A DNA stretch of 64,000 nucleotides from assembly GCF_006345805.1 (NCBI RefSeq), contig NC_043004.1, positions 99,696,001 through 99,760,000 of the forward strand, read 5' to 3'. Origin of the DNA: Octopus sinensis. Its lineage: Eukaryota. Position numbers and translations under genes: made by a program. The stretch's first letter is position 1. Each line of letters opens with the position of its first letter. The notes under the pieces are model-generated. The model did no database searches, was not told the origin of the DNA, and saw nothing but the letters and a program-made list of their open reading frames with translations. Shown piece after piece: positions 1-64,000 of this stretch.

Positions 1-1300
1 AGTGTACGAATATGCAGTCTTCTTACGCTATATTTTCTGGAGAGTGGCGGCGAGCTGGCAGAAACGTTAGCACGCCGGCCGAAATGCGTGGCCGTATTTC
101 GTCTGCCGTTACGTTCTGAGTTCAAATTCCGCCGAGGTCGACTTTGCCTTTCATCCTTTCGGGGTCGATAAATTAAGTACCAGTTGCGCACTGGGGTCGA
201 TGTAATCGACTTAATCCGTTTGTCTGTCCTTGTTTGTCCTCTCTGTGTTTAGCCCCTTGTGAGTAGTAAAGAAATATATATTTTCTGGAGAGATTCTATG
301 ATAGTAGAGAAATTTAACACAATAGATAAAGACTTATATGGAAACGGTGAGATGGCTGTAGTTCAACACTTAAGGGAACATAGTTTACACGCGTTTAGAA
401 AGCCATTATTATCACCTTCAATAAGGTCAGCCTAAATATATCCATGTCCTAGAATCCGAGTATTTTCAATTTCATAAATGTATTCCTAAATTTAAACTGG
501 GAGAATTATACGGAACATTGAACAAAAAAAGCGTCACACATTGCAAGTTATAGTATAGTTTTTAAAAGTCATATTGCTAGTATCAGTTGAAGTGTTTTAA
601 TTGATCATCGAATTAAAAACAAAATCGTCCATAATGTCCGTAGTATATAAAAAAAAAGTGAAAGCTACCATATTTAAATATAAGATTACATAAAAAACAT
701 TTTTCCCTCATCGACAGTAAGAAGTTCATCAGTTTCAGAATTCCTTCTTCCTCAATATTGTGTTTTATAATGCTAAAAACATTTCTAGTCTAGGCAAACA
801 TTTCCCAGTTAACCATAGCTACAATATTTCTCTGAGTTACAACTGTACTGCCAATATTAAAGAGTTAGCAACATGTAAACGAAGGAAACGAACTCTGGCT
901 AACTATGCATAGAGAAGTACAAACTTATGTCCTCTTAACCAAGCATGCGACGTTGAATCAATTACATGTTTGGGTGTAACTACCTCCAACTAAACAAATA
1001 TTAACAATGTTCTTAAATGCCATGTGGATATATTTGTACAACGATACAGCCATTAGTTGTCTAGGAAATATGAAAAATACGTATGCAACAAATGTATCCA
1101 ATTATATCTGAAGCTTGAAAGAAACCGCTACTGATATTTGTATCAAGTGGAATTATAAATATGATGAAGATCTTGGCGAGTGGCTACAAGATTTACCAGG
1201 TTATTCATAGCTTGAAAGAAACTAAAATGTCTTTATAAATATGCGCACTTTAAAAATGTAATAGCAAAATTATTTCTCAAATACGCTGCTCCGAAGATTA
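1..1300 (+). pseudogene. Degenerate Penelope-like retroelement (RT C-terminus / GIY-YIG region), interrupted by a SINE at 46-276
   Basis: Manual translation near 810-990 gives SYNCTANIKELA...LCPLNQACDVESITCLGV. Near 1095-1160 it gives SNYI*SLKETATDICIKW, which parallels LSKYIWSLK...LIWEII in the PLE near 43820. Many stops and frameshifts. Confidence 0.6.
46..276 (+). mobile_element. tRNA-derived SINE, family A, with 16-bp target-site duplication
   Basis: tRNA-like head GGCGGCGAGCTGGCAGAAACGTTAGCA...GAGTTCAAATTCC and core GACTTTGCCTTTCATCCTTTCGGGGTCGATAAA. TSD TATATTTTCTGGAGAG at 29-44 and 277-292. Several homologues in the window. Confidence 0.9.
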
Positions 1301-2579
1301 TCTCCTGTAAAACTGCAAAATTAAATGCCTACAAGATCGGATAGTGCCATTTTCAACTACATACTAGAATGACTCATACCCAGTCTACGACTCTAATTTG
1401 TTTTTATATTTACGGAATACCTAACAAAAATGTCATGCAAAACAATATAGCTGCCTGATTTCAACTCTAAATTTTTTAAATCAGTTCAAGATTCTCTCAT
1501 CTCTGAATAATTAACCAGGTCTGTCATAATTCAGGCTCTGCTACAATAAAGCAATAAAATTAGTGATCTCATTAAACTTCATGATATTATATATGCACTG
1601 ATACCTAATAATTTTGTATTCAAAGTATCGACACTCATTTCCATATAATCTATTTCTCCCAACTCCTTAGTCATATTATTTTTAAGACCTCTACTTTTAT
1701 ATTTGTTAAATTGTAGTAGTAGCACACTTTGTATTTCCCCAAGGGAGACAATTTCTTTTTAAGATGTTTATATGCAATGTATAATGAACCTTACAAGTTT
1801 TAAACTAAATTGCAGTAAGTTTTTTTAAATAGTTTCAAATTAACTGAATGTGAACCTTTTAGTTTAAACACTATATCTTATCAAAAAGAAGTCATGCCAG
1901 TAATAGATGTATGCGCATTTTGTTCGTATAAAAACCTATAAAATCACTTCGCATGCTTGTGTATATGTGTACATAAGTATGTATTTGTAAGAGTGTATGT
2001 GTTATCAACCATCCGTCTGCTACAATATGATTAAAAGCATTTTAAAGTAACTTCAAATGTTTGCTTTTGCGGCAAACAACTTAAGTAGTAAACAAAAGAA
2101 TGTAACCATTAGTCCTTTGATCCAAACCGACCCCAACATTAGACATATCTTGAAATTCTATTTACTTCGTAAAGGTCAAATTTTAAAGAATGCATCATTC
2201 TCGGAAAAACACAGTTCCTTTTTTTTTGTTTGCTGTTATTGTTATTGTTCTTGTTGTATTACATCAGTTCAGCTTTAATTGAACAAATATGTCGTATGCA
2301 GTTATACAGAATACAAAGAATGGCACATGCAGAAGCGTTTTGATTCCGAAACTCAGTGACACGAACTAAGGAACGTATTCACATTGAAATCAACAAACGT
2401 TAAATAATAATACGAGGTGCAGTTTTGAAACTTGGACCAGAAGATACTTATGTTAGCAATTATTGCTCTATTATAAGTTTCGTTATTGGCCACACAGGGC
2501 TGCACACGGATGGGACAAGTTACAAGGTAGAGCTTTTCTTTTTGGGGAGAAAAAAAAAAGGTGGCGTAGGTTTTCGATC

Positions 2580-2722
2580 AAAAGGGATCGTAAAAGGGGA
2601 AAAAAGAACAAAAAAAGAAAAAAAAAGAAAAAAGGAAAAAAAAAGAAAAAAAAGGAAAGGAAGAAAAGAAAAGAAAAAAGAAAAGAAGAAAAAGAGGAAA
2701 AAAGGGGAAGAGGAAAAAAAAC
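2580..2722. repeat. A/G-rich polypurine low-complexity tract
   Basis: Almost only A and G; it produces the spurious Lys-rich ORFs at 2425 and 2463. Confidence 0.85.
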
Positions 2723-2995
2723 GATCTAGATATATAGTCAGGCATATTAGAGAGTGATTCGTTAAGAAATCATGATGCTCTGTCAGATAGGGATGTTTCG
2801 TGTCATATCAGTTGGCTTTAACTTAAATTCGTCTGTTAAAAATAAGTTTGACACTAGAAATACGCTGGTGTTATACGGTTTCTTGCATTCATTTCTTATA
2901 AAATTAGCGATTTATGCTGTGGAAAAATGACTTTATAGCACATCATAAGTGAAGAATAATATTTACTCACGTATTTGAATATACATATACATATA

Positions 2996-3158
2996 GGCGC
3001 AGGAGTGGCTGTTTGGTAAGTAGCTTGCTTACCAGCCACATGGTTCTGGGTTCAGTCCCACTGCGTGGTATCTTGGGCAAGTGTCTTCTGCTATAGCCCC
3101 GGGCTGACCAATGCCTTGTGAGTGGATTTGGTAGACAGAAACTGAAAGAAGCCTGTCG

Positions 3159-3217
<59 letters not shown>

Positions 3218-3432
3218 GTGTATGCTTGTGTCTGAGTTTGTCCCCCTAGCATTGCTTGACAACCGATGCTGGTGTGTTTACGTCCCTGTCACTTAGCGGT
3301 TCGGCAAAAGAGACCGATAGAATAAGTACTAGGCTTACAAAGAATAAGTACTGGGGTCGAGTTGCTCGACTAAAGGCGGTGCTCCAGCATGGCCGCAGTC
3401 AAATGACTGAAACAAGTAAAAGAGTAAAGAGT
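2996..3432 (+). mobile_element. tRNA-derived SINE, family B, with internal (TA)/(TG) microsatellite
   Basis: Head GGCGCAGGAGTGGCTGTTTGGTAAG...GGTTCAGTCCCA and tail AGTAAAAGAGTAAAGAG. Near-full homologue at 60582-61064. Confidence 0.85.
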
Positions 3433-4379
3433 ATATACAGGAAGTCGCGTGCATACATACATTAATCAATGTAATTAGTCGGGAAGTGGTTAATGAATAT
3501 ATACCTGTTTGCCTCAATTAAAATATACTTGGAAAAATACACGTAGATGCAAATAAGCTTTTACGAAATTAATATGCTATCTAGATGTATATACGCCTCT
3601 ATATAACATATATTGCATAATTCTTTAGTCTTTTTTATCATGAACTCTATGATTTGAAATTCAGTCGCCGAGGACCGTATTCAAGCCTGCTCAGCATGGG
3701 AGCGCGACTTTTGTGCAGCCGATAATCTGGAAACCAAAGCGATATATTGGTTGCATGAGTGTTGATACGCATGTGCATGTATGCGTCTGTCTGAACATGC
3801 ATTGCAGTTTTAAATACTAATCCTTAAAATCTACAATGCTGGCCGTTTCTACCGTCCTTATTAATAAATTAATAAAAAGAATAATTAATATATTTTTCAT
3901 TATTTCCCTTTCGAAAGTTTTACATTTAAAAGCTTAAAATAATTACTAGTGACACGTGTTTTACAAGTTTTTTGCAATATGAATTTGGGGTTTTCACCTA
4001 TTGTCTTTCACTTCGCAGTACAGAAGAGAATATAAACATTTTTCAACAGTTAATAGAGGGCTCAGCATTTACTGGAAAATATTCTGTTGAAAGGATGTAT
4101 TTTATGGAACAAAGATTTGCTCATGTTCTCTTCTTCCAAATATTGTGCCCTTTGCTTACAAATTCAATTAGACCACAGCTTCCTTCACCAAATGAAGAAT
4201 ACTTATCTACACACATATACACACACACACACACGCCCGCACACATACCAACACATACACACACACGCACTCACAAATATATATATGTATATATTTGTCT
4301 ATATATGTATATATGTGTGTATATATGTGTGTATATATATATGTATATATATATGTATGCATATATGTATATATATAAA

Positions 4380-4414
<35 letters not shown>

Positions 4415-4426
4415 ATATATTATATA

Positions 4427-4630
4427 AAAGTAAATCCAAACAAGAAACCACAAAAAACCACAACAACGCGAGGAAGTGGAACAAATATAGTATTATTGGA
4501 CGCTCAGGAAAGAAGGAGAATTTAAAGTTTCGAGCGGAGCTCTTCGTCAGAAACATAGGAACATAAGAAAATCCAGAGAAGGAAGACAGAAAAGGAAACA
4601 ATTTCGCCAATGGTACACACGAGGTCACAT
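4427..4630 (-). mobile_element. Short non-autonomous element in (TA)n with degenerate HHR-like motif
   Basis: Inverted homologue of 6452-6678, flanked by (TA)n. The minus strand at 4520-4554 reads GTTT CTGACGA A GAGC TCC GCTC GAAA CTTT AAAT. Confidence 0.6.
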
Positions 4631-4654
4631 TTATATATATATATACATGTATAA

Positions 4655-5220
4655 AGACTCCTCCTTCGGTCATGAATAACCATGGGATTGCATCTAGAAA
4701 GTTATCCTGGGCAAGGTTGTTTTATGGAAGACTAGTATAGTCGCCCATGTATACCAACCTTCCCTCTCCACGCCACCGATATTATCCAAAAGGCGGCGAG
4801 CTTGCAGAAACGTTAGCACGTCGGGCAAAATGCGTAGCCGTATTTCGTCTGCCGTTACGTTCTGAGTTCAAATTCCGCCGAGGTCGACTTTGCCTTTCAT
4901 CCTTTCGAGGTCGATTAAATAAGTACCAGTAACGCACTGGGGTCGATATAATCGACTTAATCTATTTGTATGTCCTTGTTTGTCCCCTCTGTGTTTAGCC
5001 CCTTGTGGGTAGTAAGTAAATAGATATTATCCACGAGAAGGGCACAGGCCGATATAGCTTGACACCAGTGACGTCGCAACTCATTTCTATACCTGGGAGA
5101 ACTGGAGCAACGTGAAATAATGTGTCTTGCTCAAGAGCACAATACTCAGCCCAGTCCGGGAATCGAACTCACTATCTCATGATTGTGAGCCTGACGCTCG
5201 AACCACTGAGCCATACACCT
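4655..5220 (-). mobile_element. tRNA-derived SINE, family C, split by a nested family A SINE
   Basis: Collinear with the uninterrupted copy at 51355-51690; tRNA-like head at the right end on the minus strand. Confidence 0.85.
4792..5022 (+). mobile_element. SINE family A nested in SINE family C, 11-bp TSD
   Basis: Homologous to 46-276. GATATTATCCA is duplicated at 4778-4788 and 5023-5033. Confidence 0.9.
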
Positions 5221-6000
5221 ACACACACACACACACATATGAATATATGCAAGTGTATATGTGTATGCATGTAAACCTATAAGCATATATATATGCCCGT
5301 GTCCGTGTGTATGTGTGTTTACAGTTATATATTATATTATTTGTACAGACAAATATATATATAGAATACAGATGTGCCAGACATTCTCTGCAATTGGGTG
5401 AAATGCTTCTTGTACACTCCTCTTAAAACACCGACGGGTTTACCTATAATGGGAACATAGTCACATGTCAGAAAATTGTAATTCCCAGGTGTATGTGCGT
5501 AAGAAACATGAAATTAAAGCAAGCGATTTATTGGATGCACCAATGTCACCTGTGCAATATAACAGACATCCGTCTGTTTGTTATTCATGCAATTTTACAG
5601 CCGATTTCCGTCAAAGATGGATTAACGGATCAAAGAAAAAGCTCGACGCTCATAATGCCAAATCAGATGAGTTAAGTCTGTTCGGAATGCTACTCCCCTC
5701 CTTCTAATCCCATTGGTTAGTTAGAGTAGCCAATGGAAATGCTTAGCAAATGTTATATTTATGGAGGACTTACCGCATGACATGATGTTGCAGTGGTATA
5801 GCGAGATGCCCTGAGAATTTATGAGCAAATGGACACACGTTAAAGCGTACATATGACAGTAACCATGTGTATATATCCGTGTGTGTGTTTATGTAGCTTT
5901 ATTTGTGAGTGTGCATTTATGTTATCAAATTTTGTTATTGTATATACGATTCTCTGTGTGTGTAGTTTACCTTCTCACTCTACCCAAATGGATTTTTTTA

Positions 6001-6217
6001 TTCTTTTATTTGTTTCTATCATTTGACAGCAGCCATGCTGGAGCACCACCTTAAACTGTGTTAGTCGAACAAAACTACCCAGGAGTATTTTTCGGAGACT
6101 AGTACTAAATATATCGGTCTGTTTGTCGAAGCGCTAAGCTACGGGGACATAAACACACCAACACCAGTTGTCATGCGGTAATAGGGGGACAAACACAAAG
6201 ATACACACATAGATATA

Positions 6218-6283
<66 letters not shown>

Positions 6284-6345
6284 TATAACGGGTTCTTTCA
6301 GTGTCAGTCTACCAAATTCACCCACAAGGCTTTGGTCGGCCCAGA
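6001..6345 (-). mobile_element. SINE family B copy, 5'-truncated
   Basis: Reverse complement of about 3100-3430 (GCCATGCTGGAGCACCACC...GGGGACAAAC...CTACCAAATTCAC). Confidence 0.8.
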
Positions 6346-6374
6346 ACCAAGTGGTTAGAAAGCAAGCTTCTTAT

Positions 6375-6450
<76 letters not shown>

Positions 6451-6451
6451 C

Positions 6452-6676
6452 ATGTGATCTCTTAAGCACCACCAGCTCAAATATTTTCTCCTCTGTCTTC
6501 CCTCCTTGGGATCTTTCCTTCTCCTTGTTTCCAACGAAGAGCTCCGCTCGAAACTTTAAACCCTCCTTCCCTTCTTTCCTGAGTGTCAATAATACTTTAA
6601 TTGTTCCACGTCCTGCGTTGCTGTGTTTTTTTCTCCCTTTTTTTCTCTTTTTTTCTGTGTTTTCTTGTTTGGATTA

Positions 6677-6678
<2 letters not shown>
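6452..6678 (+). mobile_element. Short non-autonomous element in (TA)n, relative of 4427-4630
   Basis: Flanked by (TA)n on both sides. Decayed HHR-like motif GTTT CCAACGA A GAGCTCCGCTC GAAA CTTT AAAC at 6527-6561. Confidence 0.6.
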
Positions 6679-6709
<31 letters not shown>

Positions 6710-6711
<2 letters not shown>

Positions 6712-7047
6712 CGGAGATGTACTTGCATAGCAAGTGATTTGATCTGAGATCTGAGATCGTGTGCTGAAACGAAAACAATTGCAGCGTGGAAAGCTATTTA
6801 AGAAACACACAAAAGCTGTTCGATACACTTCAACATTTAAGTTTAATTTGTCAAAATATTTTCATCGCTTTAAACCGCGACCTATTCACTGACAAAAATC
6901 CGTGCTGCACGGATTTTTGTCAGTGAATAGGTCGCGGTTTTAAGCGATGAAAATATTTTGACAATTAAAGTTAAATGTTGAAGTGTATCGAACGGCTTTT
7001 GTGTGTTTCTTAAATGGCTTACAAACACCTTCCATGCTGCATTTGTT
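6710..7047. mobile_element. Fold-back (palindromic) element in (TA)n, centre at 6906
   Basis: Arms about 6777-6905 and 6907-7047 are near-perfect reverse complements with a 1-nt spacer (CCGTGC-T-GCACGG). Confidence 0.85.
6917..6964 (+). ncRNA. Variant minimal type I hammerhead-like motif (G3/U8 core); mirror copy at 6848-6895 on minus
   Basis: TTGTCA [GTGAATA] G GTCGC-ggttttaa-GCGAT [GAAA] ATAT [T T] TGACAA. All three stems pair and stem III AATATT is palindromic. The core is non-canonical and the triplet is UUU. Confidence 0.45.
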
Positions 7048-8211
7048 ATATATATATTGTATATATATATTTGTTTATTGGAAACGTTTTGAATATGCAT
7101 ATAAAGCTTCTATCTTGTTATGCTGGGCACAGTCTAATGATACTGTAGTGGGAATCTATAGTCAGTACAAGGTGTTGATGTGGCTACATGTATTTTATTA
7201 CAAGAATTTCATGTATAGATGAAAGAATAAATTCAAGATTTATATATTTTCAACATAAAAATGTATTTTATTTCTTTTATTGATGATGATACATGGTATC
7301 AATATATAGAATCTAGTTGAATGAAGTAACGATCTATACAAGAGAGTTCAGCGATAGAAAATGTAGAAAAAATAGCTACGTGGTTTTTCAATCATGTGGC
7401 GTAGAGAAATAGATGGACATTGCAATGATATGAATGGCTCTGAGTCTAATTGACTACGAAGCGAAGAGCTGAGTTAGCAAGCTGTTTTTATTAATGGAAC
7501 GCTGGACATTCTAGAAGCTTCCAAGAGAAGCGCTAAGCTTCTTGGATAATCAACAATCATATCTCATGACGCAGATGCTTCGAGAAACTTAAAAATGTGA
7601 GTTTACTCTATCTTCTTTTTGGCAAGGGAGATCATTGAATTGTTTAGATAATTAGAACACTACAATGCTGACCGATGAACCAGTTTTTGGCAGTTTCATC
7701 GAGCTGTACCGATAAAATGAAGGATAAATATAGTGATAATAATAACAATAATCCTTGACTGGAATTTATAACGATTTAGTGCCTCGCTACGCACGTTTCA
7801 CTAATCATATGTCTCTTAAGAACACAGTCCGTATTCCTGAAATGCTTACAGATAAATACATACACACACACACATATAAATACATACATATACATACATA
7901 TACATGTATACACACACACACATGCATTAGGTGCGAGAATATGTGCATGTGTGTATGTGTTTAAGTACTACAAAATATATCTCACAAATTTACCTTCACA
8001 TCCTTGTTGATCCAGGTAATAACCGAAAGACATTCTTGGGTACAGTGCCACACAGTAAGATTGAATTCTATACCACTTTGTTCCGAAGCGAATGTGCTAA
8101 ATGCATGATAGTGCCGACTCCATTTTCCGTGCGTGTGCTTGCTTACACATAAATGTGAGAGCGTGTCTGTGCACATGTGTGTATGTGCATTTGTGTGTAT
8201 CTGAGAGAGAG

Positions 8212-8253
<42 letters not shown>

Positions 8254-8819
8254 TGTGTGTGTTAGAGAGAGAGATAGAGAAAGAGAGAGTATGTGTGTAC
8301 ATGGGTTTGAATATATCTAAATGGAAATTAGGAATGTGATGTGAGCACTGAACTGCAGTCGAACAGAACAGTTTTGAAAATATCATGCACAAAACGCCAT
8401 GAAACAATGATGAACTTCTCCGAGTGAGCAAAAACTAAGAAAATTCTCTCAGATTTCATTAAACTGTGAAATATAATCAATTTTGAAAACTTAATTAGAA
8501 AGGTGGATAGGAGAGTCGGTTAAAAGAAGGTATATCTAATTTAAAAGAAAGGGAAATCCAAGTATTATGTGCAAGGATAATATCACGAATTAGATACAAT
8601 TTAAATGTAGTGCATACGTGGGAAAGAGATTACAAATGCAATAGAGATGACGACGCATGCGTTTCAACCGCATGATGGCTGACAATAGCTGATTTTTATG
8701 CATAAATGTGGTTGGCATTCTGTATTTATAACAACTAAATATATTACAACGAGGTCGCGAATATTAATATGGAGTTTCACACAGATGAAAATGTTACATT
8801 CTGTGAATTATTACGAGCA

Positions 8820-8859
8820 TACTACTACTACTACTACTACTACTACACTACTACTACTA

Positions 8860-8920
<61 letters not shown>

Positions 8921-9540
8921 CTACTACTACTACTGCTGCTGCTGCTACTACTATTGCTGCTCCTGGTACTATTGCTGCTGCCCCTGCTACTACTACTACT
9001 ACTACTACTACTACCTCGCCTTTTTCTTTTTCTTCTTCATATAAATATCAATAGTAGTACTAGCAACAGCAAGACTACTACTACTACTACTAGTAGTAGT
9101 AGTAGTGTTGCTGCTACTAGTACTACTATTGCTACTTATATGAAGAAGAAAATGAAGAAGTTAAAATGAAGAAGACGAAGAAGAAGAAAGTGAAGAAGAA
9201 GAAGAAAGTGAAGAAGAAGAAGAAGAAGAAGAAAGTGAAGAAGAAGAAGAAGACGCAGATGAAGAAGAAGAAGAAGAAGGAGAAGAAGAAAGTGAAGAAG
9301 AAGAGAAGAAGAAGAAGAAGAAGAAGAAGTGAAGAAGAAGAGAAGAAGAAGAAGAAGAAAGTGAAGAAGAAGAAGAAGAAGAAGAAGAAGAAGAAGAAGA
9401 AGAAGAAGAAGAAGAAGAAGAAGGCGCGGAAGAAGAAGAAGAAGAAAAAGAAGAAGAAAAAGAAGAAGAAGAAGAAGAAGAAGAAGAAGAAAAAGAAGAA
9501 GAAAAAGAAGAAGACGAAGAAGAAGAAGAAGAAGAAAATA
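8820..9540. repeat. Compound trinucleotide microsatellite (ACT)n/(GCT)n/(AGT)n/(GAA)n
   Basis: Read directly from the sequence. Confidence 0.95.
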
Positions 9541-9559
9541 TTCTAACTGATCGTGTTAT

Positions 9560-9890
9560 TCACCGGAATTTTGAATCCAAACTGATAGTGATATCCAGGC
9601 CAATATGCCAGACATTGTGGTAAGCAAATCACATTTGTTAAGCATGTCTGCTCACGGATATGTTAATGGCAGCAGACTGCACCACATCTTTTCAAACATT
9701 TCAATCGTCGAGTAAATACACGAACCTTGAAATAAAGGTCTCAGAAATGGGGCATCTGAAACCAAAAACTATCCCTGTAATTAGTAGGGCTTTGGACAAA
9801 ATACCAAATGGCACTCTTGAACACTATAATCTCGTACAAGAGATCCAAAATTTCGGAAGTAAATATCCTATAATGAAGTCTCGAATGTTA
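9560..9890 (+). mobile_element. 3' fragment of a restriction-like-endonuclease LINE (R4/Dong-like), degenerate
   Basis: Translates as IQTDSDIQANMPDIVVS...CLLTDM...SKYTNLEIKVSEMGHLKPKTIPVISRALDKI, matching the RLE PD-(D/E)xK C-terminus pattern (PDIV...K.KY..L...IPVI.GALG). Sits between microsatellites. Confidence 0.75.
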
Positions 9891-9941
9891 TATGAATTTT
9901 TCACATGCATAATTGGTAACATGGTGTAAATTATTACGGAC

Positions 9942-9944
<3 letters not shown>

Positions 9945-9972
<28 letters not shown>

Positions 9973-10216
9973 AACTACTACTACTATCACCGGCGCGGCC
10001 GCCATCGCCACCACCACCACTACTACTACTAACACCGCTGCCGCCAAACCACCATCAACACCACCACTACTACTACTACTACTACTACAACTACTACTAT
10101 TACTACTATCACCACCGGCGCCGTCACCACCACCACTACTACTACTATCACCACCACCGCCGCCGCCACTGCCACTACCACCACCACCACCACCACCACT
10201 ACCACTACTACTACTA

Positions 10217-10273
<57 letters not shown>

Positions 10274-10410
10274 ACAACTACTATTACTACTATCACCACC
10301 GGCGCCGCCACCACCACCACCACCACCACCACTACTACTACTATCCCCACCGCCGCCACAGCCACAACCACCACCACCACCACCACCACCACTACCACTA
10401 CTACTACTAC
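9945..10410. repeat. (ACT)n/(ACC)n compound microsatellite
   Basis: Read directly from the sequence. Confidence 0.95.
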
Positions 10411-10639
10411 TGTCTTGGTGCCCGTATCCTACGAAGATCATTGTCAACCTGTCAGCTTCAATATACCTGCTGCTCTAAAAATTCATTCAAAACTAAAATG
10501 TTACAAATTTGATGGAATCGTAGTTCTCACATTGTGGTCCTCTTCCTCTACAATATGTCGCAGCTAATGATCAATAATTCTCATATTAAAACGTCTGGCT
10601 TACTGTTACCTGAGCTCAGTAAATAAGACTTGGAACAGC

Positions 10640-11010
10640 TCCTATAAAACAAAGCATCATCAAAGTACACATTAAATAATACTAGTTGTAATCAAGAAGG
10701 AAGGCGAAGAAACAGACATTTGCAAAACTCTTAAATACGAAATAGCACGTCTATGGAAAACGAAGAGGTTGAAGACAGTGCCACTTATTGCTGGATCCTT
10801 GGGGACAGTATCAGAAGGCATCAAGAGGAATATAATGGAAATCAGAATAGAGGGCCCAATAGCACTGTTACAAAAGGTTTGCATTTTGTAACAGAATAAT
10901 CAGGAACGTATTAGATAGTTGAAAAGAACAGATAGCATGCTACCGTTGCGCATGCAACACAGGATTTATAACACAACCTGAGATAAAAAGAATAATTAAT
11001 AATAATATTA
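10640..11010 (+). mobile_element. Second R4/Dong-like LINE 3' end
   Basis: Translates as LKYEIARLWKTKRLKTVPLIAGSLGTVSEG...LLQKVCIL, followed by a short UTR and an AAT/ATG repeat tail. Confidence 0.75.
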
Positions 11011-11045
<35 letters not shown>

Positions 11046-11128
11046 AATGGTGATGATGATGATGATAATGATGGTGATGATGATGATGATGACGATGGTG
11101 ATGGTGATGATGGTGATGGTGATGATGG

Positions 11129-11159
<31 letters not shown>

Positions 11160-11205
11160 GATGATGAAGATGAAGATGATGATGATGATGATGATGATGA
11201 TGATA
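11011..11205. repeat. (ATG)n microsatellite
   Basis: Read directly; source of the poly-Met ORF. Confidence 0.95.
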
Positions 11206-11746
11206 TGCCCTGATGCAGTATCAGGCAGTGGCTCTCGTGGCTTCTGATCTTAAATGATTCGAAGTGTTATCATGTACATTGTTTTTGTCTTGGTATAAAA
11301 GATGGGCTACAGCAAATATTCTGCTCAATACCACAGATTTGCTTGTCAGTTGTTTAACCTTAATCAGTTGAGTATGTCCTTCAGTGGCTGACAAAATGTG
11401 CATTTCTGATCACGAGCAAAAATAGTGGGGGAGCATCATTACCATGTGCTGAGAGGAATTCTTTGGGGTTTCAATAATTTACCTCTGGAAACATGGGTGT
11501 TTCGTTCAAAATCCTTAAACAACACTTATTCAGGGACCTTTTGAGCGGGATGGGTTACTCAACCAGAAGGAAATTCTAACTCATATATATATATATATAA
11601 ATATATGTATGTGTGTGTGTATACCTACATATATATACACACATACATATGTGTAGGAATATACATGTGCATTTCTATATATATACATATATGTATGTTT
11701 ACATAGTTATATATATATATATAAGTATATAGATATATATACACAG

Positions 11747-11779
<33 letters not shown>

Positions 11780-12859
11780 CACAAATATGCATACATACAT
11801 ACACATACATGCATACATACATATATATATATATACAAATATCTCTCTATGCGTGTGTACTTATGTTCTTTTACACGTGCATACACTGCATACATAAGTA
11901 TACTTACACATGTGTGAATGTATTTATAGGTCAGAGAAATATGATGAATTAGCTTCAAGTTTGAATCCAATAATAGCATTACATGTTTATATAAAGAAAA
12001 TGTCTGAAAAGATCATAGGGTTAATTAAGAATTTCTGGAATAGTCTTCAGATATTATGCGGCTCCATTTGCTAAGAGATGGAAATTTAGTTTGAATCGAA
12101 ATGACACCTGGCCTTTACTACATGTTACAATACACACACATGCATATACATATCCAAGCTTAAACACACACTCACAAGTATACATACACTCTCACACACA
12201 CACACATACTAACAACCCCACCTCGCATACACGCTTATTTAATCACATATCATTAATATCTCCTGTATCTTTCTACATAAGGTACTATAATTATAACATC
12301 CCTACATTTCCCTTCTGGAAAGCATTGGACTTATAATTATGTATATTCTTATATAAACAGCAGCACATATTGTAACACATTTCCAATTCTTCTGTCATCC
12401 GATTTTAGTTTCTGTAGTATAGGAACAGATTTGAACTCTAAATCTGAAGAAATGAGTTTCATCTTCTTCATAAGTTGATGGTAATTTCCATCAGTGGCGA
12501 ATCCTGCATCCATCTGTACTTTTGCAATGTTTTCTAATGCACTTTAAGCTGATTGCATCCCACTTTTTAAAAAAATCATTTATTTGGTAAACAAAAATAC
12601 TGCTCACGAGCACGTGACTGGTGTGTTGCTGAGATTAAGTTATCCTCAAACTGAAGACTTTCTTTGTGTGATTACAGGGGAGTGAAATGCTATAAAAATA
12701 CCCTAAAGGTGGATAGTGATGTTAAATCATACGACTGAGTGAGAGTATCAAATAAGTAGGTAACAGCTGGATCCGGTCTGGGACTGCAAAAGACAGAAAG
12801 CTACCGCAAACGAATTTGCTAATATTTCCGACAAATAACCGCCCATAACAGTGTTACAA

Positions 12860-13200
12860 TTTCCTTGACCCCGAAAAAATGATTTCAGATTTTGGTACAA
12901 GGTCAGCAAATACGGGAAACAGATGAGTCGATTACATCGGCCCCAGTGTTCAACTATTAGTAATTTTATCGACTTGTAAAATATGATAGGCAAAATCGAC
13001 CTCAGCGGATTTTGAACTCTTAATGCAAAGACGGAAAAATGTCGCTGAGCATTTAAGCATTGCTTGATAACGATTCTGCCAGCTCATCTTATTACTGACC
13101 CTGGTATAATAAAACGCAAAGTCGATTGTGGTACGAATTGAACTCAAAGTGTAGAGAATCGGAAAAATTCCGCGAAGCATTCCACCTGGCGCTCTAATAA
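12860..13200 (-). mobile_element. Degenerate SINE family A copies
   Basis: GTCGATTACATCGGCCCCAGTG...GGCAAAATCGACCTCAGCGGATTTTGAACTC...GATTCTGCCAGCTC is the reverse complement of the family A core and head. Confidence 0.6.
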
Positions 13201-16200
13201 ATCTCCTAATGTCCCTTTCATTAATCCTATTCTGGTATCCAACATATGCATCCACAGAGCTTCACACTTCAAGTAACATAGCAGCAATTCATATCATATT
13301 CACTTTTGCTGCATTCACATCGTTACATCTAGGAGGATATTTTCTTTCCTCTTCTTCCAAATTTCATTCTTTCCAGCTGCTATTTGGGACTACTTCAAGC
13401 AGTAGGCTCCTCCGGTTTTTAAGAGGGAAATTTATAATTTATATGAATTTAGCTTCTCTATTCTGCAAATCAAAAGAGCAGCTTGAGGCGCCATCAACTT
13501 CGCTGTTGTGAGGGCGCTGGTAGAGGTGATGTTATTTTGAAGGTGATTATACCAAAATCGGTAATATTTGTCACTTTTATGAGAAAATGAGAAAACTTAT
13601 AATGACTATGAATAAAGGGTGTTATTGTCACTAGAATGCTGATGGTAGTGAAAAGCATTACGTCATACTAATTTTTCTAAACGTCTCTACCTAGGCTTAA
13701 CTATTTCAGTAGGAGAAATATTTGTATTAGGGAGTTGATCATAACAGTTAAAGGTCGTCGACTATTCTTTGTACATTGACATATAGAAAATAAAATCAGC
13801 AAAGTAGCTGTAAAATGATACATATCTTGAGAAAAATATTAAACAGAATAACAGACAAAATACTGAAATACTGCCGTGTACATAGTTATATATGGAATAA
13901 AACTTACTTAGAGCATCAGATTCGAATTCGTATCCAATAAATTTGAATACTGTCTGTTTTAGGTCGGCGATGTGGAAATCTTTAAGAATGTTTTCAGCGT
14001 ACTATGTCATTCCACAGATCATTAACGTGAAACTTTCCTTTGTTTATTGTTTAAATCGTATTCGAAGATTGCTGATAGTTGTGGTATACACCAAAATCAA
14101 CTCTGTTGAAACAGACTGATTTATGAATTATGATTTTAAATCATATGTAAAGGATATTGATTTCTCACGTTATCACTTGTCCAAATTTTGAACTAATGAA
14201 GTAAAGTCAATTGAATCGACCTTCTCCTCGTGTACTTATTGACCTCTCGCGTTGTCCTTATCGATTTTATGCTTTCTTTTTAACCTTACGCCTTATTCTT
14301 GTAGTGTGTCTTGTTCTTATCAACTTATAACTTAAATGCTTTGAAATAGTTCTGTTTCTGCTTTGCTCACATCGTGGTCACAATTAGACAATCATATGTT
14401 AGGACTAGCTAAGTCAACAGAGGAGATTACTTCGAATAAAAGAATCCTTATCAGTGAATATTGGCAGAGTGTACGATAAAATGTAATGATGTATACAGAT
14501 GCAGTCTGTTATATACCTTAAAATAGTAAATCCTAACGCGCTGACTCTGTTTTTCACTATTCTGTGTAAGGCAAAATAATGCACTTGTGAAGTATTGGTT
14601 CTTTATAATCGAATATAACATTCTTCTCAAACTACAATTATGTTCCTATAACAGGAACCAATTATTCCATACGTGATTATGTGACACAACGCAATTTTAT
14701 CCAGAAAATACAAATGTTGACTTCTGACCTTTGACACAATGCAGAAACGTTTTTATTGATGTGTAAAGGGTAGAGCAGTAGATTAAACTGGTCCCAGTAC
14801 TCGACTATTATACTTTTGCTGTCTACGGGAAAATAACGCATAACAAAGACGACAAGAAATATATTACGCAGATGAATATTACTAAATACCACAAGAAAGG
14901 TTATATGGTTTGCTTTTTGCTCCTCCTTACCATTATCCAACAGATTATATATCGCCGCAGAATAGTTTATTTCTTTATTTCTTATTGAATGGAAAACAAC
15001 AGATTGTTACACTTATTACTGTAACGTCTCCTGTAGCATCGACTAAATTGAACTATGAGTCCCACAGATTGAAAAAAAAATATATCATCACAGATGAGCA
15101 GTAATGGCATGTCACTATAAACAACAAAATTGTGTTCGTAAAACTTTTAGCCAGACGATTAGCAGTTAACCTGTGTGTATAGTTTTTTTCATATATATGT
15201 CTATGGTCTAATAAATTTTCCATTTTCATTCGACAAATCATGGAAGCTGTTATGTTACAAATAAGAAAATATAATAAGTCACGTTAGTTTATGTTATAAG
15301 TGAGATAGTAGTTATTGGAGTATATTAACTAACCACACTGTTTGTCATTGAAATACGTGTGCTGATAGTAGAGAGAGCACAAATTTTTCTGCCAATAATT
15401 GGGTTGAAAGGGTCACCAAGGAAAATCTTGACATCATTGTACAGTATGTAGATTTGAATTGTCGTTGTTGTTGTTTTACCTAAGTTGGGGAAATAGTTAA
15501 TTGGTGTATATCCATGCGCATTCGAACGAAATGTTACATTTTACCAATGTTCTTTATTTGCTATTTATATACAATACAGAAGTTTAAATTTATTGGTTCT
15601 CAGTAATAATTACCCAAATAGTCTTTATCATTGAAGATATTAATACAGACCCCGAATAATTCATTATTTCTACGATTTATAATCTGATCTAATACCATCT
15701 ATGGCAAAATTAATACTGCTTTATGAATATAAATGTTATCAAATACATATTTATTTAAAGAAAGTATTAAATTTTCAACTCTTTTATTTTCAGAATCGAG
15801 CTGACAAGAAGAGACAACTACGCTGATACAAAAAAGACTCTTTCGGTGCATTGTGGAAAAAAATATTGAGAGCAGTCATCAGAAGATATTTTTTTGCCAT
15901 ATACAAGCAATAGCTTGGGAAGAGAGGATAAATATAACACGTGATAGATATAGTTAAAAGAAAACTGTATTACAGTTCCATCCATGCTACCACGCTAGCA
16001 TGGGCAGGGGAAAGATAGATTGTAATGATGATCATTCTGATTTTGGAAAATCGACAATTTAATGTAACAACGAATTAATATTAAAGTATACTAGCCATCT
16101 CAATATGGTTAACCACTAAGCGTGGGTGTTACTGTAGCTCGTAGCCCCAGGAGATCATCATCTCCAGCTGGATTTAGGCACACTTTCTGTGCACTTATGG

Positions 16201-16384
16201 TATTTGCAAAGGGAGGTCATCCCTCTCTCGTTAACCTAAGTGATACGCACGGACTGCAGTTTCTAGGTATTTGCCTGTCTTCGGCGTACGGCAATCACCG
16301 GTTTTCGATGAAGGGAGACCGTTTGCAAATACTTATTTATTGTTTTAATATCTATATATTATTGATAAAACCTGCAAACGTAAA

Positions 16385-17911
16385 ACTTAATCATTTCTCA
16401 AATATGGAACCACAAATCATTTAAGGGGTTTCTGTTCTCTAGAAAACCAAATAACAAAGACAAGGGAGTTTCTACTTCAACCAAAACAAAACAGTTCTAC
16501 ATCATGAACAACAGGACCAACTTCAAATGCCAAACTTCAGAAACAACTGAGAATGCTTGTAAAAATACAAGTGTTAATGATATTGTTGTAGACAGTTGTC
16601 AAAAAGGGCATTATTAAAGACAGAACGCGAATATATACGCAACTATACTTCGTTGTATTCCAATAACGGTCGCTCGATGAAACATCATTCATGATGTATA
16701 AGAGCTGAAGTGTAACTAGCTTGAAATTAAAACCAAAAAGCAATCGAGTGACGGCAGAGCAAACTAGGTGGAGGAAACTGGTAAACGACCTTATATTTAT
16801 TAATCTAAGTATAAGCTATATGATTATGGCGAAGAAATTATCAGGTGCCTATGTAAAATAAAGCTTTTGTAAGTAATAAAGATGGCTTTGATATCTTATA
16901 AAATATTCGATTATTATAGAATTAAATCAATGTTTAAATTAGTTTTTATTGCTTTTATAAGATAAATGATTTCAAACAAATTAATTTTCTAAACAATATC
17001 GGATCATTTCTAATAGCTGTGGTATACTTCAGTAAGATTGGAATGAAACGACGCTATTGGATTATCAGAAATTCTAAATGCTGTCTGGTATTCGGTTCGA
17101 CAAGGGGTAATAGTGTTGCTTCGTTAGCATCTGGACACTATTTTAGAGTATATTTTGTGCTCAAAAGTGATAAATGGTATTACTGAACTTGGGTTTGTGG
17201 GATTTTATGATTTTGCATGTGTTGCACAGTACGATATATTTCGACACTTGATGACGTTTGGACTCTTTTAGTCATTGCTGAGAATACATTTTAGGTGTAG
17301 ACGTTACTAAAATGACATTTTGAATTCGGTTTCAGACTAGGAAAGAGAGACATACCACCGATAAATTTGTGAAAACATTTCAACTCTCTTAGATTTACCT
17401 GTTGAAGGATATGCAGAGTGGGAGCCCCTACTCTTTTAATGCAATTTCTAGAATAAGAGGCCAATTCTCCCTCATGTCATGACTTGTAATCATAAAGAGA
17501 GACACTTTAGATAACAAACTCCACGCAAGATAAAAGTAGAAAATGAACAGTGTAGAAGGCTTCTTCAAAGGCAGGTTTGGTGGACTAATGCCAGACAACA
17601 GAAAATATACTAGACATTCTGTCCAGTATATTTGGAATACAAAGATATATAGTTGCGTACATATTTGTGTTCTGTCTTTAATAATGTTCTTTTTGACAAC
17701 TGTCTACAACAATGTCATTAACACTCGTATTTTTACAAGCATTCTCAGTTGTTCCTGAAGTTTGGCATCTGACGTTGGTCCTGTTGTTCGTGATGGAGAA
17801 TTGTTTTGGTTTGGTTGTAGTAGAAACTCTTTTGTCTTTGGTTTTTGGCTTCCTAGAGAACAGAAACCTCTTGAATGATTTGTGGTTCCATATTTGTAGC
17901 AATGTTTAAGT
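16385..17911. repeat. Diverged ~280-bp inverted repeat (16385-16663 / 17632-17911) around a ~970-bp spacer
   Basis: For example GAACCACAAATCATTTAAGGGGTTTCTGTTCTCTAG against CTAGAGAACAGAAACCTCTTGAATGATTTGTGGTTC; ORF-track entries 16537- and 17543+ are near-identical. Confidence 0.85.
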
Positions 17912-18245
17912 CAGCCAATATTCTACTGAAATACCGTTTCCGTAATTAAAATCCCTGATAGCAAATAAATCTAGGAATTCATGTACAAAATATCTCCTGA
18001 TTAAAAGATGTCTAAAAGAATATTAACACATCGATCAAGACAAAGCACACTGAGAAAGACGGACGCAGCATTAGTTTACAATAATTTAAAAGAAACTATA
18101 ATCTAACAGATTAAAAGGGTACAGAATATAGAAGGAGATATATTATGGTCTACCAAGATATTTAGGTTGGAAGAAAATTAATGGAGTTGCGGTGCATCTT
18201 AATGGCCCTTGAATGAAAACCATTGGGATTGATTTTGCCTGTCCG

Positions 18246-18352
<107 letters not shown>

Positions 18353-19693
18353 TATACATATATATATATATTCATGAATGCATGTGTGTATATGTACGTG
18401 CGTGTGTGTGTGCGTGTATGTGCGTGTCAGTGTGTTTCAGTGTCAGTGCCAGTGTCAGTATATGAAGATATATAGATGGATAGAAGTATGTGTGCATTAG
18501 GCTAGAGTGTCCTGGGAGGGCAATTTAGATGAAAACGATGTATTTATTTATATATTTGTATAACAATATTGTTGCCAAGTCACCACTGGTTTCATGTAAG
18601 CAAACGACTACTTGGCTATGAAGAAATTTATTACAATCATCGGATCTGTCTAAACAACAAAGGCATTAGCAAACAACGCTTTTCAGAGTAGTCAAGTTTA
18701 ACCTGAAAGAAGATCAAATTATTTTATTTCTAAGAGTTCATGTATGTATTACAGCTATAAATGTGTAAAATACAGAGCTACAAAATCATTCATTGTAATT
18801 ATTCGATAAATGGTGATTTATAAATTATTCATTTAAAAATTTAGAAATTATTGAACAGCGAAAGACTATTTTGAATGATACAAACACACACGAAGTCTCA
18901 AACACTCACACACACACACGGAAACACACAAACGCGCATACTCACACTCACGCACATAAACATTATCACACATTGTTATTATGATACTACCTGGTGATTA
19001 CTTAACAGTAAATGGCATTACAACAGAACCCGGCTAGCTGGATGTATAGTCGGTCGAGCTATTGAATATACATATCTTAAACAGACGAAGATCCAATTTA
19101 TACATTCCTCCTAAAGAAACATGTGTCTGCATATATGTAATGATGCATGTATATATATATACATGTATATATATATATATATGTATATATTGGTTTGTCG
19201 TTTTATCCTACACATTCCGTTTTGTACACTTTCGGATTTCTAAATCCCTGTGATGTATACAATTCAAACCTCCCATTCGCTCTTGCATATGTATGGAGAA
19301 ACACAAAGGCAAATACACACCAACATTTTACAGGAAAAGGCAATATGGGTAATATATATGTGTTTGTGTGTATGCGTGTATGTATACATTAATATATATG
19401 TAAACGTACATATTTACATATTTAAATGTATATATATATTACGTATGCGAATATTTGTATGTAAAAAATGTTATATCTTTTATAATATATATAATATATA
19501 TATATATCTATATATATATATATATAATATAATATATATATTATATATATATATATTTATACTATATATAATATAATATATATATATTTATATTCTAAAG
19601 TTAGGGATATAAACATCTAAATAACTGTGCATACATATTATGTCATTCTCATACGATATACATGCATTGTGATAATATGCATCACATCTGACA

Positions 19694-19737
<44 letters not shown>

Positions 19738-20145
19738 ATATATATATATATATACCAATATACTATAAAGGAAACCGACAAAAACGTAAATAATACATAA
19801 TATGTTTGGATGGGGAGGGTAGTCACGTGTATAGGCAGAGATGTTGGAAGGTTAAACTACACTGTTTTATTTCAGCTGATTTTTTTCTCAGCATCCTTGT
19901 TGTGAGTTTTAAAAAAGATAAAGTAAAAATAGTTATATTTGTTTCGTTAATAATTAATGTTTGTAGTATGCATGTATCTATCTATCTATCCTCTCTCTCC
20001 TCTATCTATCTATATATCTATATATATATATATCTATCTATATATATATCTATATCTATCTATCTTATCTATCTATATCTATTATTATCGATCTACATCT
20101 CCCTCTCTCTCTCTTCTCTATATATATATATATAATATATATAAT

Positions 20146-20245
20146 NNNNNNNNNNNNNNNNNNNNNNNNNNNNNNNNNNNNNNNNNNNNNNNNNNNNNNN
20201 NNNNNNNNNNNNNNNNNNNNNNNNNNNNNNNNNNNNNNNNNNNNN
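20146..20245. other. Assembly gap (100 N)
   Basis: Run of N between microsatellites. Confidence 1.
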
Positions 20246-20260
20246 GATAGATATATAGAT

Positions 20261-20351
<91 letters not shown>

Positions 20352-20800
20352 CAGACAGATAGATATGTGAATGTATGTATCTATATAACAGTTACAAGGA
20401 ATCGAAGAATCATAAATAGAAGTATAGCATAAAAGGAAAAAAATACAAGGAAAAAGCAACGGATATGTGAAAATATAATTAGGGGTTCCAAAATGATAAG
20501 TAATACATGAAAAGTCAGTACAAACATAAATCATTAGACAATACATTAAAATAAAATACAATATAAAATTATATAAAATTGTAGAAATAGAATTGCATGC
20601 GATACAACAACCGTTTCCTTAGATTCTAAAATTACCGAAAATTAGAACCATTTGACAAATTTGTAAGGTGATATCTTTAATATAATGAGTTGCTACCTTG
20701 AACTTATGTAAAATTTTTGTAGTAATTGGCAGAGAAATATAAGATGTACGTAAACCGTCTTTCATGTCTACTCACATAAACTCACACACATGTACATGTT

Positions 20801-21380
<580 letters not shown>

Positions 21381-21739
21381 TAGAAGGCTAGAACGTTGGA
21401 TTGATGCATATAGATATAGTTGCATAGACAAAAACATGCCGTTGGGAAGCACTCGTGTTTGTCTCTCGTTGTTTAAAAAGATATCAACAGACAGTGAGGG
21501 AGAGAGAGAGAGGGGGAGAGGGAGAGCGGGAAGGAGACAGAAAGGGTGAGGGAATGAGAAAAATTTTTTGAGAAAGAGGGTGAGAATGATGTCAAGAAGA
21601 AAGAGATACAGATTGAGAAATACATGCAAGTAAGCTTGTATACACCCTAATATGAACACATACACACATGCACAAACATGCACATATATGTATGTGTGTG
21701 TGTCTGTACCTGTCCGTATTATTCTCTCTCTCTCTCTCT

Positions 21740-21782
<43 letters not shown>

Positions 21783-21996
21783 AATGTATATATAAATATA
21801 AGTGTGCGATTACGTATATAGGTTAAACATTTGCTTCATTAAGTGAACAAGATGCAAACGGCGTGTTAACTCACCCATAATCAACCATAAAAGTGCTATG
21901 CATTAATAGGCGTATACTAACACGCACGCATACATACACACATACACACATATAAATATATGTATGTATGTATGTAATGTATGCATATATTTCTAT

Positions 21997-22038
<42 letters not shown>

Positions 22039-22261
22039 GTATGTATATATATATATATATACAATGTATTTATATGGCTGTGTGTATGCATGTATGCATG
22101 CGTAAGTATGTATACACGTGTATTGTCGTATGCGTGCTGTAGTAACTAAAGTAGACTAGGATGTATACCAAACGAAACCAAACATTATTATGGTTATTAA
22201 CCAGGCCTTATACCTGTAATAGAAAGGAATATTTTGGTTATTTTCATTTCTTGTAGTAAGT

Positions 22262-22603
22262 ATTGACGATGATGAAGATGATGACGATGATGGTAATGAT
22301 GATGTGTAGGAAGAAGAGGAGGTGGAAGTGGAGGAAGAAGAGGAGGTGGAAGTGGAAGAATAAGAGTAGGTGGAAGTGGAGTAAGAGGTAGTGGAGAAGG
22401 TAGAGAATGAGGTAGAGGAGGTTGAGGAAGAAGTAGAGGAGGAGGTAGAGGAGGAGGTAGAGAAAGTAGAGAATGAAGTTGAGGAGAAGGTAGAAGAAGA
22501 AGAAGAAGAAGAAGAAGAAGAAGAAGAAGAAGAAGAAGAAGAAGAAGAAGAAGAAGAAGAAGAAGAAGAAGAAGAAGAAGAAGAAGAAGAAGAAGAAGAA
22601 GAA
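22262..22603. repeat. (GAT)n/(GAG)n/(GAA)n microsatellite
   Basis: Read directly from the sequence. Confidence 0.95.
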
Positions 22604-22699
22604 TGATTACCGTTTATGGATATATGTTTGTGAAGGTAATGATTGTATATTTAATTTTGGTGTCGAGCTCCCGTATTGAGTCTCAAAGCAAGCTGCAAG

Positions 22700-23115
22700 G
22701 AAAGAAAATTGTATTTCTATTTTGTATTTGTTTTTAATTGTATTGTTTTTACGTCCTGTTTTTGTCACAATCTTTTTCCTCTTTTTCCTTGTTTTTACCC
22801 CTCTGCAAAGGAATTTTATTTAATTCTTTCGCAGGAAGGACTATTTCTACGAGACGTGTTCTGTCCTCACCTTCGATACACGCTGGAGTTGAACTAGGGA
22901 CAGCTGATGAATGGGATTTTTCCTTGTGTAGTTGTCTTGTACTCTGTTTTTTCGTTGTTAAAAAAATGGTCCGTTCCATGCTGTTTTTACGTTTTCGTTT
23001 CTCGTTGAGTTCTATGTCTATTTGTGGTGTCCTGTACACACGTATATATATTTATATATGCATGTATATTTACATGTAGATGTAGGTACGTACATATATT
23101 TTATTTATTACACTA
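22700..23115 (+). mobile_element. T-rich dispersed element, relative of 30431-30968
   Basis: Shares CGTGTTCTGTC...CCTTCGA.ACACG...GACAGCTGATGAA.GGGATTTTTCCTTGTGTAG...GGTACGTACATATA with 30431-30968. Confidence 0.7.
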
Positions 23116-23552
23116 TTGTATGACAGCGCCTTCGCGTCGATTCGATTCGATTCGTTTGGTTTCGTTTCGTTTCTTCTTCTTCTCTAAGCTGGTTTATATA
23201 TTATATAATATATATATATATATACAAAATTAATATTCGGTCGAAGTAGGTAATTAAATTAATGTACCTTCTTAGGTCGATCTAATATTGCACACCCAAA
23301 CAAAATATCAGGTTAATATCAAACTCTGAGCAGAGGTGTTTGCGCTTGATATTCTTGCAGAGTATGCAGATAACACGACCCAACTTAATGAGGAGATCCG
23401 CTCTTGCTTTTTCAGACATGTACTTTATATGAAAATACAAAAATACTTTTATTAAATTCCAGGGCAGGTGAACAAAATATAAAATAATTTATGCAGATTC
23501 CAGGGTAGGTGAATAAAATATAAATGAGTAACAAAGATGTACTGGTGTCAAT

Positions 23553-23635
23553 TAATTACGGCCGTTTCAAGTGACTCCTTTAACTGATTAATGAAGACAT
23601 TATGTCATTGTAGAGAAACCATTTTCGTCAGATGA
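23553..23635 (-). ncRNA. Degenerate hammerhead-like motif with long stem II region
   Basis: Minus strand: TCAT CTGACGA [~56 nt] GAAA CGGCCG TA ATTA. Palindromic stem III and GUA triplet; stem I is imperfect. Confidence 0.4.
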
Positions 23636-23797
23636 CGGCATAGACTTCAAGCACAAAGGACAAACCAACTGATTTCACATATTCGTATCACCAGCGAAGC
23701 TCAAATATTTACGTTGGTTCTGCTGCTATATATTTGACAGAATGAGTTTAGAAAATAGTCTATGTAGTGTCGAACATTCTAGAATTTAGAGGTTAGT

Positions 23798-23824
<27 letters not shown>

Positions 23825-23839
<15 letters not shown>

Positions 23840-24336
23840 TGTAGTTGTGTGAGTGTCTGTCTCCTACGATTTAGATTCCTAACTCCTCCCACATTTTGCG
23901 GTGCAGTTTAACCAAAACGGGTATCTATAGTCGGATTCATATCGAGCCCGTCTGGCTATTAGCGCGCGTCTACGATGAGTCTACGATTTAAAAAATAATT
24001 TAACATATTTTTTATTCCATTTTAATGCATAATTTTTCGTGTGTCGATGGCGGCGGAGTTGGCGTCCACGCTCAAACACCTGCACCTGTGTTTGCTTCTC
24101 CCCCTTCTTCCCTCCCTCGTGAAGCTGTGGGGAAGGGATTTTAATGAAATCAACGTCGTAATGCGTTGTCAAGGAGACCAGCGTTCTTTTAGAACAACGA
24201 CTTCATGGCTTGAAGACACCAAAACAGAAATGGCTAAGAAAGCCCGAATTGGCATCTATAAAGGAAGTAACTCTCTAAAAATGCTTATATAATTATTTCC
24301 CTTACAAACCCGAGCAACGCCGGGCGATACTGCTAG
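23825..24336 (+). mobile_element. Non-autonomous Helitron
   Basis: 3' hairpin CCCGAGCAACGCCGGG followed by CTAG|T at 24333-24337; the 5' end merges into (TA)n. Confidence 0.75.
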
Positions 24337-24384
24337 TATATATATGAACAAAGCTGGCTATATACATACATTGATAGATAGATA

Positions 24385-24496
<112 letters not shown>

Positions 24497-25978
24497 TGAG
24501 AGAGGAGGATACGAGAGTGTGTTTACTTGTGCAGTGCATTTGGATATGCATGCATGTGCTTGTGTGTGTATGCACCATCTCCTTTCATCTTTTCTTCTCC
24601 CTTGTTTTTATTTTTTTTATTTATTTTTTTAGCGATTTACTTTCATGTGGTCCCTTTAGTAACATGGGTGTACATCAGTATAAAGTCTGTTCGTTCTCCT
24701 CAAATTGTTGTCTGAAGTTCCATGTATCATACCTTATACACCTTCACTTCATCACTATCATAGCTACCTTTGTCCTACCAAAATAATGCTGCTTTTCGTT
24801 TTGCCTTTATTATTCCTTCACACTCCAAGTGTAATATAGCAATATATTCATCTACCTCACACATATTCTCAGGTGACTTTCTCTTCTGTCCAATATATTT
24901 TCTATCTCACATCAAACATTTATCATCAAATTTTAAACATTTCTATGTATGACATTTTGTTTCTCTCAAAGACAAGTTGAACAGATAGAATTCTTTTATT
25001 CCTTTATTTCTGAATTTATGCAAGTATACAGACATTAAATGGTACGAATGAATGAAAATCTATACTATGTATTCGTGTTCGCCACTTTTAATTCTCTAAC
25101 ATATGTAAAATTTTTGTCTATCGGCATTTAATTTTAAAAAAAATATAAACGCGTATTCTTCACTGATTCTGAAATTCGTCGTGAATAAATTTAACGTATT
25201 CATTTTATCATGTGGCAATTATTTTTAAACGACTTTGTGTAATATAATTCTTTTAAATCTATTGAAACTCAATAAAACGTATTATATTTAATGTTTTCCA
25301 ACTTACGTAAAATTTTCCCACCGCAACGAGGGAAGTAAACCATAGATTTAGCAATGAAACCTTATATGAATGCCACCAGAGAAATATTGAAAAGGAAAAT
25401 TACCATATGTATCAACATACAAGGTGAATGGCATATATTTCCTCTGATGTAGTTATTCTTATTATTAAGATCTTTCACTATAGTTTTATTGTAAGAAGAC
25501 GTTCCAACTGTGATCCTCTTGTCGTTTTATTCACACCGTGTTTCTACAGCTACATTACTTCAATTTTCATTTTTCTTTCCTTATTTAAAGTCATTTACGA
25601 ATGTTATCTTACTTTCATATAAAACGATAAACACAATTGATTAGATTGTTCATAGCAATCTTCTGTTTCATATATAATCATTCACGTGAATACAACAGTA
25701 TAACTTTCCAGGGAAACAGAGCGGCTCCAGCTTAGAGATGGTTCAAGAAAAGCAAATGTTACATGGTACCTTCCACTGTTCCATCTTGAGTATTATACAG
25801 CTTTTTAATACAGCATATTGCTCTCCCTCTGGTATTCGAGTACTATTTGTTCCACCTCATTTTGCATTTATATACTTACTCTCGTATATATATATATATA
25901 TAATTTTTAAATAATTTTTAAATAATAAAGTCAATGATATATTCGCAAATTATTTTTTCGTGAAGCATTCTTCTCGCG

Positions 25979-26022
<44 letters not shown>

Positions 26023-26135
26023 GGAGCAAATAGTTCACGAGAAGAATGATTCACGAAAAAAGATCATTGACTTTATTATTTAAAATTTAAAAAATAATAG
26101 AATCAATAACCATAATAGAATCAATAGTGCAGGCA

Positions 26136-26288
26136 ATTGCAGGCCCCAAAAAACCATAAAATAACTGAAGGATCAAAATGAATCAAAGGACATACTAAGT
26201 ACATCAACCTGCTGGAAATAACAGTCAACGAGTTTTGACTATTATTTCCCACAGGTAAAAACACTTAGTATGTCCTTGGATTAATTTT

Positions 26289-26322
<34 letters not shown>

Positions 26323-27290
26323 AATGAAAAAATAAGACAAGATATAAAATGCTAAAATAATTTTATAAAAAACATTGCAGTACCGGTTTCGGTCATTTTC
26401 AGACCTTTTCAACTGTAACGATTAAATAATTAAATTTTGAAAAGTTAAAAGAAAAGTTTTTTAAAGGAATATTTGTATAGTGTTCAAATATAAGTGGCAT
26501 TTTCCTTCTTTCTGCCTTTCTCTGTCTCACTTGTTTGCACTTGTGTGTTCGAGGTCATTGTGTGTTCTTTATAAAATTATTTTAGCATTTTCTATCTTGA
26601 CTTATTTTTTTCATATGTATCAACTCGTGTGTTCCTTTTCACCCTTATACATATATATATATATATACATATATACATATATATACCTCTTCAATCATCA
26701 TAGGTCCTTTGCTGATACCCTCCACATACACCCACATACACATACATAGGTATTCTTCACCCATTTATCTTCTACATAGAATTTTCAGCTATGATATCAT
26801 CTGTCTTCCATGAGTATAATACTATCTCGCTTCTCTTTCCATGAGCAAAATCCTATCCTTTCTATCATTGTTGCAACTTTTGTCACTTGTATATATGTCT
26901 AGTAATAGCAGCAGCAGCACTAGTAGTAGTAGTAGTAGTGTTATTGATGATGATGATGATGATTCTAATACTTTTCTTTGCCGTTGTATCAGTGGGGTAA
27001 TATTTGGTCTAGTTTTCCCCCTCTTTTCAGCGCTGCACCTATCTTTACAGGTGCAATGTTTTTTATAAAATTATTTTAGCATTTTATATCTTGTCTTATT
27101 TTTTCATTTATATATATATATATATATATGTATATAAAAATTAATCCAAGGACATACTAAGTGTTTTTACCTGTGGGAAATAATAGTCAAAACTCGTTGA
27201 CTGTTATTTCCAGCAGGTTGATGTACTTAGTATGTCCTTTGATTCATTTTGATCCTTCAGTTATTTTATGGTTTTTTGGGGCCTGCAATT
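26136..27290. repeat. Near-perfect ~240-bp inverted duplication (26136-26379 / 27052-27290)
   Basis: The arms match almost base for base, including an internal (TA)n. Each arm contains a ~105-nt hairpin AAGGACATACTAAGT...ACTTAGTATGTCCTT. Confidence 0.85.
26375..26418 (-). ncRNA. Minimal type I hammerhead ribozyme, U3-A8 core variant
   Basis: Minus strand: TTACAG [TTGAAAA] GGTC-tgaaaat-GACC [GAAA] CCGG [TA] CTGCAA. GUA triplet, palindromic stem III, 5 of 6 bp in stem I. Confidence 0.65.
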
Positions 27291-27375
27291 ACAGGTCACC
27301 TCTTACTTCTCCCTCCAGTTTACTGCTTATGAAAGCTGGTGACAGGTATATCTATCTATCTTACAATTTATCAAT

Positions 27376-27856
27376 ATTTTGAAAAATTTTTGGTGAAAAT
27401 TTTGGAAAAGTTTTTGAGTAAAATTTTCTTTGAAAATTTTCGAAAAGTTTTTGGGTAAAATTGTTGGTGAAAATTTTCGAAAAATTTTTGGGTAAAATAT
27501 TCGGTGAAAATTTTCGAAAAATTTTTGGGTAAAATATTCCGTGACAATATTCGAAAACTTTTGGGGGAAAATTTTCGAAAAATTTTTGGGCAAAATTTTT
27601 GGTGAAAATTTCTGTAAAATTTTCGGGTAAAATTTTCGACAAAAATTTTTGGATAAAATCTTTGGTGAAAATTTTCGAAAAATTTTTGGATAAAATTTTC
27701 GAAAAATTTTTTGGGAAAATTTTTGGTGAAAATTTCCGAAAAATTTTTGGGTAAAATTTTAGACAAAAATTTTCGAAAAATTTTTGGGTAAAATTTTCGG
27801 TGAAAATTTACAGAAAACTTTTTCGGTGAAAATTTTCGAAAAATTTTTGGTGAAGT
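27376..27856. repeat. A/T-tract minisatellite, ~37-bp irregular unit GAAAATTTTCGAAAAATTTTTGGGTAAAATTTTCGGT
   Basis: Read directly; each unit contains self-complementary AAAATTTT segments. Confidence 0.9.
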
Positions 27857-27920
27857 TTGTATATGTATATATATATATATGTGTGTGTATGAATATATAC
27901 ACATATATATATATATATAT

Positions 27921-30411
27921 ATACTAAGCAATAAGGGTTCAGCAACGAATTGCCTTACCCATACCGAATTTAGAAATAGCAGTCAAAGGGTTATAGCTTT
28001 CTTCTTACTAAAAAGGGAGATCTCAGTAAAAACAGCAATTGGAAGGCTGACACAAACAGGTAAGAGAGAGAAATGAATTAACCGCAATCTATAAACATTT
28101 TTAAAAAGTTATCCACGGACGTACGTTTCGAAATCAAGTTTTAGGAAAGCATAAGAATTAAAATTTTAAATATTAAATAATTCTATCTACCGAAACTTCT
28201 TTCTCTTTCAGCGGGAATACTATAATCATAAATGATTATATATTGAATTTTGAGATACTAGGAGGTACCAACTCAACTCACTATCAGAGCGAGCTTAGAA
28301 TCTCAACTAGTATCACCGAATTCAAATTTGTGAATGAAACGATTGTGTCAACAGCCCCTTCCCACCGCGTGTAGCCAAAACAAATGAGCTGTAGTCATCT
28401 ACTAGATAAAATATGTTATCCGTAATAATGAAGGGTGAAATTAATTAATTTGGAATAATTATCAATTACACCAGTAGTCTTCGGCATGTAAAAGCTCATT
28501 TGAGGAAAATTTAAGTAATACTAAGCAATAAGGGTTCAGCAACGAATTGCCTTAACCACATAACCGAATTTAGAAATAGCAGTCAAAGGGTTATAGCTAT
28601 TTCTTTACTAAAAAAGGGAGATCTCAGTTAAAAACAGCAATTGGAAGGCTGACACAAACAGTAAGAGAGAATGAATTAACCGCAATCTATCAAACATTTT
28701 TAAAAAGTTATCCACGGACGTACGTTTCGAAATCAAGTTTTAGGAAAGCATAAGAATTAAAATATTAAATATTAATATTCTATCTTACCGAAACTTCTTT
28801 TCTCTTCAGCGTGGAATACTATAATCATAAATGATTATATATTGAATTTTGAGATACTAGAGGTACCAACTCCAACTCACTATCAGAGCGAGCTAGAATC
28901 CTCAACTAGTATCACCGAATTCAAATTTGTGAATGAAACGATTGTGTCAACAGCCCCTTCCCACCGCGTGTAGCCAAAACAAGATGCTGTAGTCATCTAC
29001 TGAGATAAAATATGGTTATCCGTAATAATGAAGGGTGAAATAATTAATTTGGAATAATTATCAATTACACCAAGTAGTCTTCGGCATGTAAAAGCCTCAT
29101 TTAGGAAAATTAAGTAATACTAAGCAATAAGGGTTCAGCAACGAATTGCCTTACCACATACCGAATTTAGAAATAGCAGTCAAAGGGTTATAGCTATTTC
29201 TTTACTAAAAAGGGAGATCTCAGTAAAAACAGCAATTGGAAGGCTGACACAAACAGGTAAGAGAGAATGAATTAACCGCAATCTATCAAACATTTTTAAA
29301 AAGTTATCCACGGACGTACGTTTCGAATCAAGTTTTAGGAAAGCATAAGAATTAAAATATTAAATATTAAATAATTCTATCTTACCGAAACTTCTTTTCT
29401 CTTCAGCGTGGAATACTATAATCATAAATGATTATATATTGAATTTTGAGATACTAGGAGGTACCAACTCAACTCACTATCAGAGCGAGCTAGAATCCTC
29501 AACTAGTATCACCGAATTCAAATTTGTGAATGAAACGATTGTGTCAACAGCCCCTTCCCACCCGCGTGTAGCCAAAACAAGATGCTGTATGTAGTCATCT
29601 ACTGAGATAAATATGGTTATCCGTAATAATGAAGGGTGAAATTAATTAATTTGGAATAATTATCAATTACACCAAGTAGTCTTCGGCATGTAAAAGCCTC
29701 ATTTGAGGAAAATTTAAGTAATACTAAGCAATAAGGGTTCAGCAACGAATTGCCTTACCACATACCGAATTTAGAAATAGCAGTCAAAGGGTTATAGCTA
29801 TTTCTTCTACTAAAAAGGGAGATCTCAGTAAAAACAGCAATTGGAAGGCTGACACAAACAGGTAAGAGAGAATGAATTAACCGCAATCTATCAAACATTT
29901 TTAAAAAGTTATCCACGGACGTACGTTTCGAAATCAAGTTTTAGGAAAGCATAAGAATTAAAATATTAAATATTAATAATTCTATCTTACCGAACTTCTT
30001 TTCTCTTCAGCGTGGAATACTATAATCATAAATGATTATATATTGAATTTTGAGATACTAGGAGGTACCAACTCAACTCACTATCAGAGCGAGCTAGAAT
30101 CCTCAACTAGTATCACCGAATTCAAATTTGTGAATGAAACGATTGTGTCAACAGCCCCTTCCCACCCGCGTGTAGCCAAAACAAGATGCTGTAGTCATCT
30201 ACTGAGATAAAATATGGTTATCCGTAATAATGAAGGGTGAAATTAATTAATTTGGAATAATTATCAATTACACCAAGTAGTCTTCGGCATGTAAAAGCCT
30301 CATTTGAGGAAAATTTAAGTAATACTAAGCAATAAGGGTTCAGCAACGAATTGCCTTACCACATACCGAATTTAGAAATAGCAGTCAAAGGGTTATAGCT
30401 ATTTCTTCTAC
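27921..30411 (-). mobile_element. Tandem array of ~600-bp non-coding units (4 full + ~90 bp), each with a hammerhead ribozyme; retrozyme-like or non-autonomous PLE
   Basis: Unit starts at 27922, 28519, 29118, 29722 and 30323. (TA)n on both flanks. Units differ mainly by 1-nt indels. Confidence 0.85.
28711..28815 (-). ncRNA. Type I hammerhead ribozyme with ~74-nt extended stem II (other copies at 28112-28216, 29307-29412, 29912-30016)
   Basis: Minus strand: TCCACG [CTGAAGA] GAAA...TTTC [GAAA] CGTACG [TC] CGTGGA. Perfect 6-bp stem I, palindromic stem III, GUC triplet; predicted cut between 28717 and 28716. Confidence 0.85.
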
Positions 30412-30430
30412 ATATATATATATATATATA

Positions 30431-30966
30431 TCGTTCGTCTTTTTCGTTTGTTCTCTTGTTTATTTTTTCATTTCTCGTATTGTAATTCAATTCTCGTTAT
30501 GTATTTTTGTATTATTCTTTTCTTGTATGTATTTTTTTGTGCAGTTCTTTGTTATGTCCCTTTTAGTGTTACATTTTTTCTTGCTCGTTTACCATCTACG
30601 AGTTTATTTTATTTTAATTCTCTCGTAGGAAGGCCTAGCTTGACCTTACGTGTTCTGTCTCTGCCTTCGAAACACGTGTCTGCTGGCGACAGCTGATGAA
30701 GGGGATTTTTCCTTGTGTAGCATGTCCTGTACTTCGTTTTTCTGTTGCACATAATTGTTTTTCACGTTTTAGTTTTCGTTTCGTCTTGTTCCACGTCTCT
30801 GTCCTTCTGTTGTAGCAAAATGTCTTTTCCGTTTTCGTTCTGTTGATTTTTTCGTCTTCCTGTGATGTCCTGTTCGTATATATATTATATATGCATGTAT
30901 ATATACATGTAGATGTCGGTACGTACATATATGTTTGTATGTATGCATATATTTTATTTATTACAC

Positions 30967-30968
<2 letters not shown>
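30431..30968 (+). mobile_element. T-rich dispersed element in (TA)n with permuted hammerhead-like boxes
   Basis: Flanked by (TA)n. 30663-30704 reads GCCTTC GAAA CACGTG TC TGCTGGCGACAG CTGATGA AGGGG. Homologous to 22700-23115. Confidence 0.65.
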
Positions 30969-30998
<30 letters not shown>

Positions 30999-31994
30999 TA
31001 TTTATAAATAATTATTTATACCTATATATATGTGAATAATTATATATATATATATATATATATACAATTATACACAGGTACGCACACACACACATTTATA
31101 TATATATACATACATATATACATACATACATACATACAATACATACACAAATATACGCACGCATGTTCGAACACAGAGACGCACGTGCATAGATTAAGGA
31201 CATCTGTACTGAAAGACACGCGATCGTTGATGCAAATGAGCAGACGTTTTCTGTGTTTGTTCAGAACTAAAGACGGCTTGCATGGCGACTGTAACACATG
31301 AGTTGTTTTATACAAAGACTGGCCTTTCACATTTGGCTTTCGAGTGTCGAAGAAGACTTTTTATTGTGAACTGTTTCTGTGGTGATGATGGGGATGGAGA
31401 TATAATGCTGGCAACAGAAAAGGCAAAGTTACAGGTCCAACCTTACAGTCTCACGCAGAGTTATATGAAATATAGCAAAAGGAATTCATTTTATCAAGAC
31501 ATCTGAAATGATCGAATGGCTTTAGGAAGATAATTTATGGCACTTCTTTAGAACAGCAGTAATGCATAGACAGCATTGAAAAGTCAACTTTGCAATACAT
31601 TGACTAGCCATTGTCCAGCAATGGTTTGGTAAACGATCTGTTTCTGATATAGGGGCATAGCTGTGAAGTGCGTAGACAGAAATACATAGCTTCGAGGATA
31701 GAATTATGCATATATAACAAGGAATAAATATTGATATCTAGAAATATTTACATAAAGGTGCGAGGATAAACGTATACACACGCACATACATGAATATATG
31801 CACATAGATACACGAAGCTGATGTATGTTCTCGTATATTATTTATAAATAGATGTTTTTATATACATCTATAAATTGATGAATATCAATCTATTTTTCGA
31901 TCTTATTCGTTGCTTATGGTGTGGTTTCTATGTGAATGTGAGTGTATGTGCTTTTATATTTATACGCCTGAATGTACCTATATGTAAGTATGCA

Positions 31995-32030
<36 letters not shown>

Positions 32031-32249
32031 TGTATGTATAAATGTCGTTTGGTTTTAATTTTACAGATTTCTCACCAAGAGAGATAATGAGAAGATTTCA
32101 AACACTGTGTCAAGGCTCTGGCACTGTAATTTAAATGTATATGTTCATATAAGCATATTGCAAGGAAGGATACCTCAACAGAAAGCAGCAGCAGCAGCCA
32201 CCTAAAAATCTATTTTCAGCCACAACAGTATAAAGCTTGGGGAAAATTC

Positions 32250-32299
<50 letters not shown>

Positions 32300-32309
<10 letters not shown>

Positions 32310-32665
32310 GTGTGTTTGCATGATTCACTATCATACATTTATGCATACATAAAGGATAAGTTTGACGATAATTTTCTGTTTGTTACTTTTTCAGGAACAA
32401 CTGACTGTATTGGTGAACAGTCACTCGCTCTGGAGCGCAAGAAGACTGAAGCTGTAGTTGAGAGAAATTTAGTTGACATGGACAACTGGATGCCATCTGA
32501 ATATTGGAAAAAAATTAACTCTGCCATGAAGATTTGCGCCTTGTATCAAAATACCGACGTCATGACTATTGCTCAATGTTCTGGGAACCTTAAAAATGCT
32601 GTGAGACGTTACACAGACGGCTGCAATGGAAGAAGCAGAGTAGGCACTTTGTCTTTGTCCGCTTG
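32300..32665 (+). mobile_element. 5' fragment of the Tc1/mariner-type element at 38580-39785, opposite orientation
   Basis: Reverse complement of about 39470-39830; ORF-track translations 32274+ and 39600-/39352- are near-identical. Confidence 0.85.
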
Positions 32666-32706
32666 ATATAGCTAGATAGGCATCTCCAACTAGCAGGCCA
32701 TGCTAC

Positions 32707-32749
32707 TCCAGACTGATGATGAGCAAAGACTCAGAAACTAGTCTCAGGA
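32707..32749 (+). ncRNA. Canonical minimal type I hammerhead ribozyme
   Basis: TCCAGA [CTGATGA] TGAG-caaaga-CTCA [GAAA] CTAG [TC] TCAGGA. GUC triplet (cut after 32743), palindromic stem III, one A-A mismatch in stem I, which extends through GCC.TGC/GCAGGC. Confidence 0.8.
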
Positions 32750-33000
32750 TGCAGGCTTAACTGGTTGGTGGTGCTTATCTCCCCTTGTAAACATAAGGAC
32801 ACAGGAAATGTATCAGCGTCGACAGGAAGCGTTGCTGCTTCCTAGGGCTAAAGAGCAGTAGTGTCATTCCCTTCATGGGACCATCACTTTAAGTTGACAG
32901 CATACAGCAACTCTCTCTCTCTCACTCTCTACATATGTACATATACAAACAGAGTCTGGATAGATTCCTTCAAAGAATACCAGACAAGCCACCCATAATT

Positions 33001-33086
33001 GGATACAACTCACCCAACAAGAACTCACTACTTGAACAAAACTGGATACAACTCACCCAACAAGAACTCACTACTTGAACAAAACT
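33001..33086. repeat. Exact 43-bp tandem duplication
   Basis: GGATACAACTCACCCAACAAGAACTCACTACTTGAACAAAACT twice. Confidence 0.9.
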
Positions 33087-33195
33087 TGACTTAAACAGGA
33101 TTCGAATAATCCTATCAGGTGGTGCTATTAAGTTAGACATGGCCTGGACCAATCTCTGGTCGAAACATATCTAAGTTTTATCTAAGTTTTATATA

Positions 33196-33228
<33 letters not shown>

Positions 33229-33261
33229 ATATATGTGTGTGTGTGGTGTGTGTTGTGTGTA

Positions 33262-34160
<899 letters not shown>

Positions 34161-35542
34161 ATATGTGTGTATGCATGTATGTATGTATATATGCATATAT
34201 ACCTATGCACATATTCCTTTATATAGAAATGTGTGTGTGTGTGTGCTCACGAGTGGTGTGTGTGTGTGTGTGTTTGTGTAGGCGTGGGTGTATGTGTATG
34301 TGTATGTTTCGGTGTATTTGCATGTATATATATTCTATGTGTATATCTTTTTTTCCCATTTTGTCAGTCTATTTGTGTTGGGAAGCGGAGTCATTTATGC
34401 GGCTTATTTTTATATATGTGACCAACTTTACGTGGAAGATTCAGCCATTAAAGAATAATAGTGGGTTGGACGTGTGAATAACGCTTCTTAATGTCACCTC
34501 TCCAGCCTTTACCACCGCAATAATAATTAATAGCTCCATCAGCTCCTTAAATCTGGCATGTGGCAATGAGGAGGTGGAGAAGGTGGAAGATGAGGAAAAG
34601 GAGATGGAGGAGGAGGAGGGCAAAGGGGATAATGCATTGTTGCCTCTTCTAGTAGATTAGAGATTGTTCATTTTGTTTTTGACTTTTTTTTTCTTTTGTC
34701 AGTGGTGTACTGCAGCTCCAGGCATTATTGACATTCGATTCAATCAACTATAATAATTCAGTAGTCGAACTTGGGAAAAATGACAGTAGCAAAATTGATC
34801 TAGATGGAATCCGAAATCAGAAGTCCCAGCGACGTAAACTGTTGCATACTTTTGCTCGTTTCCCTACTAAAAGTTGCCATCGATCGATACCATTTTTCAC
34901 TTCTATTTTTTAGCATTTATTTGGTGGTGGTGGTGTTGGTAATGGGAGAAACGGAGCAGGAGTGGTGATATTACTCCATTGATTTCATAATTTACCTTCA
35001 TTTTATTGTTATCTAACTTTCTTTCCTTCCTCATTTCTTTCTATCGTCTTCATTACTTGCTTGCTAATTAACGTTCAGTAGGTGTTTAACGATTCCTGAT
35101 GATTACTTTGTTTTCATCCTTCCCCAACAACGTATTGCCTTCATGATATTCCATCCATATTGCAGGTGTGTTCTTTTGGTTGCCAATATTTTTTTCCTTT
35201 TCTTCGTAATGTTTACTGTTTTTATTCTAACTATATTCTTCATTCGCAGTAATTTTATACTTATTATATACGTATTATTAGCACCACACACACCTACACA
35301 CACACGCTCATGTACACCCACACACACACACACACGCTCATGTACACCCACACACACATACACACCTGTACACATATTTTATATGTGTGTGTGTTGTGTG
35401 CATATGAGCGCATGCGTGTATTATTTATATCATTAATTCAATTATTTCAGGTGCGGAAGATTGTTATGGGTTGCAATATATTTATGTGTGTGCATGTATA
35501 CAGATTTTTGCACATACTGTGTTATGTATGTATGTATATATG

Positions 35543-35574
<32 letters not shown>

Positions 35575-35614
35575 TATTATGTATATATATATGTATGTAT
35601 ATATATATATATAT

Positions 35615-35652
<38 letters not shown>

Positions 35653-35724
35653 GGCATGTTTATATATGTGTGTATGTGTGTATATATATACGTATGTATG
35701 TATATACATAAGTGTGTGTGTGTG

Positions 35725-35757
<33 letters not shown>

Positions 35758-36299
35758 GCATGTTTATATATGTATGTATGTATGTATATACATAAGTATG
35801 TGTGTGCGTGCGTGTGATTGCGTCTGTGTGTAAGTGCCTATATATATACATACATGCGTATATATGTATATATAGTAGGTATATAGATAGAGAGAAGTTC
35901 AAACATAATAGGCTCATTTTGTGATTTCTTATTAATTAAGACATTAGTTCGATATTACTGTTGATTTTATCATCGTAGAAGCTTATTAGGAGAGTGTCGT
36001 TGAGTTCGCGTGAACCTGTCATCAGTCAGTAAGGGCAGAAGTGTCTGTAATTAAATGAGCTATGTACTTCTTGAGAGTCGATATTTCTACACGAATGCGG
36101 TTGTGTTGTGATGATAATGATCTGAGGCCATAACTAAAAAAGAACCTATTTCATACAAAACTGTATATCATTCTCTGGGCCTACATTGAGAATACAGATA
36201 TCCGCAAACAAGAACTTGCTCACCTAGTCCTTCGTGTATTTCCTTCAGTATTTTCTATGAATGGAATGACGTCAGTGCAGCAGCAAGTAACGACACCAA

Positions 36300-37000
36300 C
36301 ATGTTTGTCTCGAAACGCTTAATTCAATGGCTGAATACATTTGTCAATGACTTGAAACACCATGATAAAAGTCGTATTCCACTATACAACCTAGTTTAAC
36401 AGCGTAAATTTGAGTGTAATAGTCGATCATCTCTCATTGCCGTACAAATGATCGACGTAGAACGAACTGGCATGATTTTTCTAGCGTAATAAACTTGTCA
36501 AGATATCTGTAATCCTCTAAGATTTTTCTAAATACATTCCAATTGATAATGTCAACTGTTCTAATGCTTTTGTAAGGTTGATACAAGTTGTTTAGATTCA
36601 ATGATGCTGCTCCTTACATTCATGAAGCTAGTGTGCTGAAACACGTGGTAAAAATCTATCACAACCACTTCTAAACTGAGAATGGACTTGTACTTTCATT
36701 TGCCACATAATTGTTACGCTGTTCCAAATTTTCATAGATTTTTTTTTTCACAGCGCTTTTCACTGGCCCGTGCACAACTGTTGAAATATGCGGTTTACCA
36801 GCCAGAGTAACCTACTGAGTTATGAGCAAGCTACATCTGTTAACTGGGCAGAACGTTGAAGTACCTAAAAAGACAACTCTTGAAAGCAATTCATTCCATT
36901 TTGGCGAATTTTCTCGGTACTACAGATGATCCAGAAGATCTAACCTACTCCGTCGTTTCTAGAATTATCGGGAAATACTCACATTCAGTCTGAAGATAAG
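36300..37000 (+). pseudogene. Possible highly decayed hAT-like transposase relic
   Basis: DAAPYIHEASVLK at about 36603-36641 resembles the SDAAPYM.KA...L motif; the rest is heavily disrupted. Confidence 0.3.
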
Positions 37001-37715
37001 GAAAATAAAAATATTATTTAACAAAGGGTATTGCTCATGCACTTCATGAAAATATAATTCTCTGCCCATTGTTAGCATTTAGTTATTCTCAGATGTATAC
37101 GTAAAGAATACAAAAGCCAAGCTCCGTTCATTCAGATATAAATATATATACACACGTATAAACGCGCGCACACACACTCATATGCACATACATACATATA
37201 TACACCATACATACAAGGTAAAAACACCCACACGAAAGCTATTAGTCTTTCCATCGCATCGAAAAAGTATCATTTTGAAAGAAATGGATATTGTTGTTAA
37301 TCGTATCAAGACAAATACACACCCCACAAACGACAATTCCTCCCGACGACAAATACTGCCTAGGATAATTACCCCCTCTCTAATATATCAAGAAGTTTTA
37401 AATCATCATCTGTTGTCCTTGCGGCGTTATTGTCCAAGGGCGGTAAATTTCCTAGACTCGTAGTTAATTGTATTTATGTATTTCTTCATTTATGTTTCAT
37501 TAGTTATTTATTTGATTGTATAATGAATACAGTATAATCATTAAGCTTTTATCTAACGGAAATTTAATTTTGCCGTCTCAACAATTATATCATTCACCAA
37601 TAAAGTCTTCCCGACTTCTATAATATTGTTTAGTATATAGGTGAATCTCATCGGTTTGAGGTAATTTCGAATGTCCTAATTACACTGCCTTATTTCATTA
37701 TGAAACAAGGAGAAA

Positions 37716-37927
37716 GGCTACGAGCTGGCAGAAACGGTAGCACGCCGAGCGAAATGCTTAGCGGTCTTTCGTCTGTCTTTACATTCTGAGTTCAAATTCC
37801 ACCGAGGTCGACCTTGCTCTTCATCTCGGCCTCGATAAATTAAGTACCAGTTGCGTTCTGGCGTCGACCTAATCGACTTCCCACCCAGAAAAAATTTCGG
37901 AACTTGTGCCTAGAGTAGAAAAGATTT
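37716..37927 (+). mobile_element. SINE family A copy (variant tail)
   Basis: CGAGCTGGCAGAAACGGTAGCACGCCG...GAGTTCAAATTCC...GATAAATTAAGTACCAG. Confidence 0.8.
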
Positions 37928-37972
37928 TGAAAGAGGGAGAGACAGAGGAGTAAAGAGAAAGGTAGGGAATAT

Positions 37973-38193
37973 ATATGAGTCTGAGCTGAAAAGTTCCTGG
38001 CTTTGAGTAAAAGAAAATACAGAAGGATCAGGGAATTATGTTTTTATCCAACATATTCCCCTGTCAGATTCCCACACTTATTGAGGTGGTCCTTCAGATT
38101 TTCTATGCTCTGGAAAAGAACTCGGAAGTTTGGGCCTCAAACCAGACGTTTCGCGAGATTCTTAAAGCCAGGAACTTTTCATGACCCATACGT
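37973..38193. mobile_element. Mariner-type MITE
   Basis: TIRs TGAAAAGTTCCTGGCTTT / AAAGCCAGGAACTTTTCA with TA-flanked ends. Second copy at 59845-60062. Confidence 0.75.
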
Positions 38194-38579
38194 ACAAAGA
38201 CATCTCACAAGTTGTAATATATATACATGTGTGTGCACACGTGTGTGTATGGTGATTAAATGTATGTATGTACGTGTGTGTGTGTATTTATGTTTTTTTG
38301 TTTTGTTTTGGGGGGACTTCCTTCCATTGCACTTTGTCGTGGAAGTCATGTCGGTCGCAGACACAAGGCAAAGTTATTCCTGAAACAAAAATAAGAGTTT
38401 CAGTTTGTAATTCTTCTGGCTAAATGAATATGTTTTTTCTAACTTGAAGCTATCAGCTGTTTTGTATAAGCAATGGAGTAATTTATCTATAGATAGCTAT
38501 TACAATAGGGAATGCCTGTGATTACTTGGTATTTCGGTGTTGTATGGTACCGTTTGGTGTTCGGCTTAAACATAACAAG

Positions 38580-39785
38580 TTGCACAAAAGGAAAAAAAAA
38601 CATGATGTCCCATTGAAAAATAAACGTATTTTAAAACATCATAAAATATGGACTAGATTATAGCAGGGAAATAACAGTTTGCTCGACGTAGCCAGCCATA
38701 GCTTCCATGATGCCCCTAAGACGGCTCCGAAGTCTGGAGCATGCGTTTCTCACCATATCCCTGCGAAGATCTTCGAATAACTCCTTGATTTCAACCGTCA
38801 GCTAGACCTTGGTGTTGTAGGCAGTGCGGTCGGAGTGTTTTTTTCAACCGTACTCCTCACATAGTAATCCACAGGATTACAATAAGGGAAATTAGGAGGC
38901 CAGAAATCGGGGATGACTCTTTACGAAGGTTATGGCAATGGGCCCAATCCTGCTGCCACGCATATGACGCTCCATGAACAATACTCTCCAGCTACAGTTT
39001 GACAGAGACTTCAGCAGCTTCACATGACCATCTGTATTGAGCCTAAGGACAATTTCAAAGACGTGGGTTTGCATGACGTAATCCACACTGAAGATCAACA
39101 CAGTTTGGGAAACCTTTTTTTACATGATACATGGTATATTGCATAGACTTTAGGCAAACGACTAGTGTTCGGTGTGGTACAAATAGAACTGACAGAAGTT
39201 CTTTTCCTCTCAGAACAACCAAATCATCCTCGGTTCATTAGGATGCCTCAGAATGATCAGGAGTTCCTTTGCCTTCGTCAAGCGGGACTCCTTGGTGTTG
39301 TTTGCCAGAATTTGTCCCTTGCGTCTCTTGTACGTGTAGTAGTAAAAGTAATTATTCAGTGACACTTTTATTGTAGCGACCCCAACTGCCATTTCTCTCG
39401 ACAAAGCCTGAATTTCCTTGCTCGGATCTTCCATCACCTTGTCGTGCAACTGTTGGTTGATTTCCCGCAAGCAAAGACAAAATTCTTACTCTGCTTCCTC
39501 CATTACAGCCGTCTGTGCAACGCCTGACAGCATTTTTAACGTTCACAGAACATTGAGCAATAGTCATGACGTCAGTATTTTGATACAAGGCGCAAATCTT
39601 CATGGCAGAGTTAAATTTTTCCAATATTCAGATGGCATCCAGTTGTCCATGTCAACAAAATTTTTCACAACTACAGCTTCAGTCTTCTTGCGCTCCAGAG
39701 CGAGTGATTGTTCACCAATACAGTAAGTTGTTCCTGAAAAAGTAACAGATAGAAAAATATCGTCAAACTTATCCTTTATGTATGA
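38580..39785 (-). pseudogene. Degenerate Tc1/mariner-superfamily transposase element
   Basis: Minus-strand fragments: HTH-like EDPSKEIQALSREMAVGVATIK, YKRRKGQIL...RLTKAKELL, IWLF*EEKNF, and FPYCNPVDYYV (the SPD.NP.DY motif). Multiple stops and frameshifts. Confidence 0.8.
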
Positions 39786-40159
39786 ATAAATGTATGATAG
39801 TGAATCATGCAAACACACACACACACACACACATACATACATACATACATACATACATACATACATACATACATACATACATACATACATGCATACATAC
39901 ATACATACGTACATACATATATATACATATATATATATATTATATATATATTATATATATATATATATTATATATATATAATAATAAATATTAGGGAATA
40001 TATCCAAATTTACAGGGAAAAAAAATCAGATTTAGGATTAAATCCAATTTTATAGTAAAATATTATAAAATATTATTTGAGACAAAACCACTATTTTGCA
40101 AAACAAACAAGGAAAGACTTAATCAATATATAAAATTTAATAAATAGTCAAAAAAACCG

Positions 40160-40202
40160 CCACTACAATCGTTTCTTGTCTTGATCGACAATCTTCAGGT
40201 GG
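40160..40202 (-). ncRNA. Minimal type I hammerhead ribozyme (left arm of the PLE)
   Basis: Exact reverse complement of 46934-46976. Confidence 0.8.
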
Positions 40203-42490
40203 ACTTCCAATCTAAAAAATCAAAATTTTAAAATATAAAAATAATACTTTTAAATAATTAAAGTATAAATGAAAAAATATAAGTATATAATCCATATATA
40301 ACCTATATATAATCCATATCGAAAATATAGACTAATTACCACGAATTCCCTAAAAAAAACCATGATAAAACAAAACTCTTAAAAAACATATAACGATAAA
40401 ATCTCCCTTTGCTAAACTCTATAACAAACCTATAAAGTAAACCCCTAACCTAAACATTCACACACAAATACACACACGTAAACCACAGACTCACGACTTA
40501 TACACATACCTATACTAACTTATAACCTCAATATACACCAAAACCCACTCCCTCCCCACACAGACAAATTAACACATACATTCAAAAACCTAAATAACAA
40601 ACCCATATACACATTCACACACAAAACACACACTCACACGCAAAACACTCACACACAAAAGATACATATACTCCCTCACATATACGCCTATACATACTCA
40701 CTAAACTCGACATATACAACAATACTTACACACCCACAAAAAAACATTATATACATTATGAGCTTTAACTCACCTTAGCATCTCTAACAAACAACTTACA
40801 GTAACCCAATCCCATTCTCTATGCCTACCTCACTACTACACTATTCCATTCACATTCCAAGCAACGCTAGTCCACCACCCGGTTATTCACGTGGCAAACA
40901 CGAACACCACTCAAAAATTATGAATGAAACAATGTAAAAAAATAACCAACACCTAAAATAGACAAAATACCACGAATTACCTAAAAAAAACCATGATAAA
41001 CCAAAACTCATAAAAGCATATAACGATAAAATCTCCCTTTGCTAAACCCTATAACAAACTTATATAGCAATCCCCCTAACCTAAACATTCACACACAAAA
41101 AACCCACACGTAAACCACAGACCCAAGACTTATACACAAACCTATACTAACTTATAAACCTCAATATACACCAAAAACCACTCCCTCCCCACACAGACAA
41201 ATTAACACATACATCCCAAATCCTAAATAACAAACCCAAATACACATTCACACACAAAACACACACACACGCAAAAACACACACACACAACAGATACATA
41301 TGCTCCCTCACATATACGCATATACATACTCACTAAAACTCGATATATACAACAATATTTACACCCACACTCATACAGATAAATAAATTAATTATACAAT
41401 TAAAAACTCACAACCAATCTCATATACATAAACACTCTTATGAAAACAACAATAAATACATCGTAATTAACCAGAATATCAAAAATAACATTATGACATA
41501 AGGATAAATCAAATACATACTTACAATTCAGTTACAAATTATGAAGTGAAATTAGATTATTAGCCGTTAAAAAACCAAACAAAATTACGTTACCATGGAA
41601 ATAACTAATGTAAAAAAAGAATACGCGCCATAGAAAGTAAACGTCATTCATAGTATGAATGGAGAAATATAATAAATGGAACTAAAAACTATATCCACGT
41701 AGCAAACCAACGCTACTTAAAAAAAATTTATTATGAATGGATTCTTTAAAAACTATCATGAAAAATCAATTATATACATTTATGAGCTTTAGCTCACCCT
41801 AGCAACTCTAACAAACAACTTACAGTAACCCATACTCAATGCCTACCTCATTACCACCCTAATCCATTCACAATTCCAAGCAACACTAGTCCACCACCCG
41901 GTTACAATTCCCAACTCTACCCATTCATTCACATTTCAACGACGTTCCCTTCAACAACTCTACATATAAGCCTCAACATATACACCGGAGATACACTTAC
42001 ACATCCGTGCGGATGGGTGAGAGTATACATTAAGTGTAGTGATGGGGCTCCCATTTCTAATCACATTTGTACCTGTGTGGTAGTCTCCATGTGTATATTC
42101 ACGCACGGGTATAAATACAGGGGGTACACGCTCACTTCATTTACGTGTACCCCTCACATGTACATATGCATACTATTTTGGCTCGATATATGCAACAATG
42201 TAATCGCGCCCGTATGTGTGAGCATTCACTGGTTGTGCAATTCACCCATCTGGGTGTGATTATGTGTAAACTTATCACTGTGGAGGTCGAGCTTGATACG
42301 TATATATTAGTGTGTATTAGGGGTTGTACGTACTAATTATGTTCTTGTGCTTCACGCACTTGCGTCCATGTATGGAAGAATATATTGGGATTACTATGTA
42401 GGTGTAAATAGGGTATGGGGGAGTTTTGTCATTGTATGGGTGTGGGTTTCATTTGTGATGGTGGTTAGTTGGTGATTATTAGTATGTTCT

Positions 42491-44058
42491 AGGAATGATA
42501 CTAGAGATTGTTTTGATATACCTATGGGAGCACCAGATTCTGCACAGGCTACTGATTTAGTAGGTATTTTTCTTTTATCTGAACTCCAATTAGAAAATCT
42601 TAAGATAGAGGGTGGTTTATATAGAGACGATCTTCTACTAGTTACAAAGAATTGTACTAATAGGAATCTAGAAGTATATAAGAAAAAACTATATAGTTTC
42701 TTTAAAAGATATGGTTTACGTATTACTATATATAAGGAGAATTATAATGTTAATTATTTAGATGTTAATTTTAATCTTATTACAGGTAAAAGACAACCAT
42801 ATCATAAACTTAATGAGAACCTTAGATATATAAATGTTAATAGTAATCACCCATTTTCTATTAAAAAATCGTTGATTAATAATATAAGTAAACGTATTTC
42901 ATTACTCTCTTATGATATAGAGATTTTTAATAAACATGCTAATTATTATAATGAGGCCCTTAGAGGGGCAGGTTATAATAAGAATATTAAATTTTATAAT
43001 ATTAGCGATAATGATTTAAATGATAATTTTCGAGATACTTCTAATAATAATTATAATTTTGTTACGTTTAGTGGTAAAAATAATAGATATTATAAAAAAA
43101 ATAATAAAAATGATAAAAATATAAATAAGAATAATAATAATAATAAATATAATAATAATAATATAAATAAGAATAATATAAATAAAAATAAATTTAATAA
43201 TTATTATAATAATTATATTGATAAATTTAATAATATTAATAATTCCTTAAATGCTGTACATAGATATAATTCTGATAATAATTTTAATAAAATAAAGAAT
43301 TATAAATATATTTATAATAATGATAATAATAATAAGGTTAATAAGAATAAAATTTGGTTAATAGTTCCTTATGGAGATCAAGTTAAAACGAATATTATTA
43401 AAGAGATTTTAGATGTTATAGAACTATTTATTAGAGATAATCGTAAATATAGAAACATTTTTTCTCTTTAATAATTTTGGAGTTGGTTACTCTACCACTA
43501 ATAATGTTGGTAACATTATTTCTTCATTTAATAAATATAAACTGAATAATTTTTATAAAAAGAAATTATTTGATAATAATATTAATAATGATAAGACTTA
43601 TATTAATTGTACATGTAGAGATAAATCTAATTGTATATTAAATAATAATTGTGATATTAACGATGTAGTGTATAAATGTATAGTTACATTACATGATAAT
43701 AACTTTAAGAATAATAATTACACAAAAGCGGTTTATATAGGTTCTACTTCTTCAAAAATAAAACTAAGAATTGCACAACATATGAATTCTTTTAAAATAA
43801 AAACTTAATCAACTCAACCGGACTTAGTAAGTATATTTGGAGTCTTAAATCACTAAATATTAATTATAGTTTAATATGGGAAATAATTTGTAAAACTAAA
43901 TCATATAATATAGGAGCTAATTGTTGTTATTTATGCTCTAATGAGTTTAAAGAAATTTTATTTTATAAGTATGATAATTTACTTAATACTGGGGAGGAGC
44001 GCAAATAAAATGTAGACACAAGTTACTTTACTTATATAATAAGTTTCATGATAAATAG
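42491..44058 (+). pseudogene. PLE reverse transcriptase (C-terminal half) + Asn-rich linker + GIY-YIG endonuclease, with about three 1-nt frameshifts
   Basis: FDIPMGAPDSAQATDLVG, GGLYRDDLL, VNYLDVNFNL, YINVNSNHP (ORF 42524-43471). A shifted frame gives CTCRDKSNCILNNNC, VVYKCIV...VYIGSTS...LRIAQH, then LSKYIWSLK, CCYLC..E, LLN, KCRH, with stop TAG at 44056-44058. Confidence 0.9.
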
Positions 44059-46933
44059 CAATAATAGTTCCCTTTTAGGTTATTTTAGTTTAGTTTAAAT
44101 TAGTTTAGATGATATATTTTTGGTTATGTTGTCTAGGATTTAATTATAGTTAGTCTTTATTGATATTTCTTTGTTTTAATTAGTTCATTTTTAATGTATA
44201 TTAATTTAGCAGTTTATGGTACGTTAAAACTTTAATAATTTATATTAGATTTTTTTATTTTTTATTTTTATTTTTATTTATTTTATTTTATTATGTATTT
44301 TTATTTTGCATTTGTTATATGTATTTTGAGGATATATTTATATGTTTTTGGGTGTTATTTAGTGGTGTTTTTATTGAGTTTTGTATGTATGTGTGAATGT
44401 TTAAGATCCCTTTGTTTTTTGTTTTTTATTTGCATGTTGAATTGACAGATTTTATTTGGGTATTGTCTTTTATAATAAAGTACACACCCATAACAATTAT
44501 AAGTGCCCACTTCATTCGTTGTACTTGGGTTTGCATGTGAGCCTCAGCATATGCACCTAACGGCCACTCCAGCCCCACATGGATAAATAAACACATACAT
44601 CCCCTAAAAATAAAAAAAAAAATAAAAAAAAAAAAAAAAGCCCTAATATACAGAACATACTAATAATCACCAACTAACCACCATCACAAATGAAACCCAC
44701 ACCCATACAATGACAAAACTCCCCCATACCCTATTTACACCTACATAGTAATCCCAATATATTCTTCCATACATGGACGCAAGTGCGTGAAGCACAAGAA
44801 CATAATAGTACGTACAACCCCTAATACACACTAATATATACGTATCAAGCTCGACCTCCACAGTGATAAGTTTACACATAATCACACCCAGATGGGTGAA
44901 TTGCACAACCAGTGAATGCTCACACATACGGGCGCGATTACATTGTTGCATATATCGAGCCAAAATAGTATGCATATGTACATGTGAGGGGTACACGTAA
45001 ATGAAGTGAGCGTGTACCCCCTGTATTTATACCCGTGCGTGAATATACACATGGAGACTACCACACAGGTACAAATGTGATTAGAAATGGGAGCCCCATC
45101 ACTACACTTAATGTATACTCTCACCCATCCGCACGGATGTGTAAGTGTATCTCCGGGTATATGTTGAGGCTTATATGTAGAGTTGTTGAAGGGAACGTCG
45201 TTGAAATGTGAATGAATGGGTAGAGTTGGGAATTGTAACCGGGTGGTGGACTAGTGTTGCTTGGAATTGTGAATGGATTAGGGTGGTAATGAGGTAGGCA
45301 TTGAGTATGGGTTACTGTAAGTTGTTTGTTAGAGTTGCTAGGGTGAGCTAAAGCTCATAAATGTATATAATTGATTTTTCATGATAGTTTTTAAAGAATC
45401 CATTCATAATAAATTTTTTTTAAGTAGCGTTGGTTTGCTACGTGGATATAGTTTTTAGTTCCATTTATTATATTTCTCCATTCATACTATGAATGACGTT
45501 TACTTTCTATGGCGCGTATTCTTTTTTTACATTAGTTATTTCCATGGTAACGTAATTTTGTTTGGTTTTTTAACGGCTAATAATCTAATTTCACTTCATA
45601 ATTTGTAACTGAATTGTAAGTATGTATTTGATTTATCCTTATGTCATAATGTTATTTTTGATATTCTGGTTAATTACGATGTATTTATTGTTGTTTTCAT
45701 AAGAGTGTTTATGTATATGAGATTGGTTGTGAGTTTTTAATTGTATAATTAATTTATTTATCTGTATGAGTGTGGGTGTAAATATTGTTGTATATATCGA
45801 GTTTTAGTGAGTATGTATATGCGTATATGTGAGGGAGCATATGTATCTGTTGTGTGTGTGTGTTTTGCGTGTGTGTGTGTTTGTGTGTGAATGTGTATTT
45901 GGGTTTGTTATTTAGGATTTGGGATGTATGTGTTAATTTGTCTGTGTGGGGAGGAGTGGTTTTTGGTGTATATTGAGGTTTATAAGTTAGTATAGGTTTG
46001 TGTATAAGTCTTGGGTCTGTGGTTTACGTGTGGGTTTTTTGTGTGTGAATGTTTAGGTTAGGGGGATTGCTATATAAGTTTGTTATAGGGTTTAGCAAAG
46101 GGAGATTTTATCGTTATATGCTTTTATGAGTTTTGGTTTATCATGGTTTTTTTTAGGTAATTCGTGGTATATTTGTCTATTTTAGGTGTTGGTTATTTTT
46201 TTACATTGTTTCATTCATAATTTTTGAGTGGTGTTCGTTTTGCCACGTGAATAACCGGGTGGTGGACTAGCGTTGCTTGGAATGTGAATGGAATAGTGTA
46301 GTAGTGAGGTAGGCATAGAGAATGGGATTGGGTTACTGTAAGTTGTTTGTTAGAGATGCTAAGGTGAGTTAAAGCTCATAAATGTATATAATGTTTTTTG
46401 TGGGTGTGTAAGTATTGTTGTATATGTCGAGTTTAGTGAGTATGTATAGGCGTATATGTGAGGGAGTATATGTATCTTTTGTGTGTGAGTGTTTTGCGTG
46501 TGAGTGTGTGTTTTGTGTGTGAATGTGTATATGGGTTTGTTATTTAGGTTTTGGAATGTATGTGTTAATTTGTCTGTGTGGGGAGGGAGTGGGTTTTGGT
46601 GTATATTGAGGTTTATAAGTTAGTATAGGTATGTGTATAAGTCGTGAGTCTGTGGTTTACGTGTGTGTATTTGTGTGTGAATGTTTAGGTTAGGGGTTTA
46701 CTTTATAGGTTTGTTATAGAGTTTAGCAAAGGGAGATTTTATCGTTATATGTTTTTAAGAGTTTTGTTTTATCATGGTTTTTTTAGGGAATTCGTGGTAA
46801 TTAGTCTATATTTTCGATATGGATTATATATAGGTTATATATGGATTATATACTTATATTTTTTCATTTATACTTTAATTATTTAAAAGTATTATTTTTA
46901 TATTTTAAAATTTTGATTTTTTAGATTGGAAGT

Positions 46934-46976
46934 CCACCTGAAGATTGTCGATCAAGACAAGAAACGATTGTAGTGG
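46934..46976 (+). ncRNA. Minimal type I hammerhead ribozyme (right arm of the PLE)
   Basis: CCAC [CTGAAGA] TTGTC-gatcaa-GACAA [GAAA] CGATTG [TA] GTGG. GUA triplet, predicted cut after 46972. Confidence 0.8.
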
Positions 46977-47062
46977 CGGTTTTTTTGACTATTTATTAAA
47001 TTTTATGTATTGATTAAGTCTTTCCTTGTTTGTTTTGCAAAATAGTGGTTTTGTCTCAAATA

Positions 47063-47103
<41 letters not shown>

Positions 47104-49197
47104 GTGTGTACGTGCGCGCGAGTAGGTATATATGTATACATATATATTCTAGTTTGTGAGTGCGCGTGCGTATTTATGCGCTGTGCTGCATGTATATATG
47201 TATGTAAGTAAAATCAACATTGCCTACTTTTATCTTCCATTATGTGATATATCTCAACATTTTAAAAAATATATTTTTCATGTGTCTTCCATTTTCATAC
47301 GTTATTAAATATGAAACAATCTTACTTTATTTCGTTTGAGGTTACGCATTTTACAATGCAAGTGAGCAATATATATACCAATAAATTTTCCCGACGTTGA
47401 TTCAATATATTTGTGTCATCGACTGAGACACGTATAAACACAAATGCACATGCATATATTCATGTGTACATCAATACATACATACATACATTTATGCGTA
47501 CATACAAATATACATAGCTATGTACATAATTATGAAAGAATATATGTATACAAGTGGTCTCTAAGATTTCTTTGCATTAGATATTTGCGGAGGACTAAAG
47601 AGAGTACGTTATTTCGTTTACGTTTCATTGCTTCAAGATATAATGTGTTAAGTCTGATAACCTACTTAATGTTATGGCATTTGTGATTTCTAAAAGTGCA
47701 GCCTGGAAGTGAGTACAATACGTACGCTTTTCTAAAAACAAGAGTGTAAAACAGACTGTCGGTATATGTTTAGTATTTGTGTGCATGTATATGTTTCCAG
47801 CATAGTTATTATGTGTTTATGTGTGAGTGTCTGTGTGTCTGTCTATATCTGTGTATATCTATATTTGTGTGTGTGTATATACACATATATAGATATATAC
47901 ACACAGGTATATGTATGTGTTCTTGTGTGAATGAACATGTATGTATATATGTAAGTGTGTATTGAACTATAGTCAAAATGATTCTAACGAGCCCTAGAAA
48001 ACCACAGACATAAAACATTCAGTGACGATAAGCCTGAAGCCATACTCCATGGCGTACATGATAACAAAAGATAACCTTACAACAATAAGAAAATAAATTC
48101 TCCACAAGAAACTAAACTTTTCGTTATAACAAATAATAACACCAGCATCAAAATATGCAAGGGTGACTGAATTAGTTATTGATATAGATTTTTTTTTATT
48201 ACAAAATCAATAATTTATCAGCGAAAAATATCAGTTAATTCGTTAAGGTTTAGACATTTAAATATTAAAATAAGTAAAATATGAGGGCCAGTAAATGCAC
48301 AAATTGGAACCACTTTTTACCCCAACACTGACGGTGAATTCAACTCAGCTTATATGTAGAATAAACCTACACAAACTAAACAATCCTTCCAAACGATAAT
48401 GTATTCCGTAAATATTCTTATATACAACATCAGAAACAAATTAGATAATTTTGTCAATGAATAATCAGGGAAGTCATGTCTATGGAAAAGCGAGTCCAAC
48501 GAAGAAGGTAATGCTGCATATTAGAGGTCGAAAATTCACGCATCAACTTCTGAACAGCATAGTGATATCCTAAACAATTCGCCACAAAATATATGATTAT
48601 GGAAAAATTACTCAGAACAGGGAATAGTGAAAAAACTAAACACTCATAATTACTCTCGTCACAAAAAGAACTAAGCACTTCACTGATGATATATAAGTCT
48701 AACACAAAATCCAAATGGCTTTAGAAATAGGAACAAGATTCGCTCGCTTCAAGTTTTGCTCATTCCAAGTTTCGACATGCCATTTATACGTACAAGATGG
48801 TACTCTCCCTAGAAATAAAAGAGGAGTGTCGTTTCACTAAACAAAACTTAACTAAAATAGAAATTAACTAGACTAAATGCATTTTTTTCTGTCCAAGATG
48901 ACATAAAGACCAGTACGTAACCAACTTTCTTAAATATTCATTTAAAAGAACAGAGTTGTCTAAAACGGTGTTTACAAATACATTCGTAGCCCAACTCTCT
49001 CTAGATATATTTATCTATCTATCTATTTATCTGGGTATGCATATATATCTGCGTATTACATTTACAGATATATATATATATATACATACATACATATATA
49101 TATATAAATGTAGGCATATATGCATATATGTATATATGTATGTTAATAATTATCGCCATACTTATATAGCAGTCTTATAAATATAAGACTAAAGCTG

Positions 49198-49237
<40 letters not shown>

Positions 49238-49262
49238 CATGCATGTATGTATATACACACAC

Positions 49263-49498
49263 GACCGACTTCTTTCAGTTTCCGGATGCTAAATGCACCC
49301 ATAAGGCTTTGGTCCGCCCGAGGCTATAGTAGAAGTCACATACCTAAGGTGTCACACAGTGGGACTGAACCGGAAAGATGTTCGGAAGGAACTTTCTTAC
49401 TACACAGACACGTTGATACACACACACATATATATATATTCTTTTATTCTATATTTGTTTCAGTCATTTAAGTGCGGTCATGCTGGAGCACCGCCTTT
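49263..49498 (-). mobile_element. SINE family B fragments
   Basis: CTTCTTTCAGTTTCCG...GTGGGACTGAACC (5' half) and GTTTCAGTCATTT...CATGCTGGAGCACCGCCTTTA (3' tail). Confidence 0.7.
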
Positions 49499-50424
49499 AT
49501 ATGATTATATATATATATATATATATATACACATAAATTATTTATATTATTATATTATTCAACGCCATGCATCTTAATAATTTTGATGCGACTCTACCCT
49601 GTACTGTTCTCTCTGTCTTCCTTTCTCTAATTCCTTTTCCCCTTCTCCCTTTCACCGTTTTCTATCTGTCTCTCTCTCCCTCTTCCTACCTTCTCTCTCT
49701 CTCTTTCTCGTTGCTCACACATGACCATCGTCCATCTTTCTTTTCCTTCAATTTTTCGCGCAGATCAGACGCATTGTTATCTGTCTCCTCTATCTTTTCT
49801 CTTGTCACAGAATTTTCTTCCAGTGTTCGCTAACTTACCTCGTCTGGCCTAATGGCCCTCCATGCTTGTTTTCATTAGGTTTGATGTATGTCTCCACAGT
49901 CCTGTTTTTGTTACCAACTTTGAACTTCCGTAAATCTCAAATTTTGTTTTGGTTCGCGGAGCAACTGTTTTTCGAAGCCTCATATTGTGGTAAATTGCTC
50001 GAAATATGGAGAAGATGAACAGACGCCAACTGGTGAAGGATTGTTCTGTATGTTACTTGTATTGTTTTCCATTTGTTTCTCTTGATGTTCGCATGCTTAA
50101 GTTTGCCTTCGTATTTCATGTTGTTTACGTTTTGTGATATCCTGTACCTGTATATGCATATATATCTAACATATACATTCCTTTCTGTCTATCTGTCTGT
50201 TTGTGCGCTAATAACTCGAGTATTGTTCATCTGATTGCGCTGAAATTTTAAACATGGATACAGAAGAGAGCAGGGTGTTCGAAAAATTTAAAAGATTTTC
50301 AAAATTGTCAGTTTCAAAGTGGGAATCGCTATTTTTTTTATTTTGCTTTGTCTTGTTTCTTCCGCCATTAAAAGCAACGAGTTGCTCAGATAGCCGCCAC
50401 ATACCCTTTCGTTGACAACAAGTG

Positions 50425-50850
50425 TTAGCTTCCAGGAAGATATTCTCCTCGGACTTTTCCATGAAGTAACTGCTCCCCTTCCTCCTCTTCAGCTCCCCCT
50501 CCTTGGACTTTTCCAGAAAGTTCCCTTCCTTACACTTTTTCAGGAAGCTCACAACCACCTTTCTCCTCTTCAGCACCCTTCCTTAGACTTTTCCAGGAAG
50601 TCCCCTCCTCACACTTTTCTAGGGAATCCTCCTAGGAATTTTCCGAGAATTCCCTGTTCCCGGAACTTTCCAGGAAGTACTCTCTCCACGTACTTTTCCA
50701 GGAAAACCCCTCTTCCAAACTTTACAGGAAGTTCTCCCTCCCCTTCCACCCCTTCAGCTCCCCCTCCCTGGAAATTTCTGGGTAGTTCCCCTCCTCGGAT
50801 ATTTCCAGCATGTACTCCCTCCCCTTCGTCCCCTTCAGCTCTCCACCTTG
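50425..50850. repeat. C/T-rich degenerate minisatellite (ACTTTTCCAGGAAG...CCCCTCC units)
   Basis: About 10 imperfect recurrences of TTTTCCAGGAA and CAGCTCCCC. It is preceded at 50185-50270 by a Helitron/Helentron-like CTGTCTGTTTGT...CTGAAATTT start. Confidence 0.6.
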
Positions 50851-50995
50851 GAAGTCGTGAAGGCCAGTTGACATTGCTGTAGCAGGAGATTATTCTCTCA
50901 CCAAAGCACTGCCATAGCAACTTTATTGTTTCTCTTGCGGTCCCATCTTGCTGAAACCAAGTGTGAGGTCTACTTTGAATCGCCTTCACGTTCCC
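50849..50995 (-). pseudogene. Tc1/mariner transposase catalytic-domain fragment
   Basis: WFQQDGTARETIKLLWQCFGERIIS...NWPSRLP matches the WFQQDGA.AH...WP.RSPDL pattern. Confidence 0.8.
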
Positions 50996-51284
50996 CAGAC
51001 TTGACTAGCCTCATCTTTTCTTCCGGGAATACCTGAAAGAGAGAGAGTTTACATCAATAAAAACAGAGACATAGGTGCAACTGAAGGTAATCAATAGAGA
51101 AATCAGAAAAGTGGGCTCTGAAACTCTTCTGTGAGTTATGGTGCAAGTGATGGAAAGAGCACGGGCGTGCGAAGCTGAAAACGAGTGCCATTGAAGCCTT
51201 GTAAATACATTTATGTATGTACATATATGCATGTATATATGCATATTTATATTCTTTATTCATACACACACACATGTACACACA

Positions 51285-51336
<52 letters not shown>

Positions 51337-51354
51337 TATATATATATATATATG

Positions 51355-51690
51355 AGAGACCTCCTTCGGTCATGAATGACCATGGGATTGCACCTACAAA
51401 GTTACCCTCGGAGGTACAAATTCGGGCAAGGTTGTTTATGGAAGGTCAGCAGTTGCCCATGCATACCAGCCTCTCCTCTCCACATCACTGATGTTATCCA
51501 AGGGAAAAGCAAAGGGGCCAATACAACTTGGCACCAGTGATGCCACAACTCATTTCTACAGCTGAGTGAACTGGACCAACGTGAAACAAAGTGTCTTGCT
51601 GAAGAACACACGCAGCCCGGTCCGGGAATCGGACTCAGAACCTCACTATCTTAAGCTCGACGCTCTAACCATTAAGCCATGCGCCTTCAC
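51355..51690 (-). mobile_element. SINE family C, uninterrupted copy
   Basis: Minus-strand head GTGAAGGCGCATGGCTTAATGGTTAGAGCG...GATTCCCGGACCGG; collinear with 4655-5220. Confidence 0.85.
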
Positions 51691-51712
51691 ACACACATAC
51701 ACACACACACAA

Positions 51713-51786
<74 letters not shown>

Positions 51787-52498
51787 CGGCGCAATATAAA
51801 CAAAGTAGCGTTTCGAAACCCCTGCATTATTCTTGCTAGAAAACCAGAGTCAGGTGTGATATTGGTGCTGGATTCAATCGACTAAATTAGATAAGTACCC
51901 AACTTAACCTTATCACGGTTAAAAATATTACAGTACTCTTGCATACACACACACAAAGACTTATACACTCATGTCTGCGTGTATGTATGTTTTTATGTGT
52001 GCGTGTCAGGGGAGAGAGAGGGTGTGGAGGGAGGGATAATAAAATCTTAAGCCGACTTCAATTTCAGCCTGTAAATTCGGCTGTCACCTATTTATTAGTC
52101 AAATACCAATTAACAAAGTCTGGAGACATTAAAGTCCAAAGCTTTAAGTCAGAAGATACGAAATATCAGGTTACATCTGAGATACCATTTCAGTGAGGCA
52201 CTAGGTTAACCAAACGTAGAAATAAAAAAAATAATGGTATTTCCTTTTATTGATCATGTAAAATAGGTGAAATTTTAAGATTAATGGTTGATACCTTTTA
52301 TATATGGCCTACATCCGTAACGGACTAGAAGTTGCGCCTGCGTGTAAATATATGTACATGTGTGTGTGTGTGTGTGTGTGTGTCTGTGTGTGTCTCAGTT
52401 TGTGTATGCGTGTCTGTATGTGTCTTGGTGTATCTGTGTAAATAATAATAGATATATAAATACCTAATATATATTTATGTTTATATACACATATATAT

Positions 52499-52735
52499 GT
52501 GGAGGCGCGTGACTTAGTAGTTAGGTTGTCAGCATCATGATCGTAAGTTTGTGGTTTCGATTCCTGGACCGGACGACACGCTGTGTTCTTGAGCAAAACA
52601 TTTACTTTCACGTTGAGCCAGTCCACTCAGCTGGCAAAAATGAGTAACGCTGCGATGGACTGGCGTCCAGTCCTGCCGGAGAACACACAAGCCATTGAAA
52701 GCAGGAAACCAGGCCAGGCTTTAAAAGGGCGCATT
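52499..52735 (+). mobile_element. tRNA-derived SINE with head related to family C
   Basis: GGAGGCGCGTGACTTAGTAGTTAGG...GGTTTCGATTCC and central CTGCGATGGACTGGCGTCC. Related fragment on minus at 63380-63480. Confidence 0.75.
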
Positions 52736-52913
52736 TATTATTTATTTACATATATATATATACGCACACTAAGATAGCTATTCAGACTGATAGACAGATA
52801 GTTAAATAGATAGATAAATATCAACAGTCAAAAAGTGTGGCCGCCCTTCATGCATGATTTGCATATAACACATTGAAGACAAAGCATAACTTTGAATCAA
52901 GATACATTTCTTG

Positions 52914-52951
<38 letters not shown>

Positions 52952-52954
52952 CAT

Positions 52955-53175
52955 GCTTGTATTTGTGCCTATATTTGTCCCCCACCACCGCTTGACAACC
53001 GGCGCTGGTATGTTTAACTTCCCGTAAATTGGTGGGTCGGCAAAAGTGACTGATAGAATAAGTACCACGCTTTAAAATAAATAAGTACTGGTGTCAAGTC
53101 AGCCAATGAAAAGATTCTCCAAAGCGGTACACCAGCATGGTCGCACTCTAATGTCTGACACATGTAAAGGATAAG
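52955..53175 (+). mobile_element. SINE family B 3' half
   Basis: TTTGTCCCCC...CTTGACAACCGG...GGCAAAAG...CCAGCATGG matches about 3235-3420. Confidence 0.75.
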
Positions 53176-53966
53176 AAATATATTTTTTTATATATATTTT
53201 ATATGACATATATTTATATCCATACAATTACACACGCACACACAAATACGTATATTATGTATATACGTATATATGATATATATATATATATATATATATA
53301 ATAATATATATATATATATATATATAGATATAATAATATATATATTATATATATATAATATATATATATATTATATATATATATATTATATATATATATA
53401 TATATATTATTTGTATATATGTATGTATTTACATATAATCCAAAGAACTTTTCGTTACAGCTTCAATGAAAATTTTATTCCTATGTTACGAAATTTTGCC
53501 CTCCTGAAATGATAAAAGTCGACCCTGGCGAAATTTGAACTCAGGAATTAAAGACTAGCGAAATACAAAAGAAGACACAATAACGCTGCAAAAATGATGC
53601 GTTTGAAGTTGTGTGGCAAGGATGGACTGGATAGAGCAAAGACGTAGTAGGGCAAACTATATCAGTAACCATAAATAATAAGCCAAAAATGACTGTGGGT
53701 TACTATGATCCTATGTGGACATGAAGTTGAAAATCGAAAGCGAGGTGCATTGATGATGGAAAAAGATGGAAAAATGAAACCCGTTTAATCACAGATATTG
53801 CATATACTGGTGATGGCAGAGTATCGGAAAAGGAGTTATTCCGATCAGATATGATTATTTCATATAGGGTAATGAAGTAGGTAAGTGTTAATTTTTTCAC
53901 TGAGCCTCCGATGCTATAAATGCCAAACTCTCAAACTTGATTGAAAAGATAGGTGTAAATCGAAAG

Positions 53967-54250
53967 GTGGAGGCGCAATGGCCCAGTGGTTAGGACAGCG
54001 GACTCGCGGTCATAGGATCGCGGTTTCGATACCCAGACCGGGCGTTGTGAGTGTTTTTTGAGCGAAAACACCTAAAGCTCCACGAGGCTCCGGCAGGGGA
54101 TGGTTGTGATCCCTGCTGTACTCTTTCACCACAACTTTCTCTCACTCTTACTTCCTGTTTTTGTTGTACCTGTATTTCACGAGCAGGCTGTTCCGTTGAT
54201 TCGGATCAACCGGAACCCTCGTCGTCGTAACCGACGGAGTGCTTCCTAGA
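53967..54250 (+). mobile_element. tRNA-derived SINE, family D, with 12-bp TSD
   Basis: A box TGGCCCAGTGG and B-box-like GGTTTCGATACC. TSD GTAAATCGAAAG at 53955-53966 and 54251-54262. Confidence 0.88.
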
Positions 54251-54798
54251 GTAAATCGAAAGATAAATAATTTACAAATAATAGTATTATTTAGAACTGC
54301 ACAAAGCCCCAACAAAATTGTAGAATTCGGAATGAAATGTAGTATCTTAGTCCACCGGTTGTGGACAGCTAACACATCGTTACGTTCTCCTGCGAAGTTT
54401 ATGCTAAACAAGATAAATTAGAAGGATTGTAATAATAAACATTGGTAGTATAAAAAAATATGACACCATTTAAATAACTCGCAGCAACTGTAGTCTTATG
54501 CATGATGCCGAAACAGGATTCAAAAGCAATATATCTTGTTTGTCGGCCTGCTGCTGGTGGAACGGTCGTATTTTGCTTTATATTTCGTTTATATTCACAC
54601 ATGTAAACATCTAAACATATAGTTTGTAGATATGCTCAAATATGTATACATATATGCTTACATATATGCACACACACACGCACACACATATATATGTATG
54701 TGTATATATGTATGTATGTATGTATAAACTTCTATATATATATGTATGTGTGTGTGTGTGTGTGAGTGTGTGTACATATTTAGTATGTATGGGTATGC

Positions 54799-54835
<37 letters not shown>

Positions 54836-55404
54836 TAAATATGCATGTATATACACACATACATCTACATATATACATACTTACAAATAGACGCAGGAAT
54901 TCAAATACGCATTCACACATACGCACACATAAATACACACATGGACGCATACGCATACACACGTGCACGCGCACACGTATATATCTATATACATTTTAAT
55001 TTATGCGAGAAAAATTTCTATAGAACGTTGCGAGGTAACTGTGTGAATGATGTATTGCATATATTCAGGTATATATATTCTCCTTGTGTGAGGAAGAGAA
55101 AGTATGTGTGCGACTGTGAGTGTGAGGGGCGAGGTGCATTGATTTGTGAGCTTCTAAGTGTGATTATGTCCGTGCATCTCCATAAGTTTCCGTTGTGTTT
55201 GGATGTGTATCTATATGAACTAGTCCATATTTGATTTCATGCATGTATCTTGAGATGTATATACGCTTATGAACAATATACACCTATTCATACATACACA
55301 TACATACATATAAACATTTATGTGTGTCTGTCTGTCTCTCTGTGTTGTAGATATATTATGTAATATATCTCTATACGTGCATTTGCGAAATATATATATA
55401 TATC

Positions 55405-55435
<31 letters not shown>

Positions 55436-55451
55436 GTGTATATATATTATA

Positions 55452-55484
<33 letters not shown>

Positions 55485-56150
55485 GATATATATATATGTT
55501 TAATATATATATATATATATAATATAATATATTACGCATATATATACATATGAACATATATATATATATATATATGCATATATATATACATATGTATAAT
55601 ATTATATATATAATATATATGTGTGTGTGTTGTGTGTGTGTTTATTGTGTATTAAATGTATGGATTTATTATATATATGTGTGATTTTTGTTACTATATG
55701 TGTGTCTATTGTACGTAGGTTTGTGTGAGTCAATTTTACACTGAACTGAGTTTGTGCTTGGTATGTCTACTTAATTATTACTGTATACATATGATATATC
55801 TTTTATTCATTGTATGTGCCTCTTAGGTGTGTTATATGCACAAGTATCCATGTTCTTTTGCTTGTTTTTGTTTCCTTTTTACTCTACATGCATGTTGTGA
55901 GCTGATACGCTTACGTCTGTCTGTATAAATATGTGTATTATGTACATTTGTCTAACTGATTTCAGAAGAGTGGATTTGTTCTCATATGTCTGTATGTCAG
56001 TGGGAGCATGTGAATTAATACGTATGTACATAAGATATAACTGTCTTGAAGTATGTGGGGATATATGCATATACATGTGGTATGTATAAATCTATGTGTG
56101 TGTATACATACATACATGAATATATATACACAAACATACATCCATATCGA

Positions 56151-56195
<45 letters not shown>

Positions 56196-56199
<4 letters not shown>

Positions 56200-59100
56200 G
56201 CAATTAAGGACAACTACTTAATAAGGAAAACTTAACAAGAAATTGTAGGTAGATAGCGTAAAAACCTCATAAGAGAAAAAATTTCGAAAATAATTATTTC
56301 TTATTGAACATATTAATTTATATATAGAGGGCATATACATACATGCCAGGAGGCATTCTACATACACGCCATACGCTAAGAGGGACAATCAGTCATTTCT
56401 ACCAAAAATATTACTAATCCCACCGAATGCATTTTTCAAAGAAAGACATTTAAAAATATATAGACCTGTATCACAGTGATTTCATACTTACGTAATCATC
56501 AGCAGGCCTGAATATACTATAAATAAACAACGACCCTGCTTCGCTTAAGCCGATCAGCTAACTGATCAACATCAACGAAGCACATGGGTAGGTTTATATA
56601 TACTATATCCGGATGAATGGCAAACTTTTACGAATTGCATTTCGGGAGAGGAAAAGTTTTTTCGGAATAAAATTTAGCAATTAAGGACAACTACTTAATA
56701 AGGAAAACTTAACAAGAAATTGTCAGGTAGATAGCGTAAAAACCTCATAAGAGAAAAAATTCGAAAATAATTATTTCTTATTGAACATATTAATTTAATA
56801 TAGAGGCATTATACATACATGCCAGGAGGCATTCTACATACACGCCATACGCTAGAGGGACAATCAGTCATTTCTACCAAAAATATTACTAATCCCACCG
56901 AATGCAATTTTTCAAAGAAAGACATTTAAAAATATATAGACCTGTATCACAGGATTTCATACTTACGTAATCATCAGCAGGCCTGAATATACTATAAATA
57001 AACAACGACCCTGCTTCGCTTAAGCCGATCAGCTACTGATCAACATCAACGAAGCACATGGGGGGGTTTATATATACTAATCCGGATGAATGGCAAACTT
57101 TTACGAATTGCATTTCGGGAGAGGAAAAGTTTTTTCGGAATAAAAATTTAGCAATTAAGGACAACTACTTAATAAGGAAAACTTAACAAGAAATTGTCAG
57201 GTAGATAGCGTAAAAACCTCATAAGAGAAAAAATTTCGAAAATAATTATTTCTTATTGAACATATTAATTTATATATAGAGGGCATTATACATACATGCA
57301 GGAGGCATTCTACATACACGCCATACGCTAAGAGGGACAATCAGTCATTTCTACCAAAAATATTACTAATCCCACCGAATGCAATTTTTCAAAGAAAGAC
57401 ATTAAAAATATATAGACCTGTATCACAGGATTTCATACTTACGTAATCATCAGCAGGCCTGAATATACTATAAAAAACAACGACCCTGCTTCGCTTAAGC
57501 CGATCAGCTAACTGATCAACATCAACGAAGCACATGGGTAGGTTTATATATACTATATCCGGATGAATGGCAAACTTTTACGAATTGCATTTCGGGAGAG
57601 GAAAAGTTTTTTCGGAATAAAAATTTAGCAATTAAGGACAACTACTTAATAAGGAAAACTTAACAAGAAATTGTCAGGTAGATAGCGTAAAAACCTCATA
57701 AGAGAAAAAATTTCGAAAATAATTATTTCTTATTGAACATATTAATTTATATATAGAGGGCATTATACATACATGCCAGAGGCATTTACATACACGCCAT
57801 ACGCTAAGAGGGACAATCAGTCATTTCTACCAAAAATATTACTAATCCACCGAATGCAATTTTTCAAAGAAAGACATTTAAAAATATATAGACCTGTATC
57901 ACAGTGATTTCATACTTACGTAATCATCAGCAGGCCTGACAATTTCTTGTTAAGTTTTCCTTATTAAGTAGGTCTTAATTGCTAAATTTTTATTCCGAAA
58001 AAACTTTTCCTCTCCCGAAATGCAATTCGTAAAAGTTTGCCATTCATCCGGATATAGTATATATAAACCTACCATGTGCTTCGTTGATGTTGATCAGTTA
58101 GCTGATCGGCTTAGCGAAGCAGGGTCGTTGTTTATTTATAGTATATTCAGGCTGCTGATGATTACGTAAGTATGAAATTACTGTGATACAGGTCTATATA
58201 TTTTTAAATGTCTTTCTTTGAAAAATTGCATTCGGTGGGATTAGTAATATTTTTGGTAGAAATGAAGATTGTCCCTCTTAGCGTATGGCGTGTATGTAGA
58301 ATGCCTCCTGGCATGTATGTATAATGCCCTCTATATATAAATTAATATGTTCAATAAGAAATAATTATTTTCGAAATTTTTTCTCTTATGAGGTTTTTAC
58401 GCTATCTACCTGACAATTTCTTGTTAAGTTTTCCTTATAAGTAGTTGTCCTTAATTGCAAATTTTTATTCCGAAAAAACTTTTCCTCTCCCGAAATGCAA
58501 TTCGTAAAAGTTTGCCATTCATCCGGATATAGTAATATAAAACCTACCATGTGCTTCGTTGATGTTGATCAGTTAGCTGATCGGCTTAAGCGAAGCAGGG
58601 TCGTTGTTTATTTATAGTATATTCAGGGCTGCTGATGATTACGTAGTATGAAAATCACTGTGATACAGGTCTATATATTTTTAAATGTCTTTCTTTGAAA
58701 AATTGCATTCGGTGGGATTAGTAATATTTTTGGTAGAAATGACTGATTGTCCCTCTTAGCGTATGGCGTGTATGTAGAATGCCTCCTGGCATGTATGTAT
58801 AATGCCCTCTATATATAAATTAATATGTTCAATAAGAAATAATTATTTTCGAAATTTTTTCTCTTATGAGGTTTTTACGCTATCTACCTGACAATTTCTT
58901 GTTAAGTTTTCCTTATAAGTAGTTGTTCCTTAATTGCTAAATTTTTATTCCGAAAAAACTTTTCCTCTCCCGAAATGCAATTCGTAAAAGTTTGCCATTC
59001 ATCCGGATATAGTATATAAAACCTACCATGTGCTTCGTTGATGTTGATCAGTTAGCTGATCGGCTTAAGCGAAGCAGGGTCGTTGTTTATTATAGTATAT

Positions 59101-59774
59101 TCAGGCCTGCTGATGATTACGTAAGTATGAAATCACTGTGATACAGGTCTATATATTTTTAAATGTCTTCTTTGAAAAATTGCATTCGGTGGATTGGGTA
59201 GTAATTTTTGGTAGAAATGACTGATTGTCCCTCTTAGCGTATGGCGTGTATGTAGAATGCCTCCTGGCATGTATGTATAATGCCCTCTATTATAAATTAA
59301 TATGTTCAATAAGAAATATTATTTTCGAAATTTTTTCTCTTATGAGGTTTTTACGCTATCTACCTGACAATTTCTTGTTAAGTTTTCCTTATTAAGTAGT
59401 TGTCCTTAATTGCTAAATTTTTATTCCGAAAAAACTTTTCCTCTCCCGAAATGCAATTCGTAAAAGTTTGCCATTCATCCGGATATAGTATATATAAACC
59501 TACCCATGTGCTTCGTTGATGTGATCAGTTAGCTGATCGCTTAAGCGAAGCAGGGTCGTTGTTTATTTATAGTATATTCAGGCCTGCTGATGATTACGTA
59601 AGTATGAAATACTGTGTGATACAGGTCTATATATTTTTAAATGTCTTTCTTTGAAAAATGCATTCTGCATTCTGGGGGTGGGATAGTAATATTTTTGGTA
59701 GAAATGACTGATTGTCCCTCTTAGCGTATGGCGTGTATGTAGAATGCCTCCTGGCATGTATGTATAATGCCCTC

Positions 59775-59784
<10 letters not shown>
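56196..59784. mobile_element. Array of ~476-bp non-coding hammerhead-bearing units: ~3.65 units one way, then ~3.9 units inverted
   Basis: Left unit starts at 56196, 56673, 57147, 57624. Inversion junction at CCTGA 57935-57939. Right unit starts at 57935, 58409, 58887, 59363. (TA)n on both flanks. Confidence 0.88.
59104..59149 (+). ncRNA. Minimal type I hammerhead ribozyme, representative of 8 copies (+ also near 58150, 58626, 59581; - near 56463, 56939, 57415, 57891)
   Basis: GGCCTG [CTGATGA] T-TAC-gtaa-GTA-T [GAAA] TCAC-t-GTGA [TA] CAGGTC. AUA triplet, palindromic stem III, U-U at the base of stem II. Confidence 0.75.
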
Positions 59785-59819
<35 letters not shown>

Positions 59820-59844
59820 ATTATATATACACATACGTGCATAA

Positions 59845-60062
59845 ATAGGAGTGGGTGCTGTAAAGTTCCTGATCTGGGGTAAAAGAAAAATACAGGCGGA
59901 TCAGTTAATTATATAATTTTATTAAACACATTCCCATCTAAGATACGCACAATTATTGCAGCGGATCTTCAGTTTCTCTAAGCCCTGTAAGGGGGATTTT
60001 CACCTTCAACGAGGTTTTTCACGATACCCTTAAAGCTAGGAACTTTCCAGCAACCATTCGTA
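59845..60062. mobile_element. Mariner-type MITE, second copy
   Basis: GCTGTAAAGTTCCTG...TAGGAACTTTCCAGC TIRs; internal match to 37973-38193. Confidence 0.7.
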
Positions 60063-60581
60063 TATATACATGTATACACCTAAGTATGTTTGTATGTAAG
60101 CCTATATATGTGTATCTGTATAGCAGTGAGGTTATGTAACTTTTTATAATTACTATCCTTCCTATTTGTTGCATCCAGTAGAAATAAACCAACTTCCCAT
60201 GTTCCCAGTGACATGAAAAAAGCAATTCCGGGAATTCGCAGTAATCGAATAATATTTTGAACACTTCTAAACAATGATTACATAATAATCTTGTATGTTA
60301 TTTTACAGCGACACGATTATCTCAACATTTTTTCTAGATCTCCCCCGACATTAGGTAACTCACCTCTCGCTGTTGGAGGAGATAAAATTTTGCAAATAGT
60401 CATGTCGAAAGCAGCTTCATATTGCTGGAAAACAGAAATGATGTTCTACATCTAGAACACTTATCAAATGGATTATTTTATCTGTTACATCAGTGATATA
60501 GATATAAGTGAGTGGCACATATGTGCTATGAAAGAGATAACAATGGCTATATAATAACAACGAAAAATATTTCGCAATATA

Positions 60582-60757
60582 GGCACAGGAGTGGCTGTGT
60601 GGTATGTAGCTTGCTAACCAACCACATGGTTGCGGGTTCAGTCCCACTGCATGGCATCTGGGGCAAATGTCTTCTGCTATAGCCCCGGGCCGACCAATGC
60701 CTTGTGAGTGGATTTGGTAGACGGAAACTGAAAGAAGCCTGTCGGATTATGTATATA

Positions 60758-60812
<55 letters not shown>

Positions 60813-61064
60813 TGTGTGTGTGTGTGTGTTGTGTGTGTGTGTGTGTGTTGTGTGTCTGTGTTTGTCCCCCTAGCATTGCTTGACAACCGATGCTGCGTGT
60901 TTACGTCCTGTCACTTAGCGGTTCGGCAAAAGAGACCGATATAATAAGTACTGGGCTTACAAAGAATAAGTCCCGGGGTCGATTTGCTCGACTAAAGGCG
61001 GTTCTCCAGCATGGCCACAGTCAAATGACTGAAATAAGTAAAAAGAGTAAAAAAAAAAAAGAGT
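60582..61064 (+). mobile_element. SINE family B, full copy
   Basis: Collinear with 2996-3432. Confidence 0.88.
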
Positions 61065-61805
61065 AATATTAAAATTAGAAATTTATTTAGAGTATAGCTG
61101 ATAGTGCACTCATCATCATCATCATCATAATTTTCGCACAACTTTTCTCAGATATAAACAGTAACAAACGAGGAGCATTTGTGCATCTCTATCCCATTTG
61201 CCTACTTGAAAAAACGTCTCAAGGGTAATACTGCAGCATTCGACCCTCTAGCAAGACATCTACGTTAAGGTTACCTCCTAATAGTACTCCCATGGCTAAT
61301 AATAATATCTCTAAAACCCTGCTGGCTATTTTCGACATGTTTAATTAAATAGACACTGAAATTTTATATGTCATGGCAGCTAGATTTGGCTGGTATCCGG
61401 TGCCCGGACGAAGGCTAAATCACGTAAACTGGCGGTGCCAGCACTCATAACAGACAATTCTCGTCTGCTACTATTTATGTCTGTATGTCATGCACCTTGT
61501 GTCGATGGAAGACCTGTCTAGTCTCTAGTACCGCAGTATTCGGTGGTCTAACAAGACATACACTTTAAGCTTAATACTGTTTCGCTAATAATTATGTGTG
61601 TGTATATATATATATATACATCCATATATATATAATTCCAAGAGAGTTAGAGGTTGTGAAACCAACCAACTAAGGGATAATATTCATCCAATATACTGCT
61701 GGTAGAATACCCAATTATTAATACACAATTGTTATTTATTGCGTGGCAGTTGCACTACTGAATGAAATAAATGGATGAGAGTAAAAATTTGTTTTACCCT
61801 TAATT

Positions 61806-62157
61806 TATACAGCAAAAAGAAAATTGAGGGGCTCAAGAGGTAGGATTCCTCAAATTTTAGACATTATTTTATGTCTATTTATTTATAAAAAAAAAACAAT
61901 TATAACAATGTACATACACGTATAACATATGCTTTACATATATAAAAAATACCAGTAATTATTAAAATATATATGTTCTACGTTATATATTTTAATAATT
62001 ACTGGTATTTTTATATATGTGTAGCGTTATATGTTAGAGATGTATGTATATTGTTATAATTAATATTTTTATAAATAAATATATAGAGATAATATAATGT
62101 CTAAAAGCTGATGAATACCAACTCTTGATCCACTTCATTTTCTTAATGCCGTGTATA
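61806..62157. repeat. Diverged ~350-bp fold-back palindrome, centre near 61978
   Basis: AAAAATACCAGTAATTATTAAAATATATA / TATATATTTTAATAATTACTGGTATTTTT, extending to TTTTAGACATTAT / ATAATGTCTAAAA and beyond. Confidence 0.8.
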
Positions 62158-62169
62158 TCTATCTATCTA

Positions 62170-62218
<49 letters not shown>

Positions 62219-62226
62219 ATATTTAC

Positions 62227-62385
62227 GGCGAACTTCTTTCAGTTTCCGTCTACCAAATCCACTCACAAAGCTTTGATAGACCCGAGGCTATAGTAGAAGT
62301 CACTTGCCCGAGGTGCAGTAGAACTGAACCCAGAACCATGTGAGTGGGGAAGCAAAATTCTTACCACAGAGCCATGCCTGCGCCC
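62227..62385 (-). mobile_element. SINE family B 5' half
   Basis: Reverse complement of the family B head (CCTGCGCC...ACTGAACCCAGAACCATGTG). Confidence 0.8.
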
Positions 62386-62583
62386 CGTATATAGCCGATC
62401 ACATATACTATCTAAACGCACACATACCGAAGTTCCACAATATAATGATGGCACAGCATTTCATTTCTCTTTTTTTTCTATTGGGAATTTGTCACGTTTA
62501 TTGGATCAGCTGGAAATTTCCGAGTGTCAGTAGCAGAGCATTAAAAGTTCTCTTTTAAAAACCGTATGCACAACTCAAATTTT

Positions 62584-63345
62584 AGACACAAGGCTCAAAT
62601 TTTAGGGGAAGGGGGAGCAGTCGATTAGATCGACTCCAGTATACAATTGGTACTTGATTTATCAACCCCGAAAGGATGAAAGGCAAAGACGATCCCCGCG
62701 GAATTTGAACTTAGAATGTAAAGATAGAAAAAATAACGATAAGCGTTTCGCTCGGTGTGCTAACGTTTCTTATTTCTTTATTGCCCACAATGGGAAAAAC
62801 ATAGAGAGGACAAACAAGGACAGACAAAGGGATTAAGTCGATTAGATCGATGCCAGTGCGTAACTAGTACTTAATTATCAACCCCGAAAGGATAAAAGGT
62901 AAAGTCGACCTCGGCGGAATTTGAACTCAGAACGTAACGGCAGATGAAATACCTATTTCTTTACTACCCACAAGGGGCTAAATACAGAGGGGACAAACAA
63001 GGACAGACAAACGGATTAAGTCGATTAGATCGACGCCAGTGCGTAACTGGTACTTAATTTATCGACCCCGAAAGGATGAAAGGTAAAGTCGACCTCGGCG
63101 GAATTCGAACTCAGAACGTAACGGCAGATGAAATACCTATTTCTTTACTACCCACAAGGGGCTAAATACAGAGGGGACAAACAATGACAGACAAACGGAT
63201 AAATTCGATTATATCGACCCCAGTGCGTAACTGGTACTTAATTTATCGACCCCGAAAGGATGAAAGGCAAAATCGACCTCGGAACGTAGCGTCAGACGAA
63301 ATACGGCTAAGCGTTTCGCTCTGTGTGCTAACGTTTCTGCCAGCT
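62584..63345 (-). mobile_element. Head-to-tail cluster of four SINE family A copies
   Basis: Units at about 62584-62765, 62766-62953, 62954-63136 and 63137-63345; two junctions read GATGAAATAC|CTATTTCTTTAC. Confidence 0.85.
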
Positions 63346-63930
63346 AACGGGTTTCAATGGCATATATATTCTCCACCTAGAAGGGGCACCGGTCCATTGC
63401 AGGATTACTCATTTTTGGCGGCTGAGTGGACTGGAGCAACATAAAATGAAGTGTTTTGTTCAAGAACACAAAGCTTCGTCCGAAATATCATAGATATTGT
63501 AGTAGAATTTAAACAGGTAAAATTAAATTTCAACTATGCAATGTAAACTTATCTTTCAATGGCCTAGAAGCATTCTTGGGTGGAATAGTTTTCTCAACAA
63601 TATACATAAGAAATAGAAACATGACATGTTGCTATCTTAATATTTATAGAAATATAAGAAATAATTTACTGAAATAAAGAGGTTGGTGAGTTCTTCGTCA
63701 AAGAGTTGCATTTATTTCCATTGTTGAAGTCTTTGCAGAAAGAGAGAATGAGAGAGGGAGAAATGGAAAGCAAAATGCATGAATGCCACAGATTCTTTTG
63801 TTTCTATTTCGTAAACATTCTCTGCACATTTACATTTGTATGAATAAAATCAATAAATCCAAATTGTGCTCTTTGAACAATAGCAGTTCAGAAACAATTT
63901 CTACATATGCACACTAATAAGAATATATAA

Positions 63931-63990
<60 letters not shown>

Positions 63991-64000
63991 AAATATATTT

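Follow-up and report, generated by a model that had tools for sequence, protein, structure and literature searches.

The window, i.e. the whole 64 000-nucleotide stretch of Octopus sinensis DNA that was analysed, contains a non-coding tandem array between TA repeats, with two arms in opposite orientations. Tandem-repeat analysis of the window delimited the first of these at 56195–57939 (period 477, 3.7 copies), and the sequence at 57935–59785 is its reverse complement with 96% identity. A pattern search located four hammerhead cores on the minus strand (56502, 56977, 57453 and 57930) and four on the plus strand (58155, 58632, 59110 and 59587). The left arm (56196–57939; RNA-sense strand minus) comprises 3.68 units and the right arm (57935–59785; plus) 3.88, close to the ~3.65 and ~3.9 units counted in a first-pass annotation of this DNA. 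The unit length of 476 bp given there applies to the window, where units measure 476–478 nt, but not to the family, in which the commonest unit is 481 nt long (55 of 242 units). Positions within the unit refer to an actual 481-nt copy, numbered from the first base downstream of the predicted hammerhead cut.

The arms meet head-to-head and have in common the five bases CCTGA at 57935–57939, exactly where the annotation had placed the join; chance joins share at least 5 bases in <1% of random trials, and the junction 27-mer is single copy in the assembly. If CCTGA is assigned to the left arm, this arm ends 2 nt before helix I of a predicted type I hammerhead (57890–57937, minus strand; predicted cut between 57897 and 57896), in keeping with the distance of 3 nt from stem I first reported. 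The 5′ ends correspond to unit positions 439 (left arm) and 222 (right arm). The outer 3′ ends also fall at different points of the unit, as had been seen from the letters, and both run into remnants of the (TA)n target (56154–56196, 21.5 copies, on the left; 59785–59815, delimited by sequence and arm-end analysis, on the right): the left arm ends at unit ~276, hereafter site B, and the right arm at unit ~154, hereafter site A. The ~120 nt between the two sites (the 'tail') are found at the left outer end only (56196–56316, minus strand). Hairpins are predicted ~10 nt 5′ of site B (approximately 56210–56248, minus strand; circular fold and three-family alignment fold) and ~10 nt 5′ of site A (approximately 59727–59772, plus strand; predicted fold). 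Another hairpin, one per unit, lies upstream of the hammerhead (59031–59076, plus strand); its annotated halves, TGCTTCG..GATCAG and CTGATC..CGAAGCA around ctaa, indeed fold strongly (z = −3.5).

No stop-free frame of 100 aa was found in the array, and tblastn with two RT + GIY-YIG proteins gave no match anywhere in the window. The array thus has no ORF for the telomerase-like RT and GIY-YIG endonuclease of an autonomous Penelope-like element. Its GC content is 0.32–0.34, below the 45–50% used as a retrozyme criterion.

Other repeats lie elsewhere in the window. At 27921–30411, between TA repeats, is a second tandem array in a single orientation (unit of ~598 bp, 4.2 copies, 96–97% identical); no canonical hammerhead core was found in it by pattern search, and it is probably another retrozyme-like family. 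Beside it (27376–27850) lies an AT-rich degenerate satellite of 12/25/37-bp repeats. An element of ~7 kb at 40060–47077 has 2.4-kb terminal inverted repeats (99.4% identical) and internal 420-bp repeats; five internal frames gave no Pfam match.

The hammerhead motif and its sister families

Each unit carries one predicted type I hammerhead with conserved core and helices. In the intact copy at 59103–59150 (plus strand), helix I, CUGAUGA, a 3-bp helix II based on U.U, GAAA and a near-palindromic helix III can be recognised, with the predicted cut after AUA (59143/59144). Only 3 of the 8 hammerheads in the window are perfect. The small differences in the remaining 5 look like long-read errors, since a T missing at 57428 is restored in short-read contigs. 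Across the family the motif is identical in 205 of 242 units. An Rfam scan gave no hammerhead match at E ≤ 1, the only matches being to low-complexity miRNAs.

Two sister families with 68–74% identity (L132–L143, ~490 nt; L144–L155, ~475 nt) have long helix II extensions and the same two end sites, A and B; a 23-nt marker of the second has 611 matches in the genome. A minimal sister-family insertion, consisting of ~20 nt of inverted A end and ~60 nt of B end, was noticed inside TA repeats (L123:8865–8935).

In an alignment of seven sequences from the three families, 5 of the 6 pairs of helix I and 3 of the 4 pairs of helix II change on both sides. Pairing is kept in 92.8% of alignment cells, a value reached by 0 of 500 shuffles of these related rows. 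The predicted hammerhead therefore covaries across the three sister families, its fold being kept by compensatory change. At its base, helix II has U.U in four sequences, G-C in two and A-U in one. The axolotl hammerhead HHR_Amex2 likewise has U.U at this position (PMC7229834; bioRxiv 10.64898/2026.07.22.740005), and there the U.U is reported to lower cleavage but not to abolish it: the axolotl monomer is 22% cleaved, and dimers do better.

Helix III is invariant save for 1–2 central bases. The C and G flanking these are invariant in 7/7 sequences, yet they cannot pair in a monomer, and the predicted intermolecular duplex has −10.1 kcal/mol, while the isolated hairpin is predicted to be unstable. 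Cleavage as a dimer, which had been suggested from the palindromic stem III, is therefore likely on these predictions. The catalytic fold (−9.1 kcal/mol) lies above the predicted minimum fold (−11.1 kcal/mol), and 8 of 9 frog retrozyme dimers showed no cleavage in the data reported in bioRxiv 10.64898/2026.07.22.740005; we count both against the explanation favoured below.

Two further hammerhead-like repeats were noticed. A short dispersed repeat (window 4528–4550, minus strand, and L124:8147) with a CUGACGA ... GAAA core, a 4-bp helix II and no clear helix I or III is a candidate minimal or rearranged hammerhead. A small family in TA repeats (L096, minus strand, ~175; L088:3780–3925) has a hammerhead-like core starting CCGACGA and an odd palindrome as helix III.

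Fixed outer ends and free inner junctions

An exact search of the 2.72-Gb assembly with the 38-nt hammerhead gave 1302 matches, as against 0 for the control. Of these matches, the first 100 belong to 28 loci, so that the genome may, as a rough estimate, contain some 350 loci. We analysed 62 stretches, namely the window, 39 loci from the best-scoring matches and 22 further loci of contig 1; the latter, together with 6 loci already sampled, form a position-ordered set of 28 that covers the first 149 Mb of this contig. Inverted arrays were found at 20/28 loci of the position-ordered chromosome-1 set, and 13 of the 62 stretches contain a single-arm (plain) array, ending at A in 7 cases and at B in 6. 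Arrays reach 16–18 units. Head-to-tail units of a few hundred bases are thus present at many loci, as is characteristic of retrozymes, and the window locus is an ordinary member of the family.

The outer ends obey a simple rule. All but one of the 116 arm 3′ ends (115) map to site A (~152–156) or site B (~274–281), where they run into TA repeats, and this clustering identifies the outer ends as two fixed start sites. The sites are ~120 nt apart, and these 120 nt are present at one end only. An A arm is joined to a B arm at 50 of 51 junctions, the exception having a truncated arm, and neither AA nor BB combinations occur; of eight further stretches, six again showed A + B, one contained an array that extended beyond the sequence examined and another lacked an adjacent junction. 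The annotation had looked to other loci for permuted ends, which the two fixed sites do not support, and had missed the tail rule known from Penelope-type elements. An inverted 5′-truncated copy, a tail at one end and a microsatellite or AT-rich target are all present; a target-site duplication, if there is one, would be hidden within the (TA)n. The element is a non-LTR retrozyme, made of non-coding tandem units with a hammerhead, that bears the marks of Penelope-type insertion, and the one-ended ~120-nt stretch, the inverted 5′-truncated copy and the (TA)n target constitute a Penelope-type footprint on it.

Fold prediction places both sites ~10 nt 3′ of a hairpin, and A as well as B leads into UAAAUU. 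Some two-sided changes are seen in the alignment for the A hairpin; the B hairpin appears in one consensus fold and is absent from the other, in which this region is poorly aligned. The two hairpins may be two copies of one binding element.

The inner ends behave differently. All 51 adjacent opposite-strand junctions, from 49 loci among the 62 stretches, are 5′-to-5′ (head-to-head). Inner ends were refined with locus-matched references at 48 loci; L061 was left out, as were the second copies at L031 and L070, each of which holds the whole insertion twice. At 28 of the 48 junctions there is no insert, and 18 of these 28 share 2–7 bases, against 18% expected (P = 1e-7). The other 20 have inserts of 1–25 nt; 6 of the 12 inserts of at least 6 nt match unit sequence entirely, and some of the other inserts may be sequencing errors. 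These figures uphold the view taken in the annotation that two multimeric copies, laid down from opposite sides of one (TA)n site, were joined by microhomology.

Inner ends span the whole unit, leaning towards the half that contains the hairpin and hammerhead (KS P = 0.005; deciles P = 0.08). The inversion beside the ribozyme, which the annotation had treated as special, did not generalise: of the 96 inner ends, 10 are found no more than 10 nt from the window breakpoint, against 4.2 expected (P = 0.009), and junctions near the ribozyme number 9 of 48. Since the sample was chosen for holding the hammerhead, this weak excess points to a mild stopping preference at most. A first cluster at unit 433–446 had seemed to tie the breakpoint to the ribozyme; it proved to be partly a subfamily-mismatch artefact and shrank with locus-matched references. 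A cut linear monomer as template was likewise rejected, as inner ends do not pile up at the cut site (3/96 versus 4.0 expected).

In twin priming of L1, two primers from one break give two cDNAs that are joined by microhomology, with the 5′ part inverted, and one arm has its inner end next to the outer end of its partner. All of these properties but the last have their counterpart here. The inner-beside-outer pattern occurs at only 3 and 1 of 48 junctions, against 3.1 expected for each, and the second start site is fixed here; twin priming of the L1 type was therefore rejected.

An inversion could also arise if one nascent strand folded back and primed itself, as proposed from palindromic junctions for Penelope elements of rotifers (PMC3846280). 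Near mirror joins, with both inner ends within 4 nt, are in fact more frequent than expected (4 of 48 junctions versus ~1), and fold-back may be a minor route. The remaining 44 of 48 junctions, that of the window included, are not mirror joins; at the window the inner ends at 439 and 222 are offset by 217 nt, which excludes fold-back there, and the constant pairing of A with B at the outer ends would be left unexplained. We regard self-priming as a very improbable origin of the inversions in general.

Even less credit is due to the idea that the window junction is an assembly artefact derived from a fold-back chimeric long read. The units do contain uncorrected indels of the long-read type (mean of 2.8 deleted columns per unit), and the contigs of four runs compared with the locus neither bridge it nor show the empty site. 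A fold-back read would give mirror arms and flanks, whereas here the inner ends, outer ends and flanks all differ. More than 50 loci follow the A + B rule, joints at which the unit switches strand occur at other positions in short-read contigs from two other runs, and the uniqueness of the junction 27-mer points the same way.

The RNA template

Units differ by 0.60% within an arm, by 0.67% between the arms of a locus and by 1.74% between loci. At 22 of 23 loci the two arms agree throughout a set of 20 marker sites, as compared with 60 of 506 cross-locus pairs, which bears out the proposal of the annotation that both arms had a common template. At L057 one substitution is present in all 8 full units of both arms. 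It is fixed in no other array of the assembly and occurs elsewhere in the genome only in single units at three loci, on other backgrounds; the donor could be a homogeneous array on an unassembled haplotype. Two variants were considered as candidate private ones: 357A>G is common to three loci, marks a small lineage and counts against the circle, and 170A>G is also found on different haplotypes in single units at three further loci, none of which is a donor. A-to-I editing was also rejected as a source of locus variants, sense A>G and T>C being about equal by eye.

Of 337 passages across the cut site, 334 are intact, so there is no sign of jumping between cut monomers. The monomer is predicted to fold well as a circle (z = −5.5), helix I closing the cut. 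The identity of arm haplotypes, the L057 variant, the clean cut site and the circular fold together favour a template that was a single monomer, copied repeatedly and most simply circular. Between the lengths of the two arms there is no correlation (rho = −0.002), which indicates that the two cDNAs did not run in step and is counted against the favoured explanation.

Long arrays are haplotype mosaics at L038, L040, L065 and L188 and uniform at L034, L044 and L059. The four mosaics argue against one circle for all arrays and call for template switches, later duplication or polishing errors. The 13-unit array L038 (contig 1, 143.65 Mb) has the haplotype order a a′ a b b a a′ a b b b b, which reflects either a five-unit duplication or a multimeric template. 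These mosaics would be accommodated if, with priming at the same two sites, the RNA copied were linear and uncut, produced by read-through transcription of a donor array whose unit order the arms inherit. Possible donors exist in the arrays of 16–18 units, the U.U at helix II makes for a weak hammerhead design (compare the 22% monomer cleavage in axolotl), and unprocessed RNA is the main substrate of the anole element in the reported assays (PMC11167929). We nevertheless consider a linear template unlikely, though it deserves serious attention: to become fixed in all units on either side of the junction, the L057 variant would need to pass through a bottleneck of a single unit, arrays copied linearly can only become shorter, and the hammerhead fold has been kept by compensatory change.

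Alternatively, a short Penelope-type insertion of about one unit with an inverted piece could have grown later in place by unequal crossing-over or slippage. Such growth is proposed for vertebrate retrozymes in a recent preprint (bioRxiv 10.64898/2026.07.22.740005), and local duplications do exist, as in the doubled insertions of L031 and L070 and the repeated five-unit pattern of L038. It would have to account for arms that are usually both multimeric, that run in fractional units from a fixed outer to a free inner end and that have the same haplotype on either side of the inversion, and an arm of less than one unit cannot by itself seed an array of full units. We judge growth in place improbable.

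Candidate partner enzymes and proposed mode of insertion

Intact ORFs of 781 and 775 aa encoding RT + GIY-YIG were found in (TA)n within the genome. The 781-aa family (L117–L121) has two 3′ ends ~35 nt apart, with no recognisable hammerhead near the end; the resemblance of this end to the A-to-B region of the unit reaches only z ~3. In the 775-aa family, which has a minimal hammerhead, also with U.U at helix II, inverted copies stop 24 nt or more before the end of the main arm. A first look yielded 5029 candidates. Blastn and nhmmer detected no significant homology between the unit and the ends of Penelope-like families at the 40 loci examined among 147 GIY-YIG matches listed, and the best local alignments reached z ~3–4 in 30 comparisons of AT-rich DNA. 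The tail of ~120 nt is 3–4 times as long as the published 30–40 bp and the 24–35 nt of the two autonomous families here. Both the tail length and the outcome of the partner search weigh against the favoured explanation.

The family resembles metazoan non-LTR retrozymes, as these are described in the portions of PMC7229834 and bioRxiv 10.64898/2026.07.22.740005 available to us, in being dispersed, low in GC, non-coding and tandem, with one type I hammerhead per unit, in the stable self-paired circular fold and in the proposal of a Penelope-like partner. The 481-nt unit exceeds the 170–400 nt of the former source and lies inside the 51–972 bp of the latter. Cleavage and circles, demonstrated in those papers, are predicted here from genome sequence. 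The same portions describe no inversions, fixed ends or tail (the preprint text at hand has 0 occurrences of 'tail' and 0 of 'junction'). A search of a limited literature for retrozyme arrays with a tail or an inversion led to the cited papers alone, and a prior description may exist.

For Penelope-type elements, bioRxiv 10.1101/2021.04.23.441226 and PMC3846280 report an inverted 5′-truncated copy, a one-ended tail of usually 30–40 bp and a (TA)n bias. Endonuclease-positive members share with our family partial tandems, these three marks, 5′-junction microhomology and a hammerhead in the repeat. Unlike them, the present family has no RT/endonuclease ORF, its tail is ~120 nt long, both arms are long multimers and the junctions are mostly not palindromic.

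A purified Penelope-like protein (Poseidon from Anolis carolinensis), as reported in PMC11167929, cuts and extends both strands and starts at two internal sites bounding the tail, and a dimer is predicted. The likeness extends to start sites downstream of the hammerhead, the use of both target strands and an AT-rich target. In vitro, Poseidon uses unprocessed RNA, its hammerhead is dispensable and no strand difference in start site is seen, whereas genomic products here always pair A with B; its start sites are not homologous to the target, whereas both sites here hold a TA-like stretch. The use of unprocessed RNA, the dispensable hammerhead and the lack of a strand difference are also counted against the favoured explanation.

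On balance, we favour with a probability of about 0.6 the explanation that the window array is a young insertion, in which a borrowed Penelope-like RT/GIY-YIG enzyme, starting on either side of a (TA)n break, copied a single RNA that was probably circular, all in one event. An array would be transcribed, adjacent hammerheads would pair via helix III and cut out monomers, and a host ligase would close these into circles that, having a single hammerhead, would resist re-cutting. The enzyme, likely a dimer, would nick both (TA)n strands, one cDNA starting at site A and its counterpart at site B. Both starts would be located ~10 nt 3′ of a hairpin, in a UAAAUU-like stretch of which a few U/A bases would pair with the TA primer. 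Each cDNA would circle the template a variable number of times, and end-joining repair of the free cDNA ends would produce the head-to-head junction; a plain array, as in 13/62 stretches, would result if one cDNA were kept alone.

The origin of the tails and inversions of Penelope-like elements is stated as open in bioRxiv 10.1101/2021.04.23.441226, and for retrozymes movement as circles with a Penelope-like partner has been proposed. We tentatively put forward a broader and more doubtful idea, that a Penelope-type RT dimer binds a single circular RNA through two similar elements (hairpin, ~10 nt, UAAAUU) and has no choice but to pass one of them to each strand of the broken (TA)n. If correct, it would explain the tail and inverted copy of all Penelope-like elements, would make tail length a property of the RNA (35 nt in the autonomous element, 120 nt here) and would provide genomic proof that animal retrozymes move by rolling reverse transcription of circles. 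What the octopus family offers is hundreds of young non-coding insertions that follow a near-absolute rule, one arm per start site and both from the same RNA haplotype. The template, at 481 nt, is short enough to be used in the in vitro assay that already exists, so that the two proposed mechanisms become directly testable, and the value of these elements lies in the strict A + B rule and the long tail, through which the mechanism can be probed.
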